From positions 62,001-126,000 of the forward strand of contig JBBPEB010000006.1 in assembly GCA_039096225.1 (NCBI GenBank): a stretch of 64,000 nt of DNA, written 5' to 3'. The position numbers and the translations under genes were made by a program. The stretch is from Blastocystis sp. Blastoise (lineage: Eukaryota; Protista; Bigyra: Opalinata). Positions 1 to 64,000 of the stretch are shown piece after piece. The notes beneath the pieces are model-generated. The model was not told the origin of the DNA. It did not search any database and saw only the letters and a program-made list of their open reading frames with translations. Numbering within the stretch: position 1 is the stretch's first letter; each line of letters starts with the position of its first letter.

Positions 1-1589
1 TTTTAGATGAGCAAATTGATATATATAAACAGCAACTAAATGATTCTTCATTTATTCAAGAAAACCATGTGAATTATTTGGTTGACTAAGTATATAGATT
101 ACTTTCTATATATGTGTTTTTTATTCTTTATATTGTTATATTAATTATATTTTTTAATTTCCTTTTTAAGTTTTTATTAATTCTATATATAAAAAATTTT
201 TTTTTTAAAGAAAGTTGTGACTAAATATAACTAAAATAATGGTAACAATTAAATAATATATATATAATAAAGATTTTTTTGTGATTATTATGAATTCATT
301 ATTATACTTTTGTTTAATTATTCTGTTTAAAAAAATAGAATAATATTTCTATAGGATTATTGTTCTGACAATGATGTCCTGAATATAGATACCTATAATT
401 ATTTAATAATATACTTTTTTAATAAAATTATTGAAAATAATAATTTTCATCGAACCTATTTGTCTTAATATGAAAAAAAAAATAATTTTTTATAACTTTT
501 ATAGAACTTTATTTGTAGTTTAATTATATAATACTATTTTTATTACTAAAATAATTTCAAAAATAAGTGTCAAAATGAAATAAGAAGTATATAGTTTTAA
601 TTGTTTAATTATTTCTCATATGTATAATATATTATAGTTTCATTTTTTTTCTTAATTTTTAGAATTTGTATATAAAATATATTTATTCTAATGATTTATA
701 AATGTAGATTACAAATAGTTTTTTGAATTGTTCGTAATTAAATTATTAAAATATTTTTTCACAATAAAACATTTATAATATAAATTCTTCATTAAGAATT
801 ATAATATACATGTATGATAAATTAATTCTAATTATTATTATTATTATTAATACCCTTAATTTAGCAGCCCAAAAGTACGGTGTCTCACACATTTTAACTA
901 TTATTGACTTTGTTATTAACATTTATAAAATAAAAAATAATATCATAAAAGCCGGAACACAATTCTGAATATGACCGTTAAAGAAAATTTTTCAAAAACT
1001 CTAAATTTCTGGCTAAAAATCGCAAAAAACCATTTTCGCACAAATTTTTAACCAAAATTATGGGATTATTTTTGTTTTATCCGATATTCTTCATCTTTAT
1101 GAAAACACATATTTTTCGTTTTTCATTTTTTATTGTTTTCTTATTTTTATTATATCTATTCATATACTTTATATTTATTTTTATAAAATTAATTTTTATT
1201 GACGGGTTAATCTTATAAATAGTTTTAACACGTAAATTTTTTATATTAAGAACTTGACAACATATCAATACACAGATCACTAACTATAAACTCTAAAATG
1301 GTTTTATATGTGATAAATATAACCTTGAATACTTTAAAACAACAATGATTCTTTTAAATAACAACAAAAGATAAACTGATACCCAATACATTCCTTTTAA
1401 ATAAACTTATTTTAGTTTATTCAAGTTGTTTAGAATCAATACATGTCATAAGAATGTCTTTTAGTTGTTTAAAATGATTTAATAAGAAAATATCTGACAA
1501 TAGAAATTTTGATGTTTTGATAGTATAGTTTGTTATTCGTCTTTCTCCTTGAGTTCTAGATATTTTTTTTAAATAAAAGTATATTAGTA

Positions 1590-2760
1590 AATAAGACAAG
1601 TTATAGCAGATATATATTTTTCACATTTTTGAAATATTAAATATTAACTGTGAAACATATATTTATATGAAAAACATAAAAATGAAAAATATCTAAAAAG
1701 GGTATATTTTGTTATAGCGATTTCTCAGTCAATATTAAATAAAATAATAAAGTTAAAACGTATTTATAGATTAGACAAGTCATAGCAAATATATATATTT
1801 TTCATTTTTCTGATTAATCGAGAAATCATGTCACAGAAGACAATAGTTGAACTTAATGAACAAAAGACATTTGATATTTTTGTTAAAAATTTTCATTTGT
1901 TTTTTGTTTATACTCTCATCAATAATAATTATATTTGACATTTGACTTTATATTTAATAATTACAAATGAAATTAAACTTATTTTAAAATTCTGTTTCGC
2001 TTATAAAAGACTTTGGCAACAGATCACCAAACATTGTTAACTTAATAAACTCTTAAAATGTGTTAATTAGTGTTTAGATACATTCATAAACAATATACAT
2101 AACTTATTTACAAAAGTTAAGACAACATGTTGAACTGAAACTGACAATGTTTTATTTTATAAAGTTTATTATCAGTCATAATAAGTTCAAAATGTCATAT
2201 ATAAGCTTTAAGTAAATAAATAAGTATTTAAAAGTATTTAATTAGTCAAATAAATGGTTTAAAAAAAGAAAACATTTTTGATACTATGGTTTATTTTGAT
2301 AATTTCTCTATCAATATTAATTTTTAAAAAATGAATAAAACTTATATATAAACTAGACAACCTATAGTTTATATATTTATAAAAATATTATCAAAATATA
2401 AAATAACTTTTGAGATAAAAAATTATATATGCAAAACATAAAAATTATTTTTTTTGAAAAAAGGGTATAGTTTATCGTTTTAATTTCTCAGTCAATATTT
2501 TATTATTTATTATAATTTTAACGAATAAATACAGAAAATAAAACATATTAACAATATAATTTTTAATATTTAAAATTAATAAAAAAATGAGTTCAGTAGA
2601 GTCAATAGTATAACATGTTAAAAAACTGAAAATTAAAAAATCTTTTTTCTAAAAATTTTCCGAAAGTTGACAAATCAAATTCATGTTTTACAATTAATTT
2701 TTATATTTTTGTAAACTAGACTATAACATGTATTGCATATTTAAAAAAATTAATCAAAAA
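1590..2760. repeat. Degenerate dispersed/tandem non-coding repeat, unit ~180 bp
   Basis: The same ordered motifs (tagacaa..tatag..atatatt, aaaacataaaaa, aaaaagggtata, atttctcagtcaatatt) occur at ~1590-1740 and ~2350-2500, with partial copies at ~1770, ~2300 and ~2715. Confidence 0.55.
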
Positions 2761-3117
2761 TAAGTTTGAGGAGTGAGTGACTATATACACGTGTTGGCTC
2801 AAAAATTGTTAAAAAACAGTCAAATATGTCTTTAAGCACTTATTAAGTCTAATGTGTAAATATTACGTCTTAATATCAAATTTAAAGGTTAAAAATATTT
2901 TGAATTGTCTGTTTAACTGTGTTAAGTAAAGAAATTCAATACATTTTTTATAAAAATGAGTATTAGGGTGTATAATGTTTATAATAATAAAAGAATTATT
3001 TGAAATAAAGGTGGTTGGGTGTTTGACCAAAATGTTAAAATGAGTATTTCAGCACTATGGCTGCTCTCAAGTTTTTTTACTCTACTATGGCTGGTATGAA
3101 TTAATCTCGTTTTTACA

Positions 3118-3250
3118 TAAAATACTCAGGGTTTTACCTAAAATACTAGAATTTTCTACTTAAAATACTCAGGGTTTTTCCCACAAAGACACAGCATTTT
3201 TCCTAAATAACTTTGGTTTTTCCTGAAATGTTTAAAAAAAACTCAGGTCT
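3118..3250. repeat. Short degenerate ~21-bp tandem repeat upstream of the CCCH-WD40 gene
   Basis: aaaatactcagggtttt occurs at ~3119 and ~3162, with variants aaaatactagaatttt, aaagacacagcatttt, aaataactttggtttt and aaaaactcaggt. Confidence 0.5.
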
Positions 3251-3297
3251 CTAAAAAGTTTTAAAAATAGCTGTATCTATTTTTCTTTGTTTATTGA

Positions 3298-4538
3298 ATG
3301 GATAGCACACAGAATAATACTCAGTCTGCAATGATAGAACCAAATACAACTATGAATGCTTTACAAACTGCTTCTGCACCAGTTCAAAATCAGCTAGTTG
3401 AATCTAATGTCGCATTAGTAGCAGATCCAAATGCAGATACTTCTATAAAACCTTGTAGTCGTTTTATTGTGGGTAAATGTATATTTTGTGATCTATGCAG
3501 GTATTTAATATTATTTTTATGATTATAATATTTTTAAGAAATTTTTTTTTATTTACTATTGTTATTATTTTTATTATTATTATTTTGTATTATATATATA
3601 TTTTAATTGTTTAAAATATATATATATATAGATTTCGACATACTTATACACAAGATGAATTAAATTTTTTTCAACAGAATAATACATTTCATGGTTATAA
3701 AGCAAATCGTTCAACAGCATCAACAATATCTAATGTATCAGCTGTTCCTGTTACTACCAGTAATAATAATACTATGAATAATAATAATATGAATAATATG
3801 AATAATAATAATATGAATAATATGAATAATAATAATATTGTTCCTAATACAATTGTTCCTAATACTATTGTTGCTTCACTCCCTATTGTAAATGATGGTA
3901 TCAAGCAATGTTTACATTTCGAAGGAGAGAAACAAATTCACGATAGTTCTATTAATTGTGTTTGCTATTGTCCTGATATGAATTGCTTTCTAACAACATC
4001 TCTAGGTAGTATCAAAGTATATTTATATTTACTGTTATTAGGTTTATAATTATTATTCTAATTCTATTATTATATTTATATTATTATATTTGTTATTATA
4101 ATAATTATAATTATAATAATTATTATTATGTTTATATTTATTATTATTATATACATAGATGCATACAACATCATTAGACTATCAAAGCCATTTTATTATA
4201 GACGGTGAAGTTATTCATTACGATTATTATGTATATTATTATTATTGTTATTATATTTATATTTATATTTATTATTATTATTATTATTCTACTGTTTTTA
4301 ATATATAGTGTAAGTTATTTGTAGCAATTGTTTTTGATAAATATCGAAATGATTTTTATATCTATTCAGTTTTTTTGGAAAATGGTTCTACCAGTTGTAT
4401 GAGAAATGTATATATGTAACTACATATATATATATATATGATTATAACTATATATTTATAGCTTTCTTATCATCCAAAAGGTATTAATATTATTCCTTAT
4501 AATGGACAACCAGCTTTTATTATTTCTGATAAAACAGG

Positions 4539-4572
<34 letters not shown>

Positions 4573-5033
4573 ATTATAGGAAATGTTGTACTATATACTT
4601 ATAATAGTACTTCAAAATTATTTGAAGAGAAAGAAAGATTAGCGGCATTAAAAACTGATCTTATGTGCCAAAGTTTATGTAATGATATGTATATATATAA
4701 TAATAATAATATTTATAATGGTAATTGAATATTATTATTATTATTATTATATATATATAGGTTATTCTTAGGATGTGTTGATGGAACTCTTATACGTAAA
4801 CAATTAGGTGGATTAGGAGAAAAACTCAAAATCGCTTCAGGCATACCCATTGTTGTATATATATATATATATAAATTATATTATATATACAGAAGTTATT
4901 CTCAATATATATATAGGATATTATAATATTAAATAGAACTACTGGCAACGATACTGTTATTGTTCTTAATGATGAAAAAATTCAATGTGCTAATTTAGAT
5001 ACAACATTGCTCAATGGTTCTAACTCTCTCGTA

Positions 5034-5110
<77 letters not shown>

Positions 5111-5487
5111 TTATTTATTTATTTGTTTATTTATTATTTTATCTAATTTTTTTATTATTATTATTATATATATATATAAATATAAATATAGAATGGAAAG
5201 TTTTTATGTCATGCTCTAATTTCCCGTGGGGAAAAGAATTTTGTATTAATATCTTCAAAGACTCGAGAAGGAAACTGTTCATTATTATTATTTGATACAC
5301 CTTCATTGAAGTTATTACAAGAAATTCCTCTCACGTATGATGTCACATGTTTATGTAGCTATACTATAGATGGAAGTATATATATATATATATGTATATT
5401 ATTAATCATTATTATATATATATAGAAATAAGTGTATATGCGGGAACAGATAGTGGTTTTATTCAAGAATATTCCTTTACTGAATAA
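3298..5487 (+). CDS. CCCH zinc finger plus WD40-like beta-propeller protein (multi-exon)
   Basis: Splicing across the first intron (~3501-3631) gives KPCSRFIVGKCIFCDLCRFRH (C-x7-C-x5-C-x3-H). An N/M low-complexity linker follows, then WD-like strands (IHDSSINCVCY...FLTTSLGSIK, LFLGCVDGTL, VYAGTDSGFIQEYSF). Stop TAA ends at 5487. Confidence 0.7.
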
Positions 5488-6143
5488 TATTATATATTGA
5501 ATAATATATTCATTATTTTTAAACTAATACAATTTTTATTTATATATCTATTTTTGTTACTTCTGTATTTCTTTTTTATTTTGTAAAAAAAAATGTGTAA
5601 AAAGAATAATAAAATTAGCTTCGTTTTTATTTTTGAATATAAAACCAATGATAAAAAAAAACAAAAAAATGTGAATAATAAAAAAAGAGCTGTAATATTA
5701 AATATAAATATAATATTATAAAAAATAATACATATTATATAAACAAATATATATAATACTTGTATTACAATTTAATGAATAAGATTGAATTGAAATAAAT
5801 TATGAAATTAAAGAATAATAAGTATATAAGTACAAATACAAAATACAAATAATATCAAAAAATAAAAGAAAAATTTTGTTTTAAAACACAAATGAATATA
5901 TACATATATATATATATTAATATTGAGTACATTAAAAAACATAAGAGAGTAACATTGTAGATAAAAAAACATTCTTAAAATAAGAAATAATAATAAAAAT
6001 TAAGATTATAAAAAATATTATAGCAATAAATGTATATATATATATTGAGATAGATATATATATATAGAAATAGATATAATTATAATAGTATTATATATAA
6101 TATATATAGATAATAATTAATAGATATAAAAATAAAATATTTA

Positions 6144-9040
6144 TTATAAACATTTTGATTGGAATATATCTGTATATATAAATGATGAATTAAATGCTGA
6201 TCGATGTATTTCTTGTAATAATGAAGAAGGTATATATAAATCGGATAATTTTATAAAAATATCATTCATTTTATTTAATATTGTATATATAGACTTTATG
6301 CTAGTCATTGATATATTTAATGACCTATATATATATATATAGTGTTTATATATAAATATACTTTATAGAGATAGTAGGTGTTGAAGAATATAATAATTGT
6401 GTATTAGTATCTATATTCTCATTTTGAATAAATGTCTATATATATTGTTATAAATATTAAAATATTGTTTTAAAAAAATAAATATAAATATAAATATATA
6501 CACTTTCACGATAACCATCTTTCATTACTTTATTAAAATGATTTATACATAAGAAACTACTTAAAGAAGTATATTTATATTGATCTTTAAATATATGTAT
6601 ATTATCCTTATGACATCTCTTTGAAATAAATCCATAACCAAATATTGGAGTACTAGGAACAAATGGCCGAGGAGCATAGGACTCGGTGAAATTCCATACT
6701 ATATATATATATAATAATTTTAATTATAATAATTATAATAAATATATAATAATTATAATAAATATATAATAATTATAATAAATATATAATAAATAAAATA
6801 TATAATAAATATAATATATATAAAAGAAACATAATATATATATAATAAATATATAATAAATATAATAAATATAATAAGTATATAATAAATATAAAATAAA
6901 TATAATATATAATAATAACAATAATAAAATAATAATAATAATAACTATATATATACAAGTTTCATTAAAACTGTTCTGTTTATCTATAAATACCTTATTA
7001 TGTAAAGTATATTCAACACCATATTTAAGATATTGTTCTTCCTGTCTACTTATAGTATCCAATAATAAAAACTGAGGTAAAATCAATATACGATTTAATT
7101 TCTTACTTAATATAGACATTAAAAGCAATAAATCTCTTTGATTATCTATAATAATAAAAATTATAATTTATATCATAATGTGTATTATATATTTTCAATA
7201 TAACATATAATTATACTAAAATTATAATGAAAATAATTAAAAAATGAAATTATATATATATATATACGATAATCATAGTCATTTAAACGTAAATTAAATG
7301 TAATATATTTCTGATAATTAGTATTATAATATTGTTGCTTATTATATGTATATATGCCTAATTCTTTCATTCTATAGATCTTTCCTTCATAACCATATAT
7401 CCAATTATTATGTATCATTATACATGTTTTACCTATATATATATTTTTTTTATTATTATTATTAAATAATAATTTATTTTATTAATATATAATATTATCA
7501 ATAATAAAAACTATATATACATATATATACATTGAGTAACATTAAATGTATATTGATTTGAATAAAAGAAAGTTCTACCATCTTGAAATCTCCATAAATC
7601 TAATTCTTCCCATTTATAATTATTAGTTGTGTACAATATATTCTTTAAAACTAAATTAATAGCTAATTGATCATCACAATGATTTTCATTCATTGTTTTT
7701 ATTACTCTTGTTAAAAACTTAATAGATTTACGAACTGGCTTTAAATAACTATATATTTAATATATTATTATTATTATTATAATTCTTATTTATATATATA
7801 ATCATTCTTTATGTAGTAAATATGTAATATATAATAATAATAATAAAAATTAATAAAATTAATAATAAAAAAATTAATAATAAAATTAATAATATAATAA
7901 ACTAATAACAAATAATTAAATAATTATATAAATAATATAATTAAATTAATAATAAAATAAATTAATAATAAAATTAATAATAAAATAAACTAATAATAAA
8001 TGAATATAACTATATATAATTACATACAAGAATCCTCCATTAACACTTCTATACGGTAAATCCTCTTCAACGGACAAACTTGCATTATAAGTATGATTAA
8101 AATAATGAAAAGGATTATCTAATAATAATATATCAACATCACAATTTAATATAGAATAACCTTTAGTTAAAAATCCTATCATTGTATTTAATCTATTTTC
8201 CATTATTTTATTTAATGTTTTACTACCATATTTTATATGATTATCATCAGATATTATTTCTGAACTTATCATCACATTTATTCCTTGAGTTCTTAATATC
8301 TATTTATATATATAATAAGAAATAATATATAAATATATATATAATTAATAAAATAATAAATATCAGCGAACAATAATAAGAAAAAAGCAATAATAATACA
8401 AAAAAACAAAAAAAAAAACATACCTCAAAAATTTCAAGGTCTCCACAAACATAAATATAATTAGTAATATTATTTTTGAGAATACTAAATTCATAAAACA
8501 TTAAAGAAAAATCGATATATCCTTTTGTTACGAAAAGAAGCATGACTTCATTATTTGTAGCTACAGAATCAAGTTGGGATTTCGATGAAAAATCAATTGT
8601 ACTGTTCCTTTCTGGATTTATTAAGTGACTATTCGCAAAACTATAAGTATCTAACAAATATATTAAAAAGATGATGTAAAAATATTTACTATTTGATTTG
8701 AATTCGAATGAACTTGAATTTTTAGTGTTATAAATGACATTTGCTGATGAACTAAACGGATCTAAATATTTATTGTGTATCAAAAGATTTTTTGAAAAAC
8801 CAGAACGAGATATTTCGAAACTATATGTATAATATTTTTGTAGAAAAGTGATATTTAACTATTGAAATTACCTTGTGGGTATATAATCTTTCCTTGAGAA
8901 AAAGACACACATTGATAAGAAAATAAATAACGCAGTAAACTATAATTAATGGAAGAAACATATACATATGATCTTAAGATAAATACCACTGATGTGCAAC
9001 AAAGCATTATGACGAATGAACCCAATGTTTCAAATTTCAT
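6144..9040 (-). CDS. Type II membrane nucleotide-diphospho-sugar transferase (GT77 / Nucleotid_trans-like), multi-exon
   Basis: N-terminal hydrophobic anchor (LGSFVIMLCCTSVVFIL), DxD motif NCDVDILLLDNPF, NGGFLY, DDQLAIN, HNNWIYGYEGKIYRMKELG, and downstream RILILPQF. Last exon ends ...IFQSKCL*. Confidence 0.8.
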
Positions 9041-9865
9041 TTATATAGGATAGGCCAAATTAAAGAAAGAAAGCTTAAAAAATTGCATCAAGTATCGACA
9101 ATTCCGTTATTCACCCACGGTTTTTCACATTCTTGAGTAGCGACTTACAAAAAAACCGTTAATCTCTTTCATGGATTTTTTGTAAGTCTCTAATTAAGTT
9201 AAAAGTTATGGAGAATCGTTGTACAATTATGGGAAAAGACGATTCTATTCTTTTCTTCATTTTTTAATCTAATAAGATAAATTATAAAGTACTAAATGAC
9301 TTTAAAGTAAACTATAAAATGTATAGATGCTATATTATATATATGATTAAGATTTATGATAATCATCAAGTTTTCATAGCAATAATTATCACTAAAATAG
9401 ATCAATTGACTTCAAATAATATGTAAAATGTTTTAAATAATATAACGAATCAAAAATAATTCAACAAAACAAGCAATTAAAAAGTAAAATTGACTCAAAA
9501 GACTTTTCTCCTATTTAACTAATACAATACTATTTAATCTATCACATAAACTTTTATATACTCATCACAATACTCATATAACTAAAATATTAAATGAATT
9601 ATTTCAAAATTAAATTAATTATTTATCAAATCCACATAATAAGCAACAAATAACAGAATCATTCAAATATAAAACCTTCTAACACTACAAATTTCATACA
9701 ATCTTCACAACAATGAAGAAATCAAAGAAAAATCAAACAAACACATTTTAAACAACACAAACCATTTTTCACTGAGATTCTAACAAATAATTAAGAGAAT
9801 CTTCTTGTTTTCAAAACACTTTTGTTTCTTTCTGATACTTCATCCTATAATTCATATTTAATTAA

Positions 9866-12800
9866 ATGAGAATATTTTATCTACTCTTATTCATCTATAC
9901 TACATGTTTAGCAGCTAATTCTGAAAAAACACTAGGTAATTTATTTCAATTCTCTTAATTCCATAATATTCCACATAATTGAATAGGTAAATCAAGAGAA
10001 TTGCCTGCACAAGACTGTATGATAAAACAAGGAGGTGATTATTATTTTGATTCTGAGTATGTTTGGATAGGAAAAGATCGTAATGAAGTTTATCTTGTAT
10101 GTAATGATATATAAATTGAATTCTATAATCATTTATAAATTTATTTAGACTTATTGTTATCATTTTCAAGGTCAAATGTGGGAAATGTTTTATTCGAATT
10201 CCAATAATGACTTTATAACAGATAAACGAAGTTATATAGAACATATATCGGATCCTACAGGATTTAAGAACATAGAGAATAATTCATTCAGAGATTACGA
10301 CGTAATTGGTATGATTTTTATAATTTATTTATTTCTATAAATATGAAATTTATGATTCTTATCATTATTTCTATCTATAAAAATAAATATAAATTAAAAT
10401 ATTTCTATAGGTTCCCTTCCTATTTCGTTATTGCCAGGAACCTCGTTAAAGTTGTTAATATTGAATATAAATGGTTGGTCTGATGATGAATATTTCATAA
10501 TGACTTTTCAAAAGTATTCTACATTTAATGAATTCATAACAAATCAATGGCCTTATGATTCTTGTCAATCACTTCCTGGAGGTGAATATATTGAAATACA
10601 AACAAAATCAGTTACTTATAAGTATATATATTATTATTATTATTATTAATATATATAGAGTATATGCGTTATATGTTGATGAGAAAGGATTTGGTATTCG
10701 TGATTGTATTATTCATTATACAGATAATTTTATTACAAAACAACCTTCAAATTATCCAAAGTATATATTTTTTTATATTTATTATTATTATATTATATAT
10801 AGATATATATATTCAAATTTATATTCAAAAGAAGATAGAGTAGAAACAGTATGTGATAAAGTGAATGATTATGCTGATAATAATATTCGAATTTTTGTTG
10901 CTATTTCTCGTATATATTTATATATAATTAATGAATATAATTCTTTATAGCTATAATATATACAATGAGTACCTATTATGATTATACTGCTGCAGGAGAT
11001 GGATGTTGTTTCGTAGAGGATATTACTGATGATTTCCATAATAATGAAGTGATTTCTCGATTATGCTGTTTAGATCCCCAAGGGAATACTGACTTTCAGA
11101 AATGGGGAAGTTCTAAAGAAACTGGATTCGTTGAATCAGAACTCAATGATTATGATCTTCCTGTGTATATATATATATATATAATATTTTTTTTTATTCT
11201 TCTTTTTTATAGTGCATCTATGAATTCTACATATTCTACCTTCAATACATGGTTTACAGAAAGTAATAATTCTTATTCTTTCTCTTTTCCTCTTATTGGT
11301 ATTATGGGTACCAAAAACCTTCTTACTCTCAACTAGTATATATATATATATATATTCTATATATATTCTATATCTTCTAGTCCTACTTATTTTCCTTTAA
11401 CAGATGTAAAAGGAGGATATTCATTAAGTCCAATAGAAGAATATATTGGTAAGAAATGTTGGTTTACTATGAAAACAAATCTATTCTTCTTGTATATTAT
11501 TATTATTTTATATTTATATAATATTATTATTATATATATAGATATGAGAATAGAACAGATCAATTTATAGATTTTGAAACCAATAATGGATTATGGGTGT
11601 TTATTAATAAACATTTATTCTTAGATTATGGAGGGTATATATATATATTAAATATTATTTATTATTATTATTTATATAGTTATAATACTCCAGTTGGTTC
11701 TCATATTAATATAACGAATTATGCAGATAAATTAGGTCTTATTCCTGGAATCACCTATTCTATATCTATATTCTTTGCTTCTAGAACATGTGGAACTCAA
11801 TCAAGTATATATAATAACAAAAATATTATTATTATATAGATTCTATATCTCGTTTTATAACTCAAACGAATTTGACATTTCTCTGTGATGCTCCTCTTCT
11901 CTCTAAAGTAGTTTCTATGATTATTGACAAAGAAGATACTACAACTATGCCAAATATGAATAGTAGTATTAATCTCTCTGGAAATAGTTATAGTAGTACT
12001 TTAAACAGTGAAGGAGAAAATCCTTATTATTGTACAAGAGATTTCCAAAATATTCTTATTCAACAACAAGTATATTTATTAGTATTATTATTACTAATAT
12101 ATATATTTAGACTATATCTCTTAATAAAACATCAATATTTGGATATCATATTTATATGTATGAAATACTTCAATTTAAATCAAATATCTATTTAGGTATA
12201 TATATACTAAATATATATTATATATATATAGAATCCATATCTCCATTTTGTATTCTTCTTCATCCTTATATACAATACTCTTCTTCTACTCCTGTAATAA
12301 ACCCTGATATTCCTTATAATAATATACTTCAATCTCGATGTTTCTCTCAAACTAATTCTTATATATTCTTCTTTAATGAAAATAGTATATAAATATATAA
12401 TAATATTAATAATAATAAATATATAGTTCTTCAAGTATATTTACCTGGTGATACTCCTCCTACAATGAAATCTCCTTCTATAATCACTTCAGTATCCTAT
12501 TCCTTCTATAATAATGGACAATTAACTCTACAGTTGATCTCTAGATATAATCAACTTCATCTCTATCTCTCTAATAAACATACTCTCAATATCAATCTTG
12601 TATTATTCTATATATTATTATTATTATTATTATATTTATAGGATTCTGTCTCTCATCTATCATCAGGATATTATTTAGAAATTATTTCACCAGAAAATGT
12701 ATATATTAATTATAATAATAATATAATTATATTGAATAGGGTATCGAATTGATATCTCCTACAGTATCAACGATTCCTTTGACTTCTACTACTATTACTC

Positions 12801-15800
12801 CTTCTGAATATCCTCTCTTCTTCACGAGTACTGCAGGATCTATATATTCACTTCAATTATTCCTTAATAGTCGATGTGGACAAATACCTATAGATATCGA
12901 TCTCGAACAACGAATTAAAATCATTTTTATTAGTGATCGAAAAGGTATTTATTTTATTTATTTATTATTATTATTCTATATATATATATAGTTCCATTTC
13001 TTCCTACATATACCTTCTCCTATCTTTCTTCTTCTTCTCTTTATATATATTTAAAAGCTATCTATGTAGCTATATATGATATTTATATAACAGTAGATGG
13101 TATTCCTATTCATTATTCTCCATTTTTATCTGCATGGACAGTAACTCATGGTTCTCTTCTTCCTTCAAATACTATTTTTATACCACCAAATAAAACTACT
13201 ATTGTTGGTGTTATTCGTATATATATTTTTATTTAATATTTATTTTTTTTTTTATTTAATAATATATATAGATGATTTTGAAATATATTTTCGTGATGAA
13301 TATAATAATACAGTTCCTACAACATTATTTACAGGAACAATTCTATTAAATACAGATCAATCTTATTTCTTTACTTCAAAAGAAGGTATTTTATATATTT
13401 ATTATTATTATATATATATAGATCCATTACATGAAAAATTAATATATCAATTTGTTTCTTATACTTCAGAATCTGTTTATTTTAGATGGATGTATATTTA
13501 TATAATTATAAATAAATTTATAATAATATTTCTATAGTGTGAATGGTTTATCTGTGATTAATACTCCATTCCAATTATCAGTATATAGTGATGTTCCTTC
13601 TTATCTCTACTCTTCTATCTCTACTATCTATTCTATTATTCCTTTATATAGAAGTGTTGATGTATATATATAATAATAATAATAATAAAAATAATATATA
13701 TAGTTTACATTAATAGTAAGAGATCGTTATTATAATTTAGTGAATCAGAATAATTTTATAATAAAATTATATGTAACATCTTCAGAAGGATTTGATATTC
13801 CTTTATTTCCAGGTGAATCCGATCAATTCTTTAGTTATAGAATCACTATGGATTCTACTTCACAATATACATTATCCATTCGTTTCTTTCGTGAGATTTC
13901 TAATGGTCATTTATATGTACGTCTTCTCAATAAAGAAGAAGAAGATATTGATACAATTAATTCTTATATATATTGTACTATTCAAAGTAGAATTAGTCCT
14001 AATGATTGCTCTAAAACTGAAATCTATATATCCTTTTATTTTATTTTATATTTTATTCTCTCAATAATAATATTATATATTTTTCTTAATTCTACTTTTT
14101 ACAGTCCTATTAGTTTTGCAGGTACATTAACGTATATGTATATATATACAAGAGATATATATGATGATGGATATTGTTTAGATAATCGAAGAGATAAATA
14201 TAAAGTGTATATTAAAGGTGATGGAGATGTATATATATATATATTTATTTATTAAATAATAATATTATATAGTATACTCAGAAATCCTTTTATTCATTTT
14301 CAACATCTCCTTCTCTTGATATATATACACAAGAATATCAATATACTTCTATTTGTCCTCTTTATACATTTATTCATTTACCTTCAAAAGTTAGAAATAT
14401 AACTGTGAAAATAGATTGTTTATCTGAAGATAATATTTGGTCCTCTTTAGAATGGAATATCACTTCTATACCTTCTACTGAAATGTATATTAATTATTAT
14501 TATTATTCTCTTATATATATATAGTATATCTACAATAAAAGTAACTCACGATTCTCTTTATACTGCTGGTGATATTATTCCTATAAACATCAAATTCTTT
14601 GATATGTAATTAATTATTATTCTTTATTTATTATTTATAGATATAATAATTCAGTAATTAATTTACAAAGTGTGTATAAAATATGTGATTATAGTTATGT
14701 AGAAGATCGAAATACTTATTATGATGTTATGAATCCAGATTCAATAAGTCTTCTTAGTACATGTTCTATACCTGCTAAAGTATCAGGATTCCATAAGATT
14801 TCATTGATTACATTAGTTTCTGGAAATATCTATGATTCTTATCTAAGTATATATATTTATAATATATATAATATATATAATAGCTGTTGTTCCTGGTACT
14901 CTTTATATTGCTCATACTGATATTCATGGGACTGGAATTGAATTTGTTTCTTATTGTGATTCTACTAATATTTCTATTTGTGGAGATATCTATATGAATT
15001 TAAAAGTATTTATTTATTATTATGATTATTATATATTTATAATAGGATGAATATTTTAATTCATTGAATGCTACATATTATATTGAAGAAGGTGGATATT
15101 CAAAAGAAGATCCTTCTTTTTCTATATATAATCATGAAGGAGAATATATTGATATAGATATTCGACGAGCTGATACTTTAGAAGATACTCCTTTTACTGT
15201 AGATAAACATATACTCAATAATACGTATATTTAATATTATTATTTATTTATTATTTATTTATTTATAGTATTCATATTCATTATATTGTTGAAATGTCTT
15301 CTATTATTGGTCTTACTGAATCAGAATATCCTTATTTATATATACGTCTATTCTTTCAAAATAAACAAGATAATCTATTCTCTAAAGATATTCCTATTAC
15401 TCTATCTTCTCTTCCTTATTCTCTATTCATGTATATTATATAATTTATTTTTTTAATTATTTTATATATATTTATAGATTAACATCTCCTCTTAAATTTC
15501 ATGTATCATCGATATTAAATGCCAATTTAGAAACTGATCCATTCTTTTCATTTCAAATATTTGATGAAAATCAACATATTATTACGGGTCAACAATCTAA
15601 TCTTAAATGGTATTCTATTATTATTTTATAAATATAAATATATATTTATATAGGATCAATATAGATGAAGATTATTATGATGGAATCATGTATATAGTTG
15701 AAACTACATCACTTGGTACTTATAAATATCCTTTTATATATATATATTAATAATAATAATTAAATACTATTATTTTCTTTAATCTATATACAACTATACC

Positions 15801-16278
15801 TCATCTTCCTACTGCTCGTAATTATACGTTTATATTATTATATAATAATATGCCTATATTGGATACATCAGTGACAATTACTACATTCACATGTTTAAAG
15901 TATTCTTTATCATCAACCTATTCAGGAACATTCAGTATGGGATTTGTACCTGAAATAAGAAGAGAATTAGATGTTATTGTTAAAGATATTCATAATAATG
16001 AAATGTATATTTATTTTTTTTATTAATACTATATTTATAGTCCTATTCCTATAAATCAACAATTCAATTTAACTTCTTCTCCTCCTCTTCTCTATTCTTA
16101 TACTCTTAATAATAATCATATTCATGTATATATATATAATAATAATATATAATTAATATTTATATAGTTTCTAATAGATTCTCCTCTTCATCTTTCTTCT
16201 TATCGAGATCTATATACTATTACTATTTCTACATCCTTTGAAGATAAACCCTATATGAAATACTTCCTACCACTATGA
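9866..16278 (+). CDS. Large secreted protein with a fibro-slime (PA14-like) domain followed by Ig/filamin-like repeats, many introns
   Basis: Signal peptide MRIFYLLLFIYTTCLAA. Spliced exons at ~11380-11870 give PTYFPL...WFTMKTNLFF...FETNNGLWVFINKHLFLDYGG...LGLIPGITYSISIFFASRTCG, matching the fibro-slime pattern. Recurring RDxYxN/DIHNN motifs (RDEYNN, RDRYYN) are typical of filamin/invasin-like Ig repeats. Final exon ends ...KYFLPL*. Confidence 0.7.
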
Positions 16279-17559
16279 GTCAGGTTTCTATATAAAGACT
16301 ATATAAAGAGAGGTTTTAACATCAGACGGAATCAGAAAATTTTCAGCTTATTTTTAAGTATTAGGAAAGACAACAATATATTTGGAAAATTCATAAGAAA
16401 ATAAAAACATCTTTAAGAATGACCCAATGAAAATGCTATTTTCTTTTATATCAGCCAATGATACATATTTAAAATGAAACAATTTAATTATTATTCAAGT
16501 ATTAAAAGAAAATAATAAAGAATAAAAAAGAAAAACTAAGTTATATGAAAAAAATTTTATTGTAAATCAAGTAGTCTAGATACATATTGATATTCGATAA
16601 CAGCACTGAATCTTTTAATACCTATATATAAAGATAGACTCAGAATGTAAAGAATAAAAAGAAATGTATGTATATACCCTCTAAGAGAGCTATTGTAAAG
16701 GACATGAGTTAAGCTTGATATCATATTTCAATTGCTAGAATGTAATTAGTAAAAACAATACTTTTCAACACTATTGGTTTTTGATTATTTGAGTAAATAA
16801 TAATATAATATACCTACAGAATAAGTAATAGAATATATATATATGCCTAATTCATAATTGCATTCATTTGCTTATTATTTGGATAATATAAAGAAATTTA
16901 TATACTATTATATGCAAAAAATAATAAAAATATATTTTATTAAATATCTAAAAAATATATATTATATGAAGATTGAGAATTGTAAAAAGAGCCATCTTTC
17001 TATTTATATATAAAAATTTTATAAAATTGGTTTAAATCTAGGGGATAGATAAAAATATCCGTTTTTCTCTTTTTTTATACTAAAAAGTCTTTACTAAACA
17101 AAAGTCTATTAATAATACTTTAAACAACTTATAAGCTTTTATTTTTATTAATAACATTTAAAGATTATTAACAAAATAAATTTTAAGAGTTTTAGAGAAT
17201 GAAGTCTTAATTGCACTTATATATTGATTCTATTGATATATTAGTATGATATAATTGATAAAAAAATAGTAATTACAAAAAAATAATAGCTTCTATATGT
17301 TTATGTTTATCTAATTAGTGCATTCTTAAAAAAAATAACTCATTTTATTCTTCTATATTTATTAGAGTAGAAATAAGTTACTATGAATGATTTAAAAATA
17401 TAAAAAATAATTTAAATTGTTATGCTGAAAAATATATCAAAAGTAATAGGTAATATAAAAATATTATTTAATTATTAAAAAATTTTGTAATGACATTTAT
17501 TTATCATAAAGTTTAATATAAATCTATTTTGAATAAAACACATAAAGATTTTAAAAAAA

Positions 17560-18730
17560 GAATAATATTAATAATACACGAAAAATGTATATATTCACTG
17601 AATTCATAATATATATATAGTAATAGAATAAGGAAGAAGAGTAGTTACTATAAAGTATATCACTTTTATATAGGCTATTTCTTTTGATATATTAATTGGA
17701 ATAGAAAAAGTAGAATAGAATGAAGATAATAAATCATATAAAAAATTAAATAATGAAGATTTTTTTGAAAGAGGTTATTATAATTGAATGAATATATATA
17801 TATTATATTAAATAAGTCTATATAACATATATAATACTAATTTATATATATATATATATATACATTTCATCTTTTATAAAGTTTGAATAATTTTTATAAT
17901 TAAATTATTTTCATTCATAAATATACTAATAATATTATCCTTTCTTTATACGTTCATAAAAAACACTTATATATTCTTTCATAATATATTCTATTATATC
18001 AATAATAAATACTAATGCTTCTTTACGATATACTCTTAATAATTGATATATATATAAAATGAAAGAAGGATATAAACAGAAAGGTGATATATAGTTGAAG
18101 TGAAGAAAGTGAAAGGATGTATATATATCTATTATATTATGTCTATATAAATATATATAAATGATACAATAAATATAATAAATATAATAATAATAAATAT
18201 ATACTCATCTATATTTTTATATATAAAATGACAGAGAAAAATCAATCTAAATATATAAATGTTTCAAATTCAATTATAGTCTTTTAATCGTATATCTATA
18301 TATAAAATTTATTAGCATAAAAAATTTAATAATAAAAATATTATTTAAAATATATAAATAAAAAAATGACAAATACTATTATAAATAAATATAAAAAATA
18401 AATTAATAAAATAATAATAATAATAAAAAAAAAGTAATTATAATATACTAAATAAAAATATTCATCTAAACTGACACAGAAAACAAAGGATTTCCTTTGA
18501 AGAACAGTAAGTTACTTCATACTATAAAATGAATCAAATAAATATAACTAATTTAAAAAGTAATTATATACTGAAAGTATTTTTCACAAAGCTAAATAAT
18601 CTTTGAGAACACATAACGCGATTTCAAAATGAAAGAAATTTCCTCATCTTTAAAAACCTGACTCCTAAATAGATAAAAAAAACTAAGTAAAATAAAATAT
18701 AAAAAAAAACATATTTAGAAGGAGGACATT
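17560..18730 (-). pseudogene. Possible degenerate or unresolved multi-exon gene
   Basis: Exon-like blocks between gt..tag AT-rich introns (e.g. HNIIDIYTSFHFLHFNYISPFCLYPSF..., EYIMKEYISVFYERIKK). I could not join them into one open frame. Confidence 0.2.
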
Positions 18731-19341
18731 GAACCTAAATAAAACATAATGTATTAAAATCAAATATAAAAAATCATACATCAAGTTTATAATAAAAAGA
18801 AAAAAAGAAATCCAATTTCAATTTTTTTTTTTTTTTTTTTAATATAAAAACTTTGAATAACAAAAAGTGACTATTTGAAAAAAGAAATCACTATTTTATA
18901 AACATCAAAAAATAAGTTATTTTCTCTATATTATCATCCTATAAAGCCTAATAAATACCTTTTGACACTTTTAGTTGAAAATAAGTCAGCATTTCCAAAC
19001 AACTAATGCTAAGAAAACAAACATAAAATGCAACTCTACTCTGTTAGAAAAGCACTCTATTAACTAAATATCAATTCAATAAGCTCATATCAAATAAATA
19101 AATAAAAATTGAAAAGAAATATTTACTAAAAATTCATTTTTCTTTTCTTTTTATAAATAATCATTCTTTATACCACTTTTTGGAAGCTCAATTTTCTTCA
19201 GAAAACTATTTGACAATTCAATAAAATAAGCCAATTAAATAAGTTAATTAAAAAAACCATCCTGTGTCATAGAGAATCACGAAAAAATTGTCTCAGCTAT
19301 AATACAATCAAAAGAAAAGTTGTCATGATGATTTACTAATT

Positions 19342-19375
19342 TATTTTTCAAATTTTTATGGAAAATTTCAATTTT
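19342..19375. repeat. Left inverted repeat of the YR element
   Basis: Its reverse complement aaaattgaaattttccat--aaaaatttgaaaaata aligns to 21111-21146 aaaatcgaaaatttccatttaaaaatttgaaaaata with 2 mismatches and a 2-nt indel. Confidence 0.6.
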
Positions 19376-19453
19376 TTTAACAAAACAAAAAAACCTGAAA
19401 ACAATTCAGTTTACAATTGAAAAAGACTGAAAACAAAGTGTTTTCAAGTCATT

Positions 19454-20595
19454 TTAAATAGAAAATTCTTGGGAAATCGTTTGAGACTGATTTATTTCTT
19501 TTTGACGCACTACATTTATATTAATAGTAGTTGATGTTAAACTGCAGTTATTAAATAAAGCAGACATAACATTCCCCAGTTGATCGCGAGTAGGAGAAAC
19601 AGAAACAGAAACCATATCAGCATTCTTCTTCTTTGGAGATGGAGGTAAGATTCTTTTAGCTAATTCTAATCTTCTCTTATTAGTATTTCCAACATAATGA
19701 CTAGCTACATCATGTCCTTTCCACCTTCCTTGCTTCATGAGATCATCAGATGTCGCACCATGTTCAGCAGCAAGAGTCGCCATCGTTCTTCTGAAGCAGT
19801 GTCCTGTGTAAGCATCAGGATTTTCAAGTCCAAGGAGTGTAGCTATTCTACGAGGATAATCACCAATTGCCTTTATTCCAGTCTTTCTCATATCAAATGT
19901 ATCATCAGTAACAGATGGAAAAAGGGGTCCTTCTGGATCAGTTGGCAAGGTATCATAGTATTTCTTCACTATATTATATAGCTTGTAATCATTCTCTTTC
20001 TCTCTTGGTACTATTGCAATAAATCCTTCACCAGACTGGTCTGTTTTGCTCCTTTCAATATTAATATGAACACCATCAGAAAGAAACTATATAAGTATAT
20101 TATTATCTATATATATATATTAATTACTTCTAAATCTTTTCTCTTTAAATCATAGATTTCGCTACGACGCATTCCAGCGTGAAGGGCTATCACCATACAA
20201 GCTTTCAACTGTATCATCTTCAAATCATTGTATGGATTATCAAGAAATTGCCGGCATTGTTCTTCTGAAAAGAAAGGGGTTTGTTTCGGAGGAGGACACA
20301 ACTTGGTATAGTTACGTAGAGCACATTTAATATTCTCAACTGTTACCTGGTTTATGATATAGCTTTCCTTAGCTGATATCATTCTATATGTAGCACAGAG
20401 ACGGGTTTTAATTGTTTTAGGCTTCATTTTATTATCTATAAGATATTGTATATAGGATTCTAATAATACTTCCCTTGTTTTCTCATTTTTAGGATCATGC
20501 TGTTTAGAGTAATCACAAAATTGATTATAATAAATAGTATATCGTGGGGCACTTTTAGAAGGTATTATATTCTTAAGTTCCGTTATCTCACTCAT
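19454..20595 (-). CDS. Tyrosine recombinase (phage integrase/Cre-like, Crypton-type), 366 aa, 2 exons
   Basis: Exon 1 20595-20128, a 41-nt GT-AG intron 20127-20087, and exon 2 20086-19454 join in frame (...DLKRKDLE|FLSDGVHINIERSKTDQSGEG...). The catalytic set is complete: R in HAGMRRSE, K in RSKTDQ, HxxR in GHCFRR, W in GRWK, Y in SHYV. The helical N-terminal region resembles a core-binding domain. Confidence 0.93.
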
Positions 20596-21110
20596 ATCAA
20601 AAATAAAAAATAATTAAAAATGTAATGTCAAATAAATTTGTTACTAGTTATTTATATTTTAATCTTGTTTACTATGTATATTATGAAATATGTGTTTAAT
20701 AATCATCTATTTGTATTAAATTCATTATAAAAATGTACAGTTATTTTTATTTTCATTTAAAACATTGTAAAAGACATACATAACTAAATAACTAATAAAA
20801 TAAATATAATATGATAGTATAGTTATATTCATGACCAGTTTATATATCAATATTTGCCTTTAATAAAGTCATAGAAATAGAAATATCTAGTTTGGACAAT
20901 ATTTATAAAAAATGTCAAAATATCAAATATTAATTTATTAATCACTCATATATTATGTTATGCTATTAGTTAGTGGTGCTAAGAGGAATATTAATTCTTA
21001 TTTTTCTTTAAATATAGTATGAGATAGAATCATTCATTAATGAATTAATGTTTTCATAGCTTAAGTATGTAGTAACATTTCATGTAAATAATGGTTCTGT
21101 TATATTATAT

Positions 21111-21146
21111 AAAATCGAAAATTTCCATTTAAAAATTTGAAAAATA
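21111..21146. repeat. Right inverted repeat of the YR element
   Basis: Inverted partner of 19342-19375. It directly abuts or overlaps the base of the long hairpin. Confidence 0.6.
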
Positions 21147-21148
21147 CC

Positions 21149-21282
21149 TTTTGGATGTTTTCTTTATGAAAATTTGGTAATATTTCAGGTATTTTTTATT
21201 TCACTTGATTTCCCTTCGGGAAATACAACTGAAATACAAAAATAACCTGAAAATTACCAAATTTTCATAAAAACACCCAAAA
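21149..21282. repeat. Long imperfect palindrome / hairpin (~65-bp arms, 3-nt loop)
   Basis: Left arm ttttggatgttttctttatgaaaatttggtaatatttcaggtattttttatttcacttgatttccc (21149-21214), loop ttc (21215-21217), right arm gggaaatacaactgaaatacaaaaataacctgaaaattaccaaattttcataaaaacacccaaaa (21218-21282). Weaker pairing extends to ~21136/21296. Confidence 0.9.
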
Positions 21283-21585
21283 TATATTATTCCAAAAACA
21301 AAGAAGACAAATCACCTGAATATCTATTATAATCATGATTACTCATAATTCAGAAAAATAAAAATTCTGAGTTGACGCTATCATAAATAGCGAACAATAA
21401 GCCAATAAAATGCTTATATCTTGATATAAGCCAATTATCTCCGTCGAAATTGTTGTCTTTTCTCCAATATGAAATTTTTAAATGTCATTTTTCTCCTTTT
21501 CGGAGATTCTTCGTATCACGATGTTTCACTAAAAATATTTTTTTATTTTCATTCCATTTTATCTATAAAAAATTTTGTTTATATT

Positions 21586-24500
21586 ATGATTATACTTCAA
21601 TTCATAGTTTTCTTTGTGTTCACACTATTATGTATGTCTTTTTATTTCGCAATACTTTAAAATGTTTCATTCAACTGTTTTAATATATCATTTTAGATGT
21701 TCAAGCTTGCTCTTCTGATGAACATGAAATCATTGTCAAGCGTTATTATGCAAAGAATGCTGGTGAAATCGTTCAACTTTATTCTGGTGATTCTGCTAAT
21801 TTAAGAAACACACTTGTTTTTAATGATGAATCTGATGCTTCTCAAGATACAGTTGCTGATTATAAAGTTTGTATCGATGGATATACTGATTATAATCTAG
21901 AATTGATGTCAAAGTATATCCATGAAATTGTTGATTTTATTGTTTTTTTATAGGAACTCTCCTACATGGGCTGATGGATCCCTTATAACACTGACTTATA
22001 ACGAAATTATTCTTGTGAGAACAAGTCTGAGTAAAGATGGTAATGAAAAGAAAGTGATCAAGTTAAACTGTATGTATTTTTTTTTTTAACTTTTTTATAG
22101 GTATAAATTATTTTTTGTTTAACTTTTTTATATGTATAGTATATATTTCTATACTTTTAATTATAAATATATATTTTAATATTTATTTATATTTTTTTGT
22201 ATTTGCTAATCTAATATATATTATTATATAGTATCTTCTCTTGTTGATTCAAGAATGAATTGGAGATATTCTACAAAGGTTGATGCTGCTTCTTGGAAGG
22301 AAAAAAAGATAAAAGAATTTGGTGAAGACTATAACAATAAAGAAATCAAGAATGCTGGTTCTAGTGTTTATTTTAGAAAGGATATAACTGTAGATAACTC
22401 GTTTGCTGTTCTTCAATTATCTATTCAAAGTCAAAGTGGATTCATTGTTTATGTTAATGGAATTCAAGTGTATACTTATTTATTACCTGAGTATATTTAT
22501 TTTTATAATATTTAATAAACACATATTTATATATAGATCTTCTAAAATCAATGAAAATACTCCTTCTCAGTCTCTTGTAGATACTCCTGCATATAAACAG
22601 TATATATAATGTTAACATTACTCTATAATATATATAGTATTATAGTTTCTAAAGAATTACTTGGTTCCTCTGTGTCTCTTACTACATTAAAAATAGCTAT
22701 TGAATTACATACTAAAGAAGATCATCTTGAACTTCTTTCTTCTTTTGATGCTCTCACCTATATTACAAATCCTAAAGGTATATATAAATAATAATTAATT
22801 AATAATATATATAATATAGATTCTATTGATACCCTTTCTATATATACCTCTCGAAGATTATTGGATACAAATGAATATACTATGATACTCTTTGAAGATA
22901 ATCAATCTATTGATTTCTCGACTATAGTATCTCCTATATTATCGAATTGTGTTCTATCTCCTGATTTACCTATTGGTTTAACTATATCTTCTAATGGTAT
23001 TCTTTCTGGTACTCCTAAAGAAGTTAAATCTGCTGAATATACTCTATCTTATAATTATGGTGATGATGCTAGTTTTTCAGATACTTATAAATTTAATCTT
23101 AAAATTTTATGTAATCCTATAAATTGTGCACATATTCGTGTTAATAGAATTACATTCTATTATGCTTCTTATGAAAAAGTTGTTATTAAATCAGAAGATG
23201 GAAATGAAATAGATACTTTAATTCAAAATGATAATACAAAGAAAAATTATGATTATTATGGTCCTGTAGGTACTTGGTCTTTTGAACTACTTATAGAAAT
23301 TAATGGTGTGTGGTCTAATAGATCAATGATGACAGTATATATTATAGATGATCTTAGTGATACATCTATTCCTGTAACTAGAATAAGAACTATTTCTAAG
23401 TCTCATGAAACATATTATGTTAATACTAATTATTCTATGTTAATGAGATCTGAATGGAAATATAATACTTATGATTCTTTACCTACAGAATGGTATGGAT
23501 CTTCTGCAGATGATTCTAGTTGGTTTACTATTATAGGTGGTACTATTATTTTTCCTAGTGGTATTAATCAGTATTTTGTATTCCGTAAAACTATTCATAC
23601 TCCTTCTATTGTTAATCAAAAGTATTTTATATTAAACTATAAAACAGTATCGAATACAAAGATTTATATAAATAATCATGAGCTCTCAACACATAGATTT
23701 AAAGATGGCTATTTAGATTCGACAGATTCCTCTACTATAATAGAACAAACAGCAACAGGTCGTCTCTCTCTATTTGACAATCAAGATACTATTACTATTT
23801 CTGTATTACTATATGATAAACAAAATACTATTGATATATCTTTTGATGCTTCTCTTATAATGGCTGTAGATACTAGTCTTCCAGTTTATGGTGATTTTGA
23901 TGTTACATTATCTAACTATTTTATTTTCTCTAATGATGATTCTTTTCTAGACTTGAACATTAAATCATTTATAAGTATTGTAGGTAACGGAGATAAATCA
24001 AGCCCTATAATTTCAATAGCAACTAAAGATGGATATAAATATATAAATAGATATTGTATAACTTATCCTAGTAATAATTTTGAATTTGCTTTAACATCAT
24101 GGAAAGTAGAATCTATAGATATAAATGGTTATCGTCATGAACACTCAGTTGTAGCGGATGCATTTACATCAAGTAATGATCCAAGAAGAAAATGTTTCTT
24201 CTTGTCAGATGTCACCACAGGAATCAATCAATTAGAATTTACATTAATGAATAATATAATTAATAAAGCTAAGAATGATTATACTATATCTGAAATTGAA
24301 TTATTCGTCGATGATATTACTTCTGATATATTACCATCATTAGTTCCCTTTTCTAATCCTTATTATGCTTATGATAATACTACTCTATCTATATCATTCA
24401 CTAATTCGGAATACTATCATGATTTTACTATAACTCCTTCTCTTCCTGATGGGCTAACATTTGATACTACTACTGGTTCTATATATGGTATTATTCATGG

Positions 24501-26694
24501 AGAAAATGGTAATACTGATTATACTATACACGCTACGTCTGTATTTAATACCCCATATGAATATATATTAACTATTTCCATTCAATTATGTCAATTTCCT
24601 TATAATTTTGTTAGCATTCAAGTTGAATGCGAAGAGAAAACTTTTTATAGCATAGACATAAGAGATAGTACTACATTTGTGCTATCTAAAAGGATTTATC
24701 ATCTATATAAAAAAAATTTAGAAGAATATAATTTATGTCTATCTCCATCTTTATACTATATATTTATGTATATTTATTATGGAGATTTTAATTCAGTATC
24801 ACATATATATGTCAATAATAATTATTACACTAAATGTTATCCATCTCATCAGATAGATTTATATTTCACTCAATATGTTGATGCATCCAAGATGCGTATT
24901 GTTTATTCTTATGATAATAATACTCCTCCTAAACATTGGACTACAAGTTTATTTAATGATAATCTATGGTCAACTGTTCCTTCTTCTTCTTCTCTTCCTG
25001 ATGTTCCTAATAGCAGTATTACTCAATATTATAGAATACATTATAACATTGAAGTATTCATGGAATTGTCTCGTGTATTCGATATAACTGTATCTACCTA
25101 TGCTGGTATGATTATATATATAAATGGTTATGAAGTAAGAAGAGTAAATATGAATGATGGTGATAATATAGAATACAACACGTTAGCTACTGATGGATAT
25201 ACTGAATATAAATCATTTAGATCTGTTATTAGTGCTTTTATTGATCCTAATATATGTCTTATAGGTGATAATATTATTGCTATTGAAATACATAGATATA
25301 ATAATATTATTCAACCCAATAGCGGACTTTCTATAAAAATAAGTATTATTGAAAAAAATAATTTATCAATAGAAGGTTCATGGTCTGTTAACGGTAATGT
25401 AGTTCCTGAATATCCATTAAATAATCTATATGATTTCAATGATGATACATACACAAAAGTACTTAATAAATGTTCAAATACTATATTCACTTATACATAT
25501 AATGATGAAATATGTGTAGATGTAAATCAGCTTCATCTATATTATAGACATGATATGAGTGTATCCTATAGTCCTGAGTCTATTGTAATAGAGGGAACTT
25601 ATAATAATGGTGCACAATGGGATGAACTTTCTACAATGGATGGAATAATTATGAATACGATTTATAATCAAGACTTATATTTAAATAAATGTTATAATTC
25701 ATATCGTATGATACTTGCAAAATGTGGAACAGATCCAAGTTTATCTGAAAGTGAAAGTGTTACTATTCTAAATGAACTACAATATTACGTTAATGATATT
25801 CCTGGTTGTATAAGTAATGAATGGTCTGCAACTAGATTTGGTATATACTCTTCTAAGATTTGTCCTAAAGGATATTCCAGTGATGCAAAACGTTTATGTA
25901 TAGGATATGGATCACAAGCAATTGAAGGTGATCCAACATGTATAAAAATAAATCCTTCTAAATTATATTTTGAAGAAACAGATATTATTATTAAAAAGGA
26001 TGATTTCTATGAACAATATTATACAATAGATGCTGTTGATACAGTTATTACAAGTTCTCCTTCTCTTCCTGAAGGTATTATTATAGATTCTGTAACTCAA
26101 AAACTATATGGTACACATATTAATGAATCTCCTAAAACTACTTATACTCTCTCTTATACAAATAATGAAGGCACTATTGTTGACTTATATCAAATCTCTA
26201 TTACAGTTATAGGTTTACCATGTTTAGCTGATAATAATTGGCCAGAAACTAACTCTGATTCTACTGCTTCTCTTCCTTGTCCTCAGGGATATGCAGGTAA
26301 AGTATATAGATTGTGTAGTATTAAAAGTGAATGGGAAGAAGTTGATACTAGTGAATGTATATTTAGTTCTACTCCTTGTACTGGTACTACTTATTATAAT
26401 GGTAATGAATGTATAGAATGTATAAATGGTTATGTAATTTCATTAAATGGTAATAATTATTTATGTACTCCTTGTAATAACAATGAATTTGTATATAATA
26501 ATAAATGTTATCCTAGTGGTGCGACTTGTCCTGCCAGTACTATTGATTCCTATTTATATCCTGAAACTGATATATTGAAGAATGCTGCTGTTAATTGTAC
26601 AAATGAGAATCAATATGGTTATTATAAAGTATTTTGTGATTACATATCTAAACCTACTTGGTCTAATGATATTCATAAAGATCTTTGTTGTATG

Positions 26695-26762
<68 letters not shown>

Positions 26763-27654
26763 TCTATAGATCCTCGGCCTGTTTCTATTCCTGGAAAAGC
26801 TTTAGAATCATTAGATTATTTCATGCAATTAGCGATACCAATTGATGATATTTATTCTTTATTAGTATTTTTAACCAGAATATTTGTGAATATTTTTTCG
26901 TATCAACTCACAGATCTTTTTCTTACTACAAATTATTTAAATGATTATAATGTATATTAGTATTTATTATTCACTTTTATTTAATATATAGTCTATTGAT
27001 TCTCTTCTTCTTCATGTATATTATGGTTCAAGCAGGTATCTATATTCTATCTATTCCTCTTCTAAAAGACAATTATTTATAAATACCATTATTACTTATT
27101 ATAATACTCCATTCAGTTCTTCTTCTTCTCTTAGTAACTATCAAACAATTCTATATAATACTAATGAGTATTGCCACTATTTAGAAAGTGGCCATCAAGA
27201 TGTATTATTAAGTTATTATAAAACATATGTATTTTCTATTGGTGAACAAGAATATTATGAAATTCTTTTTTGTAAACAAATACAATTAGATTATGTTTTA
27301 GTCCCTATTAAAATAGTAGAAATTCCAAATAGAAACATAAAATGTATATCCTTGGTTTTTGATAATTCATCACTAAAATGGATCGGTCATAGCACATTTA
27401 TAGCTATATATAGATCTTTTTTAATTTCTAGTAAAGTTCCTATTTCGCAATTATATAATTTCGTAGTAACTTCCTTATCTCAAAATATTAAAACAATACT
27501 TTATTTAAAATATTTAGTGAATTTCCCAAATGAGATACTAGTTGAAAGTGCAACACTTTCCAGCTATTTTAATGAACAAATATTAAAAAAACAGTTAAAG
27601 AATATCATTCCTTTTAGTTATTCTTCTGTTGAAATTGAGTACCAAGAAATATAA
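21586..27654 (+). CDS. Large secreted/surface protein with putative-Ig (He_PIG-like), galactose-binding-like jelly-roll, HRM-like and Cys-rich modules
   Basis: Spliced signal peptide MIILQFIVFFVFTLLYVQAC. Three PxLPxGL/IxxxxxxGxxxG modules (SPDLPIGLTISSNGILSGTP, TPSLPDGLTFDTTTGSIYG, SPSLPEGIIIDSVTQKLYG). Repeated YFRKxI...G(F/M)IxYxNGxxV jelly-roll units. HRM-like CLADNNWPET...LPCPQGYAGKVYRLC...W...DTSEC. One ~3.9-kb exon. Confidence 0.8.
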
Positions 27655-30600
27655 TTTACACTATTAGTTGAAATATTAGCTTACTATATATCTATATTAA
27701 TGATTATACTATAATCTTCTTAAAAATTATTTCTATATATATAATACTACTCATCCTTTTGTTTGTTGTGATACTTTTATATATTTTTAACTTTATTTGT
27801 TTTTATAACTTATATATCAATATTCTCTTAGTATATAATATCTTTATATTATTTCTCTACTTATAATAAACTTCTTTTTATATTTAATGAATTATAAAAA
27901 TTGCTTTCATACATTCGCATATATTCTTTTACATATACTTACTAATAACTGTTCATTCTGTTCATATATATTATTCACTTTTATTATATTCTTTCCTTTG
28001 AAATCGGAATTTTTGTTAAACCATATACATAACAAATAATTATTAATTATTTATGATGATATTCTTTTTTTCTTATATTATGTGACTTTATCTATATTGG
28101 TCTATATGTACATTTGACGCGGATTCTAGTTTTTTGTTATTTATTATATTATTTCTTTTTAAGAAAAACTTTTTTATTGTTTAATTATATATTCATAAAG
28201 TTGTGTCACATTTGATGCTATATTTAGTATAGTATATAACCCATTACACATCTTGAAAAAAGACAAAAATATAAATATTTTATACCCCTATTTTAAGGTA
28301 TGAATTGAAAAGACATAATTTATGAAACTTATTCAAAATGTTTTAAATATGATTTTTTATTGAATAAATAAATATTGCCTTTTTTTAGATCACGAATTCA
28401 ATCATCAATTATGTTTCATTTCTGTTCATACTATTTTAAATGAAACAACATTAATATAAATGAATATAGCAATGTGTAGCATTGTTGAATATTTAAAAGA
28501 GAGAAGAAGACTGTCAAAAATGTGTAATAAAAAAGGAATAATATAGAGAAAAATCAACGTTTCTTTAGTTGATTTATTACAAATGAATGATATTTTCATA
28601 TTTTAAAGGTAATACATAATTTTAGTTATTGAAAATGCTATGATATGATATTTAAAAGCACATATATGCTATATTGATAGTTTAAAACAAAAATAAAACA
28701 ATTTAGGAAGATATAAATGGGGTGTAATTATCATATTTCCAGAAAAATTGGAACCATATAATATTAGGCGTTCTTTAGAGTGTATATATTATAAATGATT
28801 GATTACCATAATATAAGTATTAATGAATAGATAAAACAAAAATTACTAACAATTATAAAAAAATAAATTTTAATTCAAACACTACTCTTTATATTCTGTA
28901 TTCGAGATATATAGAAATGACTTTGAGGTACTTAATTGACTGATAAAAAGAACAACTTTTAATCAAAGTGAGTTAATTGTTATGTGTAAATTCCTTATAA
29001 TTTCTAAAATACTCCTTCATACTATGTATCGATTTCTTTATAACATATTCAAATATGATAATGAAACATCAACATTTTCATTTGTATTCCATTATTTTTT
29101 CGGCGTTAAAGAAAGAAAAAAAAGATACATACATGTCTTAAATGTTAGTCAATAATATTTAAATATTTTATAATTAATTTATGTAAATATTAAAAGAAAT
29201 ATATTGAATAAAAGCTTAAAAAAGAAAAAGATGCACCTCAATTATTCCTAGAAATACGCGTTAAGTGTAGATATTACGAACTTTAAAATTATAAGGAAGA
29301 AACCCTATAGATACATAATAATGATAGAGTTTATGATAATCTAAGAATTGATTTTTTTAAGAGTGAATTCACTAGTTAGACAAATATTTTTATTGTATTT
29401 AACTCTGATACTTTTTGATTAATCCAGTATTTTGATTTGAATTGATCCTTGTTAGTATCTTTTGTAGGAATATCAAAGACATAACTTTTTGTTTCACATT
29501 CTATATTATTTGTTACACTAAAGCCAACATCTTCTCCACTATTATATGTAACTACTTTTTCCATCTTTAATAAAGCAACTTATTCTTTTTTTTTTTAACT
29601 AAATGTTATATATATAATACATCACTAGTTTATTATTCTTATACTGAAGAATATATTACATTTTGAAAGAGCCAAAATGAGATCTTATTATATATATAAT
29701 AATATATGAAATTGTTTATCTATACTAATTAATTGAATAACACAAAAAATTTGAATAATAGAACTTTACAGTCAATTATATTTTATTAGATAAATAATGA
29801 TTAATATGATCTTTGTATATACTTATTATTAAAAAAAATAAGCATTCTTTTCTTCATAATAAACATTTTCATTAGAGAAACATTATAATTATCTTCATAT
29901 TATTATAATAAATAAAAACAATAATTATAAAAACAGATGTTTGAAAAATAAATGTATAAGAATAAAAGTTAAAAAAAGAAAAGAAATAAAAAATAATTTA
30001 TATACATATAGGTATATATTATGTTATATTTCATATAATAATATTACATTTGAAGGAAACATAATTTTTACATGTTATTCATATTATGATTCACTATTCA
30101 TCAAATAAACTAAAATAAAAAAGTATAAAAATAATATTATTACAAATTTCTTTATATAAATAATATAGGATTAACAAAAATCCAGAAAGTATCTTTATTT
30201 CATCTAAATAATAAATATTTTAGCACATATATAATTTACAATTACTTTTAATACATTAATAAATTATAAAAATAGCACAAAATCGTTCTTTCATATATAT
30301 ATTGAATTTTTCTATATAAAATTAGTCCATGTTGCGAGATAAATTAGAGTTCTTGATCAATTTTCGACAGTAATATTATTATCTATATTAAATCTTACTA
30401 CTCAGTTTATCTTTTTATTGATTTGTTACATTGATCACTTGGATATCATGACTTTCTTCTTTATAGAGTAATCCGATTTTACAAAAAAACAAACTAAAAT
30501 GAAATGAATCTAAAAGAAATAAGCAATTAAATAGATAATAATACCTATAAAAGCAAATTTATTCAACTACTTGATGAAAATAATTTTTTATTAGTATATA

Positions 30601-31046
30601 GATAATTATTGAATTATAAACTATATTCTACAACTAATTAAGGCTAATATTTGGTAGAAAAAGACCGTTGTGAAACACGTGATGACTATCACCTATTAAA
30701 TATTATGTTTTAAAATATATGAATCTATTGTAAAAATCGAGAATATACAGTTTATATACACTATTTTAATAAATTTACTAAGAAATATAAGAAATGGATT
30801 TAAATCAACACAATATGTGATGATTCATTTGAATAACAATGGCGCAGCATAACTTCTATTTATTTTTACTATAAAACATAGAGAGCTAGTAAAAATGTAA
30901 GATAAATTCATAATAATATAAAACCTCGTAAAAAAGGTAGTATTTAAGCCAGTTTTTTTCTGACTTTTAAAAAGTAATCTTTCATTAAAATACATATTTT
31001 TTTTTATTATTTGTTTTTTTGGTAATTAAAGTTTTTAATATATATC

Positions 31047-32466
31047 ATGCAACCAATTAATTATAACCAAGAATGTGTGAAAGCATCAAATTTATTAGGA
31101 GCTTTTGCTTATAATCAAGTATTTTTTCCTAAATGATTCTCTTAATTGAATAAGGAATATGGCCTTAGTTATCAACTTCAAGATGGAGTTAGAAATAACA
31201 AGTTTCAAGTTGCATATTCATCAACATGTATGATTAGTAGCTTAAAACTTGTTGATATATTTTTCAATATAGATAAAGGTGTTGAAGATCTTGTGTTTTT
31301 AATGTTTGATGTTCCTATTCCTTATTATCATCCCAGTGTGTTTCGAATAACTCTAACATTGATGAAACAATCGTATCCACTCACAGTTCCTGTGATTCAT
31401 TTTAGCAATCTTCGTATGTATAATTAGCCTTTAGTTGAATAACAATATTTTTTCTTAGCTAAGTATACATTTAACCCGACTTATTCTTGGTTTACTAAAG
31501 ATGGTTATTTGTCTAATGAAATACTTAAAAATGTTTATTCAGTATTTAATTTTATTTATAACAATAATTTTTGTTTTTAAATCATATACTTATAATAATT
31601 AATTATTCTTATAGACTATGACTTTTAGTGATTTATGTGATTATTGTATTAGATTAGTTAAAGAGTGTCAAATTTATATGTATATATATATATATAGAAA
31701 TAGTATATAAATATATTTAAATAGACCCATAAATACACCTATTCCTCCTCAACCAAAAGAAGTTCCTGTTCTCCAAGTTCCAGATATATGTATATATTAT
31801 TTAAAACATCATATAATATTATTATAATTTTTTTATCGATATTTGTTTTAATCTTTCTTTATATATATAGTACCTATGATAGATGCAAAATGTTTGGTAT
31901 TTGAGAAAGTTATAGGAGAAGGAGGATTTGGACAATGTTATAAATAGTATATATATATATATATATATATTATTATACTTATATATATATTATTATACTT
32001 ATATATATAGTAATTATAATGGAAGAAGTGTATGTATAAAGCAACTGCCTCAAAGTACTCCTAACGAATTAAAATATGCACAAAGAGAATTAGGAGCTCT
32101 TGCTCAATTAAATAATCCATATATTCTTAAAGTATTTATATATTTATTTATATATATTCATATTTATATATATACTATTTAATACTTATTTATATATATA
32201 GATGATTGGATTAACTGAAATAAATGGTAGATATATGCTAATTACAAACTATGCTTCTGAAGGAGATTTATATAAATATATGAAAGAAAGAATGTATATA
32301 TATAAACTTATATTTTTATAATAAAATGTATTTATAAACTACTATTTATATAAAGATCAAATATTAAAGAATATACAACTTCTTTTTGTATAATTTTCAT
32401 GAAAGTTGTTTCTGCTGTTGCTGCTTGTCATAAGAAAAATATCGTTCATAGAGATCTCAAAGTATA

Positions 32467-32543
<77 letters not shown>

Positions 32544-33327
32544 TATAGCCTAATAATGTTTGTATGGACAAGGATGATAATCCTACTGTGATTGATTTCG
32601 GATTAGCACGTGTTATCAATGATAGTAACAATGAAGATATCACTCATTGTGGTACAAGAGAATAGTATATTGTTATATTTATTATTATATTTATTATTAT
32701 ATTTATTTATTATTATATTTATTATTATATTTATTTATTATTATATTTATTATTATTATATTTATTATTATTATATTTATTTATTATTATATTTATTATT
32801 ATTATATTTATTATTATTCCTATAGTGCTGCTCCTGAACAATTTGGTAATTCGAAATCTATTACTAATAAGTGTGATATATATGCTTTGGGATTATTAGG
32901 ATATTTTATAATGACAGGAATTGATATTGGAACCAATACATTTTCTAAAGGACAAAGTGTATCTATTCATTTATATTTATTTCACATATATTGTTTCTTT
33001 AATAAGAAATATATATATATATATACATATATATATAGCATCTCAAAATGGATCCTCGATATCAAATTCCATTCGATCCTAATCTTAATAAAAGTATATA
33101 TACATAATAAATATTAATACTAAATAGATTTATAAGACATTGAATAAAATAATATTACATTTTTATTCTATAAGTTTTATTATTATCTCTTTCTATATAT
33201 ATATATAGTTTTATATGATTTATTTAATGATTGTTGTCAATATGATCCTGATAAAAGACCTTCTGCAGAAGAAATATATTCACGATTATCTACTTATAAA
33301 GGACCTTTATATGAACACTTTATTTAA
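31047..33327 (+). CDS. Protein kinase with an N-terminal UEV/UBC-like domain (multi-exon)
   Basis: Kinase motifs IGEGGFGQCYK, VCIKQL, HRDLKPNN, DFGLAR, CGTREYAAPEQF, CDIYALG, YDPDKRPSAEE. The N-terminal VPIPYY...ITLTLMKQSYPLTVPVIHF...WFTKDGYL resembles a TSG101/Vps23-type UEV. Pro-rich linker TPIPPQPKEVP. Confidence 0.85.
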
Positions 33328-33898
33328 TATATAAATTTTCATCTATAATATTCCATTTTTAATTATTGATTATTATCTTTCATTTTTATTTATACTTTTT
33401 TTTGTATCATTTATATGTGAATTTTTTTTTGTTCTTTTATTTATGTCATAATCTATATATTATCTTTTTATTTTATTAAAAAATATATCTAAAAAAAAAA
33501 TTGTTTTTATTATCTTAATGTTCTATTTTGTTTATTATTTTTTTTTATAATTACAACTAAAAATTTAAAAATATATTCATAGTTTTATAAATACGTCACA
33601 TTTCAAATAATATTTTTTTTTAAATATCAATATTCACTAAAAAGTAATAACTAATTTATATTAACAATAATATATATTTTATTTTCTAATACATTTTATT
33701 TTCCAAATAAATTATAATTACCTTTAAACTATTATATTATAACAAAACAAACTTTTTTTTGTATTTTAACATACTTATATTTGTAAAAGAGACTAAATAA
33801 ACTGTAAAAAAAAAATCAGATAGTATAAAGAACTCCAAAAATAATATATATATAAAATAGACAAATGTATATTAAAAATATATAATTAATTTATTTAT

Positions 33899-36800
33899 TT
33901 ATTGAAGATTATAAATACTAACAGTTTTGTATTGAGTCTTAAAACTCTTACCAACGAAATAGTTGATGAAAGTTAAAATAGCTTCAGATTTAGATTCAAC
34001 AATAGGACCATAAACAGAAGGAGTAGCAAGAATAGAGTTCTTTAATAAATCTAAGAAAATAGCTTTTTGGGCTTCATTTCTGAAACGAAGTTCAGTATAG
34101 AAAGCAGTATCCTTAAAGACTTGTTCTTGAGTTTCATCAGGTTGTTCACCCTTAATCATAAATACATTAATATCAAAATATTCTAAAACCTTAGTAGCAT
34201 CATAAGATTGAGTATGTCCAATGAAACGAGCAAAAGCACGAGCAAGAGAATATTGAATATCAGAACTAGCTCCTCTAGGATCCATATTTTCAATAACAAT
34301 CTTAAGATGAACATCAGACCATTTATTAGTAGTACTAGGGAAATATTGAACATAAGAATTAGTAGTATAATCCTTGTAGAGAGATTCATAATATTTAGAT
34401 TTACAATAACGAGTTACAGCACCATCAAAGATAGTTCCAGCAACAGAAGTGAAAGCGGAATAACCATAATAATAAAGAATAGTATTAGGATAAGTGATTT
34501 CATCAACAGTAATAACTTTTTGTTCAGTAGCATCAACAGTTTCATAATAAGAATAATCAACATTACTATCTGTAAGTTCATAACAAACATCAGGTCTAGC
34601 TTTAGCAAAAGCATCATTAACTTCTAATTTATAAACACTCCAGAAATATTGAGTAGTTTCCATAAGTTTAGCATTAACAGCATCCATAAAAGCAGGTTCA
34701 TAGAACATTAATTGAGCATCATTAGCAGAATCATATACAGTATCAAATACAACTTCAAGAAGATTACTATATTCACCAGCTTCATTACTGAAATCAATCT
34801 TAGTAACATATACATCACTTACAGGAGTAGTAGAGACTTCAGTAATAGCAAATAAGAGTTGTTCTTTAAACCAGAAAGAAGAAGGAACTATATTATATTG
34901 TTTAGCATCTTCTCTAGCAACAACTTCAAAGACAACTTTAGTATAAGAAGAACCAGCAGGAACAAGTTTAATAGTTTCAGCTTCAAATCTATTTCTATGA
35001 CAAACAGAGATCATATTAACAAGAGAAGCACGTTTAAGAATAGAGTTATAAGCACAATAACTTTCAGAAGTAGTATCAGTAACATCATCACAAACTTCTT
35101 CATAAGTAGTAGCACTAGGAGTTAAAGAAGCAAGAGTAGGTACATTATAAGCATCACCACAATAAGGTCTTATATTCATATCATACTTAGTTTCACCAAT
35201 AAAACAATTAAATTTATCATAAGAAGAAACAGCAAAATTAAATTGGAAATAATCACCAACTTCAGTAACAGTATATTGACTATCTTGAGCTTGATTCTTA
35301 GTTAATTCAACAGTACCATCATAACAATGAATTTCATCAACAGTATGTTCATATTTAAAAAGAGTTATATCTTTATCTTGATTACCAATAACAGTAGTAC
35401 AAGGAGCTCTATGAATAAGATCAATAGCTACAGTCTTAGTAGTAATAATATATTTATCAGTTTCATCAACAGTAGGAGTAAATTTAACATAAACAGTAGT
35501 AGCGATATTACTATCATAAGCACCAGAAAGAGTAACATGAGTCATATCTTCAATAGTAGTAGGAACAGAGATACCATAATTAGAACAAGCAACAGTATTA
35601 GCAAAAGAAGCAGAAGTAGCACAAGTCATAGTATAACCAGTAATACCAATACAAATGCCATTAGCTTGAGCACAACGAAGATTTAATTCAGTATTATCAC
35701 CAATAAAATGAGTAATACTTTGGCCATCATTAAGCATAGTTTCAGCATCATAAACATCAAATAAAACACTTTGACGTACATAAAGTTCAAAATCAAAATA
35801 ACAATCAGAAGTACTCTTAATATCATCACTATGAGCAGGAATATTAGTAGGATTATTAAGAACAGAATAATATTCACCTTCAAGAGAAGTATCTAATTGG
35901 AAATCACCACCATAATAAGTATTACCATTTAAAATACTAGTTTTGAACATAGAAGGATGAGCTTCATCTTCAACTATACTACCATCAAGTTTAGTATAAG
36001 TAATTTGTTCAACAGAAGAATCAGTAGACCAAGCAGTACAAGCAACATTGGCTCTCTGTTTATTTCTCAGACGAATACGATAAGTAGATTGATCTAAACA
36101 TAAGAAAACTCTGAAATAAGGATCAAAACGACCACCAAGGAAATTAGCTAAACCATAATATTGAGTCATAGGTTCTTCAGGATAAGAACCAGCAACATCA
36201 TCACGTTTAAAGATTTCAAAACCTTCAGTACCACCATTAGTAGTAGCTAATTTATCAAAGACAACAACTCTTTGGTTTTCAGCACATTCTACAGGACCAA
36301 GATGAATAGTAAGAGTATTAGAAGTACTACTAGCAGAAGAAGTGAAAGCGAAATCACCTACAATATAACCAGTATAGGTAGTTTCTCCTTCACGTTGTTC
36401 AGATAAAGTAGAGAAAGTAACATAAGAATCAGAAGTCCAAGCAGTAGTTAAAACAGTAGTACCAGCAGTACGAAGAGTATACATTTCTAAAGTATAATCA
36501 TCCTTAGGTAAACAAACAGCATATTCAGCAATAAGATTCTTAAGATCAGAACCAGTATTTCTAAGAATACGACCCCAACCAGTAGTAGATTGATCATTAA
36601 CATCAATAGTATCACCAACTAATTCACCTTGAGAATTCTTAAGAGTGAAAACTTCACGTAAAGTATTACCATTATGAACTCTAGTTACAAGAACAGGATA
36701 TTCACCAGCAGTAGTACAACTAAATTTTTCAATATTAACAATCTTCTTAGGTTCATCTTCACCACTAGTTCTAATAGTGAAAGAAGCAGTCTTTTCAAAG

Positions 36801-37607
36801 GTAGAGACGTCGACTTTACCAGAGAAAATATAATCAGAATCAATAAATTGTAAACCAAGAGCAGTTTCACCTTCAAAACTTAAGGCAGTAAGATAATTAC
36901 CTTCAATATTATAACTAATAGTATTATCAGTATTTAAAATAAGAGCAATTTCAGGTCTAATTTCAGTAGGATTGAAAGCATCAACGAAAATAGTTTCGGT
37001 AATTCTATTAATAGAAGGAGTAAAAATTTGAACAGTTTCAAGTTCACTAATACCAAAAGATTGAGTATTGGTAGCAGCAACTTGATAACAAACACCACTG
37101 TAATAGTTCTTAGAAGTATAATCTTGAACTTTTACACAATAACCTCTAACAACAGAACTTACAACACTGAATTGATAGTTATAAAGGTAAGCAGTATCAG
37201 TAGATTCAGAAACTAAACATAAATCAACTTTAGCAGTACCAGCCTTAATTTGTTGAGCAGTATAAGATAAAATAGTAGGACAGTTTCCAGTAACGAAATC
37301 AGCAGCATCAGTAACAGGAGTACCACAGACAGTTGAATAAGCAGCAGTAACACTGTTTTGAGGATCCATGTAGGAAGGGGTAACAGTGACAACTTCGGCA
37401 TTATCAGGATTACCAATAAGATTACCAGTAATTTGAATAGTAACTAAACGGTAATTGACAGTAGCATCAGTGCCGCAAACTATAGAAGAAAACGTTAAAT
37501 TTTAATTTACAAATGGTATAAAATTTTAGAAAAAACAGCTTAAATGATCACATACTTGATTGAGAAAGAGCAATAGATAAAATAAAAAGAAGAATTAAAG
37601 ACTTCAT
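33899..37607 (-). CDS. Large secreted/surface protein (~1210 aa) of unknown function, single coding intron
   Basis: Signal peptide MKSLILLLFLSIALSQS, intron 37555-37480, then a 3.58-kb open exon with strong codon bias (GGT/GCT/ACT/GTT/CGT). Repeated VCL...YTL...AW..DS.V modules resemble those in the 21586-27654 protein. Confidence 0.85.
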
Positions 37608-38581
37608 TTGTATTCTACTAAAAGAAAAAATATATATAATAAATAGAATCAAAAGAAACAGAAAGTAATGGTGTCATTGTTTCCTGATTTAGAAACACAA
37701 CATTACCATGAATATATAAAAGATTGCCCTCATTTTTGAGAATAACCTAAAAACACTCGAAGTGTTGATCAATCAGGAAAATTCATCTTCGATTCCACAT
37801 TTGAATGGTGGAAATTTTAGTGTATAGGATCAAGGCACTTGAGTCCTTCATCCTTTAATAATAGCTATATTTTTTTATTATGTTCGATATTCAATAGAAC
37901 AAACAACAGATACTAATATAGACTAGGAACCAACATTTTTATAGACATTTGATAGTCAAATTATAATTTGACCAAGGAATGTCGCTTATTTTATTGCTTC
38001 ATTTACTAATTTTATGGTTTCATAAGTAGACACATCTATTAATTACTTAAATTACAACATTAATTTTTTAATAAAAATCATTTTTCTTTCATAATTGATA
38101 TCTAGATTAATAAAGTGCAATTTTTTTTTATTTATCAATAAAAGTCTATGTAAAATGCTTATTCTCCAACAAAGGGTCCTGTTGAAAAAGAAATGTTTTG
38201 AAAATGTGTATTGTATATCATATATTTATTGAAATACATCAATTCTAATTAAGCTAAACGAAAAAAAATAAACGAAATAATGAATTTAAATGTCAAATTA
38301 AAATAAAAGAAAAGTCATAAATAGTTATAAAGAAAATTATTACTTTAATAATAATAATGACTTGAAAACAAATAGATTTCTTTTCAAACAGTGAATATCA
38401 TTAAAAAAAATCTACAAAACATATGTAGTATATGGTTAGACAATATATAAAAATAGAATATAAATACAAAAAAAAAGAAAAGTAATAATTTTTGTAAAAT
38501 GTTAATAAATATACTAAATAATATAAGAAGCGTAATATAATCATATATATCTTACATGGCTTTTAAAACTTATAAGAATTG

Positions 38582-41278
38582 TTATCCGAACAAAAATCCT
38601 TTCAAAGAACTCTCTCCGAATGTTCGCATCACAAAGTCACTTTCTTCTGGTCTATATATATAGGTTATTATGAAAAAAATAATAATAATAATAGAAATAA
38701 TGTATTTTTAAAAATAGGTATATATAGAATAAGGAATAGTATATATATAGAGTATTATAAAAATAATAATAATAAAGAAATAATGTATTTTTTTAAATAG
38801 GTATATAGAGAATAAGGAATAGTATATATAGGGTATTATAAAAATAATAATAATAAAGAAATAATATATTCTTAAAAATAGGTATATAGAGAATAAGGAA
38901 TAGTATATATTTAGGGTATTATTAAAAAATAGTAATAATAAAGAAATAATGTATTTTTTAAAATAGGTATATAGAGAATAAAAAATAGATGAAGTATACG
39001 TTAATTTTAAGAGCTGAATAATCGCGGGAATAATAGCCCGTCTTTCACTAGTAGTTTTTGCCAAGAAATAGCCACTGATCGTATGACGGAAATATTTATA
39101 ATTTTCTTCTTTATCGATTTCAATAATATGTTTCAAATCTCCCTCTAATTCCTCGATATGTCCGCGGAGCTTCTCATTCTCATGAGTCAACGCATTATTC
39201 TGACTATAAACACAGGAGTAATATTATATATTTTATATTATATATATATTATATATTATATATTATATATTATGGTTATTATGTATATTATTTAAAATAT
39301 TTATATCATTACATATATAGCATATATTATTATTATATATATACCTCTCAATAGTAGTAATATTTTCTTTCAATTTAAATAATTGAGTTCGTAATTCTTG
39401 TAATTGATTTTGAGGAATCTTATATATATCAAGATTTTGAATTGATGTATTTTCTAAAACACGAGCTAAAATAGTATCACCCAATGATATACCAATCGGG
39501 TCATTTGATTTCTTGGAAACCTCTGGATTCCCGCAATTATTGTTCTGTTCTTGGGCAGCTTCAAGACCCTCTTCAATCGATACAACAATCGGGACACTCG
39601 TCATTTCTTTCACAGGAGTTGATTCCCGCGGGGAATCAGAAGCAACCATAACGGGAGTCACAGGCTTTATAGCTACAGGTGTATTCGCGGAATTCTGTTG
39701 AATTGTGTCTTTCAACTTTTCTAACCGTTCTTTGAATCCCTCAATATCAACATTCTGTTCCGAAATAATTCGTTTTGATTCTTCAAGATCATGTGATATT
39801 GTCACATTCTTATTGGTCAATTCTGTAATAGTATTTTGAAGAGTATTTAATTGTTGTATATAGCTCTCTTTCTGCTGCTTATTGGACTCTGTCAACTTTT
39901 CAATTGTATCTATTCATTAAATATAATATATACTATACTCATATATAGACAGATATATATATACCACAAGAATCAGAACATTCTTTTTGAGCAGACTCTA
40001 ATTGTGTTTCGTACTGTGTTATTTTATTTTCTAATTTATTGGATGATTCCTTTACAGAATTCAATTCATTGGTTAATGCTTCCACTTGTTTTTTCAATTC
40101 TTCTTCTTTATATATATTAACACTCGTACTCATCTGACGAATGGCAAGCACGTGCTTCTTTTTATATAATTCGAACTCGTTTTTCAACGAATTGTATTCC
40201 TTTTCTTTTTGATCCTTCAAATAAGCATATTTCCCACGGTAATTCTCAATCTGAGTAAATAATTCTTGAGGTAATTCTTCATTCTTCAAAGTCGTATTTG
40301 TTTGCATATAAACAGTTTGTGGAATCCATTTTATAAAGGAATCTTCTAGAATATATATATATAGTTATTGTTATATTGTTATATATATTGTTATATTGTT
40401 ATATATATTGTTATACTGTTATATATATATATTGTTATATATTGTTATATATTGTTATATATTGTTATATATATACCCCCTTGAATTTCTACAATGAAAT
40501 AAATAACGTCGCGAATCTTAATAACCGCCAGAATCGATTTTTCTTCATCAGGGACACAATTCGGGAGATATTTATATTCCCAATAATCAATCTATATATA
40601 TATATATATATATAGTTATATATATATAGTTATATATACGGTTTGTTGTAGTTCTTCATTCTTACTGGTCACTTCCATATATAACGTCTTATAACGAGTC
40701 TCATTAGTCTTACTATGTATATATATATAGTAATCACTCTATATATATACATATATATATATACATATTATTAATTTCTTCTTCAACGGATTTCATTAAC
40801 TGATCTTTTCGACTCTTTATATATATATAGAGTTATATAGTTATATAGTTATATATAGTTATATACAAGTTGTTCATCTTTTTCTTGAATTTGTTTACTT
40901 AATTCAATCTATATAACATATATATATATATATAATTATAAATATATATATATACATTATTATAATCCTTTTCAGAAATTGATTTAAGAAGTGTATTCTA
41001 TATAATAATATATACATATATATATATTCATATATACATGTGTCTCTTCACTTTCAGAAATCTTCTTATTTTTTAATTCCTATAAATTTATATAAATATA
41101 AATATATATAAATATATAAATATATATATATATACCACAGAAGAAGTCAATTCTTTTACACGATCTCTTAATTCCTTCTATATATATATATAGTTATATA
41201 TATATATATAGTTATATATATATATATTCATATATATACAATCTCTTGATCCTTGCTTGAAGTAGATTGATTGATTTG

Positions 41279-41358
<80 letters not shown>

Positions 41359-41773
41359 GAGAGTTTTACGATCTAGTTCCAAAGACGAACATCGAGATAC
41401 TAATTCATTCTATATATATAGTTATATAGTTATAGTTATATAGTTATATATATATAGTTATATAGTTATATATATATACTCGAACTTTTTCTAAGTCACT
41501 GATTTTACCCAATAAATCATCCTACATATATATAGTTATAAATATATACATATATATATGTATAGAGTTATACATACATTATCTTTTTCCAACTTTTGCA
41601 TCTTATCTGATACCTTGGCATTCTATATATATAACTATATATATATAGTTATATATACATTATCTTTAACAATTGACTTTGTCTTGTTAACCAATTGCTT
41701 CAACTTCAACTCATTCGATTTAGTTTGTTGAAGTTCTTCAGTTTTCGCGTCTAATTCACGATGTAATGTACTC

Positions 41774-41846
<73 letters not shown>

Positions 41847-42470
41847 TTGCCTGTTCTATTGAAGTTATCTTTTGCTTTAATTCGCTCTATATATAATTAT
41901 ATATAATTATATATATATATATATATACTGATTCTTTGTTCAAATTTTCAATTTGAGTTAAAAAGTCGTTCTATATATATATATAAATAATTATATATAT
42001 AATATTACCATTTGTGCCTCTATTTCACGTGATTCCTCAGAAGATTGATTGGTTGAAGATGCCTAATAATAATTATATATATATATATATATATACCATT
42101 TCAATATTAAGTGATTCAATCTTATTTTCTAATTCCTTCTATAATTATATATATATTATTTTTATAATATATATATACATTTTTATTAGTTAATGTATTA
42201 ATAGTATCCTGTGACTTGTTCTATATATATACATATATATATACATATATGATATATATATATACAAGTTGAGTTGTAAGGGAATCAATTTCTTTATTCA
42301 ATTCATTCTATATATATATATAAAAATATGTATATATATATATATACTTGTAAAGAAGTATCTTTAATTAATTTCTCTTTCAATTCATTGTATATATATA
42401 ATATATATATATTATAAGTATATATATACGTATATAGTTTCCAGTTCATTAAATTTACCCACAAAGTCCA

Positions 42471-42525
<55 letters not shown>

Positions 42526-42560
42526 TCATTATTACTTGCTTCAATTTGATCATTAAGAGA

Positions 42561-42606
<46 letters not shown>

Positions 42607-44094
42607 AGTTTTCTTAAGGTCACTAATTTGATTGGTGTATTTATAAACAGCATCATTTAATTCATTAATTTGATTGGTATTTACAGAAATAGTATTATTA
42701 AGTTCATCAATCTGATTCGTCTTTTCAGTAACAGAATTATTTAATTCATTAATTTGATTGGTGTATTCTGTAACACTATTACTGAATTTGGTTGATTGAT
42801 TTGTTGTTTCAGAAATAGTATTTCTTAATTCCTCTATTTCATTGGTATATTTATGTACAGAATCATTCAAGGCAATTATCTTACTGGAATCATCAGAAAT
42901 TGTATTCTCTAATTCATTTATTTTATTGGATTTCTCAGAAATTGTATTCTCTAATTCATTTATTTCATTGGACTTCTCAGAAATTGTATTTTCTAATTCA
43001 TTTATTTCATTGGATTTCTCAGAAATTGTATTCTTTAAATCATTAATTTCATTGGATTTCTCATTAACAGTATTCTTTAAATCATTAATTTCATTGGATT
43101 TCTCAGAAATAGAATTCTTTAAATCATTTATTTCATTGCACTTCTCAGTAACAGTATTTCTTAAATCATTTATTTCATTGGATTTCTCAGAAATAGTATT
43201 ATTCAATTCTGGAATGTTATTGGTTTGCTCAGAAATAGTATTCTTTATATCCGAAAGTTCATTGGATTGTTCACTAAGTGTTTTTGTAAGAATTTCAATT
43301 TCATTGGACTTCTCAGAAATAGTATTCTTTAAATCATTGATTTCACTGGATTTTTCTGTAATAGTATTCTTTAAGTTATCCATTTCATTGGATTTTTCAG
43401 AAATTGTATTCTTTAATTCATTGATTTCATTGGACTTCTCAGAAATTGTATTTTCTAATTCATTTATTCTATTGGACTTCTCAGAAATAGTATTCTTAAA
43501 TTGTTCTATTTCACTGGATTTCTCAGTAACAGTATTCTTTAATTCCTCGATTTCATTGGATTTCTCAGAAATTGTATTCTTTAAGTTATCTATTTCATTG
43601 GATTTCTCAGTAATAGTATTCTTAAATTGTTCTATTTTATTGATTAATTCGGTTTTCATGGCATCATTTTCAGTCTATATATAATTATATAATTATATAA
43701 TTATATATATACCTGTTGTTGTTTAACTTGTACCAACTGAGCATTCAATTCATTCTATATATACATATATATGTATATACTTATATATATATACAATGGT
43801 TTCCTGACTGCGATTATTTTGTTCCTTCAAATCATCCTATATATATAATTATATATATATAATTATATATATATAATTATATAGTTATACAATCATAGAT
43901 TCATATTCATCATTCTTATTGGCATAATCAATCTATATATATAGATATACATATATATATATATATATACATTTGTGGATTTCATTATTTCCATTTGTTT
44001 TATTTGTTGATCCTATATATATATATAGTTATATATATATATATACTCTTTCTTCATGAAGATCATTGATTGTTTTACGGTACGAATTCTATAG

Positions 44095-44133
<39 letters not shown>

Positions 44134-44269
44134 TTGAGCTTCAACATCACGTGATGACGTGCTATTCTGATTGGCTAAAGTGCTCTATATATAATCATAT
44201 ATATACAGATACAAACATATATATACATTTTCTTCTTCAAGTCGTTCCATTTTACTGACAAGTAAACTC

Positions 44270-44317
<48 letters not shown>

Positions 44318-44439
44318 TGATCATCATTAACGGTCTTTAATTGTTTTTCTAATTCAACCTTTATATATATATAGTATATATATAGTTATATATATATACA
44401 ATTTGTTGTTTATATGTAGAGCATTCATTAGCAGCAGAT

Positions 44440-44477
<38 letters not shown>

Positions 44478-44533
44478 ACAATGTCAGTTGTTAATTTGGA
44501 ATTTTCATCAGTCAATTCATCCTTTATAAATAA

Positions 44534-44601
<68 letters not shown>

Positions 44602-44718
44602 GTTGTTTCATGAGAATACTTAATTGACTCTTATTTTCTTCCTATATATATATATATATATATGTATAATTATATACAATAGTATGTTCAAGTTGTTTAA
44701 TTGATTCAATTTGAGATT

Positions 44719-44753
<35 letters not shown>

Positions 44754-44824
44754 TATATATATATATACTATATATATATACAATAAGCTTTGATTTCTCT
44801 TCCATCTGATTGGATAATTCTTGC

Positions 44825-44858
<34 letters not shown>

Positions 44859-45121
44859 ACTATTTATATATATGTATATATATACCTTTTCCTTTGTAAG
44901 AGCTGCTACTTTATCATTAATTTCAGTCTATATATAGTTATATATATAATCAAATATATAGTTATATATATATACCTTTTCTTTAGCAATCTGTTGAATT
45001 CGACTTAAAGCAGAATTCTATATATACATATATATATACATATATATATATATATATGCCTTTTGTCCTTTCATTGTTTCCAGTTTCTCCAAAAGCGAAA
45101 TATTCTCCTGAGTCTTAACTT

Positions 45122-45162
<41 letters not shown>

Positions 45163-45222
45163 GTATATACTAGATCCGAACGAAGAGTTTCTATTTGCTT
45201 TGTCATTTCATCCTATTATATA

Positions 45223-45268
<46 letters not shown>

Positions 45269-45310
45269 CACTATCCGAATGAAGTGAATCAAATTGATGA
45301 CGAAGATCTT

Positions 45311-45361
<51 letters not shown>

Positions 45362-45682
45362 ATATATACATATTGTTGATGTTCTTGTTCTTCTTTCGTT
45401 AATGAATTTGACTATATACATATATATATACAACTATATATTTATAAGCATACATTTTCAGCTAAAGTGTTTTCTAGTTTTTGTTCGATTTCAGACTAAT
45501 TCAGATAATTTCAGTAAATATATAATAAAATACTTTTTCACTTAGGATTAACTCATACTTAGACTTTAATTCTTTCTATTTATATATATATATATTATAT
45601 ATAATAATTATATATAATTATATATATATATACCAGTTCATTTGTCAAGTTTTCCTTTTCTTTCTCAATTTCAGACTATTTA

Positions 45683-45718
<36 letters not shown>

Positions 45719-45757
45719 GTTTACTGGTACTCACAGTCAATTCATTAGTTATCTTAG

Positions 45758-45832
<75 letters not shown>

Positions 45833-46403
45833 GTTCTTCCTTCAGAGTATTAAGCGTTTGTTCTGAATCAGACTAATATAAATAAATAAATATATATATA
45901 TATATATATACTTTGAATTGAGACAACTGTGTAACTTGATCCTGTAGCAAACTCTATATATATATAACTATCTATATATATATATATATATATACAATAG
46001 TATCATTGGATTTGATTAAAGAAGCTTCAATTTCAGCCTAATTCAGATAGTTTCAGATATATAAATATATATATATACTTTTGTTTCACCAAGTTCTTTA
46101 TGTTGTTCACTCAATTCAGCCTATTTCAGTCATATTAAGAGATATAATATATATATATATATATATATACATAATGTTTCTTTATTAATTCGAGTTGAGA
46201 GAGTGTGTCATTCTAAACAGAGAAGTAAAATGATTTTTGGCGGGAATATATATATATATATATATACTTGTTGTTGAGTTACAGAGGCTGTCTTATTCTC
46301 TATTTCAGACTATTTCAGTATATATATATATAGGTATATATATATATATACTTGTTGTTTTTGGAGTAATTCAAGTTGTTCAATTGCAGATAACTATATA
46401 TAT

Positions 46404-46440
<37 letters not shown>

Positions 46441-46476
46441 TCCTTTGTAAGAGAATCAACTTGAGAAAGTGTTTCT

Positions 46477-46520
<44 letters not shown>

Positions 46521-46856
46521 GTTCTTCAACAATAGAATGATAATTTGTTTCCAATTCAGTCTTTTCCAATAATACGGAATTCAATTGAGTTTGAAGTTCA
46601 TTCTATATATATATAATAATAATAATAATAATTTACATATATATATATATATATACATCATGTTGTTTTAATGTTTCAATTTGATTTGTATATTCAGACT
46701 ATATATATATATATTAGAGTATATAATTATATATATATATATATACAATTGATTCTTGAGAGATATTATTTGAAGTCTATATAAGAGTTATATATATATA
46801 TATATATATATATACCGATTGAGAATCGATTTGTTGTTTTAATTTTGTCTATATAT

Positions 46857-46889
<33 letters not shown>

Positions 46890-47655
46890 ATTATCTTCCT
46901 GTGATATCTCTAATTGTTTCTTTGCTTCCGCCTATATATATATATATATACATATATAATAAATACATATATATATATACCAATTCTTTATTAATACTTT
47001 CAATTTGTTCTCTCATTTGAGAATTCATTTGACTCTATATATATATATAAATATATAACTATATATATATACCATAAGAGTCATTTGTTCTTCTTCTTTC
47101 GAATTCAACTCTTTTTCCAGTTTTTCCTATTTATATATATAACTATATAACTATATATATACCTTATCATTATTTAAATTCTCAATTTCTGCAGTTAAGA
47201 ATACCTATTTATAAAGCAAGATATATAGAACATATTAAATAATAATGATTAACATACAATTTTAGTCTTTTCACTTTTCAATTCTTGTTCTAATGACTAT
47301 TTATATAAATATAAATATCTATAAATATTATTGTTTAAATACTTTATTTGTATTGGAAGAAGATTCTAACTCAGAACGCAAATTTTCCTAAGAACAAGTT
47401 ATTAATTATTCAGAACAAATAGTATACATTTTGATGAGTTAAACTAACCAAATTTTCACTCATTTTCTTAGAGTTAATCTCATATTGTTTCTAAAATGAA
47501 TATTTATTAACTAAAGAAATATCGTAAAAATTAAAATACGTTGTCTTCTTGAAGTTTCTTACATTGATTAATCAATTTTTTCTAATTATATATAAAGAAC
47601 ATTAGAATTCTATTCATACGCAATTATCAAATAACTTCTTCTTCTCTCCCTTTTC
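38582..47655 (-). CDS. GRIP-domain golgin-like long coiled-coil protein, ~70 exons
   Basis: C-terminal GRIP-like motif [17 protein letters not shown]...[16 protein letters not shown]|PEES, heptad-rich E/K/Q/L/N exons throughout, and a 14-aa tandem repeat block. Last exon ends ...KGFLFG*. The start at 47655 is tentative. Confidence 0.85.
38655..38985. repeat. Intronic minisatellite, ~83-bp period, ~4 copies
   Basis: aaataggtatat..agaataaggaatagtatata...aaagaaataatgtatttt restarts at 38712, 38795, 38876 and 38961, inside the last golgin intron. Confidence 0.85.
42604..43674 (-). repeat. Coding 42-bp tandem repeat (14-aa unit [14 protein letters not shown]-like), ~24 copies, in one 1071-nt exon
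   Basis: Repeating ttcattggatttctcagaaattgtattct on the + strand. Exon length 1071 = 51 x 21 nt. Confidence 0.9.
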
Positions 47656-49051
47656 TTTTTCCAATTCTACTTTCAACTGAATTGCATCTTTTGATAATTC
47701 ACTAGTTTCAGTCATCCTAACAATAATTATTTGTAAATATTAAAGAAAAATACTTAGGTGTAACTATTATATTATCTTTTGATATATAAAAGTAATTATA
47801 AACGATATATATCCAAGAAACTAATTGTTTTCTTAATATAACAGTAATTCCAGAAACTTTTCATTTTTTAATAGCACTAATGACAAAAAACCGTGATTTG
47901 AAACGTTTATCAAACAAACTTTTTGTCCTTTTATTTGTGTAGATATTCCATGAAATATTTGTTTTTTACTGATTTTATTCGACTTTTCCGTGGAAATTAA
48001 CTTTTTTATATATCGTTTTTATTCATTTTATTCATTCATATATATATTTTGTGACTCTCTTCTATTGTGTATCTTAATAACAGTATTCTAGAGTATGTTG
48101 TTCAATTATTGAATCAATCTATATATACATGACGTCAACCATTTGATTATGAATATCTATTCTTATGCATTTTATTCAATATTAGTCTAAGAGATAGCGT
48201 CATAAACATAAAATTTATGTTTATAAGAACTTTTAAAACAGTGATCTCAAAAACATGGTTTTTTATATCACTAACAGTTGAATATATGCATCATATATGA
48301 AACCATATTTCTCTGTATATGTTTAGTAGAAATATTATATATATTTTATAATAGCGATTAATCATAATTTTTTTGCATCAATAGAAACACTTTATTATAC
48401 TCTAATTCTTATATAACAACGTTTCAAGTACTTAAAAATTATTTTTATTAAAATATATTAAAACCATTTTATTCTCTAAATCTAAAAAATTATCTTATAA
48501 GAATTTGTTTTATTTTTTTAGTTTTGTTTTCCTTTTAAATATTTTTTCATAATTAAGTCCTTATTTATTTATTTAGGACTAAACTACATAGAGTAGGATA
48601 TTGGATGAATTTATATATTCAATTGACTCTTTAGTTAAATTCTATTGAAAGTATGTAGTTGATAAAAGAAACGAAAATAAGTTAGACTGCTATAACTAAT
48701 GTTACTGACTATAAATTCATTATTTATTTATAATTTATTGGAGATTTTCAATGATTGCTTGCTTGATATATGAATAAAACAAAGTCTTTTTATTCATAAA
48801 AGGTTATAATAGTTGTCATAATAATTTAAGACTAAATATTAGATTATTCGTAGGTATAATTCATTGTTTTTATAATTAAGTTGATTTTATTTTGCATCAT
48901 TATTCATAGCAACCAAACAACAATTAAATGAGATTTACATGTAATATGGAAGAATAATTGAAGAAATAAAGATATCTTCAAAAAAAGAGATTTCCATTGA
49001 AAGTTGAAGATAAAGTTGTTTCGTTAAACGATTGTCTGAAATAGTATTCGT

Positions 49052-50283
49052 TTAGATCTTATCAAGAGGAACGATTCCAAGAAGTTCAAATCCTTGTCTC
49101 ATAATTTTTTCAGAAGCAGCACATAATAATAAACGAGAATCTTGTTCTTCTATATATAATATATATATGATTATGATTATTATAAATATATATAATATAT
49201 ATGTTATATTATATACCTGTTCCTATGACTCTGCAATCTCTGTAGAAGGCATTAAGTTTTTGAGAGAGATCATATAAGTATTTACATATACGATTAGGAA
49301 GGAGATCTGAATAGACAGCTTCTAAAGTATCTTGGAAACGAAGTAAATAACAAGCTAAATCCCATCTATAGTATATTATGATTATGATTATGATTATGAT
49401 TATGATGATGATTATGATTATTAGAGAATATAAATAATAAAATAATAAATAAAAAACATAAAATATAATACTAACAATACTACATACTCTGCATCTTCAT
49501 TAAGATGAATAGCGTTATTCTTAGCAAGTTCTTCAATAGGTACATTACATTTATTGATAATACTTTGAATACGAGCATGACTGTATTGCATATATACATT
49601 AGTATCTCCATCAGGAGTAAGCATACGATCAAAGTTAAAGATATAATCCGATAAACGATTTTGACGTAAATCGAAATATTTTACACCACCATAACCTAAT
49701 TGACTACCTGCAAATTCGATATCTTTAGGATCTGTAAGAGAAGAGATCCCTTGTTCTACACGTTGATTTAATATACCTATAGCTCTCTCACGAGCTTCAT
49801 CTAATAAATCAATTAAACGAACACTCTTTCCTGCTCTAGTCTTGAATTTCTTCTTATCTTCTCCTTGAACAACACCGAAACCCACGTGATCGACACGAAC
49901 TTCCTTACCATCAGCACGATCAAACCAGCCAGCCTCACGTGCTCCAGCAAATACTTGTTGGAAATGAAGAGCTTGACCACTATCGACAACATAAATGATC
50001 CAATCAGCTTTTTGTTCTTGGATTCTATAACGAATAGCACATAAATCAGTACTATCATATCCATAACCACCATCTCTCTTCTTAACAATAAGAGGAACAT
50101 CAAATCCCTTGGGGAAAAAGACTAAAGCACCATCATCTTCTTTAATAAGTCCTTTCTCAGTGAGTTCTTCTACCACAGAAGGAAGAAGAGGGTTATAAAA
50201 AGATTCTCCCTTTACTTCTAAACGTTGATCTATATGAAGTAAATCATATACCTATAAATATAATAAAATAATAATAATAATAA

Positions 50284-50332
<49 letters not shown>

Positions 50333-51546
50333 TACTTTTCTGAACATTTGTTCCGAGATAGAGCAGAGTGTTTTCCACATCTTTATATCTCTTTCATCCC
50401 CACTTTGAAGATGAACAACCTCCTCTTGACTTCTCTTCTTAAAGGATTCATCTTCATCAAACTTCTTCTTAGCTTCCTTGAGAAAAAGTATTATTATAAA
50501 ATATATAATTAATAAAATAATAATAATAATAAAATAAATATAATAAATATAAATATAATAAAAAAATAATAAATATAAATATAATAAAAAAATAATAAAT
50601 ATAAATAAAATCTATATAATAAAAAAAAATAAAACAATAATCTATACTATACCTTATAGAAAACAGTAAGATCTTGAATAGAAGGAGGATTTGTTTCAAA
50701 ATCAGGAGCTATATCATTTAAATGACTAATAAGCATACCAAATTGAGTACCCCAATCTCCTACATGATTAATACGAATTACATCATGTCCAGCGAATTCT
50801 AAGATACGAGCAAGTGAATCTCCAATAATAGTACTTCTTAAATGTCCTACATGCATATCTTTAGCTATATTAGGAGAAGAATAATCAATAATAACTCTCT
50901 TCTTTTCGATAGGAGGAGGAACAACACCACGAGTCAAAATCTTCTTTACACTCTCACTAACCCATTCTTTATTCAAATAAAAATTAATAAAACCAGGACC
51001 AGCTATCTCTAATTTACCAATAATAGCTTCTTCTATATTCAATAATTATTATTTATTAATGAAAAAAATAAAATAATAATATTATATAAAAAATAATAAA
51101 AAAAATATAAAATAATAATATAAAAACAATAAAACAATAAAATAATAATAAAAAAACAATAAAAACATACGAGGCATGCTATTCATAATCGATTGAGCAA
51201 CTTCTCTTGGATTCTTAGGAGCTTCAGCACCCATTTCAGTCTTTAAAGTCTTTAATAAACTAAGTGCAGCATTACATTGATAATCATGCTTCATCTTAGA
51301 ATTCGTATTTTGAGCAACCTATAAAAATATAGAATGATCCATAAAAACTCATCATTATTTCATATAAATAGTCAAACATCATAATACACATGTTTATGAA
51401 TAATTTATTTATAAATAACAAATAGAATATACTTGAGCATTGATGGGAAGTTTACTTAACATACAAGGATAAGCAGTACTTATCGCTTGAACAAAAAGAT
51501 TAGTCACAGTAGATAATAAGGAAGCACCTTCTTTTATTTCAGACAT
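49052..51546 (-). CDS. RARS1: Arginine--tRNA ligase (class I), multi-exon
   Basis: [40 protein letters not shown] (HIGH motif), [49 protein letters not shown]-terminus ...[10 protein letters not shown]. Confidence 0.97.
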
Positions 51547-52852
51547 CGCTATTCTTCCTAACATTTATTTATTTAATGTCGTTCATAAATAAGAAATACA
51601 AAAAACCATACCATTCGTCATATTCCCCAAAGAATGAGTCATTTCGCGTCATAATTTTATTTTCATGATTCTTATCAATATTACACTAGAAAAACAAAAT
51701 TATTTCTGGTTTTCAAACTCACTTCAAGAAAGAATTTGTTTTCATATATAAATTATTTGTTATCATGTAAGAATTATTTCGTCTTTTTTTTCTTTTCTAG
51801 TTATTACATTACTCATGAAATGCGTTGGATTTTTAATAAGTGACGCTAACTCATAAGTATATAAACTTTCTTTTCTGTAGATAACCAAGTGAAAGAAACA
51901 TTTCACTACTCTTCTGATGAAAATATACTCATAATATCATTTCAGATAGCTTATACTATTGCTAGACTATAATACGATGAAAGTTGAATGATAATCAAAA
52001 CTTATAATTACAAATATATAATTTGTTTCCTTAAAAAATTATAATTATTTCAAACATATAGTTTCAACATGTATGTGATATGAATGTAAATGTTATTGAA
52101 CCTATAAAAATGATAATAAAACTATTTTATGTTATCTAAAAAAATTTTCATTGATAATTATCAATATCCTGTCGATCTTCTACTGTACAATCTCTAAATA
52201 AAATATAATATCTACAATTAAGCAAATATATCATTCTAAATAATATATTATGTAATAAACTAGTGTTCATTTGGTTATTTCAATAATATCATAAAATAAC
52301 TGACGTAGATGACAAAAAAGTAACCTAAACAACACAGAATTATCTCTATACATCCAATACAATATCTATATATAAAAACTGTACTTCTTTCAAGCGAAAT
52401 ATTCAATACAATTAAAAGAAAGTGGAACAGAATACGTCAACATAGCTCTAGATAAATCATATATGATCTAACTTAGTATAACCTTTACAAAATACTAGCA
52501 ATATTCTTGTGAGTATTGATTTCATTTCGACGTTTAGAGCTAAAACTTATTTATATTAAATGCTGAACGTTTCAAGTGACAAAATATTTTAAGAATTAAC
52601 GGTGAAAATAATTGAGTCAGATATTTTTAATTGAATATTTGAGTATTTTTCTAGTATTCTCATCGTACACAACGAAATCATGATTATAGGAAAGTCAAAA
52701 AAATTTATTAGTATGTCTTGAATCTCGAAAACCATGAGAAAAACAATATTGTGTACTATTCTTAAGGAAATAATCATAGGAATTTCAACACTAAAAATGA
52801 GACACCAATTGAAAATTTGGCATTTAGTTTCTTTCCTTTTTTTGTATAAAAG

Positions 52853-53697
52853 ATGTATCGCTCATCCAATAGCTTTGAAGCTCCGTCTGTGAGAGACGTA
52901 GACTTTAATAGATGTATGAAGGGACGTGTTGGATTAGATAATCTTGGTAATACATGTTATATGAATACTGGATTACAAGTATTTATTGAATGAGATATCT
53001 TGATTTGAATATATAATCATAATATTCATATATATATAGTGTTTATCTCACATTCCTGAATTAGTTTATTTGTTTCTCTCTAAAGAATATAAGAATAAAG
53101 TATAATTTGATGTTAGTGATACTTATATGTATTATCTGACTGATTTATAGGTTAATAAGAATAGTAAATTAGGTAGTCATGGTGATATTACAAGTGCTTT
53201 CTATGAATTCTTAAAGAATATGTGGTTTGGTAATGACTCCGTCTATAATCCAAGATCAATGAAAAGTTCTATTGGAAGAGTTTGTGGTCAATTTGCTGGA
53301 TATGGTCAACATGATTGTCAAGAATTAATTGTATATATGTTTATTATGTTTATTCTATTTATTTTATTTATTTTATTTATTTTATTTATTTTATTTATTA
53401 TGTTTATTATGTTTATTATTAATATATATTATATAGATTTGTTTATTAGATGCATTACATGAAGATATGAATCAAGTTATAGAACGAAAGTTTCTGGAAA
53501 TGCCTGAATTTCATACAAGAAATCAGACGGATGCTGACTTTGTCTGGAATCATCATTTAAGTCGAAATATGAGTCCTATTGTTGATATGTTTTATGGCCA
53601 ATTATCTACAGAATTAAGATGCCCTAATTGTGGAAATGTATTTATAGATATTATTATTATGTTTATTATGTTTATTATGTTTATTATGTTTATTATG

Positions 53698-53729
<32 letters not shown>

Positions 53730-56700
53730 GTTTATTATGTTTATTATGTTTATTATGATGATTATGATGATTATTATTATTATAATTATAATTATAATGA
53801 TTATATATAGAATCTATATCCTTTCTAATTCCTATATATATAGATAGTAGTTAATTATGATCCTATATCCTGTATTCCCGTCAGTCTACCTCCTGAAAAA
53901 GCATATATAAACCTGAATATCGTAGATTACTCGAATCCTATCCCTCAGGAACGTAACCAAGTTGTACGGATACAAATATCTGGAGATGACACATCCTGTC
54001 TTATTAATGATATCCTAGAGAAACATCACAATCTTCAACGTAATGAATATCTTCTTATAGTCGGTCAAGAGGGATATCAAGAAGGATCCATTAGTTATCG
54101 TAAGATGCATGATAATGAACCGTTAAGTCCTTTCGACGAATCAAATTGCTCTCAAAATGGAACTTATATTATTGCCTATAAGGTTTATATATATATACTA
54201 TTATCTTCTTATGATTATAATTATAATTATTATTATTATAACAATAATTTCTCATCTCTATTCTTTATATATATATAGTATAATCAAGCAATTCCTTTAG
54301 GAGCAATTCCTGTACTATTACAATATACGGTGATTGTCAAAGCTAAGAATCGATATGGTCTTCATAATTATGATTATAAACCTCTTTCTATCAACTTTCC
54401 GAAAGTATTCTTCGCTTATTCTACAGAAACTATTTTAGAAGTAAAAGAACGTGTGTCGTTAGAATTAACAGAAAAGCAAGGAATTAACCTTCAAGAAATA
54501 GGTCAGCATTTTTATGATGAAGCTCTCTTTATACAACAGGCACAAGAGAAGAAACGAAAGGAACAAGAAGAAAGACATAAATTATATACTTCTTCTTCTT
54601 CAAATCTTCCTTCTACATCATCTTATTCCATATATAAACCTACTTTCTCATCGAATTCATCTTCTATCTCTATCGATACAACAACTCCCACGGTTATCAA
54701 ACAATTACCTACTCCTAAAGCATGTACTTCTAATGATATTACTATTAATAATTCTACTGATATTACTATTAGTAATTCTACTGATATTACTATTAGTAAT
54801 TCTACTGATAATACTATTAATAATTCTACTAATAATACAGGTAGTATTACTACAATGACTCCTATTACTCCTAGAGCAGTTGCTTCTAATGAAAGTGCAT
54901 TATCTGAAGGATATAAATCATTTCTTAATACGAATTATCTTAATTCTTTCTCTTCTCATGGTCCATCGCAAACTAAGGATATCAATGTAGATATATCTAT
55001 TGACGAACATGGACATATTGATAGTATGTTATCAGATCAAATTGAAGGTGATTTCTATAAACATATCAGTAGTAGCAGTAGTGACAGTAGCAGTGATGAT
55101 GATCAATATATAGAGAAGAATGAACAGAATGAACAGAATGAACAGAATAATAATAGTACTAGTCATCCACAAATTGTGGAATCTACTTCTCCTCAAGACA
55201 CAATTGAACACAATTCTCTTACAGTAGAACAATCCAATGATTCGAAGAGTATAGCTGATGATTCTGAGAATAGTATTTCTGATGTTGTTAGATCACCCGT
55301 AGAGATTCAATCAAGCCACGTGTCTAGCGATAATTTATTGGATAACCATGAGGGTCTTCTTGGAGGATCATCTAGTTATGATAAACAAGAAGAAGATAAT
55401 GAAGCTATTAATAATAATAATAATGATAATAATAATAAGAATTATTTACCTAATCCCTTTGATGTGTCTGCTACGAATAAGATGGAAATTGAAGAAGATT
55501 CCCTACCCAACACGGAATGTATGCCTCCTCCTCTTCAACCTGTCTCTAATAATAATAATAATAATAATAATAATGGTGGTGTTCCTATGAATCCTTGTAT
55601 TACTAAAATAGATAATGATGAATTTCCTAATGCAAAGCGTCCTTGTGTTAAAGAAGATGTTTCTGATAAGGAAATACATAGTTCAGAAGAACCCAGTACT
55701 ATTGATTATGCATCTATATGTGATTCTATTCCTATTATTTTCTGTACATCAACGGATGTTAATAATAATGAACAACAAATCGAAAGAGAATTCAAACAAT
55801 TATTAGAAGAAATACTTCATTCTTCTTCTTCTTCTTCTTCTTCTTCTGCTACTGGTAAACTTCCGAATTCAAATGATTCTAAAACTGGTTATTATCATCA
55901 TAATTATAATGATTCGACACGTTTCTCAGATATACCATATAGAGAATCATGTATTCCTTGTTTATACGCTCTTATTGATATTTGTCAAACGGATTATAGT
56001 TATTATGTTACGCCTAAAGAACTTCATAATCAATTATCCCCGTGGTTATATACTCAATATGAAGAGAAAGAGAAGTTGAATATAAAATCGACTGCCGATG
56101 TAGGGTATAAAGAAGATGAAGAAGTCACTCTTGATGATTGTATGCTAAATAGTAATAAAATACGCAAACTAGATAATGATAATCAATGGTATATATATAT
56201 TATTATTATTAACATTCTATTGTTATTCATTATTCTATTTATTTTTATATGTATATGTATATATTATATTTATTATATTTATTATATTTATTATATATAT
56301 TATATTTATTATATATATTATATTTATTATATATATTATATTTATTATATATATTATATATATTGTATTTATTATATATATTATATTTATTATATATATT
56401 ATATTTATTATATATATTCTATTTATTTATTATATTAATTTTTCATTGTTTCTCTCTATATTTTTATTTTATTTTTAGTCTATTTTCTATGAACATAATT
56501 ATATATATATTTCTCTCTCTCAATATCTATATCAATACCTATATATATATATATAGGTATTGCCCTAGTTGTAAGACTCATGTATGTGCTGAATATAATA
56601 CGACTATTTGGCGAATACCAGATATTCTTTGTATTCAATTAAAACGATTTGAATATAGTCGAAGTACTTCTTCTTATTCCTATGGGAATAGTATGTATAG

Positions 56701-57550
56701 ATATGGAGGTCTTTATGGTCAAGATAATAAACGTAAATTAGATACTTTAGTTCATTTCCCTTTAACTGATTTCGATCTATCTCCTTATTTATCTCCCGAA
56801 GTACGTGATTTATATCCAGATACTGTATATGATCTTATAGCTGTAGCGAATCATAGCGGGACTCCTTCTTTTGGACATTATTATTGTTATGCTAAAGATG
56901 AAAATGAAGGTAACTCGAAATGGTATACTTATAATGATAGTAGTTGCCACTTTATGTCTCCTCAATCTGTATGTACAAAAGCTGCCTATGTTCTTATTTA
57001 TAGAAAGAAATCTTGTATGACTACACAAACATTAGTTGAAAAACTAAAATTGAAACAAGACGAAATACGTCAACAAGAATCCACAACTAATCCATCAATT
57101 CCCGCGGTTTCTATGGCTTCTCCACCTTTACAAAATTCAAATCAATTGTTTTTTCCTGATTCATCAGAAGATTCAATACATTTTCGTGAAAATAATGCAT
57201 TTCAACAATTGTTACAATATGGTAATGATGATAAAAGAGAAGATGAAAATAATAATAATGATGATAAAAGAGAAGATGAAAATAATAATAATGATGATAA
57301 AAGAGAAGATGAAAATAATAATAATGATGATGAAAACAATAATAATGAAGATGAAGACAATAATGACAGCTTCTATTCATTGGACAACTCTCCTAATAAT
57401 GCTTATAACCGCGGGGATAATGAATATAGTGATGCCGATTCTTTATACAGTAATTCCCAACGATTGGAGAACGATCAGTATACTGATGATAACAATGATA
57501 ATCACGTTTTTATGGATGACTTTAATAAACAAAATCATCCAATCGTATAA
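52853..57550 (+). CDS. Ubiquitin carboxyl-terminal hydrolase (USP4/11/15-like, peptidase C19) with a long low-complexity insert
   Basis: Cys box GRVGLDNLGNTCYMNTGLQCL, QHDCQEL, DALHEDMN, split zinc-ribbon CPNC/CPSC, PDILCIQLKRF, His box YDLIAVANHSGTPSFGHYYCY, WYTYNDS, AAYVLIY. Confidence 0.93.
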
Positions 57551-58093
57551 GTGAATTCTACTAACGTTTTACCTCTTCTTTTTTTCTTTCTCTATATTAT
57601 ATATCTATATATATATTTTTTTATTTGTCTTTCTTTTCTTTGTTTTTTCTTATATATTATTTCGATATCAGTGTTCTCTTAGAATTCTAGAAAGACTTTT
57701 CGCAATCCTTATTTAGTTGTTTTGTTTCATTTATTTGTTCTATATTACATATATATATCATTTTTTAATAAAGTATGTATAAAATAGTAACATTCATTCA
57801 AACTATAATCATTCAATTAAATATTTTTTTAAAGAGTTCATATTATTCAATATAAATAATAATAGTTTATAGTCTTTTTAATATTGATATACTTAGTGAT
57901 CATAATTCTATATAATTGATGACTCTCTATATTTTTTAATATTAAAATAGTCTTTCTATACCTATTATTTTGAAGTATTATGGTGTATTTATACAGTGAG
58001 TTATAAAGATATCATTTCTTTTTTGTTGTTTTTCGTTGAATTTTGAGAGGGATATTACTAAGAAAAAAAATGAATTAATAAGTGATTTATAAA

Positions 58094-60319
58094 TTAATCT
58101 GTGCATAAATGAATAAATAATAAATATTTTCCTCCTTTCTCTATTGTTTCTTCCGATCGTATTTCAATACATATATCAGTATCCTTAAATACTTGAGACA
58201 ACGGACTGCTGAATATGGATGAAAAGGAATCAGACAAGTTCTATGTATATATATATATATAGTAATAATAAGAATAGTTGCTATTGATAAGTAATATAAA
58301 ATAGATTATTTGAAAAAAAAAATATATAGTTATTATGAAATAATGATGAAAATGAATATATATAGTGGAAATACATCTGCATATATGAGTTGTCCTTTGT
58401 GATAGATTTGTATTTTATGGAGTAATTGGATAGATTGGAAACTAGAATATTAATAATATGAATATATGTATATATATACATATAGTGTTTTGTATGTAAA
58501 TAATTGAGTAAATCATTTAGTTTAAAATGTTCCTTCAGTTGTATATGTGACTATTTATATAATGATTTTTATTAATAGAATAATAAATAGATATATATAG
58601 ATATGTATATATACAGTGATTATATTACATTGATTACAGTTTTGTTTTTTATCTATAGAAATAGATATAGACGTACAACCGTCTTGATGATTACATCTAT
58701 AGAGAGAGTAATAAATATATATATAATACATATAATAAATACTAATATTTTAATACTAATAATAATATAAATATAATAAATATGATAATATATATACAAA
58801 AGAAAGTTATTTAAAATGGGTCCCATTCCAGTTAATAATTTAATAGTCTCCATTACAGTAATACTGGAAATAACACTATTTACAGAGGGAATTGATGGAA
58901 TAATTGTGGTTATTGTGTCCTATATAGAGGTTCTATAGTTTATTATATATTATATATATATCTACAAGAATGAGTTGTGAAGTTATTCCTTCAATATGAT
59001 ACAGAGATGCTCTCTCTTTACTTTTAGTATATATATATTGAAAATGATCAGGATTATGAATATTACAAGGTATATCTATAGATAATAATAATAATAATAA
59101 AGGTGTTTAAGGATATATGTATATTAATCTATATTTAATAACCATAATAATAACTATATATCTATATTAGTATACCATGGAATTCATTCGGAAAAGAGAT
59201 GAGATAGGAGTATAGAATACAATGTACAGGAGTAAGAGGAGTTTGAATAATAGTACAGAGAGGAGTAGAAAGAGAAGAAGATGTATATAGAGATGAGGAA
59301 CAGGATATACATGATGTATACTATTATATATATATATACTAATAGTATTATTATTGTTAATATATTATAATATAGATATTCATATTTATTATAATAAACA
59401 TAATAAAAATAAACATATAAACATAATAAATATCATAAATATCATAAACATAATAAATATTATAAACATAATAAATATTATAAACATAATAAATATCATA
59501 AACATAATAAATATCAAACATAATAAATATCATAAATATAATAAATATTATAAACACTATATATATACTGTAGGAATAACAAGTCGACAACTACTTAAGA
59601 TTCCTTCTGTTCCTGCGTCAATAAAAGGTCGAATAGAGAGAGGATCTAGGATTCCCTTGCGGTTATATTGTAATAAATTAAAGAGAATTGTATTTATATG
59701 TAGACGTGATTCTAGTGTATCTAGGCCACATATAATGATATCAAATTGACTATAAAACAAAGACAGTTTTGATTCTAATTGACAATAATGAGGCGTTATT
59801 ATTACATCAGGAAATCGAAAATGAAGTTTTTTGGCAGCAACAACAGCTTTTGATTGCCCTATGTCTTCTTCACTATAGTTTACTTATAATTAAAAAAGAA
59901 ATATAGATTTTATGAAATGAATCCTATATACGAGAATAGAAATTGACGATTTAAATTAGATAAAGATACTGTATCCATATCTAGAATATCAATGTGCCTA
60001 ATTTCGGATAAACATAATGTTTTCAATATCTATATATAATAAAAATAAACGATAAAAAGCAATGTAAACTCAAAAATATACCTCACATCCAAGACCTCCT
60101 ACTCCAAGAACTAAAATGCGTGCTTGATGTAAATTATTTATATTCTAAATAAGATAAATTGTAGCCGTAAATTATATACATCTTCATTAGGATCGAATAA
60201 GCCAATATTAGATCCAAATTGTGTTTTTTCAATTCCAAATGATGTCGGTAATGAAAGAATCTATAAATAATAAAAATCTACTTATTAAGATTAAAAGTCA
60301 CTTGACGCAAATCTGACAT
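58094..60319 (-). CDS. UBA3: Divergent NEDD8-activating enzyme E1 catalytic subunit (UBA3-like, ThiF family), multi-exon
   Basis: ARILVLGVGGLGCE, DMDTVSLSNLNRQFLF, DIGQSKA, FYSQFDIIICGLDTLESR, PFIDAGTEG, catalytic-Cys region PLCTIIQTPLTPVHCILY, IIPSIPSVNSVIS. Confidence 0.8.
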
Positions 60320-60396
60320 TTAGAAATAAATATATAGATAAATGAAGAGCATAAATAATAAAAATAATATTCTTTTTATAAAAACGAAATTATTTG
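60320..60396. promoter_or_regulatory. Compact bidirectional promoter region
   Basis: Only 77 bp separate the inferred ATGs of the head-to-head UBA3-like (-) and ankyrin (+) genes. Confidence 0.5.
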
Positions 60397-61489
60397 ATGA
60401 CAGAAGTAGGTGTAAAAGGTCACTCATTACATGGATATAGTCGTGAGGGTAATATAGCTGGAATGATTCAGTTACTTAATTCACGAGAGAATGTAAATGC
60501 ACGAGACAAATATCAAAGGTATGCTTATATTCTTGTTCATATCATATATGAAATAGAACACCACTTCATCTAGCTGCTTATGAAGGTAAGTTAGATTCTG
60601 CAAAACTTTTGATTGAATTTCAAGCTAATGTTCATTTGATGGCTCAAGATAATACGAGACCATTACATTTCGCTGTTCAAAAAGGTCATATTGATATGGT
60701 TAAATTATTATTATCTAATGGAGCTGAGAGCGACATTAATGCTCCTATGAAGAATCAGAAGACTTGTGTCCATTTAGCCGCTGAAAAGAATAATGCAGAA
60801 ATGTTAAAGTTATTATTAAATCGAGGTGGAAATCCAAATATGAAAAATAAAAAGAATCAGACTCCTTTCGATGTAACTACGGATGAAGAGTGTAAGAAAC
60901 TACTTACGGAAGCAATTAAACGACATAATCAAGAAAAAAACAAAAAGAAAAATGATAATTTGAAACGTGTATATATGTATAGTTTGTGGTTTTTGTCATA
61001 TATACTGTTTTTATTATGATTATATATATATAATTATAGTTTTCGTTTATATATATACTCTTTTTTATGATGATTATTCATATATATATTATAATAATGA
61101 TTGTATTATATATAGAGATTAGAAGAGAATGATAAAGATGATAAATCAGGTATATATGTATAGAATGAATATTATATATATATATATTCTCTATAGATTC
61201 TAAGAGAATAAAAGTAGAAGAGAATAATGATACTAATTTGAGTATTCCTTCAAAAGAAGAAGAAAATATACATGAAAATACAGCTCAAAAAGATATCATT
61301 CAAACTAAAACAGATGAAACAAACAAACAAGAAACAAGGAATACTGTTTCTGAATCCCCTGAAGTTAGTCAATCAAATAAGACTATTATACCTGTGATAC
61401 AGAAAACGTCAAGTAACTCAAAACAAAAGAAATCCAAACATAATGTTACTCTTTCTATGCTATCTTTTGCTCTTGATGATGATGAATAG
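60397..61489 (+). CDS. Ankyrin-repeat protein with a charged C-terminal tail (multi-exon)
   Basis: VNARDKYQ|RTPLHLAAYEG, TRPLHFAVQKGHIDMVKLLL, TCVHLAAEKNNAEMLKLLL, NQTPFD. Ends ...LSFALDDDE*. Confidence 0.9.
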
Positions 61490-62749
61490 ATTTTTATATA
61501 TAGACATTTATAGTGTATGTATGAATTTATTATTTATGAATTTATTATATATAAATGTATTTATTATATATATGCATTTATTATATATATGTGTATGTAT
61601 TATATACAAAAATACTAAATTCATGAATACACTATTTTTTGTTCTTTTTTTAATATTTTTAAATATCTTATATATATATATATCTAATTATTTTACAACT
61701 TTTGTTGTTGATCATATTTTCACTAATAATAGATTATCTGTTATACATCTATGTATCGGTTGAGATTTGATTATATATATAAATATACGTATATTTTTAA
61801 ATAATATAAATAACAAAAGAAAACGAAGAAAATAAATAATTATCGCTTCTTTTTCCATAACATTAACTAAATTTTAATTTACTACTAAATCCATATACTT
61901 CTCATAAATCTATATACAATACATTAAAATCTAATAATATCTCATTTAATAAACAACATTAATTGAATAAGTGAAAACACCAAGAGAATTCCTAAAAATT
62001 ATAATATCGTCTCTATTACTCATACCTCTACTTGTATAAATACAACATATATTAAAACAATATACATGACAATTAAACTAAAAACAATAAATCCTACAGT
62101 ATTACCACATTCACCTTATTGATCCAAATGTCTTCCTATAAATAATATATGAATTTATAAAAAAATTAATACTTTTAAATGGATTTCACTCCTACTCAAT
62201 ACATTTATAAAAAATGTTCACGTTCCCTATCTAGATGGTTTTTTCTTTCAAAAAAAATATTTTTTTAATAAAAAACCTTCTTAATAAGTAAAATAGACTT
62301 TGTAGAGAAGGTTTAAAAAAGTCTTGGCTATTAACCATCCAAAAAAAAATAAAAATAGAAATTTAATATTTCACGGTAATTTAGAAAATAAACAAATAGA
62401 AAGAATCATTTTAATGGTTATTCAGTTTCTTCTTTTGAGATAAATCAGCCTATACAGTAGAATTGTTAAAAAGTCAGACAATACAGTCGTTTCCAGAGGG
62501 TCCTATGACCCGCGGTATTTTTAACATAATGGCGACTAGAATATAATACAAATATGTTGTAAAATTCCCAGTCAAGAAACTATATGTGTTTTCTACTAAT
62601 AATTAATTTTTGCCATATTCGACCTATTTGTTTAAATTTGACTTAAATGGATAGACGGGATATTGACAGAATAGATAAGGAAGTGGAAAATGAGGATTTT
62701 ACTCAATATGTTCAACACATTCCTTCCGTCACACTATGGACATTTTGTG

Positions 62750-63260
62750 TTTTTTTGACCCTATTTCCCGTAAGAGAAACAACAAAATGACTGGGATTTT
62801 TTAATCAAAAATACGTTGGCCTAAACTCGAGAAAAGAGTGTCCGCCAACTTGTCAAGTTTCTCTCTTTTTGACGAGAAAAACTTAAAAATAACTCTACAA
62901 AATATATTGTTTATTTATATAATCATAGACATTCTAAATATTGACTATTTTACAGTGTTTTATGATTTAAAATGACTGTTTAAAACCAAAAAGACTTTAA
63001 TTTTTTCTCTGAAGTCTATAATTCAGAATGGATTACATGAGTGAGAAGTTTTTAAAATTTGTGTATTCTCTGAGTGATATATTATCATTTCAATCATTCT
63101 CGTCAAGTCCTTTTACAATATAAACCATTATACAGCCTAAATCAACACACACCTAAAAATTTCTTCTTTTTGATTTCCCAAGGAAAAAACAATAAAATGA
63201 CTTGACTTTTTTATTCATAATTTTTTAGCCTAAAGACGACAGCATTCTTTTAGCCAACTA
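62750..63260. repeat. Degenerate ~75-100-bp direct repeat, 2 copies ~410 bp apart
   Basis: aaacaacaaaatgactgggattttttaatcaaaaat...gcctaaa...gccaact (~62777-62849) resembles aaacaataaaatgacttgacttttttattcataat...gcctaaa...gccaact (~63187-63259). Both are preceded by atttccc. Confidence 0.5.
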
Positions 63261-64000
63261 CCCTAGAAAGTCAAAACAATTAAAAATTCAAAAAAGAAAA
63301 GTAAAACAGAAGCTCTTGTTTTTGTTTATTGATTATCGTCAATAAACCTGTTTTTAAAAATATGACTTTAGAATATCATTCAGGACTTGATTTATAGTTC
63401 AGGGTATCGTTTTAAGGTTTAAAATAGCTTTTTTAAGAGAATTCATAATTATGTCCTAAACCAAGAGGAGTTGTGCGTTTTTATCATCTCTGTTGTTAGA
63501 CATACTTATACACAACATACTCAGCTTACAAAATTGTTTTTCTTGCTTGTTGTGATTTTCACTCATTTTTGAATATTTGATTTTTAGTTTCAAAAGTGGT
63601 ATAAAGTGTCTATACATGCCTGTAAGAATCGATTTTAATACTATAAAGTCAAAAATATTAAAAAAAAGTGACAGCGAAAAAAGGAGGGAAAATATACTTT
63701 TTTGAATTTCTTGATATTCCCGCAAAAATGATTTTTCTTTTAAGACCTGAAGACACCCATACGCTATTGAGCCTATTGACTTAGAAAATATTTCATTTGT
63801 TACATATTTTTTTTATTTTTATTCTATTTTTATTTGCCTTTATTTTTAAAAATAGAAGCTCATTTTAACTTCAGACTGTTCCCTTGTATGTATATTGCTA
63901 TTTTTTATTCTTTACCCATATTAACATTCTCCCATTCTCTAGCATGTATAGGTTCCTGCTCGTCCGTGGTTATAAGAGTCCTCTTCAGTCCATGTCAACA

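Follow-up and report, generated by a model that had tools for sequence, protein, structure and literature searches.

We examined a 64,000-nt stretch (the window) of contig JBBPEB010000006.1, positions 62,001 to 126,000 of the forward strand, from the gut protist Blastocystis sp. Blastoise (GCA_039096225.1). The window holds a 1,944-bp, recently mobile element, whose only gene is an intact, intron-containing tyrosine recombinase (YR), and whose 5'-terminal module is a ~145-nt imperfect hairpin. The element lies 1.6 kb upstream of a large He_PIG/HRM surface-protein ORF. The coordinates of its parts are collected in Table 1.

Table 1. Parts of the YR element in window coordinates (the recombinase-sense strand is the minus strand of the window).
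Position	Strand	Feature	Observation
19348..21291	-	Whole mobile element, 1,944 bp	Both ends defined by an empty paralogous site
21281..21291	-	Conserved 5'-terminal motif AATAATATATT	AATARTATATT across subfamilies A, B and C; AATAGTATATT in wasp and metagenome relatives
21218..21291	-	Outer arm of the terminal hairpin (arm a)	Folded; covaries
21214..21218	-	Apex C-GAA-G, a GNA triloop closed by C-G, on the recombinase-sense strand	C-GNA-G with N = A, T or C in other subfamilies and outside lineages
21147..21214	-	Inner arm of the hairpin (arm a')	One invariant unpaired base inside AATATT at about 21180-21183
21092..21146	-	Internal segment b', complementary to the 3'-terminal segment	With arm a', complementary to the head-to-tail joint of the two ends (an ICR-like self-splint)
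20596..21091	-	Non-coding region before the start codon (presumed promoter and 5' UTR)	No detectable similarity between subfamilies A1 and A2
20128..20595	-	Tyrosine recombinase exon 1	N-terminal domain and catalytic Arg, GMRRSE
20087..20127	-	41-nt GT...AG intron	Precisely absent from the C22 copy
19454..20086	-	Tyrosine recombinase exon 2, stop codon included	Lys170, His252-x-x-Arg255, Trp278, Tyr287
19348..19402	-	3'-terminal segment b	Pairs with b'; includes a TTTCAGGT box at 19393-19400
21183..21190	+	TTTCAGGT box in the inner arm	Partner box at 21245-21252 on the minus strand in the outer arm

The element and its boundaries

To determine whether the hairpin was real, we folded window 21120-21310 as single-stranded DNA and compared it with 200 dinucleotide shuffles. 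The native sequence folded at -45.1 kcal/mol, against -16.1 ± 3.0 kcal/mol for the shuffles (z = -9.6), and no shuffle folded as well. An arm-by-arm comparison gave 65 Watson-Crick pairs, 2 G.T, 1 G.A, 1 G.G and 5 unpaired bases per arm. The apex read CCC-TTC-GGG on the plus strand (loop at 21215-21217) and CCC-GAA-GGG on the recombinase-sense strand. The hairpin reported in the earlier note, with arms that differ mainly by bulges and have few mismatches, was therefore confirmed. However, the outermost pairs included in that note (21136-21146 with 21292-21296) involve flanking DNA and the adjacent internal repeat and are not part of the conserved stem; the functional hairpin is 21147-21291.

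The ends of the element were defined to the base by an empty paralogous site on another contig (C26, locus L014), where the flanks are contiguous, the left flank being 97.9% identical up to 19352 and the right flank 99.0% identical from 21281. A 99.8% identical copy was found at an unrelated locus on contig C22 (copy c2). This copy has a continuous 366-aa ORF, identical to the annotated spliced protein (P0001), which the database records on 2 contigs. We found no target-site duplication and only 2-4 nt of microhomology at the junctions (GAAA/AA in the window, TAA/TA in the gut-type family). The 21- and 25-nt flanking direct repeats at two other copies (c4 and c8) are imperfect, and c8 lies in a tandem array, so these repeats pre-date insertion.

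A profile search of the protein gave Phage_integrase (PF00589) at 3.9e-13 and no other family at E ≤ 1, so that there was no match to DUF3504, the criterion for CryptonA. Residues R143, K170, H252, R255, W278 and Y287 were invariant or nearly invariant across 27 relatives, and the best solved relative was Cre (1e-8). The nearest named relatives were uncharacterised insect "Tyr recombinase domain" proteins; cluster look-ups gave only "hypothetical" or "Tyr recombinase domain" names, and a protein search with a broader profile added nothing. The elements with defined ends (1.6-2.0 kb) contained only the YR ORF, with no reverse transcriptase (RT), RNase H or methyltransferase. RT loci (at least 20 RT ORFs) lie elsewhere in the genome, and no RT-bearing partner shared these ends.

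Layout of the ends in other copies and lineages

The genome has 11 YR loci, and four subfamilies (A, B, C and D) share one layout: terminus AATARTATATT, arm, C-GNA-G apex, arm', then a segment complementary to the element's far end. Subfamilies B and C each have two ~99% identical copies at different loci, whose homology starts at the hairpin base. All full hairpin matches in the 33-Mb genome lie at YR loci, the only extras being two short fragments that end at the exact terminus. The alignment score of b' with the far end beat 500 of 500 shuffles in subfamilies A, B and C. A head-to-tail joint of the two ends would lie inside a ~260-nt palindrome, and cofold and junction folds showed the two termini abutting on a'b'. 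The TTTCAGGT box had 5 matches in 64 kb, of which 3 lie inside the 1.9-kb element (expected 1.6 for the whole window).

The same layout was found in 26 of 58 outside loci, including metagenomic relatives, forming 19 distinct hairpin clusters, always 240-540 nt upstream of the gene or just past its 3' end. In the wasp Eretmocerus, two 98.2% identical copies run exactly from segment b to the outer end of the palindrome. Six of 11 outside loci with ample flanks showed no palindrome; one of these (L034) belongs to a hairpin-bearing family, and the other five are weaker or partial matches. A relative (L038) carries a precise head-to-tail joint, although this could come from tandem copies rather than a circle, and another copy (L034) starts exactly at the mirror-image site and lacks only the hairpin. 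Beetle and fly loci (L085 and L086) contain several YR fragments and many palindromes, of which only L085 5684-5770 fitted the rule, and ends could not be defined there.

Covariation and strand bias of the stems

We then examined whether the structure is maintained. In the stem alignment 90.7% of cells were paired, against 83.4% in shuffles (0 of 500 reached the observed value) and 38-64% in slid controls. Compensatory changes were seen at 14 pairs, and one unpaired base (alignment column 115) was invariant in 7 sequences of 4 lineages.

Non-Watson-Crick oppositions were strongly strand-biased when the strand reading inward from the terminus (the top strand) was set only by position relative to the gene: G.T 61 vs A.C 26 (p = 2e-4), G.A 65 vs C.T 14 (p = 5e-9), and G.G 18 vs C.C 1 (p = 8e-5). 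The top strand was favoured in 21 lineages and the bottom strand in 4. The top strand folded better in 22 of 27 lineages with DNA parameters. However, RNA energy parameters also favoured it (23 of 27), so an RNA role is not excluded by energetics.

The apex is a C-GNA-G mini-hairpin (GAA, GTA or GCA), often flanked by CGAG...CGAG tandem G.A pairs, and it lies on the sense strand when the hairpin is upstream of the gene and on the antisense strand when it is downstream. There were exceptions: subfamily D (copy c10) and L032 carry the apex in the flipped orientation; L054, L059 and L069 show no GNA apex and fold better on the bottom strand; and L052 also lacks a GNA apex, though its top strand folds better. 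The stability of d(GNA) loops needs the C-G closing pair (PMC3201870), and natural mini-hairpins are described at single-strand priming sites and hairpin promoters, including CCGAAGG in RSF1010 ssiA (PMC13037366). A search of Rfam 15 gave only sub-threshold plant miRNA-precursor look-alikes on both strands (38 bits against a cut-off of 83).

Interpretation and comparison with known systems

We interpret the hairpin as the cis-acting terminal module of a Crypton-type transposon that encodes only a tyrosine recombinase, and propose, with no more than moderate confidence, that its attachment site works as folded single-stranded DNA. Read inward on the top strand, the element is AATARTATATT, arm a, apex, arm a', segment b', the recombinase gene in either orientation, then segment b. 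Because a'b' is complementary to b joined to a, a single top strand can fold so that its two ends, and in the chromosome the two element-flank junctions, lie side by side on one continuous helix, with the conserved terminal motif in a small internal loop. In this view the recombinase would act on the folded top strand, excise or close a single-stranded circle and insert it by one strand exchange at a short (2-4 nt) microhomology, after which host replication would make the second strand, as for integron attC cassettes and CTXphi. The mini-hairpin apex would nucleate folding and may also serve as a single-strand priming signal. The mobility, the exact ends, the conserved layout, the covariation, the strand-specific design and the head-to-tail joint in a relative were shown by our analysis, while recombinase binding, recombination of the single strand itself and the identity of the cut strand are inferred from sequence alone. 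The precise intron loss in c2 hints at an RNA or cDNA step that this model does not need.

The interpretation offered in the earlier note, an undescribed mobile system recombining through a hairpin or single-stranded end or using a hairpin RNA, was partly supported. The hairpin sat at a fixed end in every subfamily and in distant relatives, formed one mobile unit with the recombinase rather than a MITE dispersed on its own, and covaried with a conserved, strand-specific asymmetry, which favours a folded single strand. Its suggestion that cGAAg is a DNA mini-hairpin on the recombinase-sense strand generalises to a C-GNA-G rule across lineages. However, the system is not wholly new, because the enzyme and gene content are those of Crypton-type YR-only transposons. 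The analogy with poxvirus-type hairpin telomeres fails, because the element boundary lies at the base of the hairpin and not at its apex in every family with defined ends, and the cUUCGg RNA-tetraloop reading fails in lineages whose complement is not c(UNCG)g, namely subfamily C and the GGC-GCA-GCC lineages.

The strongest alternative, which we consider unlikely, is that the site works as double-stranded DNA: the element would excise as a double-stranded circle, as is thought for Cryptons (PMC3212892), and the ~260-nt palindrome at the circle junction, perhaps extruded as a cruciform, would be an attP-like region with inverted arrays of TTTCAGG-type boxes for the recombinase or accessory proteins, with crossover in ordinary duplex DNA at the b|a junction. 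This would explain the position, the covariation of binding boxes and the head-to-tail joint in L038, and agrees with the Cre-like enzyme, the repeated TTTCAGGT boxes in both arms and near the 3' end, and the partial dyad symmetry around the crossover in subfamilies A, B and C. It does not explain why spacer sequence between the boxes stays complementary, why mismatches are so biased to G-containing pairs on one strand, or why the apex is kept on the strand defined by the terminus rather than by the gene, and in a cruciform both strands fold, so one-strand optimisation would be unnecessary. A role as RNA, in which an inward transcript starting at or outside the terminus carries a 5' hairpin that regulates the recombinase, feeds small-RNA pathways or guides recombination, appears more doubtful still. 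The G.U-type wobble bias and better top-strand folding are classic signs of RNA structure, the complement of the window's apex is c(UUCG)g, the gene appears to be expressed and spliced (the annotated spliced protein equals the intron-less ORF), and the intron loss in c2 and the RT ORFs are compatible with it. In contrast, the favoured strand flips relative to the gene when the hairpin lies downstream, so it cannot be a common mRNA leader; the hairpin starts within 3-10 nt of the element's end, leaving no internal promoter; the loops are GNA triloops, not the GNRA or UNCG tetraloops expected for RNA; and the G.G vs C.C bias fits DNA mismatch stability better than RNA.

A DIRS-type retro-mobility signal, in which a'b' would restore or join the ends of a cDNA made by an RT supplied in trans, is very unlikely, although the topology matches the DIRS-1 internal complementary region (ICR), c2 has lost its intron and RTs are present in the genome. 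The elements encode no RT, most copies keep the intron, and in upstream-type elements the well-folding strand is the mRNA-sense strand, not the first-strand cDNA. If one arm were copied from the other each cycle the arms would be perfectly complementary, whereas the same mismatches and bulges are inherited across copies and subfamilies. Finally, an unrelated foldback or MITE, or an invertible promoter switch for the neighbouring surface-protein gene, was refuted. The genome is AT-rich and full of other palindromes, but the hairpin occurs only with YR genes apart from the two terminal fragments, the whole unit is an insertion relative to an otherwise 98-99% identical paralogous locus, copies lie at unrelated loci, and the inverted repeats are the element's own end and its internal complement.

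More tentatively, a widespread lineage of eukaryotic Crypton-type transposons, found from a stramenopile gut protist to insects, may transpose through folded single-stranded DNA whose two ends are self-splinted by an internal complement, with a DNA mini-hairpin nucleating the fold. This would be the first eukaryotic counterpart of integron attC and CTXphi recombination, and a plausible ancestor of the DIRS ICR, linking Cryptons and DIRS retrotransposons mechanistically. Cryptons are the least understood class of eukaryotic DNA transposons; their transposition has never been studied experimentally and their ends are described as featureless (PMC3212892). Base-precise ends, a cis-architecture shared across very distant hosts and a clear signature that one DNA strand is the functional form turn the question of how YR-only transposons recognise and join their ends into experiments with defined oligonucleotides and a 366-aa protein. 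They also suggest where the DIRS ICR came from, and give annotators a structural marker for finding the ends of such elements. We found no report linking Cryptons with hairpins or palindromes in the literature searched, which was incomplete and did not cover Repbase Reports.

Mini-hairpin single-strand initiation signals (the phage G4, St-1 and alpha3 origins, RSF1010 ssiA and the N4 hairpin promoters) have the same C-GNA-G or GNNA motif at the tip of a hairpin that functions only in single-stranded DNA (PMC13037366). Those are priming or promoter signals of bacterial replicons and are not linked to a recombinase, and a priming role here is only a possibility. Integron attC sites and CTXphi attP(+) are imperfect hairpins whose function depends on one strand, with the crossover at the stem base, conserved unpaired bases, a bubble at the exchange point, and integration that leaves no duplication and is completed by replication (reviewed in PMC8946536). 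The strand-specific imperfect hairpin, conserved unpaired base and boundary at the stem base were all found here, as a functional analogy only. Here the host is eukaryotic, the recombinase is carried by the element itself, the arms are much longer, there is a mini-hairpin apex, and a second stem (b/b') brings in the far end.

The DIRS-1 ICR is likewise an internal stretch complementary to the two extremities placed side by side, so that single-stranded ends can be aligned and joined into a circle that a YR then integrates (PMC7192593). In our elements there is no RT, RNase H, methyltransferase or gag and there are no long inverted terminal repeats; the complement directly abuts one terminus, which creates the hairpin, and complementarity is imperfect (about 83-86%) with inherited asymmetries, whereas the DIRS-1 ICR is exactly complementary. 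Cryptons (CryptonF/S/A/I; PMC3212892) have a single gene for a Cre-like tyrosine recombinase, sometimes with introns, no RT and a low copy number, as seen here. The two ends of our elements are not terminal inverted repeats or long direct repeats of each other, and the 2-4 nt of microhomology is shorter than the 4-6 bp direct repeats reported as the recombination substrate of Cryptons. The ends (AATARTATATT and ...TTTGA, ...AAAGT or ...ATAAAA) are not the 5-6 bp, mostly TATGG, terminal direct repeats of CryptonS, TATGG occurring only about 10 nt inside one end. While Cryptons are described as lacking recognisable terminal structure (PMC3212892, PMC13465315), these elements have a conserved ~135-150-nt terminal hairpin with a strand-specific C-GNA-G apex and an internal complement of the far end.

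Structure of the element and its recombinase gene

To test whether the hairpin described in the earlier note was real, we folded window 21120-21310 as single-stranded DNA. The region formed one long imperfect hairpin with an energy of -45.1 kcal/mol, against -16.1 +/- 3.0 kcal/mol for shuffled sequences (z -9.6). The apex was CCC-TTC-GGG on the + strand, which is CCC-GAA-GGG on the strand with the sense of the neighbouring recombinase gene. The arms contained 65 Watson-Crick pairs, four non-canonical oppositions and five unpaired bases each. The description in the note, of a long hairpin whose arms differ mainly by bulges and carry this apex, was accurate.

The window comes from a 33.3-Mb genome with ~22% G+C. 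A paper on tortoise isolates of Blastocystis (PMC12129017) does not mention these elements or any recombinase. A 6-kb query around the hairpin showed that window 19345-21291 has a 98% copy on contig C22, whereas the DNA to the left and right of that stretch is contiguous on contig C26. Base-level comparison gave an insertion of exactly 1,944 bp into ...ACTAATTTATTTT|CCAAAAACAAAG..., with no target duplication and only 2-4 nt of ambiguity. The hairpin is therefore one end of a mobile element, and the boundary lies 3 nt from the first paired base. The element sits 1.6 kb upstream of a 1,302-aa He_PIG/HRM-domain ORF that ends in a long poly-Tyr run and belongs to a multi-copy family with many 75-88% paralogues, and the C26 paralogue is the empty site.

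On the minus strand lie two ORFs with weak Phage_integrase matches. The C22 copy differs from the window copy by three small differences (two substitutions and a 1-nt indel) and one 41-bp deletion. The deleted stretch begins GT and ends AG, and its removal fuses the two ORFs into a 366-aa frame, showing a precise intron loss. The fused protein equals an annotated database protein (P0001) that is recorded on two contigs, and the intron in the window copy is therefore real. With so few other differences between the two copies, the loss suggests a recent cDNA-mediated event, and the genome has at least 20 large reverse-transcriptase (RT) ORFs. The fused protein matched Phage_integrase at 3.9e-13 and keeps Arg143, Lys170, His252-x-x-Arg255, Trp278 and Tyr287. 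Its closest solved relative was Cre (1e-8). The element has no other ORF.

We found a second feature in the ~50 nt just inside the hairpin (segment b'), which are the inverted complement of the other end of the element (segment b). The same held in subfamilies B and C of this genome, with alignment scores that beat 500 of 500 shuffles in all three of A, B and C, and it also held in subfamily D and in a wasp element. The inner arm of the hairpin (a') plus b' is therefore complementary to the far end b joined to the near end a. Cofolding the last 60 nt with the first 215 nt of the top strand (the strand that reads 5'->3' from the hairpin terminus inward) put the two termini side by side on that internal segment, and folding the head-to-tail joint gave one continuous ~260-nt stem. 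In B and C the conserved terminal motif lies in a small asymmetric internal loop at the joint. This is the topology of the DIRS-1 internal complementary region (ICR; PMC7192593), but here there is no reverse transcriptase and the pairing is imperfect. The 3' untranslated end of the element also forms small hairpins (z -3.1) and contains a third TTTCAGGT box about 45 nt from the terminus.

Coordinates of the element, its parts and the copies compared (C, contigs of the Blastocystis genome; L, fetched loci)
Feature	Location	Locus coordinates
Whole element	window 19348-21291	
Terminal hairpin	window 21147-21291	
Segment b'	window 21092-21146	
Segment b	window 19348-19402	
41-nt intron, absent from the C22 copy (L009)	window 20087-20127	
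Small hairpins of the 3' untranslated end	window 19395-19450	
Terminal modules compared between A1 and A2	window 19348-19402 and 21118-21291	
A2 copy	C15:648095-650066	L010
He_PIG/HRM-domain ORF	window 22861-26769	
Paralogue with the empty site	C26:1233188-1237318	L014
Solo terminal fragment, 108 nt	C28:404120-404227	L011 4121-4228
Solo terminal fragment, 33 nt	C22:549692-549724	L015 3693-3725
Copy c8 with surrounding inverted repeats	C28:299000-308999	L018; gene-oriented 1730-1977 and 3732-3980
Metagenomic hairpin		L031 2739-2878
Metagenomic hairpin with inverted centre		L032 84-223
Head-to-tail joint		L038 1-60
Start of the copy lacking the hairpin		L034 2861

Copies in the genome and relatives elsewhere

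A census of the genome showed eleven recombinase loci, which fall into four subfamilies. Subfamily A has the window copy, the C22 copy and a 73%-identical copy on C15. Subfamily B has two 99% copies plus one at 70% (about 1,976-1,979 bp), subfamily C has two 99% copies (about 1.6 kb), and subfamily D has more diverged copies. In A, B and C the homology between copies begins at AATARTATATT, directly at the base of a 130-150-nt hairpin, and D has a 100-nt hairpin in the same position. Between A1 (the window type) and A2 (the C15 copy) the two terminal modules are 96-97% identical, although the gene is only 73% identical and the ~300 nt upstream of the start codon are unalignable. Either the ends are under very strong constraint or they were recently exchanged between elements.

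The hairpin sequence occurs nowhere else in the genome, except for two short solo fragments (108 and 33 nt) that end at the exact element terminus. The longer fragment breaks inside the CCTGAAA box of the inner arm. This result ruled out an unrelated MITE dispersed independently of YR genes, a condition that the earlier note had set as a refutation of its own reading. Copy c8 lies inside a ~29-nt tandem array and between 250-bp inverted repeats (88% identical) that are not part of the element. Copy c4 has a 21-nt imperfect direct repeat at its flanks and a separate near-perfect 92-nt palindrome about 130 nt upstream.

A profile search of 1.84 billion representatives returned 546 proteins at E <= 1e-30. 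The nearest were unnamed proteins on 1.3-3.9-kb metagenomic contigs, and the named relatives were uncharacterised insect proteins. Among 58 outside loci that we examined, 26 have a palindrome, mostly ~85-200 nt and typically ~135 nt, and these form 19 distinct sequence clusters. Most of these palindromes lie either 240-540 nt upstream of the gene or just beyond its 3' end. Most loci without a palindrome are contigs too short to show it, while of 11 loci with ample flanks, five have one.

In the wasp Eretmocerus hayati, two copies on different chromosomes are 98.2% identical. The shared stretch runs exactly from a 27-nt segment b to the outer end of a 138-nt palindrome, and b' lies directly inside the palindrome. 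The top strand begins AAATAGTATATTAC, almost the Blastocystis terminus. In a family from human-gut-type metagenomes, five independent insertions share the ends TTGTAG...GGATAA(A), with TAA or TA microhomology. One contig of this family (L038) carries a precise head-to-tail joint, GGATAA|TTGTAG, from a circle or a tandem, and one copy (L034) starts exactly at the mirror-image position, |TTTATCC, and lacks only the hairpin. Ends are defined only where two or more copies were available, namely Blastocystis A, B and C, the gut-type family and one wasp family.

Covariation and strand bias of the hairpin

To determine whether the structure is selected, we aligned seven hairpins from four Blastocystis lineages. 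In this alignment 90.7% of cells paired, against 83.4% in shuffles (0 of 500 reached the observed value). Compensatory double changes were seen in 14 of 52 pairs, and sliding the partner by 1-3 columns dropped pairing to 38-64%. One unpaired base was invariant.

We then compared the two strands for 26 de-replicated hairpins, with the top strand defined only by position, as sense if the hairpin is upstream of the gene and antisense if it is downstream. Non-canonical oppositions showed a strong bias to one strand.

Non-canonical oppositions on the top strand and their complements
Top-strand opposition	Count	Complement	Count	p
G.T	61	A.C	26	2e-4
G.A	65	C.T	14	5e-9
G.G	18	C.C	1	8e-5

At lineage level, 21 favoured the top strand and 4 the bottom (p 9e-4). 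The top strand folded better in 22 of 27 lineages, and these energy differences are conservative because the ViennaRNA DNA parameters do not model GNA or tandem G.A bonuses.

On the same strand the apex is C-GNA-G, with GAA, GTA or GCA as the loop. Many lineages embed it in CACGAG-(N)C-GNA-G(N)-CGAGTG, which gives tandem sheared G.A pairs. d(GNA) triloops are exceptionally stable only with a C-G closing pair (PMC3201870), and natural mini-hairpins are known at single-strand priming sites (phage G4, RSF1010 ssiA CCGAAGG) and at N4 hairpin promoters (PMC13037366). However, there were exceptions. Subfamily D (copy c10) and L032 have the apex flipped. L032 and L031 are metagenomic copies that are 97% identical, but the central ~27 nt of the hairpin, apex included, are exactly inverted between them. 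The outside loci L054, L059 and L069 showed no GNA apex and folded better on the bottom strand, while L052 also lacked a GNA apex although its top strand folded better.

Inferred mechanism and comparison with known elements

The best-supported reading, which we hold with moderate confidence, is that the hairpin together with b' is an attachment site that functions as folded single-stranded DNA of the top strand. In this view folding would bring the two ends together on one helix, the recombinase would exchange that strand at a 2-4 nt microhomology, and replication would supply the complement, as in integron attC and CTXphi systems. Our sequence comparisons establish the mobility of the element, its ends, its layout, the covariation, the strand bias and, in a relative, a head-to-tail joint, whereas the single-stranded chemistry is inferred from sequence alone. 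The interpretation in the earlier note, of a folded single-stranded recombination site or a structured RNA beside the tyrosine recombinase, was supported in part.

Among the alternatives, a duplex attP-like palindrome is unlikely but the least so. An RNA hairpin is more doubtful. The complement of the apex is a c(UNCG)g RNA tetraloop only in some lineages and is not one in subfamily C or in the GGC-GCA-GCC group, and the favoured strand flips relative to the gene when the hairpin lies downstream, both of which argue for DNA rather than RNA. A DIRS-type cDNA splint with reverse transcriptase supplied in trans is less likely again, being favoured by the intron-less copy and by the RT ORFs of the genome, but opposed by the inherited arm asymmetries and the absence of an RT partner. 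An unrelated foldback or an invertible switch was refuted.

By gene content and enzyme these are Crypton-type elements. The protein did not match DUF3504 (CryptonA), and the TATGG ends of CryptonS are not present. Cryptons are described as lacking terminal inverted or long direct repeats and as having only 4-6-bp direct repeats (PMC3212892, PMC13465315). Neither of these papers mentions hairpins or palindromes, and our full-text searches, which did not cover Repbase Reports, found no such report. What is new relative to these descriptions is a conserved, strand-specific terminal hairpin with an ICR-like complement in a broad Crypton-like lineage.
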